In this document: one piece after another, positions 1 through 64,000 of the stretch
Layout of the letters: every line of letters begins with the position of its first letter
Numbering within the stretch: the stretch's first letter is position 1
Source of the DNA: a virus
Reading direction: 5' to 3' (one strand)
DNA length: 64,000 nt
IMG/VR virus record: IMGVR_UViG_3300027749_000046
Notes under the pieces: generated by a model
Told to the model about the DNA's origin: nothing
Databases searched by the model: none
The model's input: the letters and a program-made list of their open reading frames with translations, nothing else
Translations under genes and position numbers: made by a program

Positions 1-349
1 TTCCCTTAGGTATAATTATGGTGCCGCTGTTGTTCTTTGTCTGGAAGCTCAGGCCTACAGTGGCTTTAGCAGACCCCGCAGATCTCGGAAGATAGTTGAG
101 CTCTTTTGCGTGTGAGAATACGCTGGTCTCTAGCTGAGCAGTGTCTAAGAAAGCCTCGGATGCTACCATGTTGAGATAGAAAGAGTTCAAGTAGGTGTTG
201 TAGGACAGTATGTCCAGCAGCACATTGAAGTTAGAGCCCGTGAAGTCGTAGTCCTTGAAGCGATCTTGCGAGGATAAGTAATTTACCATCGACGCCTTGA
301 GGGTGTCGAAGTCCAACGAGGTGAGGTCTATAGTAGAATTTGCTGCCAT
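1..349 (-). CDS. gp6: Baseplate wedge subunit gp6, 5' part (runs off the window)
   Basis: Manual translation MAANSTIDLTSLDFDTLKASMVNYLSSQDRFKDYDFTGSNFNVLLDILSYNTYLNSFYLNMVASEAFLDTAQ matches the T4-like gp6 N-terminus; follows gp25. Confidence 0.93.
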   Translation of the reverse strand, partial: MAANSTIDLTSLDFDTLKASMVNYLSSQDRFKDYDFTGSNFNVLLDILSYNTYLNSFYLNMVASEAFLDTAQLETSVFSHAKELNYLPRSAGSAKATVGLSFQTKNNSGTIIIPKG

Positions 350-351
350 CT

Positions 352-774
352 TTATCTAACTTTGCTGAGTGATATATCTAGCTGAGCTGTGCGCTGGCTA
401 TTTATTATTGAGAAGAGTATGTTTACATAGTAAGTTTGATCTGCTTCGCTTGGATTAACATAAAGATTAAGCAAATTTGCTCTAGGCTCATAGTTCTTTA
501 TGGTATTAGTTATCTCTGTGTGAAGCGCAAACGAAGTGAGTTCATCGAGCGGCTCGAACAGCAGCTTGTATATGCCGGAGCCTATGTTTGAGTCAAATAG
601 TCTCTCACCTGGAGCAGTCAATATCAAGTTTCTTATGGACTGCTTTATCGCCTCCTCATTGAGCAGACGAGACAAATTACCAGTAACCGGAGAGATATCC
701 AGATTTATAGGAATATCACTGAAGAGCTCTTGTACATTATTGAGTGGAGTAAGCTTATCTGCTCTTGTTGACAT
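352..774 (-). CDS. gp25: Baseplate wedge subunit gp25
   Basis: AIKQSIRNLILT-PGERLF-GS-I-LLFEP and NYEPRA motifs; synteny. Confidence 0.93.
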   Translation of the reverse strand: MSTRADKLTPLNNVQELFSDIPINLDISPVTGNLSRLLNEEAIKQSIRNLILTAPGERLFDSNIGSGIYKLLFEPLDELTSFALHTEITNTIKNYEPRANLLNLYVNPSEADQTYYVNILFSIINSQRTAQLDISLSKVR

Positions 775-777
775 CTC

Positions 778-1083
778 TTATCCTGAGTATATGTTTAGCG
801 AACCAGATGATATAGTCTCACCGTTGTAGCTGTCATTTAGTCTGCCTATACCTAGGCTGTTGACGAATACAGTAGACGAGTTAGTAGAAAGATATACGAT
901 GTGAGGAACGCAGCTATCTCCTGATGGTACATTATGTACTGCGGACGCATCACCATTTCTCACTGCGCCCTTTCCATTGAAGAATACATTTGTAGAACAC
1001 TGGTCAGTAACTGTGGTGGCGTCACAGCCATGATTAGTATTTATACTGTCTGTCCCACTTCCTCTGGCTATCGGCTGACCCAT
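778..1083 (-). CDS. PAAR-repeat spike tip protein (gp5.4-like)
   Basis: PIARG, S-NVFFNGKGAVR-GD, H, STVFVN-GIGR motifs; directly downstream of the gp5 C-terminal gene. Confidence 0.88.
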   Translation of the reverse strand: MGQPIARGSGTDSINTNHGCDATTVTDQCSTNVFFNGKGAVRNGDASAVHNVPSGDSCVPHIVYLSTNSSTVFVNSLGIGRLNDSYNGETISSGSLNIYSG

Positions 1084-1092
1084 ATTACTTCC

Positions 1093-1812
1093 TCACGGGT
1101 TAAAATCAATTCTAGTAGCAACTGCCTTTATACTACCGTCTGTCATAGTTATTGTAGAAGATCCTATGTTGAGTACTATGTTGTCTTTGGTCATTGTGAG
1201 AGTAGATCCACCGACCTTCAGAGTTATCTTGGTCTCACTCTCAAGGAGCATATCGCTCTTGCTGTGAGTAGTCATAGTCTTGCCTATACTCTCAGAGACA
1301 TAGCCCTTGACCTGCGTCTCTATGTCTCCGCCTATCTTGTTGTTATTATCGGTCTTTACGTCTACGTTTAAGTTACCCTTCACGCGAGACATCTGGTTAC
1401 CTCTCACCGTAGAGAATACCTGACCGTCTACAAAGCTCACCGAGTTCTTATGAATAGAAGTAATATGATCGCCGCCGACAGATCTCGTAACGTCACCGAC
1501 TATCTCCTCGTGGACGTCACCTCCAACCAACTCGCGGTAGTTGCCGCTGATCTTAGTATCGCTGTTGTTGTCAACCGTGGTGGTCATGCCGCCTTTGACA
1601 TACTTCATGTCGTTGCCGGTTACGAGCTCGGCTTTTCTTCCATCGGGAGATATCTCATAGTAACTTCCGGTCCTATGGGCTATTCTTATTCTCTCACTTC
1701 CGGGAGTATTATCGAACTCAAGTTCGTGTCCACCCTCATACAGTACTTTATTGTTGTATGGGTACTGGGCGTTGTACTTTGTCTTAGGATGACGTGTATC
1801 TGGAGCTGCCAT
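1093..1812 (-). CDS. gp5: Baseplate spike gp5, C-terminal beta-helix part
   Basis: YPYN-V, GHELEFDNTPGSERIRIAHRTGSYYEI and V-G-D/N beta-helix repeats. Confidence 0.88.
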   Translation of the reverse strand: MAAPDTRHPKTKYNAQYPYNNKVLYEGGHELEFDNTPGSERIRIAHRTGSYYEISPDGRKAELVTGNDMKYVKGGMTTTVDNNSDTKISGNYRELVGGDVHEEIVGDVTRSVGGDHITSIHKNSVSFVDGQVFSTVRGNQMSRVKGNLNVDVKTDNNNKIGGDIETQVKGYVSESIGKTMTTHSKSDMLLESETKITLKVGGSTLTMTKDNIVLNIGSSTITMTDGSIKAVATRIDFNP

Positions 1813-3026
1813 TATCTATTCTTTCTCGGTATATTAGTGGAGAAATTTGTATTTCCAACTTCAACGGATGTAACTACGGCCGAGTTAGTAATTCCATTAG
1901 ATGTTACTTGTATCTTCTGCTGATTTGTAATATTCGGGTTCATCAGATTCAACTGATTATTTCTAGGTATATTGAGAGGTCTGTCAGTTATAGAGAGAAT
2001 ATGAATATTACTCGATGCAGTATTGATGAACACGGCGTTAACTGATACGTCAGAGAGCAGTATTCCTCCCTGCCCGCCGACATTTCCACCGAGTCCACCA
2101 GGCCCGCCGTTGCTACCCAGTGGAAGCGATGGAGGTAGAGGAGGATACAGCGGGGGAGTTGAAGGAGTTGCAGGAGGGTTGGCTGGAACTGCAGGCTGCA
2201 GAACATATCCAGCGCAGCTTAGTGCCCTAGACAAAGCAGAGAATGCGTTCAGCAGTCCGAGGGCATCAGCAATGGCCGCAAATAGAGACTCGATCATGTC
2301 TAGTATCTTACTCATGAAGTCAAAGCTACCAATACCGCGCTTACCAATCGTCGTGGGTAAGTTAAGATCTTTAAAGAGCTCGTCGATGAGTGTCTTAAGA
2401 AGACCGCATATGTTGAGGTTACCTAGTATCTCGTCTATAAGCTTGCTCATGCATATAGAGCTGAGACTTGGTACCACACCACCGCTCAACTCAGCTGCTG
2501 CAGCGTTCGCGAGAGAACTTATAGCTTTAAATGGATCTAGAACTCCATTTAGTAGATTGGTTAGAGACTGGCCGGCTAGAGCGGCGAGACCCGCTAGGTT
2601 ACCTAGGCCGCCTGATGCAGAGCCGATAGGGCCGCATGGATTAGAGCAGAAAGTATTAATCAACGCGTTGTAAAGAGATGAAGTAAGAATGCTCTCGAAC
2701 TCCTTGAGAGCATTCTCAACGCCGCTCAAGAGAGATCCGAGGATATCGCCTATGTTGAATCCATTTGCTAGAGAGCTTATAGCCTGCATGAGATTCTGTA
2801 TGGCGTGCATTGCATTCAGGGCCGCGCGAATGACACCGCTGAGATTACAGGCGTCGAGACTGATTAGAGTATCTAGAAGCTTCTTGCCGTCAAATGGAAC
2901 TGCTCCTATAGTCGCCATAGTTCCAGATAGTAGATTCTGAGCTCCATGCTCGATGATGCTTATCCCGTTTAATATAGGGTTAACATCTTTTCCGCCCATC
3001 AGCGGTAGATCATTCTGCGCTACCAT
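1812..3026 (-). CDS. Hypothetical 404-aa L/G/A/S-rich helical protein inserted between the two gp5 halves
   Basis: Long ORF coupled to the neighbouring genes; hydrophobic helices, Cys pattern, Pro/Gly linker. Confidence 0.7.
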   Translation of the reverse strand: MVAQNDLPLMGGKDVNPILNGISIIEHGAQNLLSGTMATIGAVPFDGKKLLDTLISLDACNLSGVIRAALNAMHAIQNLMQAISSLANGFNIGDILGSLLSGVENALKEFESILTSSLYNALINTFCSNPCGPIGSASGGLGNLAGLAALAGQSLTNLLNGVLDPFKAISSLANAAAAELSGGVVPSLSSICMSKLIDEILGNLNICGLLKTLIDELFKDLNLPTTIGKRGIGSFDFMSKILDMIESLFAAIADALGLLNAFSALSRALSCAGYVLQPAVPANPPATPSTPPLYPPLPPSLPLGSNGGPGGLGGNVGGQGGILLSDVSVNAVFINTASSNIHILSITDRPLNIPRNNQLNLMNPNITNQQKIQVTSNGITNSAVVTSVEVGNTNFSTNIPRKNR

Positions 3027-3035
3027 GTATTAACC

Positions 3036-3389
3036 TCAGGCTTTTATCTGGCCGCCGGTGGCGCCAGAAGTTGCATCTTTGGAAGTATTTGACTTATATA
3101 TCGTGCCGAATACAACTGGTATCTGCTTGTCTTTATCCATCCAGAATCCAACTACAGTGGCTCCCTCTGTGACGAATGTAGGAGAAGTACCAATGTTATT
3201 ATGACTCGAGCTCGTGATAGGAAGCACTGGGTAGGCCCACGGCAGATCTGTATCCGGTAAGTTTGTCTCGTCGTCGTGATAGCCGTAGATTCTAATCTTC
3301 AGCTTACCAGATTGAGTATCATCATTTTTTCTATCTACTACTTTTGCCAAGAACCAATCGAATGTGGTCCCCATGTGTCTCTCTGTCAT
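3036..3389 (-). CDS. gp5: Baseplate spike gp5, N-terminal OB-fold domain as a stand-alone gene
   Basis: WF-AKVVDR-D, G-LKIRIYGYH, LPWA-P-P, EGATVVGFWMD-Q-PVVFG motifs. Confidence 0.88.
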   Translation of the reverse strand: MTERHMGTTFDWFLAKVVDRKNDDTQSGKLKIRIYGYHDDETNLPDTDLPWAYPVLPITSSSHNNIGTSPTFVTEGATVVGFWMDKDKQIPVVFGTIYKSNTSKDATSGATGGQIKA

Positions 3390-4615
3390 TGTGCATCCTC
3401 TTTATAAGATCCCTTGATTCCCTCTATTGCGCACGTGTATCTTGGCTTTGATCTAGGAGGTCCAATCATATGCCTAACTGCGGATATCAAGTACTTTCCC
3501 GATATGAACTTCTCTTCTGAGCTCGCGCCCGTAGAGAAGCCGGGATTAGTTATATTAGACTGGAATCCCATTCCAGCAGTGAGCTCTGAGTCTCCAATAA
3601 CGTGAATCATGAGACTTCCCTGAGCTACTTGAGATAAGAAAGCTCTCTGATTAGCCATCGTATCAGGTAAGAAAGTATCTGGCTTATGACTGTCTATTGG
3701 TATAGTGCTGTATACCGCAAAGCTATCGCTATTATCATCAAAGAACTTTTGATTATTAGTCGACTTCATAGCGCCTTCTGCGGAGCTCATTCCAGCCAGC
3801 TTACCACCGCCGTACGGCTGGGTGTCTGTCTTTTCATAGCTCGTGTTGGCTATATTGAACTTTCTCGTTTGAACTTTTGGCTTGAGCAGCGTAGTATCGT
3901 ACTGCTGTGGCTGATTGTAGCCTATTATATTTCTAAATGAGGGCTTGAAGAAGTCACCTCTTACCGTGATGTCGTTGGTGAATACCCTATCGCCGACGTC
4001 AATTTCCTTGAATAACTTCTCTAGGGACTTATAGTGATAGCCCTTTTGATTCTCAAACAAAAGGAAAGCCGATGACTTATCTTCAGAAGATATACTTCTC
4101 TTTCTCATCATATTTATGGCGTCAAAAGGTCTCAGACTCTGTATCAACAGCGGCTGCACTCCCTTGGTCTCCTGCACGTCGATGCTCTTCTGAGTCTTAA
4201 GCTGATTTGTGAGTACGTCCTTGACCATGTTTGATATATTCGTGTTGTACGACTTCGTCATGTGCGTGAACTTATTCTTCTGAACTTCTTTAGAAGCGCA
4301 CACGAGGGTATAAGATCTCGATTGGAGGGTTACTTCTGAAACGCTGTTCTTCATTGATATGAGAGCAAACTCGTATTTTGCAGAGCTCTTTCCAGGCGTC
4401 TTAAATTCTAAGGTTACCGTCTCACCGCCGACGAGAGGCAGAATACTCGCCATGTTGCTGTTGTCTCTTATAGAGATCTCGGCGTATATTCCAGGAAAGA
4501 ATATTGACTCGTACACAGACATAAACAACAGGAGCTCAGTTGCATTGACAGTCCCATTTTTGGACTTAAGACTGATGGTGTCTATCTCCACTTCACCTTC
4601 TACGGCTGGCATCAT
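3386..4615 (-). CDS. Baseplate hub protein (gp27-like)
   Basis: YESIF, LPLVGGE, FLLFEN-GYHY-SLE-L, SGKYLISAVRH motifs; located between gp53 and gp5. Confidence 0.75.
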   Translation of the reverse strand: MMPAVEGEVEIDTISLKSKNGTVNATELLLFMSVYESIFFPGIYAEISIRDNSNMASILPLVGGETVTLEFKTPGKSSAKYEFALISMKNSVSEVTLQSRSYTLVCASKEVQKNKFTHMTKSYNTNISNMVKDVLTNQLKTQKSIDVQETKGVQPLLIQSLRPFDAINMMRKRSISSEDKSSAFLLFENQKGYHYKSLEKLFKEIDVGDRVFTNDITVRGDFFKPSFRNIIGYNQPQQYDTTLLKPKVQTRKFNIANTSYEKTDTQPYGGGKLAGMSSAEGAMKSTNNQKFFDDNSDSFAVYSTIPIDSHKPDTFLPDTMANQRAFLSQVAQGSLMIHVIGDSELTAGMGFQSNITNPGFSTGASSEEKFISGKYLISAVRHMIGPPRSKPRYTCAIEGIKGSYKEDAQ

Positions 4616-4616
4616 A

Positions 4617-5528
4617 TCAAGAGAGCTCCGCTTTTAAGTTCTTTGTTACACTATTATATAGACTCTTGTCTAGGACTTTAACTGTATTCTTATCGCTGTT
4701 CTTTTCTGTCTCATAGTCATACGCGTATACCGGCGCCCAGTATGTGTACTCTCCCTGATTTATACTCCATATCGGCGTGGTATTTGCTACTGTTATACTC
4801 TGGGTGTAGCCAGAAGACAACCCATTTATATTCATGCCGGTCGTTATAGAAGCAGTAGACAAGTTGTTCTTGAGAGTTACCACCGTGCTGTTCGAGTAGA
4901 CTACCTCTCCAGTTCCAATTAAATTTACGTTAGAAGAATCATACACCTTGGCTAACTCGCCTGCGGTATAAGAAGTACCGGTGTTCGACGCGTTCACGCC
5001 ATATGTAACTACGTAGTTTGTAGTTGAAATGAGCTCTTCTGGCTTTCTCTCGTAGTATATTATTTTCTCAAAGTTATCAAAAACTGGTCTCCAGTACTTC
5101 TTTAGATCTACCGGAATGACAGTACCGTTCATCACGACACCTACGTCGAGAAGATCATAGGCAGCTTTATCTATTCTTCTCTCGTCCTCGTACCAGTTAG
5201 ATCTGAAGAAAAGTATCTTCTGCTGTGATATCTCTATGCTTCCATACTTGTCTATTAGATAAGAGTTTAATGTATCTTGACTCAGCTTCCAGTCGTAGTA
5301 GGGATCTACGACTCCATTTGACATGTATATAATCCAAGATGCATAAGCGTCTTGATAGTACTTCTCGGCTATATAGTCTGGTCTCTGATCATTAATTATA
5401 GTATAGTCATAGTAGGTATATGGACTGTACTTTGCCGTCTGAGATATCACGACTCTGCTCAGCAGATTGCGAACTGTATTATTTGCGTATGTTATCTTCT
5501 GAAACTTATCGAAGTACTTCTCAGACAT
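4617..5528 (-). CDS. gp53: Baseplate wedge gp53
   Basis: YF-KF, RPDYIA-KYY, WIIY-N-DPYYDW, KYGS, YDYE-N motifs. Confidence 0.9.
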   Translation of the reverse strand: MSEKYFDKFQKITYANNTVRNLLSRVVISQTAKYSPYTYYDYTIINDQRPDYIAEKYYQDAYASWIIYMSNGVVDPYYDWKLSQDTLNSYLIDKYGSIEISQQKILFFRSNWYEDERRIDKAAYDLLDVGVVMNGTVIPVDLKKYWRPVFDNFEKIIYYERKPEELISTTNYVVTYGVNASNTGTSYTAGELAKVYDSSNVNLIGTGEVVYSNSTVVTLKNNLSTASITTGMNINGLSSGYTQSITVANTTPIWSINQGEYTYWAPVYAYDYETEKNSDKNTVKVLDKSLYNSVTKNLKAELS

Positions 5529-5539
5529 TAATATCTTCC

Positions 5540-6538
5540 TTATTGACCAACTGATTGTATAGCGCTATCCACATTCTGTATTACTCTAGCTCCAAGGGAG
5601 CCCGAGGCGCCTATGTTCTGTTCTGCTCCTTCTATATCGTCTGAAGTCCAGATCTGAACTTCTTGAAATGATATAGAGAGCTCTATTGTAGTCGGCGCAT
5701 TGCTTGTTACAAAGAACGAGGGTGTTGGATTTGGTGAGTAGTTGATGACTATGCCTGTAACTACAGCGGGCTTAAACTTATACATGTTATCGCCTTCTGG
5801 AGACAGCGATATATTGACCATGTCTGGAATAGTGAATATAGGATTACCTGCTACTATAGTTGGAAGGGAGTGTTTCTTAAATGTGTTTATTATATTACGA
5901 AGAGAAGCTGTTTCTTCTATACTCTGCGGATTAAATCTCCACTTGAATGAGTGGGACTTTAGATCCATACCCTTAAACAATAGAGTTAAGTAGGGATTCT
6001 GAGCTACGCCGAGATCTTGAAGTACGGCCCCAGTAAGACCAGGTGCAGCAACTGAAGCAGCTATAATACCACCATATACGCCTAATCCTGCTACGGTAAC
6101 AGCAACATCTTTAGCAATACCCTTATAATCGTATGAGTCGCCAGATCTATAGTGCTCTAGACCGCCGTATTTATTTTCTACTGTATCTAGAAGATAACCG
6201 GCTGCGCCGAGTTCCGTCGCAGAGTAGCTAGGCTTATAACTATCCACTAGATTATTTGGTATTGGAAGAGCCACGCGGGGACCAGAAACTGTTCTAATTG
6301 GATCTTTTGCAGAAGCTCTATTATATGCAACAAAGCTAAAGAGCATCTTATACTTACCAATATCTGATGGAAAGTAGTCAACCGCGCCGCTGCTTGTATT
6401 ATTCACAACTACATTAGGGTCTGAGTTGTTATTATTTTTGTTTATACCGGTATTATACACGGTATTATTATTGGTGGGAGGATTCACCGTTGGCGATTGT
6501 ATATTGTGAGCTGCTAGTGTTATATCGCCCGTGATCAT
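5540..6538 (-). CDS. gp48: Baseplate tail-tube cap gp48
   Basis: LPIPNNL-D-Y, NPYL-LLFKG-LK-HSF-W-F-P-S-EE, NYSPN, P-TIEL-ISFQE motifs. Confidence 0.85.
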   Translation of the reverse strand: MITGDITLAAHNIQSPTVNPPTNNNTVYNTGINKNNNNSDPNVVVNNTSSGAVDYFPSDIGKYKMLFSFVAYNRASAKDPIRTVSGPRVALPIPNNLVDSYKPSYSATELGAAGYLLDTVENKYGGLEHYRSGDSYDYKGIAKDVAVTVAGLGVYGGIIAASVAAPGLTGAVLQDLGVAQNPYLTLLFKGMDLKSHSFKWRFNPQSIEETASLRNIINTFKKHSLPTIVAGNPIFTIPDMVNISLSPEGDNMYKFKPAVVTGIVINYSPNPTPSFFVTSNAPTTIELSISFQEVQIWTSDDIEGAEQNIGASGSLGARVIQNVDSAIQSVGQ

Positions 6539-6562
6539 TCTGGTTCCTTAATAAATAGTGGT

Positions 6563-7003
6563 ATGGCTCATAAAGGATTCTTTAAACCTAGAAACCCCTC
6601 TAAATACAGGGGAAATCCATCTAACATTATTTATCGGTCCGGCTGGGAACTTAAGTTCATGATGTGGCTCGATGAGCATAAAGACGTGTTTGAATGGAGT
6701 TCTGAGGAGTTCTTTATACCCTATCGCAGTCCTGTAGACGGAAGAATACACAGGTACTTTCCGGACTTCTACGTGAAGAAGAAGAGCGCAGACGGTAAAA
6801 TAGAGAGTCTAGTCATAGAGGTAAAACCCCTGCACCAGACGCAAGAGCCAAAGAAGCAGTCTAAGCCCTCGAGAAGATACATCAATGAAGTCATGACTTG
6901 GGGAGTAAATGAATCAAAGTGGAAGGCCGCTAATGAGTACTGTCTAGATCGCGGATGGCAGTTCAGATTAATAACCGAGAGAGAACTAGGAATTAAATTC
7001 TAA
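6563..7003 (+). CDS. gp4: Head completion nuclease gp4 (TnsA-like)
   Basis: NPSKYRG, YRSGWE, WSSEE, HRYFPDF, IEVKP, NESKWKAA motifs. Confidence 0.93.
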   Translation: MAHKGFFKPRNPSKYRGNPSNIIYRSGWELKFMMWLDEHKDVFEWSSEEFFIPYRSPVDGRIHRYFPDFYVKKKSADGKIESLVIEVKPLHQTQEPKKQSKPSRRYINEVMTWGVNESKWKAANEYCLDRGWQFRLITERELGIKF

Positions 7004-7608
7004 TGGCAGAGTATTCATTTCAGTCACTAGCGCAAAAGGGCTCATCGGGAGCAAAGACCCCGAGCTCTATGCAGGCCACCAAGTGGTTTGGTGACGTCGC
7101 GAAGAGCATAAACAACGTCAACATAAGTAAGCTGCAGAAGTCTGAGCCGGGAAGACTCGTAGACAATATAACCAGCAGCTCAATAGGCCGCATGTACTCG
7201 TTCTTCTATGATCCAAAGCTCAAGCACACACTACCCTACTACGACAGGTATCCTCTCGTATTTCCAATCGAGCTCTATAGCGATGGCTTCCTGGGAATAA
7301 ACATGCACTATCTACCGCCGTTTCTACGCGCAAAACTGATGGACGCTCTCTATACTACTATAAATAATACTAAATTCGACGATACGACTAAGATAGTAGT
7401 TTCTTATAATATACTCAATGGCGCTTCTAGATTTAAGTACTTTAAGCCGTGTATAAAGAGATACCTACACAGTCACGTAAAGTCAAAGTACATGGACATA
7501 AGTCCAACACACTGGGATATGGCACTCATGCTGCCGACAGAGAGATTCGTAGGGGCTGACGCTGGAACCGTTCAGGGTGAATCAGCAGACAAGATAAGCA
7601 GGAAGTAA
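7003..7608 (+). CDS. gp2: DNA end protector gp2
   Basis: GRMY-FFYDPK-K-TLPYYD-YPL, GINMHYLPP, KPCIKRYL motifs. Confidence 0.93.
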   Translation: MAEYSFQSLAQKGSSGAKTPSSMQATKWFGDVAKSINNVNISKLQKSEPGRLVDNITSSSIGRMYSFFYDPKLKHTLPYYDRYPLVFPIELYSDGFLGINMHYLPPFLRAKLMDALYTTINNTKFDDTTKIVVSYNILNGASRFKYFKPCIKRYLHSHVKSKYMDISPTHWDMALMLPTERFVGADAGTVQGESADKISRK

Positions 7609-8360
7609 TGCCAGTAAGTATCAACCAGTTCAAGTCAAATCTCCAGCAGGGAGTTCTCGTTCCCAATAGGTTCGAGGTGACTATAACTCCCGGCAGCCGA
7701 GTGTACAATAGTCTCAATAGGGCTGTATTCAATCGCGTGTCCGGCTCAAACATTAGATTCTTTATCAACGGCGTTAATCATCCCGGTATATCAGCTCTAA
7801 CCACAGATACTATGAGATATGGGTATGGTGTGCCGCAGAAGATGCCTTATGGAGTAAGATACACCGACCTATCAGTTTCTGCATTGATAGACAATGACGG
7901 CAAGATTCTAAATATGTTTAGAACTTGGATGAAGATGGTAGTCAACTATGACATACCAGAGAATCAAACTATAAATGATCGCACGGGCGTTAATCCTCAG
8001 CATAATCCATATGAGGTGGCTTATCACGATGAGTACACAACTAATCTCAGAATAAGTGTCTATGATACTAGCGATTTTGTCGTATCTGAGATCAACTTTG
8101 TCGAGGCGTATCCTATATCTATTGGAGACATAGGCCTAAACTGGAATGCAGGTAGTCAAGCTCTACTTTCAGTTACATTTGCCTACAAGTACTGGTATGG
8201 TTCGGGAAACAGCGCGCTTCCTATAAACAACAGTACCGGCAGTATTAAAGTAAGACTTGCTGGAGGTGACCAGCCTCAGCCGTCGAGCGATACCATACCC
8301 TATCCTGGATATAATAAATTAATATCGCCTATTCAGGGAACACCTATACCACCACCTTAA
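7608..8360 (+). CDS. gp54: Baseplate tail-tube initiator gp54-like
   Basis: N-FEV, PG, F-TWM, EAYP-SI, L-VTFAY motifs of the gp19/gp54 fold; synteny. Confidence 0.75.
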   Translation: MPVSINQFKSNLQQGVLVPNRFEVTITPGSRVYNSLNRAVFNRVSGSNIRFFINGVNHPGISALTTDTMRYGYGVPQKMPYGVRYTDLSVSALIDNDGKILNMFRTWMKMVVNYDIPENQTINDRTGVNPQHNPYEVAYHDEYTTNLRISVYDTSDFVVSEINFVEAYPISIGDIGLNWNAGSQALLSVTFAYKYWYGSGNSALPINNSTGSIKVRLAGGDQPQPSSDTIPYPGYNKLISPIQGTPIPPP

Positions 8361-8375
8361 TAATGGAGCTACATA

Positions 8376-9086
8376 ATGCCTCTACCTAAGATTGAGCACC
8401 CAATACTCGAGTGCATACAACCTTCTACAAACAAGCCTATAAAGTATCGTCAGATGCTGGTAAAAGAAGAGAAGATTCTTCTCATGGCAAAAGTATCGGA
8501 CAACATCGCCGACATATACACCAGTATCAAGCAGGTAGTAAACAACTGCGTTCTAGAAGATAAGTTCGATGTAGACATGATACCGATCTTTGATCTTGAG
8601 TTTATCTTTCTAAAGATCAGGGCGGCTTCAGTAGACAACATCGCTAAGATAAGCTTTAAGGATAGCGAGGACGATAAGGTATACGACTTTGAGATTAATC
8701 TCGATGAGATCAAGGTGGTGTTTCCAGATAAGATCGATCGCGTAGTAAAGGTAAACAAGCAGGTCGGCTTTACACTGAACTATCCAAACGGCAAGCAGTA
8801 CGACAACATGGACTTCTTGACTGAGAAAGATAGAGCCTTTGAGCTCATGGTCATCGGCTGCATAGATAAGATCTTTGATGGAGATGAGATCATCGATCCG
8901 ATAACCACTCCTAAAGAAGAGCTCTTTGAGTTCATCGAGAGTCTAGACACAAAGACCTATGATAAAGTCAGAAGCTTCTTATCGTCAGTTCCATCAATCA
9001 GCCATACTCTTAATTATAAGAATTCACTCGGCAATAAAAAAGAGATAGTGCTGAATACGTTAACTGATTTTTTTACGTTTCGTTGA
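8376..9086 (+). CDS. gp26: Baseplate hub assembly protein gp26
   Basis: MPLPKI, YR-LVKEEKILLMA, FDLEFIFLKIRA-SV motifs; C-terminal LTDFF. Confidence 0.92.
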   Translation: MPLPKIEHPILECIQPSTNKPIKYRQMLVKEEKILLMAKVSDNIADIYTSIKQVVNNCVLEDKFDVDMIPIFDLEFIFLKIRAASVDNIAKISFKDSEDDKVYDFEINLDEIKVVFPDKIDRVVKVNKQVGFTLNYPNGKQYDNMDFLTEKDRAFELMVIGCIDKIFDGDEIIDPITTPKEELFEFIESLDTKTYDKVRSFLSSVPSISHTLNYKNSLGNKKEIVLNTLTDFFTFR

Positions 9087-9259
9087 GTCATAATACACTA
9101 GATAATTACTACAAGACTATATTTGCTTTGACTCAACATCATAAATACTCTATTAGTGATTTAGAGAATCTCATAGTATTCGAGAGAGACATATATGTAG
9201 ATATGCTCTCGAAGTATCTAAGAGATCTAGAAGAGAGGCAGAGCAAGAAAAATGGGTAA
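9083..9259 (+). CDS. gp51: Baseplate hub assembly chaperone gp51 (not in the ORF track; no ATG start, possibly expressed by -1 frameshift)
   Basis: Manual translation LSHNTLDNYYKTIFALTQHHKYSISDLENLIVFERDIYVDML matches the T4-like gp51 motif. Confidence 0.85.
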   Translation: MSHNTLDNYYKTIFALTQHHKYSISDLENLIVFERDIYVDMLSKYLRDLEERQSKKNG

Positions 9260-9719
9260 TCCTTTTGTAGACGAAGATGACGCTAACGCATCTCCGACTG
9301 TAGTGCTAAACAGCGCCGTAAGTCCATCTACTATTATGGCTCAGCAGACTGTGCAGATGGCGTCAACTCAGGCCACTGCTCAGGCTCAAGCTTCTGTTGG
9401 TCTGGCTCAAGCAAATATTGACAATAAAGTCGTAGATGCTCAGCTGCAGAAGGAAGATGAGCACTGGGTAAAGTCATATTGGAGACCAGCAATGGGCTGG
9501 CTCTATATGGCTATCAACTTAATGGACTTCATTGTATTTCCCGCCATAAGCATGTTCATTCCGATTGTATATAAGGCATTTGGCGTGCCACTTGGTTATA
9601 CCGCTTGGGTTCCACTGACTCTATCTAACGGTGGATTGATTCATCTTTCGTTTGCTGCTATTCTAGGCGTGGCTGCATACACCCGCGGGCAAGAGAAGCT
9701 AGCAAAAGTGAGCTCATAA
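9252..9719 (+). CDS. Membrane protein, holin-of-3TM (GTA holin)-like
   Basis: WRPAMGWLYM motif, two to three TM helices, C-terminal RGQEK. Confidence 0.6.
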   Translation: MGNPFVDEDDANASPTVVLNSAVSPSTIMAQQTVQMASTQATAQAQASVGLAQANIDNKVVDAQLQKEDEHWVKSYWRPAMGWLYMAINLMDFIVFPAISMFIPIVYKAFGVPLGYTAWVPLTLSNGGLIHLSFAAILGVAAYTRGQEKLAKVSS

Positions 9720-9722
9720 GAC

Positions 9723-11279
9723 ATGGTGGACATACCGGGCGGTATCTACAGGACAGTAACTGGTGCCGCCAAGGCAGTTGGCAGAGAGACTCTCGCCGGA
9801 GTAGTAGGTCCGCGCGGAGCCGACGCACTTATAAGAAACTTCTCAAGCGCAGCTGCTACTAACACGAGCGCCATGCAGGGAGTTATGCGCGCTGTAGTTG
9901 AGTCTAATAGATTAAACACTCAGATCTACAAGGAAGTTCGCTCTCAGAGTGTTCTTCTCGACAGCATGAACATGAATATGCTGGCGATAAAGAACGGCAT
10001 AGCGAACTTGACATATCAATTGTCCGGCGGTGGAAATAGATCTACCAATGTAATATCACAGAGTGGAAACTCGGAAGACACAGGTCTGCTGGGTATGATT
10101 ACATCTGGCGCAGTAGACTCTGTGGTACCAATTATTGTTCCAGTTGTAGCCGCCGTGCTGGCCGGAATATTTGGGGCTAACTATAAAGATATAGTAAAAT
10201 ACTTAAAAAAAGACCCCTATGAAAAAGGCGGTAGCACAGGTCAAGAATCTCGTACTCGCAATAACTACGCTCGCGATCCAGAGACCGGTCAGTACTCAGA
10301 AGAAGCATTTAAGAAAGAGACGACAAGACCGGGTTTCAATCCCGACAACTTAGTATATGACTACAATAGCGATGTTAAGTCGGGTGCACCAGTTCCCCCT
10401 TATATAGAGAAGTACGTTGAGCAGCTCAGAGACGAATCCAAAAAGAGGGGAGAAGAAACTCCTAAGTCAAGTACAAACTTAGGATTTAAGCAAGATATCT
10501 CTCCGACTCCATCACCCGATACGACAAAGTCATCTGTTCTGGGCATGCCTATAGAGAGAGTCCATGAGCTCTATAAGAAGTTTGGTGCGCCCGGTCCATC
10601 TGGTTCAAATGGAATGCTTCCCGATAACGCTCTGACTACAGTAGATGGAACTAAAGCAGAATCAGCAACTGCCGCAGACTATCTCAAGATGAAAGAAGCA
10701 GCTGCGAAAGACGGCGTAAGCTGGGGTAAGCCGAGCGGTTATAGAACTTACGACGAGCAGGTAGCACTCGCTGAGCAGAAAGGAATATACGGGCACGGCG
10801 GACTGGCCGCTACTCCTGGAAGATCTAACCATGGTCTCGGCATGGCCTTTGACCTAAGCGGTATGAACGACAAGGCCTTCAAGTGGCTTGAGCAGCATGG
10901 TACAGACTATGGATTTAAGACTATACCAGGAGAAAAGTGGCACTGGGAGCATACAGCACAGAGACAAGCCGCTCTTGGAACAGGCGCCAGCAGGCAGGCG
11001 AGCGAAGAGTCATCAAGCAAAGTTGCAATGCTAGAGCCGGGCAATAGTACTGGCGATAATATAGCGAGTAACTCTATAAAGAGAGAAGAACAGCAAGCAG
11101 TATCTCCTTCAGTTATCATGCAGAGTTCTGCGTCCGATACAGATCACGCGAGAGCCAATCCTATAATGCCAAAAGGCGCAAATGATCCAAGTCCACACAG
11201 CGTGCCGGATGTGCATAGTAGGTCCATCATAGCGAGTCTGTTTGGCATGGACGCCGACCCTAGACTAGGAACTGCATAG
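9723..11279 (+). CDS. Tail/baseplate protein with an M15 D,D-peptidase domain and a TM segment
   Basis: SGYRTYDEQ, SNHGLGMAFD, EKWHW zinc-peptidase motifs; sits at the gp29 position. Confidence 0.8.
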   Translation: MVDIPGGIYRTVTGAAKAVGRETLAGVVGPRGADALIRNFSSAAATNTSAMQGVMRAVVESNRLNTQIYKEVRSQSVLLDSMNMNMLAIKNGIANLTYQLSGGGNRSTNVISQSGNSEDTGLLGMITSGAVDSVVPIIVPVVAAVLAGIFGANYKDIVKYLKKDPYEKGGSTGQESRTRNNYARDPETGQYSEEAFKKETTRPGFNPDNLVYDYNSDVKSGAPVPPYIEKYVEQLRDESKKRGEETPKSSTNLGFKQDISPTPSPDTTKSSVLGMPIERVHELYKKFGAPGPSGSNGMLPDNALTTVDGTKAESATAADYLKMKEAAAKDGVSWGKPSGYRTYDEQVALAEQKGIYGHGGLAATPGRSNHGLGMAFDLSGMNDKAFKWLEQHGTDYGFKTIPGEKWHWEHTAQRQAALGTGASRQASEESSSKVAMLEPGNSTGDNIASNSIKREEQQAVSPSVIMQSSASDTDHARANPIMPKGANDPSPHSVPDVHSRSIIASLFGMDADPRLGTA

Positions 11280-11280
11280 T

Positions 11281-12792
11281 ATGGCAGATTCACCAGGTGG
11301 GCTATATAGGACAACTACTGAAGATCAAATATCCTCTGCAACAAAGAGCTTTGCGGGACAGACAGCTTCATTTAGAAATGTATCTAGCGCTGTTACCACA
11401 TCTAATAGAATAACTAATCAGGTCTATAAAGAAGTCAGAAATAATACCGCTCTTCTCAATAGTATAAACTTGAATATGATAGGTCTAAAGAACGGCATAG
11501 CGAACTTGAGCTATCATCTCTCTAGACAGACGTCAAATAAACCTGATACAATTGGTTCACAAAAAAGAGAAAATGGAAGAGGAATCACAGAGTACCTCAT
11601 ACCTGTTGCCGCTGGTGTTATAGCAGCTCTGGGACTATCTTCTACTACAACTAATGCCAAAGACGATAAACCGCCACCAGAGAGCAGTGGTTCTACTGCG
11701 TCGCCTGATGTCAAAAAAAGTGATGTGCCGTCTGACGTTAAAAAGAGTGACACAACTGGACAAAGTATTCCTGCGCCAGAGGGTAGAACAGAAGCTCCAG
11801 CCGCAGCGCCTGTAAAGTCTCAGCCTGCTCAGTCGCTGCAAACACCAGCGAGTAAAGCGCCTGATGCAGAGAAAGTACAGCAAGCTCCTGCAGTGCCTGC
11901 ACCAGCAAGTCCATCTGTACCCCCTATAGCTGCAACTCCACTTCCGCCTCTCAAAGAAGCTAAATCAGAGAAACCAGCGCCAGTTCAAGGGCCTCATACT
12001 CCTGGATCTCCATGGAATAAAGATCGTATAGAGGGAAAAGATATCCCTCCGCCCGCAGAGAAGCCAGTTCCTCTCCCTCCTGTAAGACCGCCAGAAGAGA
12101 AGAATGAGCCAGTTAAAAAAGATAAAGCTGCTGGTGATTCTAATTTAGTACGCATGAATAAACGCACATATGTGGGTAAGCCTGAATTTATATCCGCATC
12201 AGACATACTCAGCTATCTCATGGGTAAGACTGATAGAGTTCATGCAATAGGTATCATTGCAAACATGGAGCGCGAGTCGAGCTTCAGTCCAAATGTTCTT
12301 GGGGATGATAAAACATCAGGGGGACTATTTCAGCACCATCTTGATAGATTCAAAGCGATGAAGGACTACGTGGGTCCAAACTGGACTAGTGATTGGAAGA
12401 AGCAGATCGACTATGCCTTCAATGAGAAACAAATGAATGATTATCTGGCTAAGAAATTCAAGAATAGCGAGGCCGCGGCTTCTGAATTTGTTGATATATT
12501 TGAACGTCCTAAAGATGGGACAAAGGCAAAAAGCGGTGCTATAGCAAACGCAAAGAAATACGATAAGTCATCTGATGCTGGAGATACTCTCAATGATAGG
12601 TCTATGAATACAGAGGCTAATAGAACTGCAATGGCAAACAGACCCATCGTACTTCCTGTTCCAAGCCAGAGAGGCACGCAGATGACTGCCAATAGAGGTT
12701 CAGGCTCTGGAAGATCTGGTAGAAGTAATCCACTCTTTGCCGGTGAGATCATCGGTCATCTGTTTGGATTGGATGACCATCAGGCTGCATAA
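11281..12792 (+). CDS. Paralogous tail/baseplate protein with a phage-tail-lysozyme domain
   Basis: GIIANMERES, GLFQ, QIDY, AA-F-FERP motifs; N- and C-termini similar to the upstream gene. Confidence 0.78.
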   Translation: MADSPGGLYRTTTEDQISSATKSFAGQTASFRNVSSAVTTSNRITNQVYKEVRNNTALLNSINLNMIGLKNGIANLSYHLSRQTSNKPDTIGSQKRENGRGITEYLIPVAAGVIAALGLSSTTTNAKDDKPPPESSGSTASPDVKKSDVPSDVKKSDTTGQSIPAPEGRTEAPAAAPVKSQPAQSLQTPASKAPDAEKVQQAPAVPAPASPSVPPIAATPLPPLKEAKSEKPAPVQGPHTPGSPWNKDRIEGKDIPPPAEKPVPLPPVRPPEEKNEPVKKDKAAGDSNLVRMNKRTYVGKPEFISASDILSYLMGKTDRVHAIGIIANMERESSFSPNVLGDDKTSGGLFQHHLDRFKAMKDYVGPNWTSDWKKQIDYAFNEKQMNDYLAKKFKNSEAAASEFVDIFERPKDGTKAKSGAIANAKKYDKSSDAGDTLNDRSMNTEANRTAMANRPIVLPVPSQRGTQMTANRGSGSGRSGRSNPLFAGEIIGHLFGLDDHQAA

Positions 12793-12815
12793 AAAAAGGG
12801 GGCCGAAGCCCCCTT
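12791..12815 (-). terminator. Rho-independent terminator between convergent genes
   Basis: Minus strand AAGGGGGC-TTCG-GCCCCCTT followed by a T run, directly after gp32. Confidence 0.9.
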
Positions 12816-12819
12816 AATC

Positions 12820-13734
12820 TTACCTAGCTGCTAGGTTCTTAAAGAACTCAAGACCCTCGTCATCTTCCTCGTCCAGCTTAGGCGCTGGAGCCGCCTTGAA
12901 CTTAGGCGCAGGGGATTCATCCTTCCACGGGAGGTCGTCGTCCTCGGCCTTCGTACGGGCGATAGCGCGGGCTCCAGATGCAGAGCCGTCGGTACCGAGA
13001 ACCTTGGCCAACTTGGCCGAGAGCTCCTCGTACGTCTTGAAGTTCGACGGCGCGAGGAACTCCTGAAGAGAGCTCTCTTGCTTCCACAGTCCCTCGAGCT
13101 CTGAGTCGTCCTGCAGGAGAGGAGCTGACTTAGCGAACTCAGACTTATCGTAGTTGCGATAACCCTCAACCTGACGAATCTTGAGCTTGAAGTTCGCGCC
13201 GGCCCAGAAGTCAAACGGGTTGACCGCCTCTTCGTCTTGGAACTGTGGGTTCATCAGCTCGTTGAGCTTGTCGAAGATCTTCTTGCCGTACTTGAACAAG
13301 AATACCTTGCCCTCGTTATCGGGATTGCCCGGATCGTTCACGACGTAGATGTTGCTGATGAAGTGAAGGCGGCGCTTCTGCTTGCGCGCGACTTCCTTGT
13401 CGGACTCAAGGCCAGAGTTCCAGAGCTTTGAGTTGTGCTCAGAGACTGGATCGTTCTTGCCGATAGTCGTGAGTGAGTTCTCGATGTACCACGTGCCGGT
13501 CGGGCCTTGGAAACCGTGATCCCAAACGCGAACGAAGGGCATGTCTTCATTTGGAGGTGCTGGGAGGAAGCGGAATACGGCATAGCCATTGCCCGCCTTG
13601 TCTACTGTCGGCGACCAAAAGCGATCGTCCGACTTGCGTTCCTGCTGATTAGTTGCAAGCTTGCTGAGGTCTGCTGCGAGCTTGTCGAGTCCAGACTTGC
13701 CGGACTGCTTCTTGAGTTGTGAAAAGTCTACCAT
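12820..13734 (-). CDS. gp32: Single-stranded DNA-binding protein gp32
   Basis: DDRFW, GNGYAV-RFLP, HGFQG, WYIEN, GANFKLK, YRNYDKSEF and an acidic tail; start set at MVDF. Confidence 0.97.
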   Translation of the reverse strand: MVDFSQLKKQSGKSGLDKLAADLSKLATNQQERKSDDRFWSPTVDKAGNGYAVFRFLPAPPNEDMPFVRVWDHGFQGPTGTWYIENSLTTIGKNDPVSEHNSKLWNSGLESDKEVARKQKRRLHFISNIYVVNDPGNPDNEGKVFLFKYGKKIFDKLNELMNPQFQDEEAVNPFDFWAGANFKLKIRQVEGYRNYDKSEFAKSAPLLQDDSELEGLWKQESSLQEFLAPSNFKTYEELSAKLAKVLGTDGSASGARAIARTKAEDDDLPWKDESPAPKFKAAPAPKLDEEDDEGLEFFKNLAAR

Positions 13735-13798
13735 TGTATTCTCCGTATGTTGCGATGTATTTTCGTATGTATACACTGAGCTGAATGTCGCTCAATAT

Positions 13799-13806
13799 TA
13801 TTTATA
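13799..13806 (-). promoter_or_regulatory. T4-type late promoter TATAAATA upstream of gp32 (TTGACA at about 13827-13832 suggests an overlapping sigma70 promoter)
   Basis: Exact consensus in the intergenic region. Confidence 0.7.
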
Positions 13807-13812
13807 CTATCA

Positions 13813-14409
13813 TCATTGCTGATATTTGTCAACAATAATTTCTCTCATCTTTTCCTCGTCGTACTTGAGGAAAGGCTTGTACTTGGTGATAATGAGTTCT
13901 ATCTCATCCCATATTGGATCACCTTCCATCTTATTATTCCAGTATCTCAGACACTTTGCAACGTGAACTAATATCACGAGAGTCTCGAGCGATATCTCTC
14001 CGCGCATGTATAGCTTAAGCAGGTGCGGGTGCTGGCCGTCTTCTATCTTGAAGTTGCTGTCGAAGTCCTCGTTCAGCTTGGACAACTCAGACTTAAAGAT
14101 ATAGCTCAGAGACTGGATCTTCTTCTGCCACTCGTCGTGGATACGCTGGGCCTGCTCGTTGTATGCGATATCCTTAATCCACATCTTATTGTTATGGATC
14201 ATATTGGACAGCATAAAGCTGTGCGGATCGGGATGCTTGGCCAGCTTAGCGAAGAATATCTTATCGCGGCGTCCCTCGAAGCTGGACAGCTTGGCGTTCA
14301 CCTTGCCGTTGTACTTCAGGTAGTCGTATCCCCTGCGGCTGAAGTGCTGCTTTAAAGCTAGGTACTCTTGGTAGCACTCAAATGGCGTCACTTTTTTCCT
14401 CGGTATCAT
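13813..14409 (-). CDS. gp59: Helicase loader gp59
   Basis: Y-YLALKQHF, YDY-KYNGK, R-DK-FF-KL, HP-LLK-Y, ISLETL motifs. Confidence 0.92.
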   Translation of the reverse strand: MIPRKKVTPFECYQEYLALKQHFSRRGYDYLKYNGKVNAKLSSFEGRRDKIFFAKLAKHPDPHSFMLSNMIHNNKMWIKDIAYNEQAQRIHDEWQKKIQSLSYIFKSELSKLNEDFDSNFKIEDGQHPHLLKLYMRGEISLETLVILVHVAKCLRYWNNKMEGDPIWDEIELIITKYKPFLKYDEEKMREIIVDKYQQ

Positions 14410-14642
14410 ACCGGCAGTCTCGCGCCCTTCTTCAGAACGTTGATGTTCTCGGCTTCGGTCTGCATCTTTGACTTTAGTACTGGATCTTTCTTGATCATAT
14501 TTGCTGCGTATTCTACTTCTAGATTATTCTTCTGACACCAGAAGATCACAGCGTCGATGTAGTCGAGGTTCTTAGAGTTTACGAGTTTCTCTATCTCAGT
14601 CGAGAAGATAGAATTAGAATTCACAATGCTGATGATACTCAT
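14406..14642 (-). CDS. gp33: Late transcription coactivator gp33
   Basis: F-EIE, YIDAV-C-N-E-E, LK-K-EAE, RLP motifs. Confidence 0.88.
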   Translation of the reverse strand: MSIISIVNSNSIFSTEIEKLVNSKNLDYIDAVIFWCQKNNLEVEYAANMIKKDPVLKSKMQTEAENINVLKKGARLPV

Positions 14643-14821
14643 TCTGTATCGTCATTCTTTTCAAATTCAAGAACTAAAATATTATTCTTTATCATCATTA
14701 TCCATACTCCAATTATAATAGACGAAGATACCAGACTTCCAGTAACAAACATATTAAAGGCAAAGACGAGCATTGCGACTGATAAGAAAACTACCCATAT
14801 GGGCACCACGTGCATACTCAC
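14639..14821 (-). CDS. Small membrane protein
   Basis: Hydrophobic 60-aa ORF whose stop overlaps the gp33 start. Confidence 0.55.
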   Translation of the reverse strand: MSMHVVPIWVVFLSVAMLVFAFNMFVTGSLVSSSIIIGVWIMMIKNNILVLEFEKNDDTE

Positions 14822-14847
14822 TCGTACCTCGCTTTAATTTATATAGA

Positions 14848-14939
14848 TGGTAGGCGTGGAGGGATTCGAACCCCCTCGAGAACGGTAATCTGCCGCTGAA
14901 AGGCTTATAAGGCCTCCCTGTGTACCAACACCCACGCCT
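14848..14939 (-). tRNA. Atypical tRNA with UAU anticodon, long variable arm and D-tetraloop (allo-tRNA-like)
   Basis: Acceptor AGGCGTGG/CCACGCCT-A-CCA; D arm GTGT-TGGT-ACAC; anticodon loop CT-TAT-AA; V arm AGCGG/CCGTT; T loop TTCGAAT. Confidence 0.8.
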
Positions 14940-14944
14940 ATGAT

Positions 14945-15020
14945 TGGCGATCACCAAGGGACTCGAACCCCTAACCTAGAGAGTAGAAATCTCTTGCTCT
15001 TCCAGTTGAGCTAGGTGACC
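14945..15020 (-). tRNA. tRNA-Arg(UCU)
   Basis: Canonical cloverleaf, AGAGA-TT-TCT-AC-TCTCT anticodon arm, encoded CCA. Confidence 0.93.
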
Positions 15021-15027
15021 AATTAAA

Positions 15028-15243
15028 TTATTTTTTGTCAATAAATGCTTTTAACTCTTCTGCCAATAAAATAATATCCGATTTGCTTGGATATTTCAAA
15101 GCATTCATAGCAGCAATTCGATTTGGGGAATTTGGTTCGGTTGTATCTCTGATACGTTCCATGGCCGCAAAATATTCACCAGTTAACTGGCTTTGCGCAT
15201 AATGAAGAAGATCAAAACGAATTTCAAATGGTGTTTTTGTCAT
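15028..15243 (-). CDS. Phage hypothetical protein (KTPFEIR family-like)
   Basis: ORF with GGAG RBS before MTKTPFEIRFDLL. Confidence 0.7.
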   Translation of the reverse strand: MTKTPFEIRFDLLHYAQSQLTGEYFAAMERIRDTTEPNSPNRIAAMNALKYPSKSDIILLAEELKAFIDKK

Positions 15244-15289
15244 AGTAGTCTCCTGTGTCTGTGTTTGTGTAGTGAGTCCGTTATTTGAT

Positions 15290-15585
15290 AGGGTGGAACT
15301 CATACCCCAGACTTATCTTTTAAGCAGCAATTTTCATTGCGGAATAATTAATATTGTCATTATGTGCTTTTTTTGCAGATAACTTATTTATGCAGTCGTC
15401 TCGGTCCGCTTTTAACACACCTGTCGATCCTATTTCGCCCCCATCAAAGATACATCGGGTGTTCGGAGAAACCTATTACACCATATTTGTTCCGACTATG
15501 GAGACCGATGTATCCATGGTGGAGGCGGCGGGTACCGCCCCCGCGTCCAGTATGTCTATTCTGCTTTCGTCATCAACAACAGCAT
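15290..15585 (-). ncRNA. ssrA: Circularly permuted two-piece tmRNA (outer ends approximate)
   Basis: Acceptor piece ends GGACGCGGGGGCGGTACCCGCCGCCTCCACCA at 15517; coding piece starts GGGGGCGAAATAGGATCGAC at 15442; G3-U70 pair; tag frame AKKAHNDNINYSAMKIAA-stop. Confidence 0.9.
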
Positions 15586-15589
15586 ATAT

Positions 15590-15620
15590 TATTTATACCA
15601 CGTTTTAGATTATTTGTCAA
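15590..15620 (-). promoter_or_regulatory. Combined sigma70 (TTGACA) and late (TATAAATA) promoter for the tmRNA/tRNA cluster
   Basis: TTGACA at 15620-15615 and TATAAATA at 15597-15590. Confidence 0.7.
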
Positions 15621-16041
15621 TAACTAAATCAGGTCCTACTACATTAATTTTAACTAGTCGAGTAATGTTGAGATCTTTGCCGCCCCAGCGAGTGTACTCA
15701 CGACCGCCGTCGACAAATACGGAATTGTCTGGACTGCCGCGATAGTCGTGACGGAATCGACTGTAGATCACGTCACCGTTGTCAGCTACTATGCCATCGA
15801 ACGGCTCGGTTGCAGAGTCGGCTTTGCAGATCATCACATCTTTATCATAGACATACATGCCGAAGTAGTTAGACATCTCAGGAGGTGGGTGCGGTTGGTA
15901 GAACACGGCGGCTGGTTGATAGCTCCACCCGCCGTCTTTCGTCTTGAGACTGGAGTCACAGACATACTTGGCGCGATACGTCTCCTCGATCTTCTCGATA
16001 GACTCTTTAGGAAAGACGATAGACTCATTTAGGATCTTCAT
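15610..16041 (-). CDS. Hypothetical protein
   Basis: ORF in the operon; YSR-RHDY and VDGGR-Y motifs. Confidence 0.7.
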   Translation of the reverse strand: MKILNESIVFPKESIEKIEETYRAKYVCDSSLKTKDGGWSYQPAAVFYQPHPPPEMSNYFGMYVYDKDVMICKADSATEPFDGIVADNGDVIYSRFRHDYRGSPDNSVFVDGGREYTRWGGKDLNITRLVKINVVGPDLVIDK

Positions 16042-16042
16042 G

Positions 16043-17143
16043 TCAGATAACTTTCAGTAAGATTGTGTTCTCATTGATGCGAGGATTGAACGTATTAGAC
16101 TTAAGATCTGCTAGGACTTTCTTAAGTCCGGCCTTGGTTGCCTTGGCTACGGCGTCTGCGACCACAGCCGTCTTACGACCAGTCTTATAGCTCGCGGACT
16201 GAGTCTCGTCGAACGCAGCGATAGTCGTGCCCTTGACTTTAAGACCACCTCGGTCTAGCGCCCGGAAGATCGTGATGATACCGTACTTAGAGTTGAAAGC
16301 CCAGAGCTCTTGTGCGCCGATGATCTTCTGTGGATCTACAGACGCCAGCTTGTACTCGGCGGACTCTTTCTGATACTTAAAGTTCTTAAGCATCTTATCG
16401 ACAGATACAGGCCGCGGCTTGCGCACTGCGCGGGTCTTCTTGGTCACACTGCCGTAGCGCTCTGCGTCTTCTACTAGCTGAAGATAGAAACTCATTCGAG
16501 TCTTGAGCTTGGCTTTATTCCAGTTCTCATACCCATCGATATTACCCGACACGGCGTCGATGAATTCATTTAAGACCGGCGCGTAGTACTCAACGATCTT
16601 ACTCGCGTACATAGCTGGGATCTCATTCTTCTGCAGCCACGTATAGAGTGAGAAGGGCTCGTCTTTGTCGATGAGCTCCTCGATATCACCTATGATTTCA
16701 TAGCCGCGCTCCTTGATGCGATCTTGAATAGAAGGCTTGTCTGCCTTAGGCTTATCTTTAGGCTCTTCTGGAGTCACTTTCTTGATAGACTCGATGATCA
16801 TCTCGAGAGAGCGATCGCTGATCTTAGTTCCGGTGCGTGTTGCGATACGGCAGTTCCACGCCGCGGTGAATGGAATCCAGTTATCAGGAATAAGCGATAC
16901 AGACTTTACTAGAGCGGCCTGATGCTGAGACAGATAGTCCACCAGATAGTCGCGTGCGTCGTCTTTAGAAGCCATAGAGCCGTACCATGAGTAGGCTCGC
17001 GCATAGTCAGATACGGACTTGATCTTAGCTGAATCCGGCTCGTCGCCGAGGTACTTGAAGTTAACGAGATATGCCTCGGACCGAGTAATCTTTGGCTTCT
17101 TGGTATTTCTACCCTTATTCAGAAGCTTGCTTTTTACTGCCAT
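16043..17143 (-). CDS. Conserved T4-like hypothetical protein
   Basis: 366-aa ORF; SVDP-IIGA-LW, VKGTTI, RINENTILL motifs. Confidence 0.75.
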   Translation of the reverse strand: MAVKSKLLNKGRNTKKPKITRSEAYLVNFKYLGDEPDSAKIKSVSDYARAYSWYGSMASKDDARDYLVDYLSQHQAALVKSVSLIPDNWIPFTAAWNCRIATRTGTKISDRSLEMIIESIKKVTPEEPKDKPKADKPSIQDRIKERGYEIIGDIEELIDKDEPFSLYTWLQKNEIPAMYASKIVEYYAPVLNEFIDAVSGNIDGYENWNKAKLKTRMSFYLQLVEDAERYGSVTKKTRAVRKPRPVSVDKMLKNFKYQKESAEYKLASVDPQKIIGAQELWAFNSKYGIITIFRALDRGGLKVKGTTIAAFDETQSASYKTGRKTAVVADAVAKATKAGLKKVLADLKSNTFNPRINENTILLKVI

Positions 17144-17269
17144 TTAATAACTCCATTGCAAATTTAGGGTTTACGATACCCGCGACTATGAGCATAAGTC
17201 CGAGGAATACCACGAGGAGGCGTGCTGCCACCTCGCAGTAGACTATGTGAAGGGCTTGAGATATCTCGC

Positions 17270-18232
17270 TCATGCCGCGTCGGCGAACTCAATCGCCGTC
17301 TCAAGCGCCTTGATCTTGAGGTTCTTGTTTCCGCCGTACCAAGCTGACTGGAGACGGGTGTCGCGCGAGCGACCGAGTGTGTGGTCGGTCATGTACGTGA
17401 CGGTGTTGAACGCCTGCCACCAGGTGCCCTCACCCATGTCAGCGCCAGGCTGTGTGTACATGTAGATGAGTGCGTCGGCTGCATTGCGCGACATCTCTTT
17501 CTTGGTGTCTTCCTTAGGGCGGTTGAGCGGGAAGATCGACTTGAAGTAGTCGACGATGTTGTTACCATTGTAGCGCTTGGTGCCGAGGTACTCAGCCATC
17601 TCCTTGTACTTAGCCATCTTCTCGTGTGCTACGCCAAGCATAACCTTGACGCTCTCTGGATCGAACTTCTTGCGATGAGAGATCTTCACCATGTTCTGAA
17701 CGCGAGCGTTAAGCGAGGCAGTAAGCGTGTTGTTGCATACCACGCGGATAGGCGAGAAGCGTACGTCGGTAGCGAAGCCAAAGCGGTGGAAGTTAGTAAA
17801 GAGGAGATAAGAGTCGACGACGTCCTTGCCACCAAAGAGCTCAAATGACTCCTTGACTTTTGCAAGACCCCAGACAATCTGGCCGTCGCGCAGGGAGCCG
17901 GCTGTTTCCATGGACATGTCACCTGCCATAACGAAGTCGTTGAAGAACTCAAACGCCTCTTCGTTCTGGATTGGATTCCAATCTTCAGAAACGACGTCCA
18001 GTACCGAGTCATCGAGAGAGCGAACGAGTGCCGACTGTCCGATAGCGATCTTCTTGCCGTTGATCTCCGCGTAGGCGGGAATCTTCTCGACGGTCCAGTC
18101 GAGGCCAGCAGCCTCGAGCATCTGGACTGGTGTTAAGTCTGCTGGTACCTTCGTACCGAGACCATGCCAAGGCGTCTCACCCGTGTAAGCCATCTGAGCC
18201 TTGCCGTTAATTTCTTCAATCATGTGTGCCAT
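17270..18232 (-). CDS. DUF932/DUF945 (phage/plasmid TIGR03299-like) protein
   Basis: MAY-GETPWHGLG, AGLDW-V, QNEEAF-FF, ETAGSL, RVVCNNTL motifs. Confidence 0.88.
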   Translation of the reverse strand: MAHMIEEINGKAQMAYTGETPWHGLGTKVPADLTPVQMLEAAGLDWTVEKIPAYAEINGKKIAIGQSALVRSLDDSVLDVVSEDWNPIQNEEAFEFFNDFVMAGDMSMETAGSLRDGQIVWGLAKVKESFELFGGKDVVDSYLLFTNFHRFGFATDVRFSPIRVVCNNTLTASLNARVQNMVKISHRKKFDPESVKVMLGVAHEKMAKYKEMAEYLGTKRYNGNNIVDYFKSIFPLNRPKEDTKKEMSRNAADALIYMYTQPGADMGEGTWWQAFNTVTYMTDHTLGRSRDTRLQSAWYGGNKNLKIKALETAIEFADAA

Positions 18233-18302
18233 TATATAGATCCTTGAGTTTGGTTTTGATTTGCTGTATTCATATTATATTAAGATATTATCATAAGAAA
18301 GA

Positions 18303-18782
18303 TTATTTGTCAACCCTCCTACTCAACTTTTTTTGATCACGATTCCAGGCGAAGTAATCAGATGCCAGCTTATCCTGCATGGCGTAGGCCTCTACTTCCC
18401 ATGGTAGATCGCGATAGGGAGTATCAGGGGATACTGGGGAACCATGCCAGTGGGCGTCTTTACGAACGTACTCCTTGAGTTCGTTCTTTGCCCACTGCTT
18501 TATGTGCACCATCTCGTGTGCCAGAGTGCGAATCATTGCAATACGTCCGAGAGAAGCTTCAAGCTCGATCTCAAACTCACGTGGACGAGCGTGGTCGTCA
18601 ATTGGAACGCACCATGCAAAAACATTATCGAGCTTCATGAGGTTCTTACGGATCTTGATGAACGTAAGAACTTTTATTGACAGCCTAGGTGTCAATAATT
18701 TGTCAGCAAAGAAGTTCACTGCCTGTCGAATCTCAGCGCGGGTTATCTTCGTCGGTGAAGAACCTAGAATCTTAACTCTCAT
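18303..18782 (-). CDS. Zincin metallopeptidase-like protein
   Basis: TLAHEMVHIKQ and PWEVEA motifs. Confidence 0.8.
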   Translation of the reverse strand: MRVKILGSSPTKITRAEIRQAVNFFADKLLTPRLSIKVLTFIKIRKNLMKLDNVFAWCVPIDDHARPREFEIELEASLGRIAMIRTLAHEMVHIKQWAKNELKEYVRKDAHWHGSPVSPDTPYRDLPWEVEAYAMQDKLASDYFAWNRDQKKLSRRVDK

Positions 18783-18840
18783 GTGATCTCCTATTGATTA
18801 TAGGATTATAATATCATAAAAAAGAATTATTGTCAACCCC

Positions 18841-19056
18841 TTATTTATGATCAGAAGTCCATCTCTCTAGCTCTCTTTCATACCAGTCGATTGTCTTCCT
18901 GAGTTGGAGCTTCTCGTACTTCATCTCTTTTATCTTATCGTAAGACGTATTAGACTGAGAGTCAATAATTTTCTGGTCCAAATCCCGATGGGACTGGACC
19001 AGATGCTCCAAGTGTCTCTGCATGGCCCTTATCTTTGGGCTGGTTGTATCTTTCAT
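18841..19056 (-). CDS. DUF465/YdcH-like coiled-coil protein
   Basis: L-HRDLD-I, MK-EKLQLR-I pattern. Confidence 0.65.
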   Translation of the reverse strand: MKDTTSPKIRAMQRHLEHLVQSHRDLDQKIIDSQSNTSYDKIKEMKYEKLQLRKTIDWYERELERWTSDHK

Positions 19057-19739
19057 CCAAATAACTCCCTTACTCTGCCTGTATATAGGGACTTCTGCTT
19101 CTTAAACACCAGTGGTTCTGGGGCGTCGTCTACCATAATTATGATGACGATCTGCGGTACCTGAATTCCATGTCTCTCTTCTGCCATGAGCGCATAGCAC
19201 GTGGCCTGAAGAAAGTAGCTCTCGATCATGCTCTCTGTCTTATTGCCGCGAGAGGTCTTGAAGTCGATGATAGATGTCACACCGTCGTAGTCGGCAATAA
19301 CGTCCGTCGCACCAGCCGTCTTTAACTCGTCAGAGTAGAGGAAGTGCTCGATCCCGTAGATGGTATCAACGTGCTCGTCTAGAACTCTCTTAGCCATCAT
19401 AAAAGTCTCGACGTTGGCCGGCATGGCACCCTTCGTCCAGAACTGCTCGTTGAGGAGATATCTCTCCGCTATATCGTGAACTGCGGTACCACGACGAGCA
19501 GCGAGGTTAGAGACCTTAGCAGCCTCCACCTCGCCCACTCTCTTCTTCCAGTCCTCAAGACCCTTCTTGCTCAGCTTCTCGCCGAGAATGGTGGTCACAG
19601 ACTTGTACGCTTGGCCTTCGGCGGTGACGTAGTGTCTCTTTTCATCTATCTCAACACGCTCGAGCTCGATGCGCTCGAGCAGACTATGCGTGAAGATCTT
19701 CCCTTCGTTCCTTTTGACGGGTGTATCTGTCTTTAGCAA
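19053..19739 (-). CDS. PD-(D/E)XK exonuclease
   Basis: SVTTIL, RGTAVH, AG-TD, IIDFKTS, YFLQ-YA motifs. Confidence 0.88.
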   Translation of the reverse strand: MLKTDTPVKRNEGKIFTHSLLERIELERVEIDEKRHYVTAEGQAYKSVTTILGEKLSKKGLEDWKKRVGEVEAAKVSNLAARRGTAVHDIAERYLLNEQFWTKGAMPANVETFMMAKRVLDEHVDTIYGIEHFLYSDELKTAGATDVIADYDGVTSIIDFKTSRGNKTESMIESYFLQATCYALMAEERHGIQVPQIVIIIMVDDAPEPLVFKKQKSLYTGRVRELFG

Positions 19740-20463
19740 TGATATATTCCTTCACCATTCTTGATCTAACAATATCTTGAATCTCAAATTCAATAAACTC
19801 AAAGGCCTTCATGGTCTTTATGATGTTTATAAAATCCCTCAGTCCTGACTTCTCTTGTTCACGAGTAAAGTCAGTCTGCCTAAAGTCACCTGAGAATATA
19901 ATCCTGCAGTTGTCGCCGACTCGAGTTATAATCGAGTCGATCTCATGGTACGTCATATTCTGAACTTCGTCAACTATTATTACGCAGTTGGATAGAGTTA
20001 TACCTCTTATGTACGAGGTAGAGATGAACTCTATGTAGTCCTTTGTCTTTAGCACCTCATACGCATCGCCACGACCAAACAACTCTGTGGCTATGGCCAT
20101 ATAAGGCGCCTCGTATACCTTTGACTTCTCTTTTGTGTTTCCAGGTAAGAAACCCATGTCTCTAGTAGGAACCGCGCTCCTTACTATGAATATCTTGTTG
20201 TACTTGTCGCTACCCGATGTCAGCTCTCTTATTGAGAGATAAAGTGATAAAAACGTCTTACCAGTTCCGGCAATTCCATGGAGAAGTAAGTTCTTTCCAT
20301 TTTCAAATGCCTCAAATGTTTTTCTTTGGTTCTCAGTTAGAGGATCTATATTCTTTAGCTTAAAATTAGATCTAAATCCCGTGTCTTGATTACCAAGCAC
20401 TCCTTCCTGTCTTAAGATTCTTCTTTGTTTTTTTGTTAATCTCTGAGTGACAGTTTCTGACAT
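19684..20463 (-). CDS. phoH: PhoH-like ATPase
   Basis: GIAGTGKT, GFLPG, RGITL, IVDEVQN, GDFRQTD, DIVRS motifs. Confidence 0.95.
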   Translation of the reverse strand: MSETVTQRLTKKQRRILRQEGVLGNQDTGFRSNFKLKNIDPLTENQRKTFEAFENGKNLLLHGIAGTGKTFLSLYLSIRELTSGSDKYNKIFIVRSAVPTRDMGFLPGNTKEKSKVYEAPYMAIATELFGRGDAYEVLKTKDYIEFISTSYIRGITLSNCVIIVDEVQNMTYHEIDSIITRVGDNCRIIFSGDFRQTDFTREQEKSGLRDFINIIKTMKAFEFIEFEIQDIVRSRMVKEYIIAKDRYTRQKERREDLHA

Positions 20464-20490
20464 TTACGCTCTTTCTTATTAGAGCGCTCC

Positions 20491-20733
20491 CTAGAATGTG
20501 TTTACAGTAGACCTAGATATGCCTCTTGAGTTCTTCTTCTTAATATCCCTCAAGAGATCTCTAAATCCGTTATCTGGTTTTTGATTACCTCGTCCTGATA
20601 CAATCATAGGAGCGCCGTTTACGAGTTGGGTTATGCTGGGGTTATCCTTTAGATATTCATCCAGCTGCGACATAGACATAAACATAGTGTACTCTTCACC
20701 ACTATCATTATTTAGAAATCCATAAGTTGGCAT
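20491..20733 (-). CDS. FmdB-like conserved phage protein
   Basis: MPTY-F, KPDNGF-D-L-IK motifs. Confidence 0.65.
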   Translation of the reverse strand: MPTYGFLNNDSGEEYTMFMSMSQLDEYLKDNPSITQLVNGAPMIVSGRGNQKPDNGFRDLLRDIKKKNSRGISRSTVNTF

Positions 20734-20918
20734 TAGTATCCATAATCCTCATCATAATCAACAAGCCGGTCAACATTCTTCGTCTTGATTGCCTGTTGAA
20801 GGCGCTTCATTCTATTCTTACTCTTCTCACTTTTTAGCTTAGATATAGTCGTCTCTTCGCCGTCGTAGTACTTACGTTCTTCATAACGAAAATTAAAATT
20901 ACGCTTTGTCTTGCTCAT
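20733..20918 (-). CDS. Hypothetical protein
   Basis: Coupled ORF in the operon. Confidence 0.6.
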   Translation of the reverse strand: MSKTKRNFNFRYEERKYYDGEETTISKLKSEKSKNRMKRLQQAIKTKNVDRLVDYDEDYGY

Positions 20919-21327
20919 TGATAAGCCCTGGAAATGCTTCTTTTACGATTGCCTCAGTTAATCCCTTATATGGGAGCTTCTTGTCCTTTATAGCCGCGAG
21001 TAGCTCTGCGTCTGCTGGTGCCAGCGACTCTAGTAGCTCAATGAACAGGGTCTCTCTCCTGAGCTGCTTTAGATTTGGATTACCGCCTTCTACAAAGAGA
21101 TATAACTTTCTGATCTCAGAGTACAGAACGCTCTCTAGGTCTTCAAGATCATTCTTCTTGTATGGCACCTCGCCAGGAGGCAGAAGCCACTTGATATCCT
21201 TGCTATAGGCGCCCTGCAGGATAGTTCTAATGGCGTAGTTATCGTTCTGCCTTAGAGCTGCAATCTTTTCATCTTTGGTCTTTAGACTTGCGATCTTTCC
21301 TAAGATCTCAGCAATTCCTAGTTTCAT
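20899..21327 (-). CDS. Conserved T4-like hypothetical protein
   Basis: WLLP-G-VPY, LY-E-RKLY-F, RRETLFI-LLE, AFP motifs. Confidence 0.8.
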   Translation of the reverse strand: MKLGIAEILGKIASLKTKDEKIAALRQNDNYAIRTILQGAYSKDIKWLLPPGEVPYKKNDLEDLESVLYSEIRKLYLFVEGGNPNLKQLRRETLFIELLESLAPADAELLAAIKDKKLPYKGLTEAIVKEAFPGLINEQDKA

Positions 21328-22190
21328 TAAAATTCCCCAATATGCTCGACGAGCATCTTCAATTTGTTTACGATAAAGTAGTTAAGAAGCTTGCTTCTAT
21401 CTCTACTGTCCTGAACTATATATGATTCTTTGATTTTCTCGGATATATCAGCAGGTATGCACGTTAGGTCGATAAGCTGCTGGTTTCTGGCGTAGTTGCG
21501 TGCGAGAGCGTGATTTAGATCCATGGCTATATTCTGCTCTATAAAAGCATCGATCTTCTTCTGAGTGAGAGGCTTCTGACGCTCACCTACCACAAAGCAG
21601 TTATCAGAAGATAGAACATTAGGGATACCATCGCCTGAGTCACCCTTGAGAACGTGCTCTTGAAGATAGCGTATAGGATCTGCGTGAGTTATAAACTTCT
21701 TTCTCACGGGGTCGTACTGTCTCACGTGGAGGTACTTGTGCAGCTGGATGAAGTCCTTATCACCAGATAAGATCAGTACCTTTGCGTCTTCACCGATGGA
21801 CGCCGCGGCTGTCATCTTAACGAGCGTGGCGATGATATCGTCTGCCTCTGCCGACTCGATGTCGATCACGCGATACGGAAAGAACTCCTTGAGCTCTGCG
21901 CGAAGCTTGTTCATGCACTCAAAGATAGATACCCAGTCGAGCTCAGACTTCTCTATGTTCTTCTTGCGATTTGCCTTGTAGTAGGGAAAGATCTTCTTGC
22001 GCCAGTAGTTCTTATTATCGCAGGCGATGATCATCTCGCCGTACTCACTGCAGAATCTATTACGATAAGATCTAATTGAGTTGAGAACCATATGCCTGAT
22101 CATGTTCTCTTCGATCTTGGCGTTGGTATGATTGCCTATCTGCATCATTAAGTTAGAAAGCATCACCTGTGATAGGTCTAGTATAATCAC
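21327..22190 (-). CDS. rnh: T4-type RNase H (5'-3' exonuclease)
   Basis: YWR-FPYYKANR, EADDII, ILSGDKDF-QL, GDSGDGIPN motifs. Confidence 0.95.
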   Translation of the reverse strand: MIILDLSQVMLSNLMMQIGNHTNAKIEENMIRHMVLNSIRSYRNRFCSEYGEMIIACDNKNYWRKKIFPYYKANRKKNIEKSELDWVSIFECMNKLRAELKEFFPYRVIDIESAEADDIIATLVKMTAAASIGEDAKVLILSGDKDFIQLHKYLHVRQYDPVRKKFITHADPIRYLQEHVLKGDSGDGIPNVLSSDNCFVVGERQKPLTQKKIDAFIEQNIAMDLNHALARNYARNQQLIDLTCIPADISEKIKESYIVQDSRDRSKLLNYFIVNKLKMLVEHIGEF

Positions 22191-22579
22191 TCTTTTAATT
22201 CCTTCTCTATGTCATCATAGAATCGCGTGTCTAGCTCTATATTCAGCTTATTGACTATCCTGAGACTGCCGTCCTCTTCAGGGATAAAGATCTCTTGCGC
22301 TATCTGCTGAAATGGATGGTCCATCTCATAGTTATACATCAACATGGATCTTATAGACTCGACTATGAAAGCCCCATACTTGAGCTCAAGACCGTCTTCC
22401 TGAAAATCAAAACCAGCTATATTCAACTGCTCAAAGAGCATAGGAACTACGACGGATATTGTCTCTCCTATATGAACGTGTCTTATCATGTCCATATTTG
22501 AATTTATCTCCTCAAGGGATGTTGGTCCCTTGATATTCTGATTGATCTTTGGAAAAGATATTATGTTATTGCTATCCAT
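22187..22579 (-). CDS. Hypothetical protein
   Basis: NII-FP start, HPFQ motif. Confidence 0.7.
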   Translation of the reverse strand: MDSNNIISFPKINQNIKGPTSLEEINSNMDMIRHVHIGETISVVVPMLFEQLNIAGFDFQEDGLELKYGAFIVESIRSMLMYNYEMDHPFQQIAQEIFIPEEDGSLRIVNKLNIELDTRFYDDIEKELKE

Positions 22580-22594
22580 GTTGACCTTTATTTA

Positions 22595-22632
22595 ATATAT
22601 CACACGGGTGAATTTCTGTCAACTCACCCGTG
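22595..22632 (-). promoter_or_regulatory. Sigma70 promoter embedded in a 9-bp inverted repeat
   Basis: Minus strand CACGGGTGA-G-TTGACA-GAAAT-TCACCCGTG-TGA-TATATT. Confidence 0.6.
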
Positions 22633-22637
22633 TTAAA

Positions 22638-23612
22638 TTAGATTATTTTATATGAGAACATCTGCTTTGGTAGTTCTCTCGGAGAGTCCACATGACTCTT
22701 TAAGAACGCCTCCCACTGAGCGATCCTGCTATCCCAGCTATAGAAAACATCCATATAGGCCTTCTGATTCTTGAGTCTAGAATTCATAGTATCAGTACCA
22801 ATATCGCCGATGATTGAGTCTAATACCGTGTAGAACATCTGCGCGTGAGAGTTCTTATCCTCATTCCACTGGTACATGAAAGTCCAGTTGCTCGCCGTCT
22901 CAGGTAGCGCGCCGAAGTTTGGATGCGCGCACGCCAGTCCAGCGCTCATTGCCTCCATTAGACACAGGCAGGAGGTCTCTTGCCAAATTGATGGATACGC
23001 AAAGATATGAGCCTGCTCAAGCGCAGATCTTACGACCTCATTAGACTGTGTGCCGTGGTAGTTGATCTTTGGATGAGCCTCGAGCGATTCAAAGAGCTGC
23101 GTATATGGATTATCTCTCTCTTCCCAGCCGTATAGCTTAAAGGACGAGAAGACATCTAACTCGATGTTGTCGTGCTTCTCACAGAGCTTGTTGAACACGG
23201 CGTATAAGATATCTAAACCGCGATGAGGCGTTGGTGTGTAGATCAGCTTGATCTTATCTTTTGGCTTCTCGACGAGATTAAGTGGGTTTATGGCATTGTG
23301 TATTACCATGCACTTAGACCACGGGATATTGTACATCTCGATAAAACCACGCATCTGCCAGTGAGACGAGAATATCAGCTTAGCGAAGTTTCTCCAACCG
23401 CCGTCTTTGAGATGCTCACTTGCTGGATCACCAGCTAGATCTTGAAGCCATAAGATTCTAACGTGTTTATCTGATAGATCCTCGTGCACGCGAGACACAA
23501 AGATCTGGAAGTTATCAAGCAACTCAGGATCAATTCTTTCTATCAACCCGTTCTTCATGATCTCAGTTCCGCCCATGGCATTACCTGCGATCTTATCAAC
23601 TGCAAAAGGCAT
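22638..23612 (-). CDS. GT-B (GT4-like) glycosyltransferase
   Basis: GGTE, IYT-TP-RGL, YPS-WQETSC-LMEAMSAG motifs. Confidence 0.88.
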   Translation of the reverse strand: MPFAVDKIAGNAMGGTEIMKNGLIERIDPELLDNFQIFVSRVHEDLSDKHVRILWLQDLAGDPASEHLKDGGWRNFAKLIFSSHWQMRGFIEMYNIPWSKCMVIHNAINPLNLVEKPKDKIKLIYTPTPHRGLDILYAVFNKLCEKHDNIELDVFSSFKLYGWEERDNPYTQLFESLEAHPKINYHGTQSNEVVRSALEQAHIFAYPSIWQETSCLCLMEAMSAGLACAHPNFGALPETASNWTFMYQWNEDKNSHAQMFYTVLDSIIGDIGTDTMNSRLKNQKAYMDVFYSWDSRIAQWEAFLKSHVDSPRELPKQMFSYKII

Positions 23613-23623
23613 ATTATACTCCG

Positions 23624-24640
23624 TTATTTAATCCAATCACGGTTCTCATCGAACCAACGCGCGAGCTGTGGAATTGCATCTGCCGCTTTGTACTCTTGCT
23701 CCCAGCCTATCGCTCTTAGGTACTCGCCGGATATGCTGTACTTAAAATCATGACCGGGACGATCTTTGCTTGGGTCTATGAGCTCGTAGTTGAGCTCTGT
23801 TCCAACGCCAGAAGCCAGTATCGATGCTACCTCAAGATTATTTAGCTCTTCTGTAGAAGCAATATTAATCTTAACGCATCTTCCAGACGTAGTATTCTCT
23901 GGTATGACAAGCGTGGGCTGCTTCAGGATGAATAGAAGTGCGCTGGCCACGTCCTTTGCATGAAGATAGCAGCGGCCGCCGATCTTTCCTGTCTTGCTGT
24001 CGTAGTGAATAGTCAGCTTATCGTCGTTGATGATCTTCTTCATGCATAGCGGTATAAACTTCTCTGTGCTCTGTCTCTCACCGTATACGTTCATGGTGTG
24101 AGTGATATAGATAGGAAGATTATACGTATTCTCATAGGCCACCGCCATGGCCTCACCGGCTGCCTTAGAAGCAGAGTATGGATTTGTAGGGTTGAACCTG
24201 TCGTACTCTTTGAAAGTAGTATCAGGAACTGCGGGACCGAATACCTCATCTGTAGAGAAGTAGACTAAGCGCTCTAGATTATTTAGCGTCCTTGCAAATT
24301 CAAGGATGTTCACCGTTCCGTTGACATTATTCTCAACGAACTCCATTGGATACTTGATAGAGCGGGTAACGTGAGAAGAAGCACCGAGATGCAAGACGAT
24401 ATTAATATCGCCAATGAGATCTGCCGTGTGCTCGTTGACTGAAGCTCTAAGGTCGTGATAGACGATCTTTACTCGCTTTGCATCGCGACGATTCTTTAAG
24501 ATGTCATGCAGGCGGTTTAGACTTCCAGAGAAGTCGAGCCTGTCTAAGCTGACTATCTCGAAGTCTGTATTGTCGAGAAGATACTCAATGAGATGGTGCC
24601 CGATAAATCCGGCACCGCCAGTAACCAATACTCTCTTCAT
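23624..24640 (-). CDS. NDP-sugar 4,6-dehydratase (RmlB-like)
   Basis: VTGGAGFIG, SHV-RSI, STDEVFG, PYSASKA, DRPGHD motifs. Confidence 0.9.
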   Translation of the reverse strand: MKRVLVTGGAGFIGHHLIEYLLDNTDFEIVSLDRLDFSGSLNRLHDILKNRRDAKRVKIVYHDLRASVNEHTADLIGDINIVLHLGASSHVTRSIKYPMEFVENNVNGTVNILEFARTLNNLERLVYFSTDEVFGPAVPDTTFKEYDRFNPTNPYSASKAAGEAMAVAYENTYNLPIYITHTMNVYGERQSTEKFIPLCMKKIINDDKLTIHYDSKTGKIGGRCYLHAKDVASALLFILKQPTLVIPENTTSGRCVKINIASTEELNNLEVASILASGVGTELNYELIDPSKDRPGHDFKYSISGEYLRAIGWEQEYKAADAIPQLARWFDENRDWIK

Positions 24641-24642
24641 GT

Positions 24643-25008
24643 TCAGGCCTGGCGCTGCAAGAATGCTGCTTTATGGCCTGTTATCTTGAAGTACTTAACA
24701 GCGCAGTCTAGAACAGTCTGTGGGTCAAATGTCTTGCAAGAAAATACGTCGAGATAGAACGTATTGTTCTCTTCTACAAAGTGCGCGCAGATATTTGAAG
24801 TCTCAATGAGCTGCACTAGGGTATAGCCGAGTTTATTTCCAGAACCAAAGTGGATTACCTGAGGTTCGCCATATGGCACCATGTCGATCTCTTTAACGAG
24901 CTCGCGTGCAAAGTTAGCGATGTTCTCGCCGTTTGAGATTGACTCTGGGTCTGCACCCGAGCAGTCGAGAATGAGGTGGTAACCCCAAGATGGTACTTCA
25001 TTTTCCAT
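24643..25008 (-). CDS. speD: Pyruvoyl-dependent S-adenosylmethionine decarboxylase-like protein
   Basis: WGYHLILD, GYTLVQLIETSNICAHF, YLDVFSCK motifs. Confidence 0.8.
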   Translation of the reverse strand: MENEVPSWGYHLILDCSGADPESISNGENIANFARELVKEIDMVPYGEPQVIHFGSGNKLGYTLVQLIETSNICAHFVEENNTFYLDVFSCKTFDPQTVLDCAVKYFKITGHKAAFLQRQA

Positions 25009-25027
25009 TATTTACTCCATTTATATT

Positions 25028-25213
25028 TTAAGGATTTGTGACAGCGTTTAGCGTGTCGTACTCGCTCGGTGAGAGCATAGCGGCGAAGTCTTTTCCATCG
25101 CGCGTAATAATAATTATCTTATTATCATTATCAACTAGAGAGAGATAGTAATCAAAATCTCTCTCTAGTTCAGTCATATTTATTCGAATCTTACGTGATT
25201 CGTCTTCGCTCAT
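25028..25213 (-). CDS. Phd/YefM antitoxin-like protein
   Basis: INMTELERDF and IIITRDGK-AAMLS-SEY pattern; start set at MSEDE (TGATG overlap with the upstream gene). Confidence 0.65.
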   Translation of the reverse strand: MSEDESRKIRINMTELERDFDYYLSLVDNDNKIIIITRDGKDFAAMLSPSEYDTLNAVTNP

Positions 25214-25500
25214 CAGTAGTTGTCTACAAACTGAACGTACTCGACGGTACTGATTCGAAAAGATCTCCAACCGCCTTTCTCCATGTCCCAAACAGCCATG
25301 ACGTCAGGGTTCTTTGCGTGGAACTCTTTCTCTTCATTGATGTTGTGATTAGGAGGAAGCATCTGTGGTGCGAGCGTTGCTCGCATCTTGCGGGGAGTTC
25401 CATCTACCTTGGTAAAGTGAATCTCAACCACACCGCGCTTTAGATCTTTAAGAAGCGTGGTACGGCCTTCGTCTGTTAGGCCTACAATCTCTTCGTTCAT
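25213..25500 (-). CDS. WYL-like / SH3 beta-barrel phage protein
   Basis: FTKVDGT-R-M-ATL and VWD-EK-GWRSFR motifs. Confidence 0.75.
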   Translation of the reverse strand: MNEEIVGLTDEGRTTLLKDLKRGVVEIHFTKVDGTPRKMRATLAPQMLPPNHNINEEKEFHAKNPDVMAVWDMEKGGWRSFRISTVEYVQFVDNY

Positions 25501-25766
25501 AGTATAACTCTCTCATTTAGAAGTTGCTGATTATTTTGTTGACTCGATACATGTTCCCTGAGTTCTTTATAGCCACCGATGTGATATCCATCGACAATAA
25601 TAACTGGAAATGTCTTTGCTGTTGGATACTTCTCAAGGAGGAATTCTTTGGTAAAGTTCACGTCGAGCTTATGCTCGAGAAACTCTATGTTCTTCTGGCG
25701 AAGAAATCCAACCGCCATCTCGCAGTAGCTGCAACCGCTCGTGCTGTACATCTCTATGCTGCTCAT
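25497..25766 (-). CDS. nrdC: Glutaredoxin
   Basis: CSYC, TFP, IGGY motifs. Confidence 0.9.
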   Translation of the reverse strand: MSSIEMYSTSGCSYCEMAVGFLRQKNIEFLEHKLDVNFTKEFLLEKYPTAKTFPVIIVDGYHIGGYKELREHVSSQQNNQQLLNERVIL

Positions 25767-25880
25767 TTTTGTTTACTAACCTCTCCCAATAAAGTGCAAT
25801 ATCTTTTTTATCTGCTGGATCATAACCAACTGCGATCATATCTCTACCAACTAAAATCTCAAGTTCGCTAAGTAGACTCA

Positions 25881-26093
25881 TTAATCATGTTCCTCTATCT
25901 TATATATCTTGTACGTAACGTAGTCAAGATATACATCGATTCTCTTTTTATCAACCATATCATACTGGATGCTGCAGTTATCAAAAATCAAGTTGACAAC
26001 ACATCCATCTGACTCAGCGATAGCCTGAAGCTTATCAGCATGATCATCGTAGAAATCGCCTATGAATCTATCGTATTTCATATCTCTTCTCAA
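25881..26093 (-). CDS. Hypothetical protein
   Basis: Short ORF downstream of the tRNA. Confidence 0.5.
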   Translation of the reverse strand: MRRDMKYDRFIGDFYDDHADKLQAIAESDGCVVNLIFDNCSIQYDMVDKKRIDVYLDYVTYKIYKIEEHD

Positions 26094-26097
26094 AATT

Positions 26098-26173
26098 TGG
26101 TGGACCCGGCAGGACTCGAACCTGCAACCAGACCGTTATGAGCGGCCGGCTCTAACCATTGAGCTACAGGTCC
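26098..26173 (-). tRNA. tRNA with CAU anticodon, Ile2-type (lysidine) sequence
   Basis: GGACCTG acceptor, GGTTAGAGC D arm, GCCG-CTCATAA-CGGT anticodon arm, encoded CCA; resembles bacterial Ile2 rather than Met. Confidence 0.85.
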
Positions 26174-26210
26174 ATAACACTAATATACACTAGTTTAGAA
26201 TATTTGTCAA

Positions 26211-26624
26211 CTATATTTTTACGTGAGCTTTGTGGACTTTAACTGATATCCAGCTGTTGTACCACTCGTCGCTCTCGAGAACTTTGTTCTCAAACTGGTA
26301 CTTTGCTTCCCAGTAGTTGCACTCGCCCTTTGTCTTACAGAGCCTGAGTATCTCTCGCTTGAAGTTGCTAGAGTGAACTCCTTCGACATTGAGATCTACC
26401 AAGAGATCTTTGCTAGACCCATAGTAGTCTTTCCAGTCGGAGTCGATCTTAACTCTCTTTCTCTTACCCTTGATCTTCTTTGATCGAGTAAACTTAAAGA
26501 GCTTCTTTCCGATGTATTTTTTATTACTGGTGAGATTAGTGATTAGATATACGAAGCCGACGTAGTCTTCAGACTCAAGATCAATAATCTCACCGTTGTA
26601 TAGCCAAGGATTTTCATAAGACAT
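26211..26624 (-). CDS. denA: GIY-YIG endonuclease (T4 EndoII-like)
   Basis: NPW-YNG, GFVYLITN-KYIGKK, SDWKDYYGS, FKREIL motifs; start set at MSYENPW. Confidence 0.85.
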   Translation of the reverse strand: MSYENPWLYNGEIIDLESEDYVGFVYLITNLTSNKKYIGKKLFKFTRSKKIKGKRKRVKIDSDWKDYYGSSKDLLVDLNVEGVHSSNFKREILRLCKTKGECNYWEAKYQFENKVLESDEWYNSWISVKVHKAHVKI

Positions 26625-26648
26625 AGTGGGACTCCCTCCCACTATTTA

Positions 26649-26918
26649 TTAGAACCTATCGCGATCCTGATTGTCCCAAACATCGTCCTCATCTTCGAGA
26701 TAAGGAATGACGTCGTCGTCTACCTCATCTAGAGACTCATTGTATGCGCTGTCGTAGACGCTGTCGATCTTCTTTGCGGACTTTGGTTCCACATCTATAT
26801 CGCTGTTATTGATAAGACTGATTAGCTCTTCATAGAGAGAGCGCCTCTCATTCTGATCCGTAACATTTAACTTTATAGTCTCTACTAGGTCTATAAGAAA
26901 TCTATCATTACGTCCCAT
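26649..26918 (-). CDS. Acidic hypothetical protein
   Basis: Coupled ORF. Confidence 0.6.
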   Translation of the reverse strand: MGRNDRFLIDLVETIKLNVTDQNERRSLYEELISLINNSDIDVEPKSAKKIDSVYDSAYNESLDEVDDDVIPYLEDEDDVWDNQDRDRF

Positions 26919-27391
26919 TATTTGGTCTCCACGTATTTCTTATATGCTGCGATCCAGTCCTTAGCGATCTCCTGCTGAGCGGTCTTCATGTCAACTTTTC
27001 CATCACAGATCAACTTATGTAGTCTATTCTCTAGGGCATCCTTGATGTGAGCATTGTATGGAGTTGTAGTATACGACTGAGGCCATAGATTCTTGATGTC
27101 ATTTGCGCCGCCTAGCTCGAGAGAGATAAGGTGGTCGATCTCGAACTTATCGGTCGACGGATCAATGTGGTACGCTGCGAATACTTGTTTTTTTAGTGAG
27201 TCAGGCACATTGCGTACTCCTGGCTGCGAGGTATAACCAGAAACGCAGATCATCTCCTTGGTTGCAGCCGGATTGACTACACCTGGAGTAAGCTTTGGGT
27301 CTGGCGACTGCGGAAGATCTGCAGCGAGAGCCATCGACCCAAGAGCCATGACAAAAGATAAGCTATAGAGAGAAATTCTTAAAAGTTTCAT
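26918..27391 (-). CDS. Signal-peptide-bearing HNH-fold protein
   Basis: N-terminal signal ending ALA-A; EIDHLISLELGGAN-NLWPQ, KD-LEN-LH-C motifs. Confidence 0.75.
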   Translation of the reverse strand: MKLLRISLYSLSFVMALGSMALAADLPQSPDPKLTPGVVNPAATKEMICVSGYTSQPGVRNVPDSLKKQVFAAYHIDPSTDKFEIDHLISLELGGANDIKNLWPQSYTTTPYNAHIKDALENRLHKLICDGKVDMKTAQQEIAKDWIAAYKKYVETK

Positions 27392-28448
27392 TATTAACAT
27401 CCTTCTTAACGCCACCACCTACATAGCTGGTGATCTCAGTTTCTTGTGGAGCTACCTGTACTTCAGCGCCGCTAATCCACTTCTGTGTCCACGGCAGAGG
27501 ATTAGACCCAGTCTTATACGGACAGGAAAGACCAACTGCGGTCATGCGCTTATTTGCTATCCATTCTATATATTCATTTAGTAGAGCCTTATTGAGACCG
27601 ATCATAGAGCCATCTTTGAATAGATAGTTAGCCCATGCTTTCTCTTGGTCGACCGCGTCGATGAACATCTTGATGCACTCTTCTTTAGTTTCATCACGAA
27701 TAATTGCAAAGTCAGGATCATCAGTCGGCAGCACTTTAAGCAGCTGCTGAGTGCCCGCTAGATGAAGGTTCTCATCGCGTGCGATAAGCTTGATGATCTT
27801 GGCATTACCCTCCATCTTCTTCACCTCAGCAAAAGCCCACGAGCATGCAAAGCTGACGTAGAAGCGAACACCCTCGAGAATATTGACTGACATAAGTGTC
27901 AGCCACAATGCTTTCTTATGACCATACCCGCTGTTTGAAACTGATTTGTTATTATATTCAATAAGATCATCATAGTACTTGCTGATGTCACCAGCGCAGT
28001 CTACGATCTCCTTCATGTCCATCATACCGTCGAAGATAACCGACGGATCAGAGTATACGTTCCTAATGATGTGAGTGTAACTGCGTGAGTGGATAGATTC
28101 GCTGAATGCCCACGTAAGAATCCAGTTCTCGAGTTCAGGAAGTGAGCAGATAGGACTGAATGCTGCTGTTGGTGCGCGCCCTTGAACGGAGTCGAGAAGG
28201 ATCTGTCGCTTGAGATTTGAGGTAAAGATGTGCTGCTCATGTGTGGTCAACGCCTTAAAGTCTTTTGCATCGCGATATACGTCGATCTCCTCTGGTCTCC
28301 AGAAGAAGCCGAGCTGCGACTGTGTGAGCTTCTCTAAGAATGGATACTTCTGCTTATCATAACGAGCGATAGTTACAGGATCGTCAAAGAACGCCTTGAC
28401 TTTGGTTGGATCTTTATGATTAGTTGCATCGAATACTGACATCACCAT
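27363..28448 (-). CDS. nrdB: Ribonucleotide reductase class Ia beta subunit
   Basis: FFWRPEE, LLDSVQGR, E-IHSRSY, EGVRFYVSF, RDENLH, VAPQETE motifs. Confidence 0.97.
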   Translation of the reverse strand: MVMSVFDATNHKDPTKVKAFFDDPVTIARYDKQKYPFLEKLTQSQLGFFWRPEEIDVYRDAKDFKALTTHEQHIFTSNLKRQILLDSVQGRAPTAAFSPICSLPELENWILTWAFSESIHSRSYTHIIRNVYSDPSVIFDGMMDMKEIVDCAGDISKYYDDLIEYNNKSVSNSGYGHKKALWLTLMSVNILEGVRFYVSFACSWAFAEVKKMEGNAKIIKLIARDENLHLAGTQQLLKVLPTDDPDFAIIRDETKEECIKMFIDAVDQEKAWANYLFKDGSMIGLNKALLNEYIEWIANKRMTAVGLSCPYKTGSNPLPWTQKWISGAEVQVAPQETEITSYVGGGVKKDVNNETFKNFSL

Positions 28449-28639
28449 CTCCCATCGTCGACATAGATTACGATCTTTAAGAATAGAACTTTAACTACTA
28501 GATCAAGTTTCAGTCCTGGATCCATATCGCTCTGTGTATTAATATGAAAGTAGAATGGCGTCTTTAACCAGTTAAATGGATTTAGAACGAATGTAAGTAT
28601 TATATTAGAGTGCTTTATATAGTTAATTATGTTGTTCAT
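28442..28639 (-). CDS. Hypothetical protein
   Basis: Coupled small ORF between nrdA and nrdB. Confidence 0.55.
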   Translation of the reverse strand: MNNIINYIKHSNIILTFVLNPFNWLKTPFYFHINTQSDMDPGLKLDLVVKVLFLKIVIYVDDGRW

Positions 28640-28830
28640 TTGTTAAACTGCTCCACTAGTGCAATTCTAGATTCCCTGCTGTATCTATTCTCTAGTATGA
28701 GAATAGCTCGTCTGAGCATGCCAACCGCCAGTAGTACGACATCGTCTGCTGTATCGGTCATCATTATCTGCGTCTCAACGGGCAGCATCATCTTTGCTAT
28801 CTTAATTTCCATCTTCTCTTTGTCTGTCAT
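28636..28830 (-). CDS. Hypothetical protein
   Basis: Coupled small ORF. Confidence 0.6.
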   Translation of the reverse strand: MTDKEKMEIKIAKMMLPVETQIMMTDTADDVVLLAVGMLRRAILILENRYSRESRIALVEQFNK

Positions 28831-31109
28831 ATCTTACAGCTCTCGCAATCTTCATCGTCTGTTGCGCCTAGCGCCAGCTCCTGGTGAACGTCGATCTCGC
28901 CGGCCTGATCGTTCGTGTTAAAGTAGTAGAGCTGCTTGCCACCGTATTTATAGAACATCAGGAGATGCTGGAGCATAGTGGACATTGGTATCTGCTCTTC
29001 TGGATAGAACTTAGGGTTGTATGAGGTGTTTACTGATATTCCCTGATCGATAAACTTCTGCAGCACGCTAGCGATCTTAATATATCCTTCTGGGGAAACT
29101 TGGTCCCAAAGAAGATCGTACTTTCTCTTAAGGCGTCTGACTTCTGGTACGACCTGCTTGAGAACGCCGTCTTTGCTCTGCTTAACAGATACGAGAGATC
29201 TAGCAGGTTCGATCCCGTTGGTTGAGTTTGAAATCTGAGCGGAGGTTTCGGCTGGCATGAGCGCCATGAGGGTAGAGTTTCTGATTCCATATTGTTTAGC
29301 CCTTTCACGAAGTAAGTTCCAGTCCAACTTGTAATCTGGATTTACAAGTTCGTCTACTTCTCTCTTATATGTGTCGATAGGCATGATGCCTTGGGAGTAC
29401 TTGGTCTCATTAGACTTAGACGGAGCTCCGACTTCAGCTGCGAGATCAATAGAGGCTTTAATGAGATAGTAAGACCAAGCTTCGGCGTACTCATGTATCT
29501 TCTTTAAACCTTCAGAGCCAATATGCTGATAGCTAAGATCATTGCGAGCCAACCAATAAGCGAGATTAATGATACCCACACCAAGGGGTCTTCGTGCCAT
29601 AGTTGAGTTCCTTGCTGCAAGGACAGGATAGTCCTGATAGCTGAGTAGCTCATCCAGAGCGCGAACGACAAGAGTACAAGGACGCTCAAAGTCATTTGGA
29701 TCTTTAATCTTTCCCCAGTTGATGGCTGCTAGTGTACAGAGCGAGATCTCACCGTTCTCATCGTTTAGATCAGTGAGCGGCTTAGTGGGCAGGTTGATCT
29801 CAGAGCAGAGATTTGACATGCGAATTGGGGCGAGCTCCTTGATGAACGAGCCGTGATCGTTCGCGTGATCGACGTTCTGTAGGTAGATGCGGCCCGTGTC
29901 CTTGCGCTCCTGCATGAACGCAGAGAAGAGATCGATGGCCGACACTACTTTCTTTCTCAGCCTAGTGGAGCGCTCGTACTTCTCATAGAGTTCTTTAAAC
30001 TTTTCCACGTCAGTAAAGAACGCATCATATAGATCTGGTACATCAGAAGGGCTGAACAGGGTAATAGAGCCACCGCTAAGAAGTCGCTCGTACATAATTC
30101 TGTTGAATTGAACGCCGTAGTCAAGATGTCTAACACGATTGTCCTCTGTTCCCTTGTTGTTCTTTAATACGAGGATGTCTTCGACTTCCAGATGCCATAG
30201 AGGATAGTAAAGTGTTGCTGCACCTCCGCGTACGCCTCCCTGACTGCAGCTCTTGACTGCTGACTGAAAGTGCTTATAGAAAGGTATAACACCCGTATGA
30301 GAAGCATCCCCATTTCGAATAGGAGAACCAATAGCCCTAATACGACCAGCTCCAATACCAATGCCGGCTTTTTGAGAAACGTACTTGACGATCGAAGAAG
30401 ACGTTGCATTAATGGAGTCGAGTGAGTCGTCTGTCTCAATAAGAACACACGAACTGAACTGCTTTTGAGGAGTGCGAAGACCCGCCATGATAGGAGTAGG
30501 GAGCGAAATTTCGAAATTAGATACTGCATCGTATAGGTCTCTGATCCACTTTAGTCTGTCTGTCTTATAGTTTCTAAATAGCACCATGGCGATAAGCATC
30601 ATCGCCATCTGTGGTGTCTCATAGTATTTATTAGTCACGCGATTCTTCACTAGATACTTACCGCGGAACTGCTCCATGCCGGCGTACGTGAGGTTGAAGT
30701 CGCGCTTGTGATCGATAAATGCGTTCAACTGAATGAGATCATCGAGGTTGTACCACTTGAGTAAGTCTGGATCGTAGTAACCCGCTGATACCACGTTCTG
30801 TATGTGCTGGTGGAGATGAACTGGATCGTAGTTATTATAAACATTCTTGCGGAGGTGGTAATTGATTAAGTTTCCGGCTACGTACTGGTAGTTTGGTGTT
30901 TCCTCGCTGATTAGGTCCGCTGAGGCCTTGATGAGAGTCTCTTGGATATCACTAGTCTTGATGCCGTTGTAGAACTGGATCTGAGACCTAAGCTCGATCT
31001 CGCTCTCAGAAACGCCGGTGATATCCTCGCAAGCCCACGCTACAACCTTGTGGAATTTATCTAAGTCGAGAGGCTCGCGCTCTCCGTTCCTCTTTAGTAC
31101 GTTGATCAT
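28827..31109 (-). CDS. nrdA: Ribonucleotide reductase class Ia alpha subunit
   Basis: ATP cone, QFSSCVL, SNLCSEI, MPAETS, C-terminal CESCKI. Confidence 0.97.
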   Translation of the reverse strand: MINVLKRNGEREPLDLDKFHKVVAWACEDITGVSESEIELRSQIQFYNGIKTSDIQETLIKASADLISEETPNYQYVAGNLINYHLRKNVYNNYDPVHLHQHIQNVVSAGYYDPDLLKWYNLDDLIQLNAFIDHKRDFNLTYAGMEQFRGKYLVKNRVTNKYYETPQMAMMLIAMVLFRNYKTDRLKWIRDLYDAVSNFEISLPTPIMAGLRTPQKQFSSCVLIETDDSLDSINATSSSIVKYVSQKAGIGIGAGRIRAIGSPIRNGDASHTGVIPFYKHFQSAVKSCSQGGVRGGAATLYYPLWHLEVEDILVLKNNKGTEDNRVRHLDYGVQFNRIMYERLLSGGSITLFSPSDVPDLYDAFFTDVEKFKELYEKYERSTRLRKKVVSAIDLFSAFMQERKDTGRIYLQNVDHANDHGSFIKELAPIRMSNLCSEINLPTKPLTDLNDENGEISLCTLAAINWGKIKDPNDFERPCTLVVRALDELLSYQDYPVLAARNSTMARRPLGVGIINLAYWLARNDLSYQHIGSEGLKKIHEYAEAWSYYLIKASIDLAAEVGAPSKSNETKYSQGIMPIDTYKREVDELVNPDYKLDWNLLRERAKQYGIRNSTLMALMPAETSAQISNSTNGIEPARSLVSVKQSKDGVLKQVVPEVRRLKRKYDLLWDQVSPEGYIKIASVLQKFIDQGISVNTSYNPKFYPEEQIPMSTMLQHLLMFYKYGGKQLYYFNTNDQAGEIDVHQELALGATDDEDCESCKI

Positions 31110-31121
31110 TATTGTTCTTTC

Positions 31122-31775
31122 TTATAGTTCTAGTGAGTCCCGAAGTGAGGGGAAGTATTGTGTTATCTGGTACCACGCGTCTGTTGCTATCGCCCTGTGC
31201 TCTTTCTGCGTGCCGCTAGCCATGCGTAGCTCGCAGTAGTGTATCCAACTTCTAAGAGAACCAGCCATATAAAGACGAGAGACAGTAAGGCCTTCTGGCA
31301 GAACTGCACGAGCTTGTTCTTTTGCAATACCATTACGAATTGCCCATTCATATTCTTTTTGTGCATATTCAATTACTATCTTTTGACGCTCATTCCAACC
31401 GTGTTTGAGCTCTGGATCGTCTTTAACTTCAATCGAGTTCTGTCTGTTTTTTGGATCTTGCAAACGGGCCTCACGAGTGACGAACCCGAGGTCGCTGGTC
31501 GGATCTGCATAGCGCTGACTGAACTCCTGGAATGAGAATGAACGATGACGTAGGATCTGACGAGCGATGTCGCGAGTCGTATTTATCTCCATGGTAATGT
31601 GAACCATCTCAAATGGAGACCAGTGCTTGTTCTTTATGAGATACTTGAGGAGCTTCTGAGAGGTCTCCCTGTTGTTCTGATTGGATGGGTTGGATACCCG
31701 CGCGACGTAGGCTATGAAGTCGTCTACGTCCATATTGAGTGGTCTAGTTAAAGCAATGATATCAGCTGTGTTCAT
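31122..31775 (-). CDS. thyX: Flavin-dependent thymidylate synthase
   Basis: HWSPFE, RHRSFSFQEFSQRY, EQAR-VLP, TQKEHR motifs. Confidence 0.96.
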   Translation of the reverse strand: MNTADIIALTRPLNMDVDDFIAYVARVSNPSNQNNRETSQKLLKYLIKNKHWSPFEMVHITMEINTTRDIARQILRHRSFSFQEFSQRYADPTSDLGFVTREARLQDPKNRQNSIEVKDDPELKHGWNERQKIVIEYAQKEYEWAIRNGIAKEQARAVLPEGLTVSRLYMAGSLRSWIHYCELRMASGTQKEHRAIATDAWYQITQYFPSLRDSLEL

Positions 31776-31810
31776 CTTGTCTCTCTTGAATAGTTCTAAT
31801 TGCAAGCTCA

Positions 31811-32845
31811 CTAAGCCCTCCTCCACCTCTGCAGCGCCATCTTAGCCTGCAGGTCCCTGTAAGTATTCTGGTCTATTATATACCGAATGAAGTCGGATGT
31901 CAACCCCGCCATCACCATGTCGTTGATGTCCTTGTGCTCGAGGTTCTCAGGCCAGATGCAGACACCGTAGCCCTGCATGATCGCCTTGTCGATCTTCTTT
32001 ATCGTATCGACCGACCTAGGCTCGTTGTCGTACACCACTACCAAGGAAGACTTATGTACGGATAGAAGAGTACCGAGAGCAGAAACAAGATCACCGCCAG
32101 CAGTAGCAATACTATTAGGGATAAACATAGAATCAATTGGACCCTCCATCACGTAAGTCGTCTTATCGAAGTTGACGGTGTCGAGCCCATAGACCTTGGG
32201 CTGCGTGTCATCTACCACTATTGTTATATATTTGGTCTTGGACTTAGGGTTCATAGAGCGCCCCTGGAACGCATGCATCTTCTGGTCTCTATTTAAGAAT
32301 GGAATAAGGAGTCTGGTCTCATCGCGCTCTAGTACAGAACCCTCGAACTTACCAGGTATGATCTCATTGGACCATGCAAAGAAGTTAGTGCACTTGAACA
32401 GCTTTGCATGATATGGATTAGGGATATTACGATCTACAACGTACTTCTTCATACTGTCGTCAGGAGACAGCTGACTGATCTTCTTGAGGCCCTTGAACGG
32501 GCTGGACTTCATGAAAACTGGAGGCTTCATCTTCTTGACAAAGTCCTCGAGATCTACCTGCTGAGGTGACTTCTCCTCGCGCATCTTCTCCATAACGTAC
32601 TCGTTGTAGAGAGACTGGTCTATAGACCTGATGAAGTTGGGAACGTTGGTGGATACGCTGCAGTTGAAGCAGTGGTACGTGAGTCTACCCTTGGTCGTGT
32701 AGATATTGCCTCTGGCCTTGCGCTTGTCAGTCTGACTGTCGCCGCATACTGGACACGAGAAGTTGTACCTGCCAGATCCCTTCCGCTTGAAGTTCCTCAG
32801 TCTACCGGATACCAATCCTATGTACTTCTCTTCTAACCAACTCAT
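31811..32845 (-). CDS. gp61: DNA primase gp61
   Basis: CPVCGDS and CFNC zinc finger, EGPIDSMF, DNEPR, KDINDM motifs. Confidence 0.95.
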   Translation of the reverse strand: MSWLEEKYIGLVSGRLRNFKRKGSGRYNFSCPVCGDSQTDKRKARGNIYTTKGRLTYHCFNCSVSTNVPNFIRSIDQSLYNEYVMEKMREEKSPQQVDLEDFVKKMKPPVFMKSSPFKGLKKISQLSPDDSMKKYVVDRNIPNPYHAKLFKCTNFFAWSNEIIPGKFEGSVLERDETRLLIPFLNRDQKMHAFQGRSMNPKSKTKYITIVVDDTQPKVYGLDTVNFDKTTYVMEGPIDSMFIPNSIATAGGDLVSALGTLLSVHKSSLVVVYDNEPRSVDTIKKIDKAIMQGYGVCIWPENLEHKDINDMVMAGLTSDFIRYIIDQNTYRDLQAKMALQRWRRA

Positions 32846-32919
32846 TCAACGTATCCTATTCTCACTGACCATAGTATGATTATACCACAGTCAGAAAAAA
32901 TGTACACTGTTATTTTTGG

Positions 32920-33327
32920 CTAGTGCACTAGTATTTTGAAATAGTTTGCTAAGTATGACAGTACCCAAGTTATCGTGATACCACCTCCAATAGCCATCCA
33001 GATGTATCTCTCCATCTGGGTTATTCTCTCGTTCAACTTGCTATGTTGAGAAGTCGATTCCTCGCGGAGCTTCTTGATCTCATCTATAATACCATTATCT
33101 TGAGATCTCATGGTGTTGTATACCCCGTCTATCTTACTGTCTAGATCCCTGCGTCTCTGTTCTACCAGTTCTTCTATATAGTCGTGGTGCTTCTCGTGCT
33201 GACCTAGTCTCTGCTCGTGGACCGCGAGCATCTGCTTTATATCTACTGACACCTCGGTTAGACGCTCTATTACGCTTTCCATTCTATCTATTCTCGGATT
33301 TACTACGTCTAGAACTTGAATTGTCAT
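32920..33327 (-). CDS. Coiled-coil protein with a C-terminal TM helix
   Basis: LAVHEQRL, ER-W-GG followed by a TM segment. Confidence 0.65.
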   Translation of the reverse strand: MTIQVLDVVNPRIDRMESVIERLTEVSVDIKQMLAVHEQRLGQHEKHHDYIEELVEQRRRDLDSKIDGVYNTMRSQDNGIIDEIKKLREESTSQHSKLNERITQMERYIWMAIGGGITITWVLSYLANYFKILVH

Positions 33328-33495
33328 GTCATGATCCTACTGGTAGCTGTCGCTTTAGTATCACGCGAAGAGGCTGCTTTTTCTTCTGAAGTGGCTTGAG
33401 AAGTAGAGGATCAAATGTCTGTATCGGGCCCGATGTAGAACTCGAAGGACCCATTTGATTTGCTGGTACTACAGCGCCGTCTTCTTCTTTAATCA

Positions 33496-33885
33496 TCAGA
33501 TATTCCTTAGTACTCTAATTACATTCTCATCCATGACTATGGCATCAGTGCTTATGATCGCCTCATCTCCTACATTATATATCTTTTCAGGAAGAACATT
33601 GAGTAGAATCAAGAAAGGCTTGATATATGTCATCTGCTTCTTGACTTTCAAGTATAGTATCTTGCAGAGGTACTCTGGAGCAAATACATTGCTGAGCACT
33701 ATCAGGTGATTCAGTATGAGTCTCTCTTTAAGCTCACCGGTATCTATGTATCTCGTTATCAGCTTCTTGATGTACTTTATTCGCTTTAAGTCCTCGAGAA
33801 ACTCCTCTGTGGAATTCAACTGAGGATTATCGTAGTGCTTTGCGCAGTATATCAAGAAGTTATCATCAGTCAATTTTTCACTCAT
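33496..33885 (-). CDS. Conserved T4-like hypothetical protein
   Basis: NF-Y-KHYDNP, EF-EDLKR-KY, RLILNHLI motifs. Confidence 0.8.
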   Translation of the reverse strand: MSEKLTDDNFLIYCAKHYDNPQLNSTEEFLEDLKRIKYIKKLITRYIDTGELKERLILNHLIVLSNVFAPEYLCKILYLKVKKQMTYIKPFLILLNVLPEKIYNVGDEAIISTDAIVMDENVIRVLRNI

Positions 33886-34241
33886 GCCCAGCTATTAATA
33901 GCAGCCCTCGCCCATGTGTTTGCGGCTATACAAACATATATGTAGTTTGTATCAAAGGCAATCTGACCTGTTTTACCAACCGATGTGCTATTTGATGGAG
34001 CCGCTTTGTTTAGATTTACGCTCAGAAAACCAGAACTGGTGTTTATGTATAAATTATCGCCAACTATAACAGTTCCTCTTGTATTAGAAGAAGCATATGG
34101 CAGAGAGTTTGCTAAGTTAGTGAGAGCTATAGTGCGCGCAGACGCGCTGCCGCTGGCATTGGCTAGTATAACTAGCCTGTCTGTGCCAGCAGCAGAGTTC
34201 GTCGTCGGAAGTGCCGATAACTTCTTCTGGTCGTTTGCCAT
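33882..34241 (-). CDS. Putative virion fibre/decoration protein
   Basis: KKLSAL-T and P-S-S-G-GQIA-D-NYIYVC-ANTW-R motifs. Confidence 0.65.
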   Translation of the reverse strand: MANDQKKLSALPTTNSAAGTDRLVILANASGSASARTIALTNLANSLPYASSNTRGTVIVGDNLYINTSSGFLSVNLNKAAPSNSTSVGKTGQIAFDTNYIYVCIAANTWARAAINSWA

Positions 34242-34257
34242 TATTTAACTCCTTCTA

Positions 34258-35253
34258 TCAGGAGTCTAGGAAGATAACGTCTTCCGCATCAGCAGTCGTA
34301 GCAGGAGCTGCACCAGCTTGAATACCGGTCTGAGCACCAAGAGATCCCATGGCAACTAGAACTTCATAGTGTACACGTCCGGCGCGGCCGCCAGAACCTT
34401 CTGTACGAAGAACCCAACCGGCATGCGCGACGCCATTGTTCTTTCCGCCGCCGACTGTTACGTCACCAACTGCTGTATCTCCTTGAATCGTATGTACCTC
34501 ACCGGTAGCCGTAGTTCTAGCGTCGGTGATGTCAATATTAGCTCCACCCTTTGCTGTCGCGAGGGCGATAGTAGTGGTGTTTGCGAATGAGACATAGTAG
34601 TACGTATTACCCGAGAGAGGAGCAATTGGCGTATTGCTCGTAGGAACTGCGTAGTACAGTCTATCGCCAACCTGCCACTTTGAGTTGGCGGTTGATACTG
34701 CGATTGTGTCAGTGGTATTGCTGAATCCGACTGAGTTGGCCGTGATGTTGATAGCAGCAGGAGCCGCTATAGTGATATTTGGAGGGCTGATGTATCCAGA
34801 GCCAGCAGTTGAGATGTTAAGCTGCGTGATCTTACCTGCAAGCGTAGTTGAGTTTGCGAAGGCGTTTACTACACCAGACGATCCACCCTGCACTACTGTT
34901 ACTGTAACCGCAGCGTTCGCGCCGTATCCCGAACCAGAAGATACTACGATGGCTGTAGCGAGACCACCTGAGTTTATTCCGGCCTCGATAACATCTACGC
35001 CAAAGGCTCCAACAGCCTTACCTGGTATGAATGCGCTCTGTGTAGTATTGCCAAACATAGTGGAATCTACGGCAGCGCGTGAGCCCGCCGAGGTATTACC
35101 ATAGTGAGCATTTGCCCCATCGACGCGTACTGATGTATTTCCGCCGCCAGCCTTGACGAGCGTGTTTATTCCAATCGGACAACCATTAGATGTCTCCTTG
35201 GTAGTTGTACTATTGGCAGTGACCGCCTGGTCGTTTCTACCCCATTGTGCCAT
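34258..35253 (-). CDS. Virion structural protein
   Basis: GSGY repeats; C-terminal HAGWV-R-GRAGRV-EVLVAM motif. Confidence 0.7.
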   Translation of the reverse strand: MAQWGRNDQAVTANSTTTKETSNGCPIGINTLVKAGGGNTSVRVDGANAHYGNTSAGSRAAVDSTMFGNTTQSAFIPGKAVGAFGVDVIEAGINSGGLATAIVVSSGSGYGANAAVTVTVVQGGSSGVVNAFANSTTLAGKITQLNISTAGSGYISPPNITIAAPAAINITANSVGFSNTTDTIAVSTANSKWQVGDRLYYAVPTSNTPIAPLSGNTYYYVSFANTTTIALATAKGGANIDITDARTTATGEVHTIQGDTAVGDVTVGGGKNNGVAHAGWVLRTEGSGGRAGRVHYEVLVAMGSLGAQTGIQAGAAPATTADAEDVIFLDS

Positions 35254-35290
35254 CTTAGTGTTCTCCTTGTAAGAATAAGCTTTTGATTAT

Positions 35291-35515
35291 TTATTCATCA
35301 TCGAGGGTTAACATATCGAGAAGATACTGTGATTTCTTACCTATTGGCTTTACTTTACCATTGACAATCAACACGTGATCTTCAGAAGCACTCGAGCTAG
35401 AATTCTCGCGATTCTTGATGAAGTCGCTTGTATTCTTTGCTCGAGCCTGCTGCTCTATTAGTCTTGCCATCTCGTCTGCAGAGATGTTATTCGCACTACC
35501 GATAGATATAGCCAT
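35291..35515 (-). CDS. Hypothetical protein
   Basis: ORF in the late operon. Confidence 0.6.
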   Translation of the reverse strand: MAISIGSANNISADEMARLIEQQARAKNTSDFIKNRENSSSSASEDHVLIVNGKVKPIGKKSQYLLDMLTLDDE

Positions 35516-35517
35516 TT

Positions 35518-38500
35518 TTATCTCTTGCTACCGCCTAGAGATACCCTAGGCTTAGGCGCGTACGACTTGCCGGTGATCATCGACTTAAATCCGCGCTCTA
35601 CTGCGTCCTTCATCTCAGCGCCCTGTGCCGCGTGATAGCTGCCTAGGAACTTCTGAACGTGCTTCAGGTGAACCTTATGCTTCTCGCCGTCGATATCTAG
35701 AGTGAGGTGACCGTTGTTGTCTGGCTTCTTGTCGCTGATCTGAGCTACGAGGTTAGCCCTATTCTCCGATGGAGTATCACCGTCTTCCGACTTTGCCTTC
35801 TTAGGACGACCTTTGCCGCGCTTGGCTTCTTCTTCCTCGATGAACTTTGCGAGAAGAGAGATAGAATTGTGTGACTCGTTCGCTAGTTTTTCAAAATCGC
35901 TCTGTGACATTGATTGTCCCTTATTTGCCCTGTACTTGGCGGTACCGCCTGTTGTGTATTTACTGGTGTCTGAACTTGGATACGTGTCTGTCATCTGCGG
36001 AGTATTAACAGACTTACCCTTTACCATATTTAATTTATTAGCGGCATACTGTCTCTCTGCCGCAGCTAGAGTATCACCGTCAGAATCTTCTTTTACAATT
36101 CTTAAGTTTTCTTTAGGAAATTGAGATGATCTGTCACCATGATATACTGTATAGTATAGTTTTTTACTTCCAGGTATACCACGATGAATTTTACCAACAG
36201 TACCTTTTTTACCGTGGAGGCTACTGCCAGGATTATGTATTGTAACTTCATTGCCTAATTTGAATGCTGATTTAATTGCTTCGTCGAGAGTTTCTTCTTT
36301 ATGAAGCAGCCTGAAGTCTTTAGCGTCAATCTTACCGTTATGATTCTTGTCGAGCTTATACTGCTTACCGACGAGCTTCTTCTCATCGCTGATGTCATAG
36401 CGAGCGGTGCTGTTGGTTGGGTTCTCTCCGCTCTGGTCGCCTTTCTCGCCGGCTTGATTGCCGATAGTCGGCCTGTTCATCGGGAGCTTCATTGACTTCT
36501 TTGCCTCAGCGAGAGAAGCAAAGTGAGCTAGCTCGTCCGCCGTGAAGATAATGCTCTCATTTGTATCCGTATCGTCTTCAGCGTCAGGATATATATCTTT
36601 GGCTTTTGCTCTATATTCAGGTTTTTTCTTGAAATAATCTTTGACATCACCAGCAGTGCGACCAGGATCTTGTTTATCTCTATTTTGATCTTTATTAACT
36701 AAGCCTGCAACTGTCGTTGAAAGTCTTGGCTTAGTTTGAGGGGCAACAGACGGGGTAGTATCTGGCTTAGATGCTGGCTTAGAGTCCGGAACTTCAGATG
36801 GGCGAGTACCCGATGATACACCCGGATTCTTTGGCTCAGCTGGCTTAGAGTCTGGAACTTCAGATGGACGAGTACCTGACGATACACCTGGATTAGCTGG
36901 CTCGTCTACGCTCTTTGGATTGCTGACGTACTTCTCGCCGGCGACGTTTGTCTGGTATTCTTTACCTTTATATGTGAACTTACCACCTGCGCCGCCGGCT
37001 TTCTTACGAGCTGAAGCGAATGCACTGCCGAAGCTGTCGTCCTCATGCATGAGGTTGATCTTCTCGATAAGATCTAGCTCGCCTGCGCCGAGAACCGACT
37101 CGATGGTATTCATGCCGGTATCGGCGCCGCCGTATCCCTTGCCAGCCGGTGGGTTCATACCGCCTTGGTTTGAATCAATATTGGCGTTCTTGTCCTTCGG
37201 CTTCTTCGGAGGAAGAGGCACGCTGCTCGATGCGGTATCTTTTGGTCTTACTGGTGGTAGTGGAACTGTTGCCATCTTTGCATCTTCCTTATAAAAACTT
37301 AGGGTTTTGTTAATGTCTTTTCCAAATCTCTTGCGATCTTCTGGTGAGATGATAGTATTAAAGTAGTCTGAAGCGTCTTTTCTGGTTGCTGTTCCAGCTT
37401 TGCTCTTGTCTAGTAGATCTTTAGTAGCAGCAGAAGCAGCTTGTGCCTGCTCAGGTGTCTTACCTGCAGACTTACTGACCGCGCTCATTACATCGGGCAT
37501 CTTATCTAGAGCGGAAGATAGCTTCTTTACTGGATCTTGATCGTCTTGACTGTCATTATTATCACCGGCGTGAAGGTTCATCTTGCGCGTAGAGCTCTGC
37601 TTCTCGAGCTCGCGACGACGGCTGAGTGCCGCTCTCATCTTTGATTGAATACCAGTGCCTATGTTTCCGAAGTGAATTTCCTGCTCGTCGATCTCAGAGT
37701 CCTCTTTGTTTAGTCTCTTTGCGGCCTGAAGGGATACCCTAACGTTCTTCTTCAAGTCAGCTGGATCGTAATTTCTGTTATTGAGAACTCCGCCGTCACC
37801 CATAGAGGACATAATGTGGTGGTCGGCACGGGCCTGTACTTGCTTGAGAGCGTTCTTTCCAGCTGGAGTATTGCCGACTTCGTCGAGCTGCTCAGCTTCT
37901 TCTTTCTGTATCTCCTTGTTGAAGATACCCTGGTCCTTGAAGATCTTCTTGCTCTTTGCAGGCGACTTGTCTGTCTCGGTATCTCTATCGACTGTCTTTG
38001 GATGGATATCAATCTCAGTTACCCCACCCTTAACAGCGCGAGCTGAATGAAGACTTTGATCGCCGCCCTTAACTTCATTGACTCTCGTGTTGATTTGGCT
38101 AATTTCTTCTTTTGAAAAGATTTTTCTATTGAAGTTACCAAAGAATTTATCGACTGGGCCCTGATCATTTGGACCAATACCTATTTTTGAAGCACCCTGT
38201 GGTATAGAAACTGGATCTGAAGTGCTTGAAGTGGGTAGCGATACAGGAACTGAAGCCTGAGATGTTTTCTTAGCAAGCATACTAGCTTTATCTTTATCTA
38301 ACATTCCCTGGATGCGATCGCCCTGTGCTTTAAAATCAGCACCAAAATTATCGTCTTCTTTTTCTAGTTTTCTTGTATTGGCTTCATTTACAGACATCGG
38401 TCCATCATTTTCTGAACCAAGATCTCTATATTTTTGTGTGGTGCTTCTGTGAAATTTTTCTGCATCAGATGCATTCTTAAATTTGAACGCAACGCCCTTA

Positions 38501-38802
38501 TCAGAGCTATAGTGATATTCCCCACCGTGATTTTTTACGTGTTTGTGGAACTCATCAGACTTTAATTTTTCTGCGCCTTTTTTATCATATACTTTAACAT
38601 GAACTGAGTGAATCGTTGACTGCTCATCGATGATCTTTACCTTGATCTCGGCCTGCTTGGCGAGCTTAGACAACTCATCGGTAGGAGCGACGTCGTCAGG
38701 ACGAGCTACGTTCTTTACTTTCTCACGAGCCTTGGTGTTGCGATCTACAGCCGCAGCCTCCATGACTCTCCTGATCTGAGCTTCTACCGATGTGTACTTC
38801 AT
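35518..38802 (-). CDS. Large low-complexity mosaic protein, probable internal head protein
   Basis: 1094 aa; many [ILV]-x-E sites, an EF-hand-like LDKNHNGKIDAKDF, internal repeats. Confidence 0.7.
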   Translation of the reverse strand: MKYTSVEAQIRRVMEAAAVDRNTKAREKVKNVARPDDVAPTDELSKLAKQAEIKVKIIDEQSTIHSVHVKVYDKKGAEKLKSDEFHKHVKNHGGEYHYSSDKGVAFKFKNASDAEKFHRSTTQKYRDLGSENDGPMSVNEANTRKLEKEDDNFGADFKAQGDRIQGMLDKDKASMLAKKTSQASVPVSLPTSSTSDPVSIPQGASKIGIGPNDQGPVDKFFGNFNRKIFSKEEISQINTRVNEVKGGDQSLHSARAVKGGVTEIDIHPKTVDRDTETDKSPAKSKKIFKDQGIFNKEIQKEEAEQLDEVGNTPAGKNALKQVQARADHHIMSSMGDGGVLNNRNYDPADLKKNVRVSLQAAKRLNKEDSEIDEQEIHFGNIGTGIQSKMRAALSRRRELEKQSSTRKMNLHAGDNNDSQDDQDPVKKLSSALDKMPDVMSAVSKSAGKTPEQAQAASAATKDLLDKSKAGTATRKDASDYFNTIISPEDRKRFGKDINKTLSFYKEDAKMATVPLPPVRPKDTASSSVPLPPKKPKDKNANIDSNQGGMNPPAGKGYGGADTGMNTIESVLGAGELDLIEKINLMHEDDSFGSAFASARKKAGGAGGKFTYKGKEYQTNVAGEKYVSNPKSVDEPANPGVSSGTRPSEVPDSKPAEPKNPGVSSGTRPSEVPDSKPASKPDTTPSVAPQTKPRLSTTVAGLVNKDQNRDKQDPGRTAGDVKDYFKKKPEYRAKAKDIYPDAEDDTDTNESIIFTADELAHFASLAEAKKSMKLPMNRPTIGNQAGEKGDQSGENPTNSTARYDISDEKKLVGKQYKLDKNHNGKIDAKDFRLLHKEETLDEAIKSAFKLGNEVTIHNPGSSLHGKKGTVGKIHRGIPGSKKLYYTVYHGDRSSQFPKENLRIVKEDSDGDTLAAAERQYAANKLNMVKGKSVNTPQMTDTYPSSDTSKYTTGGTAKYRANKGQSMSQSDFEKLANESHNSISLLAKFIEEEEAKRGKGRPKKAKSEDGDTPSENRANLVAQISDKKPDNNGHLTLDIDGEKHKVHLKHVQKFLGSYHAAQGAEMKDAVERGFKSMITGKSYAPKPRVSLGGSKR
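36773..36900 (-). repeat. Two-copy coding tandem repeat (NPGVSSGTRPSEVPDSKPA)
   Basis: Direct repeat visible in both DNA and protein. Confidence 0.85.
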
Positions 38803-38806
38803 CTCT

Positions 38807-39244
38807 TTATGCCTTTAATATTGACTTAAGCATCCAGTCGTGCTTATAGTGTCTGTCTACTCTGTCTTGCAAGAAATTGGCGAGGCCAACAGCGTTCTCT
38901 TTCTCTGCCATCTTCTGGGCTTCCTTGAGCAACTCTATTACAGCGATGTTGTCAGACTGGAGCTTAGATATCATAGACATAGCGGGAGGTATGTTGGTCT
39001 CGTCTTTTACTATAGATAGATCTGTATAGCGCACGAACGAGCCGGGAGCGTAAGATCCAAGAGTTCTGATCTCTTCTGCAATAGTGTCTACAGAATCGTG
39101 AATTTCCTCGTACAGATCATTCAGGAATGAATGATACTGCGGAAAGTTAGGACCCTCTACATTCCAGTGAAAATAGTGCGCCTTTAGGTACAGCGCAAAA
39201 ACGCTGGCCAGCACCACCTTCATCTTCTCAACTAGTTCATTCAT
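38807..39244 (-). CDS. dps: Dps ferritin-like protein
   Basis: KAHYFHWNVEGPNF-H, D-IAE-IR-LG, H-KH-WML motifs. Confidence 0.93.
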   Translation of the reverse strand: MNELVEKMKVVLASVFALYLKAHYFHWNVEGPNFPQYHSFLNDLYEEIHDSVDTIAEEIRTLGSYAPGSFVRYTDLSIVKDETNIPPAMSMISKLQSDNIAVIELLKEAQKMAEKENAVGLANFLQDRVDRHYKHDWMLKSILKA

Positions 39245-39245
39245 A

Positions 39246-39479
39246 TTAATCAGCCTTCTTTTTTCTTCCGCGCTTTACTTTTTCTACTACTTCTTTAACT
39301 TCTTCTGCTACAGCACCTACTACGACGGTCTCGATATTAGGAACTTCTTCTTTTACTTTTGCTACCACCTCGGCGGCGACTTCTTTAACTGCCTCTTCTG
39401 CGGTCTCTTTCTTAGTGAGCATCTTATAGACCACCGCGATTAAAACTGCAATACCTAATCCTACAATAATAAAATCCAT
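39246..39479 (-). CDS. Small membrane-anchored protein
   Basis: N-terminal TM helix, basic tail. Confidence 0.65.
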   Translation of the reverse strand: MDFIIVGLGIAVLIAVVYKMLTKKETAEEAVKEVAAEVVAKVKEEVPNIETVVVGAVAEEVKEVVEKVKRGRKKKAD

Positions 39480-39490
39480 TTTTACCTCCG

Positions 39491-39661
39491 TTATGAACCA
39501 CCATCTCCACCGCCAGAGCTTCCGCTCTTTCCGGGTGGATGCTTTTCTATCTTCCCCGATGCCATGCGAATGGCAACCATTGGTGCAGACACTTCTTTTC
39601 TCTTTCCAGTCGTGCCTTGGGGTACACTCAATTCTCTAAGAAGCTCACTGAACTTCTTCAT
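39491..39661 (-). CDS. Small protein with a capsid-targeting-like N-terminus (not in the ORF track)
   Basis: MKKFSELLRE...IRMASGK...PGKSGSSGGG; ATGA overlap with the upstream gene. Confidence 0.65.
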   Translation of the reverse strand: MKKFSELLRELSVPQGTTGKRKEVSAPMVAIRMASGKIEKHPPGKSGSSGGGDGGS

Positions 39662-40074
39662 CTATTTAGTATTCTTCTCATCGTATCAACGTGATCTCTG
39701 TCTTTCTGCTTCTCTGGCTCAGGGAGCTCAGAGTAAGGCACGTGTTGAGATGCGTTGTAGTCAGCTTTAGGGTTTCTCTTCATCCACTCTTTGTGCACGT
39801 GATCGGCTGCAGCCTCTGTGTCTTTGCCGTGCTTACGTAGAGCTACAAGCGCGGCCTTGCCAGCCTCAATATTCTCTTTCTGCCAATCTGGATGAAGCTT
39901 ATTAAATGGAACATTGATGTTACCCTCGGTACCGTCGCTGTTCTTCTTTATTCTCTCTTTTCCAGTATTCTCAGGGTCAAAAGTACTACGCCACTTGTCA
40001 TGTTGAATTGCAGCAAACTGTCTCACGGCGTCTCTACCTCTTCCCTCGATAATATACTCAATAAAGCTTTTCAT
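39658..40074 (-). CDS. RyR-repeat-like protein with a capsid-targeting-like N-terminus
   Basis: MKSFIEYIIE; two H-x-x-W...VP[FY]-L-EK-[DN] repeats. Confidence 0.6.
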   Translation of the reverse strand: MKSFIEYIIEGRGRDAVRQFAAIQHDKWRSTFDPENTGKERIKKNSDGTEGNINVPFNKLHPDWQKENIEAGKAALVALRKHGKDTEAAADHVHKEWMKRNPKADYNASQHVPYSELPEPEKQKDRDHVDTMRRILNR

Positions 40075-40075
40075 T

Positions 40076-40981
40076 TTAGCAGTCCCAAGCTCTGCGCGAC
40101 CAGTAGTTAGCCGACGTCTTATTCGTTAGATTACCCTGACCGCTTGAGCGTGCGCAGTACGAGCGCTTGCGAGCCGGAATATTCTTCTTAATGCTCAGGG
40201 TCTTATCGCCGAAGTTAACTTTCTTTACGTTGCCGGTCGTTGGGTCCTTGACGAACACTTTCGACTTCTTTACGTCACCCTTCATTGGCTTATTTAGAGG
40301 CACCTCACGACCTTGGTATTTCGCTTCATTTATAGCGCATGGGCACGTTCCCGAGGAGCACTCGTTAAGCTCATACGACTCGCGAACTGTCTTCTTGATG
40401 GTAGAGATCTTCTTGCCGTGCTGACCTGGAGTTGCATTCTTATAGATTCTGACTGCCGAGTCTGTGGCGTCGAACCTCGAGTCTGAATCGTCTGGATTTG
40501 TCGACTGGAGCTCAGACGTCTCTGGGGTCTTGAAGTGCTTTGAGCTCTTGTGGATAGATCTGGCTGTATCGAGCGACTCATTCTGAGCTGCCCTGAAGTC
40601 GGCTGCAGTGGGACGGCCTTTCTCTCCAGGTCTGCGCATGTGCTCTCCAGAACCGCGCTTGATGCGCTCTTGCTTAGCGTGGATATTATCCCAGAGGCCT
40701 CTTATTTCTTGTAGATCTTTATCCATGTGCGCTGCTGCTCCGCCTGCTATAAATGAATTTACTCTGTTGAATGCATACTGCTCAGGAGACTCATTGAGTA
40801 CCTGATCTGTATAATAGCTATCTATGCCACGAGTATAGACCTCTTCTAGAGTGTCTATATTATAACCACTTTTCTTTGATTTTTTGTATAGTGACAGCCT
40901 TATGGCGTCAGTAACTACGGCACTCCCGCGACTTTGCTCGGCAAAGTCTAGCTGAGGACTAGGGAGATATTTCTTTACCAT
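40076..40981 (-). CDS. Mosaic basic virion-associated protein
   Basis: EVY-RG, QYAF-RVNSF, GLWDNIHAK, KKVNFG, RKRSYCARS modules separated by L/I-x-E sites. Confidence 0.65.
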   Translation of the reverse strand: MVKKYLPSPQLDFAEQSRGSAVVTDAIRLSLYKKSKKSGYNIDTLEEVYTRGIDSYYTDQVLNESPEQYAFNRVNSFIAGGAAAHMDKDLQEIRGLWDNIHAKQERIKRGSGEHMRRPGEKGRPTAADFRAAQNESLDTARSIHKSSKHFKTPETSELQSTNPDDSDSRFDATDSAVRIYKNATPGQHGKKISTIKKTVRESYELNECSSGTCPCAINEAKYQGREVPLNKPMKGDVKKSKVFVKDPTTGNVKKVNFGDKTLSIKKNIPARKRSYCARSSGQGNLTNKTSANYWSRRAWDC

Positions 40982-41057
40982 TGGAGTTTCCCTTGGGCTT
41001 ATCCATGAACATTGCGCAGGATTGCCGTAGCCTTACTGCATCGCATGTTTATTTATA
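40982..41057 (-). promoter_or_regulatory. Late promoter TATAAATA plus a 5' leader of two similar hairpins, the second covering the RBS
   Basis: GCAG-TAAG-GC-TACG-GC-AATC-CTGC and TGGA-TAAG-CC-CAAG-GG-AAAC-TCCA-ATG. Confidence 0.65.
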
Positions 41058-41078
41058 ATTTTTAATTATTTGCCGTGT

Positions 41079-41696
41079 TTAAGCCTTATGGTGTGTTATA
41101 CGTACAGATCCATCTGACATGTGCTGAACGTGATGTCCATGGAACTCAACATTCGGGTGCTTCTTCTTGAGTGCCAGCATGCCGTTGATATTATCTATTG
41201 AATCATCGTAGAGGTGCACCCTCTTGTGGCCGTGCCGGCTGATGGCGTCTGATATGATCTTGGCCTTAGCGGCCGCGGGCTTAACGCCGGTTATATTACC
41301 TGCGCGACGCACGTGAATCTTGCCTATGTCTACGCCGTAGGACTTCCACTTGTCTGCGAACTTCTTCTTGTCGTCGAAGTCAGATCGCGCCGTGAGTATC
41401 TCGACATGTCCGCCGTTCCTGTGTATTGCCTTCATCTTGCCGAGCATGCTGCGGATAGGCTTTGCTCCCTGCGCGAACTTCTTTGCCGACTTAAACTCAG
41501 AGAAGTCGTAGCTGTGTCCAGGAGGCAGCTTGTGATCGTTGAACTCAGATGAATTCAGGCTCTGTACTGTCTTACCGCGTGGGTCTTTTACGTGCACCCT
41601 GACGTTAGACCCGCTGGTGTGCATGAGTGTGTCATCTACGTCGAAGTAGTGGATGCTGTGCTGGCTCTCGGTTAAGAATAAACCAAAAGACTTCAT
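41079..41696 (-). CDS. HAD-superfamily phosphatase with a capsid-targeting-like N-terminus
   Basis: FDVDDTL, ILTAR, K, LYDD motifs; MKSFGLFLTE. Confidence 0.85.
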   Translation of the reverse strand: MKSFGLFLTESQHSIHYFDVDDTLMHTSGSNVRVHVKDPRGKTVQSLNSSEFNDHKLPPGHSYDFSEFKSAKKFAQGAKPIRSMLGKMKAIHRNGGHVEILTARSDFDDKKKFADKWKSYGVDIGKIHVRRAGNITGVKPAAAKAKIISDAISRHGHKRVHLYDDSIDNINGMLALKKKHPNVEFHGHHVQHMSDGSVRITHHKA

Positions 41697-42340
41697 GTCT
41701 TGCTTTTCTTAGGCTTTGGCGTCATACCAGTAGCAACATCGTTATACATCTCTCTCGCGTGACTATCTGACATAGTAGACGGTACACCCTGACGAAATCC
41801 GTAGTAGTCGTTGTTGCGAACGTGCTCTCTCATCTTAGATGCCGACATGCCACCGACACCCTCTGAGTCTGGATCTCTATCACCAGAAGAGACATACTCT
41901 ATCTTCTTGAAGTTAAAGGGAATATTACCAGACTTGTCTGCCTGACCGTTGTAGCGAGATATGAGCTTCTGATACTCAGGCAGTCTGTCGCTGCCTGCCA
42001 CGAACACTAGGTGATTGTGTCCAGCTTGATGAAGTCTAGTGAGGTGGTGAATCAATGTCGGCTGATCGGGAGTAGCCGCAGTTATGTTAGCTCCAGGAAA
42101 TGCTCTTCTTGCGTGCTTTACTTTCTGCTGAGAAGATAAAGGATTCTTATCTGGGTCTTGAGATCCAGATAAGACTATCTCGTGATGAGCCTTTCGTCTA
42201 GCAGCTTCTTCCATGACTTTATTTACTAGGGCCTCGTGACCAGATGTCGGAGGATTCATCCTACCGAAAGAGAACACCACCGGGTTCATCTTAGGACGAC
42301 CTACGACACCCTCGGATATAAAGCGAATAAAGCTCTTCAT
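41693..42340 (-). CDS. HxGH-type nucleotidyltransferase (cytidyltransferase-like) with a capsid-targeting-like N-terminus
   Basis: FGRMNPPTSGH, NPL, GSDR, SASKMR motifs; MKSFIRFISE. Confidence 0.88.
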   Translation of the reverse strand: MKSFIRFISEGVVGRPKMNPVVFSFGRMNPPTSGHEALVNKVMEEAARRKAHHEIVLSGSQDPDKNPLSSQQKVKHARRAFPGANITAATPDQPTLIHHLTRLHQAGHNHLVFVAGSDRLPEYQKLISRYNGQADKSGNIPFNFKKIEYVSSGDRDPDSEGVGGMSASKMREHVRNNDYYGFRQGVPSTMSDSHAREMYNDVATGMTPKPKKSKT

Positions 42341-43608
42341 CAGCTGCCTCCTGCTATTCTACCCATGCCGGCGAGGTTGGCCGCGGCGAATCCCTCTGGG
42401 CTCTGGTCGACGAGCTTCTGCATGTTGCCTTGTGGGTCAACGTGTACGTAACCCTCGTGGCCTGTTGCTCTGTTTCCTATAGACTGACGAGTAGGAGAGT
42501 TTGCGTCGAGTGCTCTAACGAGTACGTTCTTTGCCCTGCTGAGGTGTCCCTCGAGATCGATAGCCTTGCCGAAGTGCTCTCTGTTGTTAGCTACCGACTG
42601 GAGCATCTCTCCGTATCTGTCCATTACTCTCTTCTTAGCAGCTTCAGTCTTAACTTTAGCTGCCTCTTTGGCTGCAGCTTCACTGAGGTGCTTTGTATAT
42701 CCCTCGACGCTCGGTTTCTCTGGCTTCTCACCGGGCTGCATAGTGGCGCTTTTTCTAATAACGCCGTTGAGATAAGTCTCTAGTGGTATCTCATGACCGC
42801 GCATGGCCTCTAGAGCTTCCGGCTTCATGCTGCGATAGACTCTCTTGGCGCGTTCCTTGTGATCTTCATACTCACGCTGCATCTCTGGCGTATAGTTATC
42901 GGGATTGATCTTTACCCTAGGATCTACATCATGAACGTCGGGATGCTGCTGGAAGTCCTCGCGATTAACGTCAGGCGTCGCAGTCATGTTCTCTAGGCTG
43001 TTGCCCTTGTATCTCGTGTGAGTTACTATACCGAACTTAGAGCGCAGTGCTTTCTGAGCCTCGCCTGAGTTCTTAGGCAGCTTGTATCTCACCGTGTTTG
43101 GCTGGAAAGAAACCTCGTCGCCGTTTGTCTCAATATCTTTCTTTCCAGAGTGCATCGCGTCTCCCTGATAGACTTGGTCTGGATAGCGATTACCAATTTT
43201 CTTTGGCTTAGGCATGATCTTAGGCAAGTTCTCAAGTGCGGCCTTGAGCTTCTCAACTAGTCCTGGGGCATGCCCGTGATTTCTCTCGATATCTTCTGGC
43301 GTGTAGTTGATCTTTGGATTCTTATTGAAGGCAGACTTACTGGCTACAAAGAACCTACCTGTCTCTGGGTGATGCCCATAGACTATAGATGGAGCGCCAT
43401 CGTACTTAGTTGTAAGCGAGTGCCTGCCGCCTCTTGGCTTCTTACCTTTGACAATCGACTCAACTGCATCTAGTGAGTCAGATGCTCTAGAAACACCCTC
43501 ATTACCGCCAGTTATAGGCAGGCGATTTAAGTGCTCTAGGTGCTTTAGCTTTTGACCCTCAGGAGAAGCTTCTTCTTGTTCTAATATAAATCTCTTAAAA
43601 CTAATCAT
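42340..43608 (-). CDS. Predicted ATP-dependent polynucleotide (RNA) ligase-fold protein with a capsid-targeting-like N-terminus
   Basis: Motif I TKYDG, motif III-like YQGD, motif IV EGYV, motif V KLVD; MISFKRFILE. Confidence 0.7.
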   Translation of the reverse strand: MISFKRFILEQEEASPEGQKLKHLEHLNRLPITGGNEGVSRASDSLDAVESIVKGKKPRGGRHSLTTKYDGAPSIVYGHHPETGRFFVASKSAFNKNPKINYTPEDIERNHGHAPGLVEKLKAALENLPKIMPKPKKIGNRYPDQVYQGDAMHSGKKDIETNGDEVSFQPNTVRYKLPKNSGEAQKALRSKFGIVTHTRYKGNSLENMTATPDVNREDFQQHPDVHDVDPRVKINPDNYTPEMQREYEDHKERAKRVYRSMKPEALEAMRGHEIPLETYLNGVIRKSATMQPGEKPEKPSVEGYTKHLSEAAAKEAAKVKTEAAKKRVMDRYGEMLQSVANNREHFGKAIDLEGHLSRAKNVLVRALDANSPTRQSIGNRATGHEGYVHVDPQGNMQKLVDQSPEGFAAANLAGMGRIAGGS

Positions 43609-44777
43609 CTACCTAGACTTTCTTCATCTGAACTAAATTGAGAACCGCCGTGCATTCCTGAAGAAGGTAGCTTTACTTTATTTTTAGTGGGAAGCACCGA
43701 TGACTTATTAACAACTGGCTTTCTTGTTAGATAAGGCGCTTGAGTAGTAGAGTTAAATCCCTTTGTAGGGCCGCTCCCCTTTTTAATTCCCTGTGTTAAC
43801 ACGGGAGTAAAGTCAGACTCACCTTTTCTTCTACCTTCTATCTTTACACTAATACCTCCGCTATGTGGAGCAGTCCTGAGCTCTTCATAATCATTGAGAG
43901 TATTGCGTGCGTCTTGAACGTCATTCATGTGATGAGATAAATCTACACCATTTCTTCCAACTTGGCCGTGATATCTAAAATGCTGAAAGGTAGTCTTAGG
44001 TGCAACGATATCATTAACATAATTTTTGAGATCATTAGTATTCTTTTTTGCAAGACTCTTTGTGAGAGCACCAGCTACGTTTCTTTGAACTTCACCAGCA
44101 GACTTTTCAGCGTCAGCGGCTGCTTGTCTTTCTTTAGGATTCTGACTGTCTCTAAATCTCTTAAAGGTATCATGACTGTCGATACCAAGCTCTTTAAGAC
44201 GCTTTGCGTGTCTATCTCTGTGGCTAACCAGATCTGATTCATTTGCTCCGGACATTCTGGCTAGTGTTTCAAATCCATTATTTCTAAGATTAGGTGTCTT
44301 CATAGTACCGTATTTTAAGCTTATACCTACAGGTCCCTTGTTAGTCTGAAGCATAACATCGGCATCACTGTTTGTATCTTTCTTGCCGGTAAAGCTCTCG
44401 TGATCTGAAGGCTGAGAAGTCCAAGCACCGTGATGAATGGTATGATGTCCAGCTGCAGCAAGTTGCTGTCTTATATTGGCCGCGGCCTGTGCAGAATGCT
44501 TTGCGATCTGATCATACATACCAGGATATCTTGCATCTAATTCTGTCTTGATCTTATCGTGGATATCGCTTGGTGTCTTGCCCTCTTCATCTCTGAAATG
44601 CTGCAGCATTTCATTAGGTCCACCGTGTTTTGGGTGAGTTCCACTGTGGAGATGCGATCCAGTTAAGATCTCAAATAGCTTACCTTTAGCATCGTTTAAG
44701 TTAAAACTTTTCTCTTTTTCTTTCTTTGGCTTTATTACTCTTGCCTCAGATAGAATAAATTGCTTAAATGGTATCAT
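43605..44777 (-). CDS. PD-(D/E)XK restriction-endonuclease-like protein with a capsid-targeting-like N-terminus
   Basis: G-LFE, SDADV, GISLK motifs; MIPFKQFILSE. Confidence 0.65.
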   Translation of the reverse strand: MIPFKQFILSEARVIKPKKEKEKSFNLNDAKGKLFEILTGSHLHSGTHPKHGGPNEMLQHFRDEEGKTPSDIHDKIKTELDARYPGMYDQIAKHSAQAAANIRQQLAAAGHHTIHHGAWTSQPSDHESFTGKKDTNSDADVMLQTNKGPVGISLKYGTMKTPNLRNNGFETLARMSGANESDLVSHRDRHAKRLKELGIDSHDTFKRFRDSQNPKERQAAADAEKSAGEVQRNVAGALTKSLAKKNTNDLKNYVNDIVAPKTTFQHFRYHGQVGRNGVDLSHHMNDVQDARNTLNDYEELRTAPHSGGISVKIEGRRKGESDFTPVLTQGIKKGSGPTKGFNSTTQAPYLTRKPVVNKSSVLPTKNKVKLPSSGMHGGSQFSSDEESLGR

Positions 44778-44811
44778 GTCGTAAGCCTCATGGAAGTTAG
44801 ATTGTTCTCAA

Positions 44812-44819
44812 TATTTATA
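44812..44819 (-). promoter_or_regulatory. T4-type late promoter for the capsid-targeted enzyme cassette
   Basis: Exact TATAAATA 35 nt upstream of the start codon. Confidence 0.75.
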
Positions 44820-44823
44820 TAAT

Positions 44824-44975
44824 AAAAAAGGGAAGCCCCTAAGAGCTTCCCTTTACGACGTGGACAGGAGGAACCCCACCTACCGTATACTGGCGACCTG
44901 TCAATTCCAATCCTCGCGGCTTGCCTCTTGTGCTGCAGGCACAAACGCGTCGAAGTATTCACAAGATATGTGCAT
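44824..44975 (-). ncRNA. Candidate structured small RNA (own late promoter at 44980-44987, own terminator at 44824-44854)
   Basis: TATAAATA, then nested helices CGACG/CGTCG, TTGTGC/GCACAA, GACAGG/CCTGTC, then AAAGGGAAGC-GCTTCCCTTT with a T tail. Confidence 0.6.
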
Positions 44976-44978
44976 ACA

Positions 44979-45188
44979 TTATTTATAACCAGAAACAGTA
45001 TTTTCAAACTTTTCTACAAATATTTTTTTCAATACAAAAGACGGAGTCCAGCCATCAAAAGCCCCACCTAGATTCAAGAAGCGACAGCGTGTTTTCATTT
45101 CTTTTTCTACACCAAAGGCAACGATATGGTCCGTTGACTTCTCGACGATAGCGTACGTGTTCTTCTTTTGAATAACTTTATAGTTCAT
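44979..45188 (-). CDS. Hypothetical protein
   Basis: LN-G-AFDGWTP-F motif; coupled to gp41. Confidence 0.7.
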   Translation of the reverse strand: MNYKVIQKKNTYAIVEKSTDHIVAFGVEKEMKTRCRFLNLGGAFDGWTPSFVLKKIFVEKFENTVSGYK

Positions 45189-46594
45189 TACTTAAACCCC
45201 GCAAATTTAGCTTTGTCAAACTTCTTACCCTTCTTGCCTCTCTCTTTATCCTCGTCGCCGAAACCGGTAGAGTCAAATACCGGGCCGTCTAGAAGATCAG
45301 ACTGAGAAGACTGCTCTGTGTCGTACAGTCTCATCCTAGACCTGTCGATACCAATCACGAACCTCCTGTTCATTGCCGGATCATTATAGCGATTCTTGAG
45401 CTGCTTTACCATGAGCTGATTTAAGCCCTGCAGCTCTTCAGTGGAGATAAGTGCGAACATGAAGTCGGCCGTTGCCGGAAGACCAAATGACTCGGATGTG
45501 TCCTCGAGACCGACATCAGAGCTGGAGTAGCCGGTACGAGTAGTCTGAGTTGCAGACATAATCGGAACGTTGAACTCGACGGCTAGGCCGCGGAGCTCCT
45601 CGGCGATGGCCTTGATGTAGGTGTACGAGTTTACGTTAGCACTGAACTTAAGTCGAGAAGACATGCAGATATTAAGGTAGTCGATATAGATAATATCCGG
45701 CGTGAAGTTCTTCTTGAGCTTGAGCTCGTTGAGTAGATGCCTGAAGTTGGCAGAGCCAGCTGAGGCAGTTGGGTACTCCTTGATGATCAGCTTGCCGACC
45801 GTCTTAGACCTTACCTTCTCTACTTTCTTGTCGTATAGATCCCTTGGTAGCAGCGAGAGCTCGTCCATCGTCACATTGAGGAGGTTTGCGTCAATACGCT
45901 TGGCGATCTCCTCCTCGGCCATTTCCATAGTGATGTAGAGCACTCGCTGCCCCTTGGTTAGGTTACCCGCAGCGCAGTGGCCCATGAAGAGCGACTTGCC
46001 GACGCCAGTGCCCGCGAGTGCAATGTTGAGCGTCTTGTTGGGTAACCCGCCGTTCGTGATCTGATTGAAGTAATCAAGATCGAACGGAACTCTGTTTAGT
46101 TTTTGGTGGTAGAACTCATATCGACTATCGGCGTCTTCTAGGAAGTCGTGACCGATATGAGTGTCGAAGCTGACGCCGAGTGCGTCGCTCAAGATCTGCG
46201 GGATAGCTCCAGCAGACTGCTTTCCAGTCTTGTCATCCAAGATCTGAATTGAGTTCATGATCGCGTTGTAGACCGCCTTGTCCTTGCAGAAGTTCTCTGT
46301 TTGGTCTAGAAGCCAGTTCATGCTAGACTGCTCAGATGTCTCGTAAGAGTCGATCTTATCCTGAGCCATCTTGTGCTGTGAGTCGCTTAGTCCACCGACC
46401 TTATTGGACATGTCGATGGATAGAGCTTCCTTTGTCGGGAAGCTGTTGTACTTGTTTACATAGTCATTGATAGTCTCAAAGATGATCTTATCAGTATGGT
46501 CAAGAAAGTACTCCGGTTTTAAGAACGGAATTACTTTCCTGCCGTACTCTTCATTATGTATAAGATTACTAAAGATAATCTTTTCAATCGACAT
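45188..46594 (-). CDS. gp41: Replicative DNA helicase gp41
   Basis: AGTGVGKS, IKEYPT, IDYLNI, AEELRG, SESFGLPATAD, KQLKNRY motifs. Confidence 0.97.
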   Translation of the reverse strand: MSIEKIIFSNLIHNEEYGRKVIPFLKPEYFLDHTDKIIFETINDYVNKYNSFPTKEALSIDMSNKVGGLSDSQHKMAQDKIDSYETSEQSSMNWLLDQTENFCKDKAVYNAIMNSIQILDDKTGKQSAGAIPQILSDALGVSFDTHIGHDFLEDADSRYEFYHQKLNRVPFDLDYFNQITNGGLPNKTLNIALAGTGVGKSLFMGHCAAGNLTKGQRVLYITMEMAEEEIAKRIDANLLNVTMDELSLLPRDLYDKKVEKVRSKTVGKLIIKEYPTASAGSANFRHLLNELKLKKNFTPDIIYIDYLNICMSSRLKFSANVNSYTYIKAIAEELRGLAVEFNVPIMSATQTTRTGYSSSDVGLEDTSESFGLPATADFMFALISTEELQGLNQLMVKQLKNRYNDPAMNRRFVIGIDRSRMRLYDTEQSSQSDLLDGPVFDSTGFGDEDKERGKKGKKFDKAKFAGFK

Positions 46595-47670
46595 TAATTA
46601 GCCTCTTCTTCGTGTACCTCACCGGTCTCCGGGTCGTACTCAACCGGTTCATCACCGGTACCATACCTGAACTCTTTGTTGGCGGCCGCCTCGAGTTGCG
46701 CCATCACTACTTCAGTGAAGTACTTCTCAGGATTATCGTTGATAGTCTTACCGAACACCTTAGTTCCGTCTGGCATCTCGAAGCGAGTGCTTACCTTCTT
46801 GAAGATACCATGGCGCTCGGCGAGCTCGAGAAGCCCGTAGTAGCGGTCGAGACCATCTTTATACGTGAGGAGTACGTCGACCATCTTATTCTCCTTAGAT
46901 AGTCGAGACTTATACATCTTGACGTGGATGACGTTACCAATAACCTCGTTGCCCTCTTTCTCCTTGCGCTTAGAGAGCATGGCGATAGTTGACGCTGCGT
47001 ACTTGAGACCCGAGCCGCCGGCGATCTCATTGGTCGGGAACATAGATCCCATAGAAGCGTAGACGTGATTGGTGACGATCATCGGCACGCCGACCTTAGC
47101 CAACTTCAGAGTCAAGACGCGGAATGTGGCCTTGATGATCTGGGCCTTCGTCATGTCGCGAGTCTCTTTACCCTCTTGAGTATCTTCCATTTCTTTTGTA
47201 GACGAAAGCAGACCGAGCGAGTCGAGTACGAACATCATCGGCGGGCGATCTTTTTCTTTTGTCTTCTCATAGGACTCGATCATCTTGAGTGCGTGATGGC
47301 GGAACTTCTGGACAGTATCCATCTGAGCGAGAATAACTCGCTGAGTATCAATCCCGCGATCTTCCATCATGGACCGTGTGACAGCCGCCTCGGTGTCGTA
47401 GTAGACTACGCCTGCATTTGGATTTTTATCCAGGAATGACTTTACGATGCCGAGTACGAAGAACGTCTTGCCGGTTGCAGACTCGCCTGCGAACGCAGTG
47501 ATCTTATTGTTGGGCACCCCACCATAGAGACTTCCAGAGAGCACGGCATTGAGGATGTAGCTGCCCGAGTCAATTGTCCCAGAGAACTCTGCCGCGCCCT
47601 TGCCGTCGGCTGCGATTGTGGTGTCTTCATCTTTGATCTGCTCAACTAAATTGCGAAAGAAAGAACTCAT
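46594..47670 (-). CDS. uvsX: RecA-like recombinase UvsX
   Basis: GESATGKT, YDTE, LDSLG, TNHVY, GGSGL-Y motifs. Confidence 0.95.
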   Translation of the reverse strand: MSSFFRNLVEQIKDEDTTIAADGKGAAEFSGTIDSGSYILNAVLSGSLYGGVPNNKITAFAGESATGKTFFVLGIVKSFLDKNPNAGVVYYDTEAAVTRSMMEDRGIDTQRVILAQMDTVQKFRHHALKMIESYEKTKEKDRPPMMFVLDSLGLLSSTKEMEDTQEGKETRDMTKAQIIKATFRVLTLKLAKVGVPMIVTNHVYASMGSMFPTNEIAGGSGLKYAASTIAMLSKRKEKEGNEVIGNVIHVKMYKSRLSKENKMVDVLLTYKDGLDRYYGLLELAERHGIFKKVSTRFEMPDGTKVFGKTINDNPEKYFTEVVMAQLEAAANKEFRYGTGDEPVEYDPETGEVHEEEAN

Positions 47671-47735
47671 GTATACTCCTTATATCTTCGTATTGTTTAA
47701 TATACCACATTAATGAATTATTGTAAACAACTATT

Positions 47736-47942
47736 TTAACCATCTACCACTTTATTCATCTTCTTTATGAAGTCGTCTATCTTCTTAACTCGATCAGGCC
47801 AGACGATCATCTCCTTCTCTGGATTCTTCTTAAGATTATTCAAGAGAGGCATGATCATCTTCCTGAGCTTATCAGCTCTATCGTCATTTGACTTCATGTC
47901 TTCTTCTGTGGCAAATGAAAAGCCAAAGTCATCTTCTTCCAT
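47736..47942 (-). CDS. Hypothetical protein
   Basis: DFGFS and PLL-NL-NPEK-I-WP-R motifs. Confidence 0.7.
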   Translation of the reverse strand: MEEDDFGFSFATEEDMKSNDDRADKLRKMIMPLLNNLKKNPEKEMIVWPDRVKKIDDFIKKMNKVVDG

Positions 47943-47952
47943 AGTACTATCC

Positions 47953-50460
47953 TCAGCTAAAGAAATCTTCTAGTGTTGATCTGTTCTCAGTGTCCCAGCC
48001 GATAACGTCTAAGATAGACCTCAATGGCTCTAGGAATGCCTTGTCGAACTGCATGTCGCGATCGATGAACTGATTTAGATTGAACTCATCTGGCATCTCA
48101 TCTGGAACGGCGATAACAGTATCGTGAATGGGATTAGGCATCTTGAGATACGCGAACCTAACCTTGTCGCCATCGGAGATCGGCTGGTATTTGTTGCCGA
48201 ATTTCTCAATGAGCTTATTATATATGAGAGCGCCCTTCACCTGAATTGGTGTGCCCTTCTTGTAGATCTGTGATGAGTCGCGATACTTTCGCATGTTCTT
48301 GATGCCGCGCGGGAAAGCCACCTGCTCGAAGGGAAGCGAATGAAACTCATCGCGAAACTTATTGATGTACTGGATAACAGACTCCTGATCTGTATCCATG
48401 ATAAGCGTGATACCCTTCTTAAGTGCAACGCGAACCGCAGCTGGTGTCGATGATCTAACTGACGCGATGCCCATTACCTTGAGCTTTGGCTCTGAGTAGC
48501 GGACGCCCTCATTATCCCAGACGTTTAGCATGTACATCTTCTTTGCGATCCATATACCCTTGTTGGCAATAGACTCGCGCTTCATCGTCATCTTCTGCTG
48601 GTATGCACCCATCATTTCAGCGAGCTCTTGATAGCACCTATCCATATAGGGTTGGATCTTTGCCTCGATGAATTTATCGAGCGCGTCTACTATAACCGAG
48701 TCCTCGCCACCGTTTGGATATACAGCGCTGACTACTCTCTCCATGTTGACGTAGATCGAGTCGGTGTCAGATGCGATGACATAGTCCTCGTCTGTCTTTA
48801 GCATCTTATTGAGATACTCATTGATCTTCTTCTCGATCCAGCGAATAGAAAGCTGTCCCGACTTGGTGATGGCCTCTGCGTGGTCGAAGTTAAACCAACG
48901 AAAGTACTGGTTGCCTAGCGCGCCGTAAGCCGAGTTCAGCTGGATCTTCTTGGCTAACTGCAGGTTGTGGTATCGTGCGATGTCATTCTCATCTTTCTTA
49001 GACTTTGTTGTCTCATATCTCTTCTTTGCGTCGAGCATGAGGTTCTTGTACTTTGCGCGATCATTGTACATCTTCTCCATCAGCTCGGGCAGGAATCCCT
49101 GCTTGTCCTTTCGATAGACACAGCCGTTTGCGGCGTAAGACCAGTCGTGTCGACGATCGGGATGAAGATCACTCTTGGAAAGAAGTTTATCAACGGAATC
49201 AAAGCCGTCGATCTTCTTGATGAATGTCTCTGGACTGATGTTGTACTGCATGATCAAGTGCGGGTACAGCGAGTTCAAATCGAAAGACGCAACCCACTTG
49301 TGCATGCCGATCTGCGGGTCCTTGACGTGACCGCCGACAAGCTCAAAGTCAGAGTCGCCCGGCTTGAACTGATGTATGACTATCTTCTTGCTCATCAGAT
49401 AGTTGTGGATGATGACATCCCATGGTCGCACGGTGGTCAGCACGTCTACGTAGTTGACCTTGGCGTCGTAGGCCAGAGCAAACACCTGCTTGATTAACCC
49501 GAGCTTCTCCTCGAGTCGGTCGACGAGCTCTACGTCCTTGATGTTGTAGTCGATGAACAGCTCGAAGTTCTTCTCATATAGATCATTAAGCGATCCATAC
49601 TCAGAGTAGTCGACTTTCTTCTCTCCGAGCTCGGTAAACGCAATGTGATCGAGCTTGTATGACTCTTGGTTCGTGAATGAGAACTTCTTGTAGAGCTGGA
49701 GATAGTCGAGCACTGCTATGCCGACAAGATCATAGACGATATCAACCCTGTTCTCGACTGACTTACCGCCCGACTTACCTCGAGTGATCTCGCGCTCATA
49801 GACGACACCCCAAGGAGACATCATCTTAACGTCTTTCTCACCGAGGATACTGCGGATGCGATTAACGAGATAAGGAATATCAAACATCTCGATATTCCAG
49901 CCTGTTATAACATCTGGCTTCCAGTCATCGTGATTCCATATAGTAAGGAACTTATTGAGAAGATCTTTCTCATCCTTGCACATGAAGTACTGAACGTTGG
50001 GTGACTTTGACTTATAGAAGCGCTGACCTAGGACGATCTTTCGGCCGTTCTTAGATACCGTTATAGCGGTGATCTCTTTGTCAGCAGTTGCTATATTTGG
50101 AAAGCTTCCGCTCGAGTCAGTCTCGATGTCGATGCTCACGACTGATACGAGAGACGCGTCGTACTCTACTTCGCCTGGATACTCATCATTAAGAAATACG
50201 TACTGAAAGTTGTTGAGCCCGTAGATCTTCTTTCCAGAAGTATCCTTGAACATGCTCAGGTATTCTTTTGCGGCGTTGATACTGTCGAACGGTATCTTAG
50301 ATACAGACTTGCCGTCGAGAGTATGGTACTCAGATGGCTTGCCTGTGGCCTCAAAAAGATACGGCCTAAACTCAACGGTCTCTTGGATCTTACGACCCTC
50401 GTAGTAACCCTTGAGATAGACCGTGTTCTTTCTGATATGCACGTGCGTATAGAAGTTCAT
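47953..50460 (-). CDS. gp43: Family B DNA polymerase gp43
   Basis: DIET, GWN-FDIPY, SFDLNSLYP, KIQLNSAYG, SDTDS motifs; C-terminal TLEDFF clamp-binding motif. Confidence 0.98.
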   Translation of the reverse strand: MNFYTHVHIRKNTVYLKGYYEGRKIQETVEFRPYLFEATGKPSEYHTLDGKSVSKIPFDSINAAKEYLSMFKDTSGKKIYGLNNFQYVFLNDEYPGEVEYDASLVSVVSIDIETDSSGSFPNIATADKEITAITVSKNGRKIVLGQRFYKSKSPNVQYFMCKDEKDLLNKFLTIWNHDDWKPDVITGWNIEMFDIPYLVNRIRSILGEKDVKMMSPWGVVYEREITRGKSGGKSVENRVDIVYDLVGIAVLDYLQLYKKFSFTNQESYKLDHIAFTELGEKKVDYSEYGSLNDLYEKNFELFIDYNIKDVELVDRLEEKLGLIKQVFALAYDAKVNYVDVLTTVRPWDVIIHNYLMSKKIVIHQFKPGDSDFELVGGHVKDPQIGMHKWVASFDLNSLYPHLIMQYNISPETFIKKIDGFDSVDKLLSKSDLHPDRRHDWSYAANGCVYRKDKQGFLPELMEKMYNDRAKYKNLMLDAKKRYETTKSKKDENDIARYHNLQLAKKIQLNSAYGALGNQYFRWFNFDHAEAITKSGQLSIRWIEKKINEYLNKMLKTDEDYVIASDTDSIYVNMERVVSAVYPNGGEDSVIVDALDKFIEAKIQPYMDRCYQELAEMMGAYQQKMTMKRESIANKGIWIAKKMYMLNVWDNEGVRYSEPKLKVMGIASVRSSTPAAVRVALKKGITLIMDTDQESVIQYINKFRDEFHSLPFEQVAFPRGIKNMRKYRDSSQIYKKGTPIQVKGALIYNKLIEKFGNKYQPISDGDKVRFAYLKMPNPIHDTVIAVPDEMPDEFNLNQFIDRDMQFDKAFLEPLRSILDVIGWDTENRSTLEDFFS

Positions 50461-50512
50461 GTATGCTCCACTTATAACTCATTGTATAGTATAACACATT
50501 CTAGAATACTTG

Positions 50513-51124
50513 TCAACCCAATAGTGATAGAGCTTTCTCATAGTGTCTCGTGCGATCTTCTAGTCCGATTGTTCCGCCGTTTACTTTCTTAGTGCAGCCA
50601 ACAATATCGCCTGCGTCTGCGAGGTCGTTGAGATGACGCGTATTCCAGAACCATGCGGCCGACATAGCAGCGCCGTCTGGAGTCTCGAGGTACTGTACTG
50701 CCTCATCGAGAGACATACCCACGCCGTCTGCAAAGTGCTGGTAGTTATCGTGACCTGTGAGCTGTATCAAGCCGCGACCGCGATAGCGATATCCATCACC
50801 AGAATCTTCATCCCCATTACCCATGCGATTTGCATAGACCCTGTTGGCGATCTTCTCCGGCTGGTGCGCGTAGTCACTAGGATCTGCATCGCGGAAGTAC
50901 TTAGGAAAGATCTTAGTGAGACCTTCTGCCTTGTAGTTTAAGTTCTCATGAACGACGTTGAGTCCGCCTGACTCGTGACCGACCTGCGCGATAAACATAG
51001 CTACCCTGCTGGTGTTGTTGATATCAAATTTCTCGCATGCGTTATTCAGTGGCTCAATATAGCTCTCTAGTATATTATCGTGCGTGGCGGGAAAAAGAGA
51101 GCTGAGCAGTTCTTTAGTTATCAT
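50513..51124 (-). CDS. GH19 endolysin
   Basis: FIAQVGHES, ENLNY, YRGRGLIQLTG, VNGG-GL-DR motifs. Confidence 0.92.
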   Translation of the reverse strand: MITKELLSSLFPATHDNILESYIEPLNNACEKFDINNTSRVAMFIAQVGHESGGLNVVHENLNYKAEGLTKIFPKYFRDADPSDYAHQPEKIANRVYANRMGNGDEDSGDGYRYRGRGLIQLTGHDNYQHFADGVGMSLDEAVQYLETPDGAAMSAAWFWNTRHLNDLADAGDIVGCTKKVNGGTIGLEDRTRHYEKALSLLG

Positions 51125-51138
51125 TTGGATCTCCTAGC

Positions 51139-51163
51139 AAAATAGGGGGGAAATTCCCCCCTA
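51139..51163 (-). terminator. Rho-independent terminator of the hsp20 operon
   Basis: TAGGGGGG-AATTT-CCCCCCTA-TTTT. Confidence 0.8.
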
Positions 51164-51212
51164 AGTTATTTACCGTTAATTATTACGAGTTCGTCTACAG
51201 TATAGGGCCACA

Positions 51213-51371
51213 TTATCTTGTGATCTCAAGTGCAATCCTGTGGATATCACAGCGATTGATTCCTAAGTCATTGAGTTCTCTATCGTTAAGATAGCTCAAC
51301 TCGCGAATGGTCTTCCTCTTTCGCTCTTGGCGATTAAGCCATGAGGTGACGTTCTCTATTAGCTTGGACAT
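51213..51371 (-). CDS. DUF1127 (YjiS-like) small protein (not in the ORF track)
   Basis: MSKLIENVTSWLNRQERKRKTIRELSYLNDRELNDLGINRCDIHRIALEITR. Confidence 0.88.
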   Translation of the reverse strand: MSKLIENVTSWLNRQERKRKTIRELSYLNDRELNDLGINRCDIHRIALEITR

Positions 51372-51373
51372 TA

Positions 51374-51910
51374 TTACTTTCCCTCGGCTAGAAACTGCTT
51401 TGTATCTCTGGCTGTCTTTGGCTCGACAGTATCTTCAATATTGATTTTCTTTGGTTTCTTATCTTCAGGAATAATATGCTCAAGCCAAATCTTGAGAAGA
51501 CCATTTGTCAGCGCTGCATTGTTGATTACGACGTTATCAGCGAGAGTAAATGTGCGGGTAAATGGGCGATCAGAGATTCCCTTGTGGATGAATGTCTGGT
51601 TAATTCCATCTGCGACTAGAGTATCGACTGTGGTGCTGCCGTTGATGATGAGCTTGTTCTCCTCGAGTGTCATCTCAAGGTCCTGCTTTCCAAATCCAGC
51701 AACTGCCATCTCGATAACATAGACGTTATCATCAGTCTTCTTTAAGTTGAAGGGGGGATAAGCTGAGTTAACAGCGGTGTTAGCCATCTGCGCGGCTGTC
51801 TCGTTGAACTGCTTGGCGAACTTATCTACGCCAACGTAGTACTTCTCTGAGAACTTGAAGAAATCGTCGAAAGTTTTTGAGTCGACGTTGAATGTATTCC
51901 ATTTTGTCAT
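51374..51910 (-). CDS. Small heat-shock protein Hsp20 (IbpA-like)
   Basis: YPPFNL, IEMAVAGF, HKGIS-R-F-RTF-LA, A-L-NGLL-I-L-IPE motifs. Confidence 0.95.
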   Translation of the reverse strand: MTKWNTFNVDSKTFDDFFKFSEKYYVGVDKFAKQFNETAAQMANTAVNSAYPPFNLKKTDDNVYVIEMAVAGFGKQDLEMTLEENKLIINGSTTVDTLVADGINQTFIHKGISDRPFTRTFTLADNVVINNAALTNGLLKIWLEHIIPEDKKPKKINIEDTVEPKTARDTKQFLAEGK

Positions 51911-51972
51911 TTAAGACCTCCTGTTAGGCAAGGTTGATGTATAGTGAGCCCCTAGTGGCAGCCCACGTATAC
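51911..51972 (-). promoter_or_regulatory. ROSE-like RNA thermometer candidate in the hsp20 leader
   Basis: Upstream hairpin GTGGGC/GCTCAC, then ACCTTGCCT-AAC-AGGAGGT pairing the SD with a bulged G. Confidence 0.55.
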
Positions 51973-52006
51973 TATATATGCACTGAGACCTACTTTGTCA
52001 ATAGGC

Positions 52007-52219
52007 TCAGTGCAACTTTTTTCTGAATGTCTCTGCAGCAACGCAGTAGACATTCCTAGCGTCGATATCCCACAGGAATATAGGAGTCATCTCTGCCTCT
52101 CTATACTCACTCGCCACACCAAGAATATTAGAGAACGCGTTATTTCCTCCAAACTGCTCTGCAGCCTGTATGATTATCTCTTCGTCTACAACCTGGATGT
52201 TTCTTACCGTAGGTGTCAT
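52007..52219 (-). CDS. Hypothetical protein
   Basis: Start set at MTPTV, just after the upstream stop. Confidence 0.5.
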   Translation of the reverse strand: MTPTVRNIQVVDEEIIIQAAEQFGGNNAFSNILGVASEYREAEMTPIFLWDIDARNVYCVAAETFRKKLH

Positions 52220-52223
52220 AAGC

Positions 52224-52841
52224 TCAGTCCCATAAGCCGCGATAGTACTTTCCAAAGAGCGTGAGCCCGTTGTTGAGTCTATCATTGTACGCCTTATATT
52301 TATCTTGATTGAACTTTCCCATCTCGCGAGCTTCTGCTGCTGACAGAAACGTGTGATTTGATACGACGTCCTCACCATCTTCGTACGGGTCGTAGTACTC
52401 ACTGTGTTCGTCGTCATTGAGAACCTGCTCGTGAGCCCAGATCATCTCGTCTAGAACCCAGCTGAAGCGATCGTGAAATAGCTCGTCTGTATCCCACTCA
52501 TTTTCCTTAGGCGGCGCGGCGGAGCTCCTGAGGTGCTCGGGAACGTCCTCGTCGTCTACAAAAGGCGAGCCGTGCTTCTTCTCCTTGAGTAGCTTGAGCA
52601 TGGGTAGGGCTATGAGAGAAAGAGTGTGCTCCATCGACCATATGTCGTAGTTATCGATGCGAATATCGACCTTGCGCTTTTTCTTGCTATCTACCCACTG
52701 ACACAAGTCGCTTACCCACGTGTCTGCCAGCCACTCGCCGATGAGATGACAGCGATCCTCGTTGACTCCGACGCGCTGCAGGAGATCGGCGAGCTGATAC
52801 GGACCCCACCAAGTTCTATATGGACCGATATTAACTCTCAT
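52224..52841 (-). CDS. Conserved phage hypothetical protein
   Basis: MRVNIGPY, ID-YDIWSM-HTL, HGSP-VD-EDVP, LFGKYY-LWD motifs. Confidence 0.8.
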   Translation of the reverse strand: MRVNIGPYRTWWGPYQLADLLQRVGVNEDRCHLIGEWLADTWVSDLCQWVDSKKKRKVDIRIDNYDIWSMEHTLSLIALPMLKLLKEKKHGSPFVDDEDVPEHLRSSAAPPKENEWDTDELFHDRFSWVLDEMIWAHEQVLNDDEHSEYYDPYEDGEDVVSNHTFLSAAEAREMGKFNQDKYKAYNDRLNNGLTLFGKYYRGLWD

Positions 52842-53034
52842 CGCTGGACTCTTCTGTCTCAGCAGGAGACGCGTAGTATACTCCGTCCTGCGCGTAGTAC
52901 TTGTTTTCCTCGACTGCCTTCTCGAGGATAGAGACGATACCATAGCGAAGCAGCGCGTTCTTTTCATCTTCAGTGAAGTCAAAGGTGAATACACCCGAGC
53001 CGTCTTCTTTCTCTTCTACGAATTCTACTTTCAT
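52831..53034 (-). CDS. Hypothetical protein
   Basis: E-EDGS motif; RBS GGAG. Confidence 0.6.
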   Translation of the reverse strand: MKVEFVEEKEDGSGVFTFDFTEDEKNALLRYGIVSILEKAVEENKYYAQDGVYYASPAETEESSDES

Positions 53035-53044
53035 TTTTAACTCC

Positions 53045-53052
53045 TATAAATA
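53045..53052 (+). promoter_or_regulatory. T4-type late promoter for the spanin genes
   Basis: Exact TATAAATA. Confidence 0.75.
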
Positions 53053-53076
53053 CTCATGTTCAACTGGAGGTTTGAT

Positions 53077-53436
53077 ATGTTTGGTCTTTCTAGAATACCC
53101 ATGTACATCGCCGCTTTCTTTCTAGTAAGCGGGCTAGTCACTGGGATGTACTACAGCTGGAAGCACAGCGTAGAGCAGCAGGCTCTACTTGAGTTCAACC
53201 AGAAACAACTCGAGCAGGTCATAAAGGACCAACAGGACTTTCAGAGCAAGATGTCCGCCGTCGAGGACAAGCAGCGAAGCATAGCAGAGGATCTCACGAA
53301 GCAGAATGACGAGATCAACAGGCAGCTCAAGGACATCAACACGTACCTGAGCTCAGCTGAGGCCAAGAAAGCCGACAGGCCGTCGTCCATCATACTAAAG
53401 AACACTGTCAACCAGATAAGCGGAGCAAAGAAGTGA
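53077..53436 (+). CDS. Inner-membrane spanin (Rz-like)
   Basis: N-terminal TM followed by a coiled coil; GGAGG RBS before MFGLS; overlaps a lipoprotein gene. Confidence 0.75.
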   Translation: MFGLSRIPMYIAAFFLVSGLVTGMYYSWKHSVEQQALLEFNQKQLEQVIKDQQDFQSKMSAVEDKQRSIAEDLTKQNDEINRQLKDINTYLSSAEAKKADRPSSIILKNTVNQISGAKK

Positions 53437-53714
53437 AGAGGCTCTTAGTACTACCCATGCTCGCCCTCACCGCCTGTCAGTCCCTATCACCGACGATAAC
53501 GACGACGAAGCACACCGTAATCCTACCGTCTGAATCTATGTATAACTGCCCCACGGTGGTCTACTACCCCAAGGCGGATACGCTCACTGATATACAGACG
53601 GCGAGACTCATCGTCGACCTGCAGAAGAACAACTCCACCTGCAAGAACAGCATGGGGTCTATCAAGAAGTTCCTAGAAGAATCCAAGAAGACCGTAGAGC
53701 AGGGACCTCAGTAG
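53433..53714 (+). CDS. Outer-membrane lipoprotein spanin (Rz1-like)
   Basis: Lipobox LTAC, Pro/Cys pattern; GTGA overlap with the upstream gene. Confidence 0.78.
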   Translation: MKRLLVLPMLALTACQSLSPTITTTKHTVILPSESMYNCPTVVYYPKADTLTDIQTARLIVDLQKNNSTCKNSMGSIKKFLEESKKTVEQGPQ

Positions 53715-54055
53715 TCGTAGCAGTTCCTACCGGCAGCCGCGGCCTCTGCCGCATCGCGCTCGGCCTCCTCTTTAGTACGGCAGTTGATCTGATCCTCGTC
53801 GATGTACGACGGCCAGTCTTCTAGATTGTCTGTATTGACTATATTGACTATGCCATACGATACAACAGAGCCTAGCTTTGAGAGATTTATGGTCACCTCC
53901 GTGATCTCTTTCTCTCTCACCTTAGGGTAGTACTTATTTTCCTCGCGCCTATACTCCCTGCCGTCTACCTCTATGGTCTCCACGCTGGATACCTTATTGA
54001 CACGTGGTACCCAGAAGCGCTGACCGACGTGGTACTTATACGAGGCCTGCATCAT
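53708..54055 (-). CDS. Hypothetical protein
   Basis: ORF in the early gene array. Confidence 0.6.
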   Translation of the reverse strand: MMQASYKYHVGQRFWVPRVNKVSSVETIEVDGREYRREENKYYPKVREKEITEVTINLSKLGSVVSYGIVNIVNTDNLEDWPSYIDEDQINCRTKEEAERDAAEAAAAGRNCYDY

Positions 54056-54279
54056 ATCGACTCCAGAATTGGCTTGCCGATGAGAAGCTCACCGGACGGT
54101 AGCTTAGACTGGATAGCCATGGCGAACTTAGTCGCCGAGGATACGTCTGGAAACTGACGCGACTTTGTGACGAGCATGCCGTAGAGACTGTGCCTAGGGG
54201 TGGTAACCTTGACGTCCCACTTAACTGCGTACTTATATTCAGACATAATATCCTCCACTGATCATATTAATATTATATA

Positions 54280-54693
54280 TCAACTCGGATTAACTGTCAA
54301 CCTATCATTCACCCTCTGGCGCAAGAACGTAGTGGAGTAGTCGTGCTTCCTCGAGTTGTAGTAGATCTCGATCGGAAGATCCCACCCCGTGAACTCTCGG
54401 CCGCGGTAGTCCTCGCCGATTATTCTTACGTCTATGGGAAGAGCCCTAAGAACGTTCTTGAGGTCGAACTCGGTGTCGTACACGACGATCTCATCGACGT
54501 ACTTTATGGCGCTGAGTTGGGTGTACCTCTCGAACAGACCCTGGATAGGCTTGTTCTTCTCGGGCCTGTCGAGCGTAGGGTCGCTCTGCAGCCCGACTAT
54601 GAGGTAGTCGCACGCGGTCTTAGCCTCCTTTAGCATGAGGACGTGACCCGCGTGGAGCATGTCGAAGCACGAGCAGGTGAACCCGACTCTCAT
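54280..54693 (-). CDS. Glycerol-3-phosphate cytidylyltransferase-like (TagD-like) protein
   Basis: FDMLHAGH, LIVGLQSDP, ER, KYVDE, YSTT motifs. Confidence 0.88.
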   Translation of the reverse strand: MRVGFTCSCFDMLHAGHVLMLKEAKTACDYLIVGLQSDPTLDRPEKNKPIQGLFERYTQLSAIKYVDEIVVYDTEFDLKNVLRALPIDVRIIGEDYRGREFTGWDLPIEIYYNSRKHDYSTTFLRQRVNDRLTVNPS

Positions 54694-54903
54694 GCCACCA
54701 CCTTCTGCCAGTCGAAGATGTAGTACTCCATGATGCCTTCCATGGCAGCGAGGTACTTCCTGTTGTTGGCGAGATCTTCTGCGTCCAGCGCGTCTATATT
54801 CTTCTGGCCCTCCAGCCTATTGATATCGTCCCTGAGACCGCGGTAGTCCTGAATAAGAATCTCACGAAACAGCGCGTCGGCTTTCTCATCGCTAATAGTA
54901 ATA

Positions 54904-55299
54904 TTAAACATCTCTCTTCTCCATGTGATCACGGCAGGTGTGCCTATATCCCTCATCTGACGGCCAGCCGCAGCTCGCCGACTTAAAGCAGTCCGGCTCG
55001 TCGCACAGTCCGACGAGGTCCTTCATATCGCTGATCTTCTTGTCCCTGACGCGCTCTCTTATGGCGCCGGCGTTCTTGATGTCGAACTCATTCGTGATGG
55101 TCATGCCGCCGGCCTGATATAAGGGCACGTAGGCGTCCATGTCGAAGCCGAGCCGATCGTATATGAGGTACCTGAACGAACCACCCTCTTCCGCGTGGTC
55201 GACTACGTTCTTCATCACCCAAGCGGTGATCGCGAGGCGGGTGTCGTAGTCCGACTCATCAACGAACTTCTGCGCCCACTCTTCAACTTCATTCTTCAT
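54904..55299 (-). CDS. Hypothetical protein with a C-terminal Cys cluster
   Basis: GSFRYLIYD and CDEPDC-C-C-H motifs. Confidence 0.65.
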   Translation of the reverse strand: MKNEVEEWAQKFVDESDYDTRLAITAWVMKNVVDHAEEGGSFRYLIYDRLGFDMDAYVPLYQAGGMTITNEFDIKNAGAIRERVRDKKISDMKDLVGLCDEPDCFKSASCGWPSDEGYRHTCRDHMEKRDV

Positions 55300-55736
55300 T
55301 ATCTATACACCTTCTCTGGATAGCGATCTCGCTTTACGCCCCTGTTGACAGTCATCTCTGAGTACGGTATCGGTTCTTCTAGCTCTACGACACTGGAGCC
55401 CGGAGTGCGCCTAGACATATCCACGGCTGGATCGAGGTGCGTGCATAGTATCCTGCGGCTGTGGATACCCGTCTTCCAGACTACCGCGTACCTGAGCTCA
55501 CCAGACATACCCACTCCCTGTCACCTATCTTATAGCGCGCGTGTGTCGTCTTCTCCATGTCACGGCACCTACCCTGATCCATGGACTCTATCGGTCTGAA
55601 CTCGATGCGCGCACCAATATAAACACCGTCTACACCGTCTTCTCGTCTAGCGAACTGACACATCTCATGTCGAACCCATGAAGTACTATCCCACTGCAGC
55701 GCGAGATAGTAGCACTCGACTGGCATCCACTATTTA

Positions 55737-56030
55737 TTACTCGGTGACGACTCGCTTCCACTGCTTGTCCTTGCCCTTGAGCCAGAGCTCACCGTCCTCA
55801 CCGACCGCCATCGCCACTTGATTTGTAGGGTCGCTCTGGGGGAAGGCAATTGTCGCGGGCCCGTTGCTGAGGTACATGAGCTCGTTCTTGTTCTTTGATG
55901 CCGCCCCCATCAACGTCATATTGACCGCGTGGGAGGGTGGTGCCTGAGACGCCGTCACTGCCCTAGCACCCTCTGCAACTAATGCAAGAGGGGCCAATGG
56001 CAGGAAGGCAAAGAAGCTGCGTCTGTTCAT
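55737..56030 (-). CDS. Protein with a twin-arginine (Tat) signal peptide
   Basis: MNRRSFF, hydrophobic stretch, ARA cleavage site. Confidence 0.65.
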   Translation of the reverse strand: MNRRSFFAFLPLAPLALVAEGARAVTASQAPPSHAVNMTLMGAASKNKNELMYLSNGPATIAFPQSDPTNQVAMAVGEDGELWLKGKDKQWKRVVTE

Positions 56031-59000
56031 CAGTAGTCCTCGTCGCCGTCGATGAGGCCGAGATGACGACCGTCTGTCACGTAGCCCATGGCATTCAGGA
56101 GCTCCTGGAACTTACGCAGCATCACACTCATGTGGGCGTCTGTCGCGTCGAACTCAATTATGACGGTACTATCGGGAAATTTTTCATCTGTGGATCCCAC
56201 CGTGCTCGACGATAGGGATACTGTTACCTTGTAGTTGTCTTCCATGTTATACTCTCCTCTGTAAGTTACCAGCTTCCGCTTGTTCATATCGTACCACACT
56301 CTCTATTATCTGTCAACAGCGCGGATCCGGCCGATTTAAAGCAGCGTACGCGGCCGCGCGGTCGGTCTCGTCGCCATCGTCAAGAAGATCAACGATAATA
56401 CGCCGCAGTCGAGATATCTCGGCTTCCTTGTCGGCGATCGTCTGCTTCATCTCCATGATGCCGCCGGGACCCTCTACCAGAAGCCGCGCGCGCTCGTCAG
56501 TTTCCACAGCCGTAGTCCCCGCAGTTCCGCGCGCAGTCCTTCATCCCGATAGGGCAGCTCCATCCGTAGCCGCCGTTCTTGTCCGCAACGCGCCACGCCA
56601 CGATCTTGTCCTCGTCGGGGAGGTTGTCGCACCAGAACATCTCGTTCGAGGGGAACAGGGGCACGACCTCACCCTTTGCGAGCATGACGTCCACCATGAC
56701 GCCGCGGGGCACCTCAGACACCCTGCTGTTCAGCCACGGCGTCCACAAGCGCGGCTTCTTAGGCGCCTTAGCGACTACGCCCTCGAGCCACTTGTACTTG
56801 ACCTCGAGATCGCTCAGACGCTTCTCAGTATCGCTCATCATGTTTGAATCCCTTCTCATGTAGTACTTACCCGTCGGGCCACTCTTATATATACTGCCCC
56901 TCTCGACCTCCCGATCAAGGATGTAGTCGACTAGGCTAAAGCTGATCGGGGCCAGCTGGTTGTATACGGTGTCTAGCTTAAAGTGTTCATTGGCAGGCCG
57001 ACTGGCGACCCAGTCTAGTATTCTGTGTACGTCGTACGTGCTGTGCATCATCACTCTACTCCAAAGTATGCCTTCATATCATTCGCCAAAACATCTTGTA
57101 ATGCTTGGATAGCGATATCAGTCTGTCCTGCTGCTTGGATAGTAGGTTGAGTGACACATCTAGCACATTCCCGCACAATCAACTCGGCGAACTTCTCAAC
57201 ATCTTCTTGTTCGGCATGGCCATTAATGAAGTAGTGTCTAGGCGTCTCGTGGTCTACGTAGTTCAACAACCCCGCATCTAGCGCGAGTCTTATAAAGATA
57301 TCGTTCATCACTTGATCCTATATAGATTTTCTTTGAGGCGCTCGTGGAACGTGTCCTCACCGTCGTCACCAGACACCAGCCAGTCGATACGCTGGGCATA
57401 CACATACGCGATCTTCAGCGCGCGTATGGCCTCACCGAACTCCACCATGGTCTCAGGGCTATACCTTACATCTCCCTCAAAGAGACGCTCGATGTCCTCG
57501 ATTATGTATAGGATCCTGTTCTGGTCGTAGTTGAAGTGTCCGCCGCTCATCACTTATCTCCTAATACAGCTCTTGCACGCTCGATACAATAATCCCGAGC
57601 AAATACCTTACCACCTGATCCACCCCGATCGATCTGGGAAAGGATCTCACGGATTGCGGACTCGAGCTCCTTGATCCTGTCTCCATAGACCACGTCGTGC
57701 GTAGCTATGACGGCACGCAGCTCGTGTATGTCCTCTCTTGCACCCATCACGCCACCCTCCATGTGTACTCGTCCTGCGTCATGACGGTCTCCCTGCCGTC
57801 GTACTCGTCGATGCGGTATAGAGTCCCCTCTGGGAGCTCGCGTATCTGCAAATTAGAGAAAACAGTGTCTGCCTCCTCACCCAGCTCCTCGACTACCTGC
57901 ACCAAGATGGGGTCTGCACGATCTTCCTCCAGATCATACCGAGTAAAGGCGTCGTGCACATACCGAGTAAAGGCGTCGTGCACTGGCAGCCCCTTGAGCT
58001 CCCAGTAGCGAGCGACTGCCTTGTCTGACAGCCCAAAGCCGCCGTAGCTGCCGTTGTATACGATCTTAGTCATTAGCTATCCCTCACTAGTACATACATG
58101 AAAAACATAAACGCAGCGCCACCCAGCACTGAACATATGGCCTGAATGGCGACGAGTAGGTTGGGTCCGATCTCTAGCATCACTTCACCCCTACGTTGAG
58201 GGCCGACCACGTTATGACCACCCCTAGGATCAACCCTATGACGGCGTTGACGTAGTTGCCCGCGACGAACCCGAGCGCAGCGCCAACGAAGTTAAGGAGG
58301 GCGATGCTCAATCCTATCTTGACCTCGTTCTTAAAGAACCACTCTTCTACCATCACTCCAGCTCCATGCTAGTGTCGTACCACTCCATGCCCCAGTCGCG
58401 ACCCTCTTCTAGGGGGCCCGTCTGGATGCGCACCTCACCGAACACCAGCAGCCCGTCCTCCGAGTAGACCTCGAAGGGCTCTGGAAATACGTAGCTCCGG
58501 CCCATGCTGTCCGAAGTCGACGGCCCGTCGTACTGGATGACGCCGATGGTGCCGCTGTCGACCATGAAGCCGCGGCCGTCCTGATCGGGGTACTCACCGT
58601 CGCCCCACTTGGTGAACATGCACGCGAAGTGGCGGCCGTCCTCAGTGACGCCGTGGTCGCGGCCGCAGATCTCTTCCCAGATCTCGCCCTGATAGCAGAG
58701 ATCGCCGATGAGGTACCGTCCGGCGGGTAGGGTTACTCTATTAGTCATATCACTCTCCGTCTTTCAGCGCGGCGCGCGCTTCTCTACCCAGTGGTTCTTT
58801 AGTCGTGCCAGAATCTTGTGATCCAAGGCTGATACGATGCAGCGCTTCCTGCAGCCGTAACGTATCTTTGGCGTTGTCTATGGCGAGGCATGCCATGCGA
58901 TCTACGTCACGGCGCAGTCGCTCAATCTCTGTTTTTGCATCTAACAAATCTTCGTCAATATCAGCATCGCCAATATAGACGCCGATCAATTCCTGTAGAC

Positions 59001-59340
59001 GTTCAACGATATCCATCACTCACTCTCCAGGAGGCAGGCACGCGGCCTGTACATCGGGGCTGCTCTTTATCATCGAGTTCACCTGCGCCAGAGCGCGCTC
59101 GCACTGCGCCTGGGTGCCGTAGTCGTGCTTGACGATCGGGCCGTGGACGCCGAAGACGACCATCAGCGTGTACGCTATCTTCATCATCGCATCCACTCCC
59201 TGTGGTACCTGATCAGCGTGGCCAGAAGCGCCTCGTCCAGAGGCCCGCCGCTCTTCAACCCCTCGACGTAAGGCCAGAGGTCGATGTTCTTAGCCTCGCA
59301 GTAGTCCATCACGAGGCATGCCAGAGTGTCGTGCATCAGG
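56030..59340 (-). other. Array of small, tightly coupled hypothetical genes (e.g. 56497-57054, 57051-57311, 57308-57553, 57747-58073, 58353-58748, 58750-59019)
   Basis: Consecutive short ORFs with GTGATG/ATGA overlaps and GGAG RBS. Confidence 0.65.
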
Positions 59341-59803
59341 CAGCCCTCAGCGCCTGAGCGACGGCCTTCATCGTCTCGAGGTTGCGAGCCTTGATGGCCT
59401 GAGTCATGGCGAACGACTTACCGACCTTCTTTACGATGGTCGACATCTTGACCGTCTTGATCTTCTCGGCCTTGGCGGGTACCGCCGCAATCACCCCGAG
59501 GACGACGTCCATGAACTGACCGAGGACGGCGTCCTGGCACTGAGCCGAGGGGTCGATGGCCACGATCGACCAGCCCTTGACGCGCTTGACCACCGTCCAG
59601 CCGGCCGCCTCGACCGCGGCCGTGATGACCTCGAGGTGCTTAGTGCCGACGCCGACCGTGAACGTGAAGTTGTTCAGGTTCAGGGCCACCGTGCCCGCGT
59701 TGGGGGTCTTGGCGAAGTACACCGACTTGGAGTACTGGGACGGGGTGAAGCCGTTCTGGGCGACGCGGGACGCGAAGTCCTCGTAGTTGACTGTGACGTT
59801 CAT
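59336..59803 (-). CDS. Early hypothetical protein
   Basis: Start after the AGGAG RBS of the repeated promoter module. Confidence 0.7.
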   Translation of the reverse strand: MNVTVNYEDFASRVAQNGFTPSQYSKSVYFAKTPNAGTVALNLNNFTFTVGVGTKHLEVITAAVEAAGWTVVKRVKGWSIVAIDPSAQCQDAVLGQFMDVVLGVIAAVPAKAEKIKTVKMSTIVKKVGKSFAMTQAIKARNLETMKAVAQALRAA

Positions 59804-59892
59804 GTGATTTTCTCCTGTTTTCATCATATAACTAGTATAACACGCCCTGGATTAAATGTCAAGGCATACCTCCCATGCCGGACTGGCATGCC

Positions 59893-60129
59893 TCAGGCAC
59901 CGATCACCGTGAGGTAGAGGAAGGCTCCGGGCTGGCTGTACTTGAGGGACTTCACCATGCCGAAGTTAGTAACGGCGACCAGCTGGAGGGAGTTCCCGTT
60001 GCCGAGCCCCTCGACGTCGACGAAGTCGGGCTGGAAGTCGGCGTTCCAATTGAGGTCGGAGGCCAGCGCGGTGAAGTGGGCGTACCCTACGCACTCGATG
60101 GATTCCATGAGGATGGACGTCTTAATCAT
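59893..60129 (-). CDS. Early hypothetical protein
   Basis: Downstream of a promoter module. Confidence 0.6.
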   Translation of the reverse strand: MIKTSILMESIECVGYAHFTALASDLNWNADFQPDFVDVEGLGNGNSLQLVAVTNFGMVKSLKYSQPGAFLYLTVIGA

Positions 60130-60291
60130 GTGGTGTTCCTTTGTTTTGATCATATAGCTATTATACACAAACCAGCATATTTGTCAACCCCGGAGCCATG
60201 CTTTTTTGGCACGCCTGCCATGCCGCTGGCCTATTGACATTTAATCCACTTATGATATAATCTTAATATGATCGAAACAAAGGAAATCCCC

Positions 60292-60504
60292 ATGAATACC
60301 ATCTCTCTCACGGTCGATATCGACTTCCCCCTCTCCGCTGAAGTTCTAGCAGCCATCGCAGGCTCATCCGCCGATCGCGCTCTCATCGAGGAGCTCATCG
60401 CCGGCACCCTCCAGTCGTACATCCAGGAGCAGCTCGGCTGTGATATCCCGGTCGATGAGATCGTCGAGGAGGCTATCGCCAACGCCGAGGATATGACAGG
60501 TTGA
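60292..60504 (+). CDS. Early acidic hypothetical protein
   Basis: ATG after the AAGGAA RBS. Confidence 0.65.
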   Translation: MNTISLTVDIDFPLSAEVLAAIAGSSADRALIEELIAGTLQSYIQEQLGCDIPVDEIVEEAIANAEDMTG

Positions 60505-60559
60505 CATTTAATCCAACCTGTGGTACTATCTTAATATGATCGAAACAAAGGAAACCCCC

Positions 60560-60769
60560 ATGACTCAGACCGCAATGTCCGCAATGGACAAGATCTACGC
60601 CGACCCCACCCTCCTCGTCTCCTACCGCATCGGCGTCATGAAGGCGCGTCTGGCCATGCTCGACACGTTCACCCGTCCCACCGAGGCACAGATCACTGAG
60701 ATCAACGTGCTCGACGAGATGCTCACCACCTTCTACCTCCTCCGCGACCTCCTGACGAAGGGACAGTGA
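60560..60769 (+). CDS. Early hypothetical protein
   Basis: ATG after the AAGGAA RBS. Confidence 0.65.
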   Translation: MTQTAMSAMDKIYADPTLLVSYRIGVMKARLAMLDTFTRPTEAQITEINVLDEMLTTFYLLRDLLTKGQ

Positions 60770-60877
60770 CATGCATTCCATCCTCACCGTCTTCTACGCC
60801 TACGAGATCTTCATCCTCCCGCTCCTGGCCTTCTTCGCCGTGGTAGCGATCACCGAGTACTTTCAGGACGTCAACCA

Positions 60878-61102
60878 ATGAGAGACATACTAGCAGAGGA
60901 CATCCGGTGGTTCAACAACATGGTGGAGGCCGTCCAGCTCGACGTCGCCACCCCTCTCCCCGACTGGATCAACCAGCACGACTACGCCTCCGGAGCCTAC
61001 AGAGGCCAGCGTGAGGCCCAGAAGCAGCTGCTGAAGCTCCTCATGCAGGCTCAGGCCATCATGGGAGATCTGAAGAGATCGGCCACCGTCAGTGGGGACT
61101 GA
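60878..61102 (+). CDS. Hypothetical protein
   Basis: ORF with AGGA RBS. Confidence 0.6.
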   Translation: MRDILAEDIRWFNNMVEAVQLDVATPLPDWINQHDYASGAYRGQREAQKQLLKLLMQAQAIMGDLKRSATVSGD

Positions 61103-61406
61103 CTAGGCCGCGCCGAGGCCAGCGGGGGTTTAGTTCCTTTTCCCCTGCTGGCCTATTGACATTAATTCTCTTCTATGGTAGTATAATCTTAATCCAAAGA
61201 AGGAAGGGCGAGGATGGGAACGGGCACCATGCGCTCTTTTTGTAGTTGACATTAATTCTTTTTTATGATAGAATGGTTCTGATGCGCGCTTCTTTCTCTC
61301 GGGGAGGAGCCATGACTTCTCGGCATACCTGCCATGCCAAATAGCGGTTGACATTTAATCCAACTCATGATACTATCTTAATATGATCAAAACAAAGGAA
61401 ACCCCA

Positions 61407-61718
61407 ATGACCGACATCTCCTCCCTCATCGACAAGGCCAACGACCTTGCCATCGACCACGTCGAACAGATGGACTACGTGACCGCCGCTTGGGCCGGCC
61501 TCGATCCCCGCTGCGGCCACATCTGGATCGGTGAAGACTGCATAGCTACCAAGGGTTCTCACGGTAAGCGAGGCCTCGAGTACTACGGCGGCTTCGAGTA
61601 CGTCAGTAAAGACTGTGTATTCTCCCTCGGAGAGTTCACCTTCTACTCCATCGAGGACAGTCGAGTCGCTCGTCACATCGAGGAATTCTTGGAAGGCCAT
61701 GAAGAACTGGTCGCCTGA
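61407..61718 (+). CDS. Early hypothetical protein
   Basis: GLDPR and LEYYGGFEYV motifs. Confidence 0.7.
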   Translation: MTDISSLIDKANDLAIDHVEQMDYVTAAWAGLDPRCGHIWIGEDCIATKGSHGKRGLEYYGGFEYVSKDCVFSLGEFTFYSIEDSRVARHIEEFLEGHEELVA

Positions 61719-61836
61719 TAGGGTACTGGCCACGACCTAGGTTGCGATATTGGTCGTGATCTAGGTTGTCTTTTTGGTTGACATTTAATCCAATCCGTGT
61801 ATAATAGCTATATTGAATGAAACAAAGGAAATACCC

Positions 61837-62157
61837 ATGACTCAACGCACCTCCGCCTACCGGTTCACCACGACCGACGTCACCGACTCCCGTATCTCCG
61901 AGCTCAAGGTCAAGGCCAAGCTCATGGGCCTCGAGCAGAAAGCCACCGAGATCGTCAGTGAAGCTCAGACTGGTAAGCCGGTTCGCTGCAAGACACGGTA
62001 TCGCGTTCTGGTTCGAGCTCGCCTCGGTAAGAACTCAGAGTTCGCCTCGATGTATCGTCGCGGTGGTCACCTCTGGCGCTACTCGGCTCAAACTATTCGT
62101 CCGGAGCACGGCTCTCGGTTCGACGTCTACTTCGCGGAGGTTCGCACGTACAGCTGA
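61837..62157 (+). CDS. Early basic hypothetical protein
   Basis: R-RLGKN and RFDVY motifs. Confidence 0.7.
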   Translation: MTQRTSAYRFTTTDVTDSRISELKVKAKLMGLEQKATEIVSEAQTGKPVRCKTRYRVLVRARLGKNSEFASMYRRGGHLWRYSAQTIRPEHGSRFDVYFAEVRTYS

Positions 62158-62160
62158 GAG

Positions 62161-62209
62161 CTAGGTCGATCTCTAGGTCGATCTCTAGGTCGTTCTCTAG
62201 GTCGATCTC
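62161..62209. repeat. Four tandem 12-bp repeats CTAGGTCGATCT
   Basis: Directly visible, intergenic. Confidence 0.9.
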
Positions 62210-62363
62210 CAGATCATGCTTTCTCCCTAGTAGAAAGAACGCAGGTAGAGCTATAGGTCGGCGAGCTGGTGGCAACACCGGTGACGCCGACTTGTATTAC
62301 AAAACTGTATTACAGTTCTACTAAATAGGTTCAGTATTAGGTAGAGCCGAGCTGTGTGGAGCC

Positions 62364-62708
62364 ATGAGAAAAAAAGAGACTAGAACGCGGAAGAACCGTA
62401 AGTACGATGAGAGCACTGCGATCTATACTACGGAGCGTGGTATGGAGAGTAGGATTGTGTCGTTTAGACTGAACGAGATGGTGTACGAGACGCTGAGTGG
62501 AATAGCCTACTCAGAGAATAAGGATCCCTCTGCTTGTATACGTGAGGCTATTGGTCAGTATATTAGGGATAAGAGTAAGACTGGTCTTAATACTGGTCTT
62601 AATACTGGTCGAGATACTGGTCTTAGTACTGGTCTTAATACTGGTAGAGCCTCGCAAGAGGTCGGTGCTGACCTAGGTGCTTGGATAGGTAGGAGTAGAA
62701 AGCTATGA
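62364..62708 (+). CDS. Ribbon-helix-helix (CopG/Arc-like) DNA-binding protein with a 12-bp repeat-encoded tail
   Basis: IVSFRLNE-YETL-IA...SACIREAI-QY pattern; ACTGGTCTTAAT repeats at about 62580-62646. Confidence 0.65.
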   Translation: MRKKETRTRKNRKYDESTAIYTTERGMESRIVSFRLNEMVYETLSGIAYSENKDPSACIREAIGQYIRDKSKTGLNTGLNTGRDTGLSTGLNTGRASQEVGADLGAWIGRSRKL

Positions 62709-62975
62709 AGGTAGTAAAGAAGACAGTAGTTCGATCGAGGGATACCTTCACCGAGGGTCAGGGTCACGTGTATCTGGCCATGCTCATCCGTAAGTATGGA
62801 GTAAAGCCACTCACCTTACCTAGGGACATGGGTAGGCCTAGCCCGGTCGGCCAGTGGGTGTTCACGTTCTCGGAGGAGGTATGATCTTCTGGCATGGCAG
62901 GTATGTCGCTGGCCTATTGACATTTAATCCTCTTGTGATATAATCTTATTAATGATTGAAACAAGGAGCATACCA

Positions 62976-63182
62976 ATGAAGAACAGAGTCATCGAGGTCA
63001 CCATCCCTCTCGAGTTCAACGAGTCAGAGTCGAAGCTGTTCGACGAGCTGTCCGAGGTCGCCGGAGAGGAGCTGCTGCTCGATCTCATCGCGTGGCTCAT
63101 CCGAGAGGGTGGGGTTCAGGAGGGTGGCATGTCCGACGTCATCCGCGAGGCCTTCGAGATGTCCGCTGAGTACGACGCATGA
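62976..63182 (+). CDS. Early acidic hypothetical protein
   Basis: ATG after the AGGAG RBS. Confidence 0.65.
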   Translation: MKNRVIEVTIPLEFNESESKLFDELSEVAGEELLLDLIAWLIREGGVQEGGMSDVIREAFEMSAEYDA

Positions 63183-63379
63183 GCTACTTCGTCCTCACCT
63201 TCCACCGCGTCAAGAACGACGGTACTCCGGGCCCAATGGTCGGCTATCCGATGGTGTTCGACTCATGGGCTGGGGCTCACGAGTACGGGCGCCTGCAGGT
63301 CAAGCACAACTACACCGGTGTCGACTTCCGCATCCACGAGTCGGTGCTCTTCAGGTCGCCGACTCAGGTCGAGAGCTAG
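63179..63379 (+). CDS. Hypothetical protein
   Basis: ATGA-coupled ORF. Confidence 0.6.
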   Translation: MSYFVLTFHRVKNDGTPGPMVGYPMVFDSWAGAHEYGRLQVKHNYTGVDFRIHESVLFRSPTQVES

Positions 63380-63443
63380 GCCTATTGACATTTAATCCAA
63401 ACTGTGGTACTATCTTATTATGATGAAAACAAAGGAAAATCAG

Positions 63444-63719
63444 ATGACAGACTTCAAGACCGTCCTCGCGTTCGTTACCCTCGACGCCGACCACGACCAG
63501 ATCAACAACCTCCTCGAGGCGATCAAGTTCCGCCGCGAGAAGCTGGCCAAGGTCGCCAAGTACTCCCTCAAGCCAGGTCAGGACGTCAGGTTCACCAACC
63601 GCGGTGTCGACTACCTCGGTAAGATCATGAACATCCGAGTCAAGAAGGCCACGGTCCAGGTCACTTCTCCGGTCAACAACACCTACATGGTTCCACTCAG
63701 CATGCTGAAGGCGGCCTGA
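63444..63719 (+). CDS. Early protein with an SH3/KOW-like C-terminus
   Basis: LKPGQDVRF, G-I-I-VKKATV, Y-VP-SML motifs. Confidence 0.65.
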   Translation: MTDFKTVLAFVTLDADHDQINNLLEAIKFRREKLAKVAKYSLKPGQDVRFTNRGVDYLGKIMNIRVKKATVQVTSPVNNTYMVPLSMLKAA

Positions 63720-63720
63720 T

Positions 63721-64000
63721 ATGTCAACACGCTCCATGATCGCCCTCAAGAGGGAAGATAAGATCACCGCGATCTACTGCCACTTCGACGGGTACGTCGA
63801 GGGTGTAGGCATGACGCTCCTCCGCCACTGGAATACACTCGAGAAGGTCGAGTCCCTGATGGAGCTCGGCGACCTCTCGTCCCTAGGTCTCGAGATAGGT
63901 CAGAAGCAGGACTTCAACCTGCCGACCGACAAGACTTGGTGTCTGGCCTACGGTCGCGACCGAGGTGAGACCGACGTCGGCTCTCGAGACTTCCACTCCC
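63721..64000 (+). CDS. Conserved phage hypothetical protein, partial
   Basis: MSTRSMI, IYCHFDGY-GVG, GDLSSL, AYGRDRGE motifs. Confidence 0.75.
   Translation, partial: MSTRSMIALKREDKITAIYCHFDGYVEGVGMTLLRHWNTLEKVESLMELGDLSSLGLEIGQKQDFNLPTDKTWCLAYGRDRGETDVGSRDFHS

Follow-up and report, generated by a model that had tools for sequence, protein, structure and literature searches.

AUA stands alone among the sense codons: nearly all bacteria can read it only with a tRNA that the essential enzyme TilS has modified. The DNA analyzed here, a 64,000-nucleotide stretch from a virus (IMG/VR record IMGVR_UViG_3300027749_000046; hereafter the window), encodes on its minus strand, at positions 14848-14939, a 92-nt RNA with the anticodon UAU and an unusual body, and the question raised by this locus is what such a tRNA does for a phage. 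The initial annotation had described it as an allo-tRNA-like RNA with a 4-bp D stem closed by a UGGU tetraloop, a long variable arm, discriminator A and encoded CCA, and had suggested TilS-independent AUA decoding, deliberate mistranslation or a decoy function. The gene is real, and the anticodon and all of these parts were found in its sequence. It was called as tRNA-Ile(tat) by ARAGORN, and its MFE fold was a cloverleaf of -37.9 kcal/mol (z = -2.9 compared to shuffles). With a covariance model built from 100 members of its homolog family it scored 109.2 bits, compared to 56-110 bits for members and 35 bits or less for ordinary tRNAs, one tRNA-Leu(UAA) at 50.6 bits excepted. The feature is far beyond chance. 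That the tRNA is non-canonical was borne out by its compact D arm, by a second hairpin and by the Rfam scan, in which the gene had no match to RF00005 at the gathering threshold. In E-value mode only sub-threshold matches to tRNA-Sec and mascRNA were obtained at the site, and the best, to tRNA-Sec, reached 38.2 bits, below the gathering score of 47.

The gene is phage-encoded, as had been stated. It is flanked by gp33, gp59 and gp32, which by sequence place the window in a T4-like phage, and the nearest DNA matches of the window were the Sinorhizobium phages phiM12 and phiN3 and cyanomyoviruses. A canonical tRNA-Arg(UCU) (14945-15020, minus strand; ARAGORN, Rfam 62.4 bits) lies 5 nt upstream of the tRNA(UAU) gene. 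A putative sigma-70-like promoter (15071-15099, minus strand; TTGAAA, 17-nt spacer, TATTAT) matched the consensus at 10 of 12 positions approximately 50 nt upstream of the tRNA-Arg gene, and the two tRNAs are probably co-transcribed. A permuted (two-piece, alpha-type) tmRNA was found just upstream of both tRNAs (15229-15624, minus strand; Rfam alpha_tmRNA 94.4 bits), with the tag AKKAHNDNINYSAMKIAA. Permuted tmRNAs were also found on related viral contigs (L008:12606-12988, L026:10991-11331, L033:10055-10437 and L122:11238-11611), with a different tag, ANDNFA...LALAA, and approximately 0.5-1.2 kb from their tRNA(UAU). A 320-aa protein encoded near the tRNA/tmRNA cluster (17270-18232, minus strand) gave a strong DUF932 match (E 5e-43).

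The window also contains a canonical tRNA(CAU) at 26098-26173 (minus strand), detected by ARAGORN, which called it tRNA-Met(cat), and by Rfam. Its best full-length E. coli matches, at 80% identity, were PGAP-annotated tRNA-Ile genes. It has G1-C72, and its anticodon stem is without GGG/CCC, so that the Ile2 type assigned to it by the initial annotation is plausible. On these sequence features it is probably a lysidine-dependent Ile2-type tRNA and a second AUA decoder, and for this codon the phage probably has two decoders, one that needs TilS and one that does not. The further argument that the CAU tRNA makes a separate role likely for the UAU tRNA is weak; two AUA decoders fit a phage in which AUA accounts for a third of the Ile codons.

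The window copy can be drawn with an 8-bp acceptor stem and a 4-bp T stem, as had been proposed alongside a 7/5 alternative; its MFE fold likewise has the 8-bp acceptor. In a gap-free alignment of 100 distinct 92-nt homologs, 99.1% of the cells were standard pairs in the 7/5 cloverleaf, with change on both sides at 21 of 28 pairs, and the covariation score of this fold was 0.630, compared to 0.212 when shuffled and 0.145 or less with partners slid; to judge from this alignment the structure is under purifying selection. The pair 65:81 was present in 100 of 100 sequences (GC 43, CG 39, UA 14, AU 3, UG 1), compared to only 10 of 100 homologs with a standard 8:81 pair. Covariation thus establishes 7/5, not 8/4, as the conserved fold of the family; 8/4 can be drawn for the window copy only because its bases happen to be G8, G65 and C81. 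Since the homologs conserve 7/5, G8 is a single linker nucleotide that separates the D stem from the acceptor stem, whereas the first description had the two in direct contact. Covariation among homologs had been set beforehand as a check, with a standard 7/5 fold or decay counting against the proposal. The homologs do fold as 7/5, but the fold is otherwise far from standard and no decay was seen in the family.

In the following, positions are counted along the RNA (window coordinate = 14940 minus RNA position), all parts lying on the minus strand. The 5' strand of the acceptor stem (positions 1-7, AGGCGUG; 14933-14939) pairs with positions 82-88 (14852-14858); all seven pairs covary, and 99.6% of cells are paired. 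It is followed by the single linker nucleotide G8 (14932), with no equivalent of position 9; the 148 members listed have A (86), G (57) or U (5) as the linker. The compact D arm (14920-14931) consists of a 4-bp stem, GUGU/ACAC, in which 4 of 4 pairs covary and 100% of cells are paired, and the tetraloop UGGU, which is found in 95 of the 148 members listed, again on a 4-bp stem. The anticodon arm (14898-14918) has a 7-nt loop, CUUAUAA, and a stem with 96.9% of cells paired and both-sided change at four pairs; this stem is lengthened, as had been noticed, but to 7 bp in the window copy rather than 6. The anticodon UAU (14907-14909), which reads AUA, is supported by ARAGORN, the sequence and the alignment, in which U33, U34, A35, U36 and A37 are invariant. 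In the position of the variable arm there is a second hairpin (14881-14897), supported by covariation, with a 5-bp stem, AGCGG/CCGUU, and a 7-nt loop, CAGAUUA, the centre of which is a GAU (14888-14890) that is conserved in homologs. A 5-nt connector, CUCGA (14876-14880), in which C60 and U61 are invariant and G63 and A64 at least 90% conserved, leads to the T arm (14859-14875), with a 5-bp stem that includes 65:81 and the loop UUCGAAU. The discriminator A73 and the encoded CCA (14848-14851) complete the gene; A73 occurs in 148 and the CCA in 121 of the 148 members listed.

The family as a whole shares this plan: a 7-bp acceptor stem, a 1-nt linker, a 4-bp D stem with a D loop of 3-5 nt (mostly 4 nt) and 1 nt after it, a 6-7-bp anticodon stem with the 7-nt loop Y32, U33, UAU, A37, N38 (N38 mostly A), the second hairpin, the connector C-U-Y-G-A, a 5-bp T stem, a normal T loop and A73. 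The third base of the D loop and the third base of the T loop were G:C in 137 and A:U in 3, and never mixed, among the 148 members listed, which is the behaviour expected of the elbow pair G19:C56. The 7/5 branch, the T loop U-U-C-R-A, the GG of the D loop meeting the T loop, U33 and R37 are canonical; the single linker nucleotide, the 4-bp D stem with its tetraloop, the 7-bp anticodon stem and the second hairpin are not. In tRNA-Sec a long D stem stands in for missing core layers. In the phage tRNA the two extra pairs of the anticodon stem may do the same for the core layers that disappeared with the compact D loop, and the length from anticodon to elbow would thereby stay near normal.

A 19-nt exact search with the 5' half against viral contigs gave 70 loci with 35 distinct sequences, and 70 of 70 loci carried UAU; a pattern over the anticodon loop and extra arm gave at least 119 loci, and a pattern over the D arm of the second subtype at least 120. 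After a structural filter the family comprised at least 148 distinct members at 243 or more loci, and UAU was found in every member retrieved by the 5'-half search or the D-arm pattern alone. Members were mostly on viral contigs, often within tRNA arrays, and fell into three subtypes: one with the D stem GUGU/ACAC (the window type), one with the D stem GACU/AGUC and encoded CCA, and a cyanophage-like one without encoded CCA. When the window copy was searched by blastn in 50,697 phage records, T-arm matches alone were obtained; a query of the second subtype against phage records identified two cultured phages. Synechococcus phage S-SRM01 carries the cyanophage-like subtype without CCA, where the gene is unannotated, and in the Sinorhizobium jumbo phage Phosso a member of 93 nt is annotated as tRNA-Ile(tat). 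In one genome per species of 185,579 prokaryote species, a strict pattern matched only 11 loci, 9 of them true members, and all 11 were on metagenome or draft-assembly contigs. One member is on the chromosome of a Roseovarius MAG, with an integrase fragment upstream of it. A full-length, unannotated member with 91.7 bits was found on plasmid pC of Cereibacter sphaeroides 2.4.1 (L273:2972-3063, corresponding to NZ_CP030275.1 70083-70174), between hypothetical genes and an AAA ATPase gene and with a nucleotidyltransferase gene nearby. ARAGORN made no call for several true members, for example at L003, L026, L190 and L273. A search of the literature on phage tRNA-Ile with a long arm found no paper on a phage family of UAU tRNAs, and the family is apparently both large and undescribed.

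Two other phage RNAs were compared with the family. The 91-nt "tRNA-OTHER" (pseudo) of phiM12 (L195:46296-46386, corresponding to phiM12 96296-96386) adjoins a tRNA-Cys and has a good acceptor stem and T arm and an odd middle; at 22.8 bits it was ruled out as a member. The same compact scaffold with another anticodon was seen in one case among approximately 2,000 phage tRNAs (L187:5157-5229). This 73-nt tRNA has a 1-nt linker, a D tetraloop, a 7-bp anticodon stem, A73 and the anticodon CAU, with a variable region of 3 nt and no extra hairpin, and a UAU member is present on the same contig; as a single case it is suggestive.

By codon usage and genomic context the best-supported reading is TilS-independent decoding of AUA as isoleucine, one of the roles first suggested, and the tRNA is probably a working phage elongator. 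It would read AUA directly by its UAU anticodon, without host TilS, and together with the adjacent tRNA-Arg(UCU) it would supply AUA and AGA. We infer from the sequence data that it is expressed, charged with isoleucine by the host IleRS and used by the ribosome. In 60 loci scanned, tRNA(UAU) was part of phage tRNA arrays, with 20-36 genes in those that also hold canonical tRNA-Ile(GAU), CAU tRNAs (one to three per array) and ordinary tRNAs for Ser, Leu and Tyr; in phages with two tRNAs in reach, these were only tRNA(UAU) and tRNA-Arg(UCU). AUA makes up 35% of the Ile codons in the window (22 per 1000, or 2.2% of all codons) and AGA 34% of the Arg codons, compared to 7% and 8%, respectively, in the first 100 kb of phiM12, which is without tRNA(UAU). 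The use of both codons in the window is thus approximately fourfold that of phiM12, and family-bearing contigs have 16-25% AUA. The meaning of the codon was examined at 114 AUA codons of window ORFs aligned to phiM12 homologs. AUA sites faced I in 42%, V in 14% and L in 10%, with no serine signal; I, V and L amounted to 41, 20 and 14% at AUU sites and 37, 16 and 18% at AUC sites, respectively, compared to L 45% and I 9% at CUA sites. In these alignments AUA sites are indistinguishable from AUU and AUC sites and unlike CUA sites, which marks them as Ile-type.

The arrays contained other tRNAs of unusual form. Extra hairpins in the variable region, mostly a 3-bp stem with a tetraloop, occurred in Thr-UGU, Asn-GUU, Cys-GCA and Pro-AGG tRNAs (L003:9398-9484, L078:3824-3906, L107:2309-2391, L108:4162-4247, L107:2902-2987 and L137:1850-1947), which is unusual for these isotypes. 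ARAGORN also reported a CUA tRNA ("Pyl") and a 70-nt UCA tRNA ("SeC") in phage arrays (L107:3910-3984 and L122:6825-6894, respectively), possible stop-codon suppressors. phiM12 encodes a Thg1-type tRNA-His guanylyltransferase (L194:55-837), a further sign of tRNA identity being tailored in this phage group.

The elements known to govern isoleucine charging fit this reading in part. E. coli tRNA-Ile has the D-loop determinants G16, U20 and U21; these are impossible in a 4-nt D loop, which counts against the isoleucine reading. The bacterial Ile identity set includes A73, A35, U36, A37 and A38 (PMC9976931 Table 1), and the family matches it with A73 in all of the 148 members listed, invariant A35, U36 and A37 and mostly A38. 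In acceptor-stem likeness the co-resident tRNA-Leu came closest (7.3-7.8 of 15 positions, compared to 6.2 for tRNA-Ile(GAU), a small margin), and direct alignment with co-resident tRNA-Leu gave generic similarity only and no specific kinship. The UAU anticodon itself is charged poorly by E. coli IleRS, the responsible Trp residue of IleRS being conserved in TilS-bearing species, and E. coli ribosomes let a UAU tRNA read AUG as well (PMC3575796). In a TilS-bearing host, a plain UAU tRNA would therefore deliver isoleucine inefficiently and with errors, so that the phage tRNA(UAU) needs some compensation to work in an ordinary host. It is also not strictly needed, given the probable Ile2-type tRNA(CAU) in the window.

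A non-decoding role, in which the tRNA-like RNA would be a decoy for host tRNA-cleaving defence, a regulator or an element of mobile DNA, is unlikely. A non-decoding or mobile-DNA role was proposed by Mukai et al. for most soil allo-tRNA(UAU), six of which were inactive in E. coli when converted to CUA suppressors (PMC5389517). The copies on the Cereibacter plasmid, with its nucleotidyltransferase and AAA ATPase neighbours, and beside the Roseovarius MAG integrase would suit such a role, as would the second probable AUA tRNA in the window. However, a full elbow, an invariant A73, a mostly encoded CCA and a canonical anticodon loop with U33 and A37 have all been kept, the tRNA is paired with tRNA-Arg(UCU) in minimal tRNA sets, and presence of the family tracks high AUA usage. 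Moreover, in the 60 loci scanned the usual neighbours were tRNAs, and no toxin gene or nuclease was consistently linked, which speaks against the decoy that had been considered.

Missense incorporation, in which the long arm and A73 would make the tRNA a substrate of LeuRS (or SerRS) and AUA would be read as Leu or Ser, is improbable. Bacterial LeuRS depends on a large D loop, which the compact D arm does not have, and bacterial tRNA-Ser typically carries G73, which was found in none of the 148 members listed. The shape is class II-like and A73 is a LeuRS determinant (PMC9976931); the acceptor stem is closest to tRNA-Leu among the co-resident tRNAs, and one tRNA-Leu(UAA) approached the family model. 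There are also precedents in the nematode nev-tRNA-Ile(UAU), which is reported to be leucylated in vitro (PMC4300185), and in the Ser-charged allo-tRNAs. Against these points, similarity to co-resident tRNA-Leu is only generic, and the arrays already contain normal Leu and Ser tRNAs. AUA sites are of the Ile type, with L at 10% and no serine signal, compared to L 45% at CUA sites, and since 2.2% of all codons would be affected, insertion of another residue at AUA (35% of Ile codons) would be a proteome-wide burden. The deliberate mistranslation suggested at the outset is disfavoured on both grounds.

That the RNA is an allo-tRNA in the sense of Mukai et al. (2017), its acceptor having 8 bp and its T stem 4 bp, is very improbable: the G8-C81 pair of the window copy, the 8-bp acceptor of its MFE fold, the best Rfam match to tRNA-Sec (38.2 bits), which was the route of the first allo-tRNA discovery, and UAU as the commonest allo-tRNA anticodon (PMC5389517) are outweighed by 8:81 in 10 of 100 homologs compared to 65:81 in all of them with five pair types, an invariant A73 where most allo-tRNAs have G73 or U73, a D stem of 4 bp that is not long, and a setting in phage tRNA arrays and not in soil toxin-antitoxin or transposon loci.

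The label "allo-tRNA-like" is accordingly not supported, and the likeness behind it can be specified. The published allo-tRNA(UAU) come from soil and sediment, lie beside toxin-antitoxin or transposon genes and show stem-destabilising changes (Mukai et al. 2017, Nucleic Acids Res 45:2776, PMC5389517). They share with the phage family the UAU anticodon, a long extra arm, a D tetraloop and a lengthened anticodon stem, and both groups score best against the tRNA-Sec model without being tRNA-Sec and are missed by standard tRNA models. In contrast, the defining 12-bp branch of allo-tRNAs is split 8/4 or 9/3 (PMC5389517) and that of the phage family 7/5; allo-tRNAs mostly have G73 or U73 (Ser identity) and a long tRNA-Sec-like D stem, whereas the phage family has A73 and a 4-bp D stem; and allo-tRNA(UAU) occur in soil acidobacterial loci, whereas the phage family occurs, without decay, in tRNA arrays of AUA-rich phages. 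Because covariation gives 7/5, the family is not allo-tRNA by the defining feature of that group. Some of the allo-tRNA(UAU) sequences of Mukai et al. may nevertheless be family members, the two being set apart here by the published description. Bacterial tRNA-Sec (RF01852) is also the best Rfam match and shares the D-arm tetraloop, the longer anticodon stem and the long extra arm, but has UCA, an 8/5 branch, a 6-bp D stem and scores of at least 47 bits, compared to UAU, 7/5, 4 bp and 38.2 bits for the phage tRNA.

Functionally closest to the family are the TilS-independent tRNA-Ile(UAU) of class I that occur in Mycoplasma mobile and a small number of other bacteria (Taniguchi et al. 2013, PMC3575796). 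In the M. mobile tRNA and in a suppressor tRNA-Ile(UAU) of B. subtilis (PMC3919564), as in the phage tRNA, an encoded UAU and not a lysidine-modified CAU reads AUA. Both are ordinary 76-77-nt class I cloverleafs, unlike the phage tRNA body, and in M. mobile an adapted IleRS (Arg865) and an adapted ribosome are needed, whereas the phage tRNA must work in an unadapted host. The nematode nev-tRNA-Ile(UAU) (Hamashima et al. 2012, PMC3333845; PMC4300185) resembles it in having UAU and a class-II-like long arm; nev-tRNAs are eukaryotic, derived from tRNA-Leu and reported to be Leu-charged in vitro, whereas AUA in the phage is Ile-type and the arm carries a GAU loop.

GAU is the anticodon of the major tRNA-Ile. 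The loop of the second hairpin has the consensus Y-R-G-A-Y-N-N and is CAGAUUA in 102 of the 148 members listed; its G and A never vary and its U occurs in 144 of these 148, which places GAU at the three central positions of a 7-nt loop. The stem is 4-5 bp long, in a region of 21-22 nt between anticodon and T arm, and covaries at two pairs. Among the members listed, the pair equivalent to 29:41 was C:G in 147 of 148, the equivalent of 30:40 was GC in 92, AU in 41, CG in 8 and UA in 7, and that of 31:39 was CG in 118, GC in 25 and UG in 5. Two of the retrieval patterns fixed AGC, GA and GUUCU, so that these hairpin counts are biased; the GAU loop and the C:G pair also hold in the two subsets that were retrieved with no constraint on the hairpin region. 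The hairpin keeps C29-G41, G34, A35, U36 and A38, five of the six Ile identity elements of the anticodon branch (PMC9976931 Table 1). Its loop has A and not U at 33, mostly U at 37 and mostly A at 38, and without U33 and A37 it should not decode. A GAU-type arm loop was found in 0 of 311 other long tRNAs from the same loci, and the long-armed phage Thr, Asn, Cys and Pro tRNAs had no spare anticodon in the arm, only short tetraloop hairpins. In a comparison that took in 28 other isoacceptor classes, the hairpin stem was nearest to the anticodon stem of co-resident tRNA-Ile(GAU), at 4.26 of 10 positions, compared to 3.30 for the next class.

These features raise the possibility, a tentative one, that the second hairpin imitates the anticodon arm of the major tRNA-Ile without decoding and serves as a handle for host IleRS, which is unadapted and poor at accepting U34. 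Against it, IleRS contacts the anticodon elsewhere than at the variable-arm position, and with the hairpin stacked under the D stem instead, the anticodon would lie approximately three layers too close to the elbow. If the mimic is real, one arm of the tRNA (the GAU hairpin) would carry its charging identity and another (the UAU arm) would decode. The conserved GAU hairpin is in any case potentially important.

As the family is missed by the Rfam tRNA model and partly by ARAGORN, the AUA-decoding capacity of phages is under-annotated. With copies on the plasmid of Cereibacter sphaeroides 2.4.1 and in two cultured phages, the question is open to laboratory tests. The problem of UAU charging and AUG misreading has apparently been met in a large phage family by means of a redesigned tRNA body, which is of interest for the rules of tRNA identity, for the escape of phages from dependence on host enzymes and, as a natural scaffold with two anticodon-like arms, for tRNA engineering.
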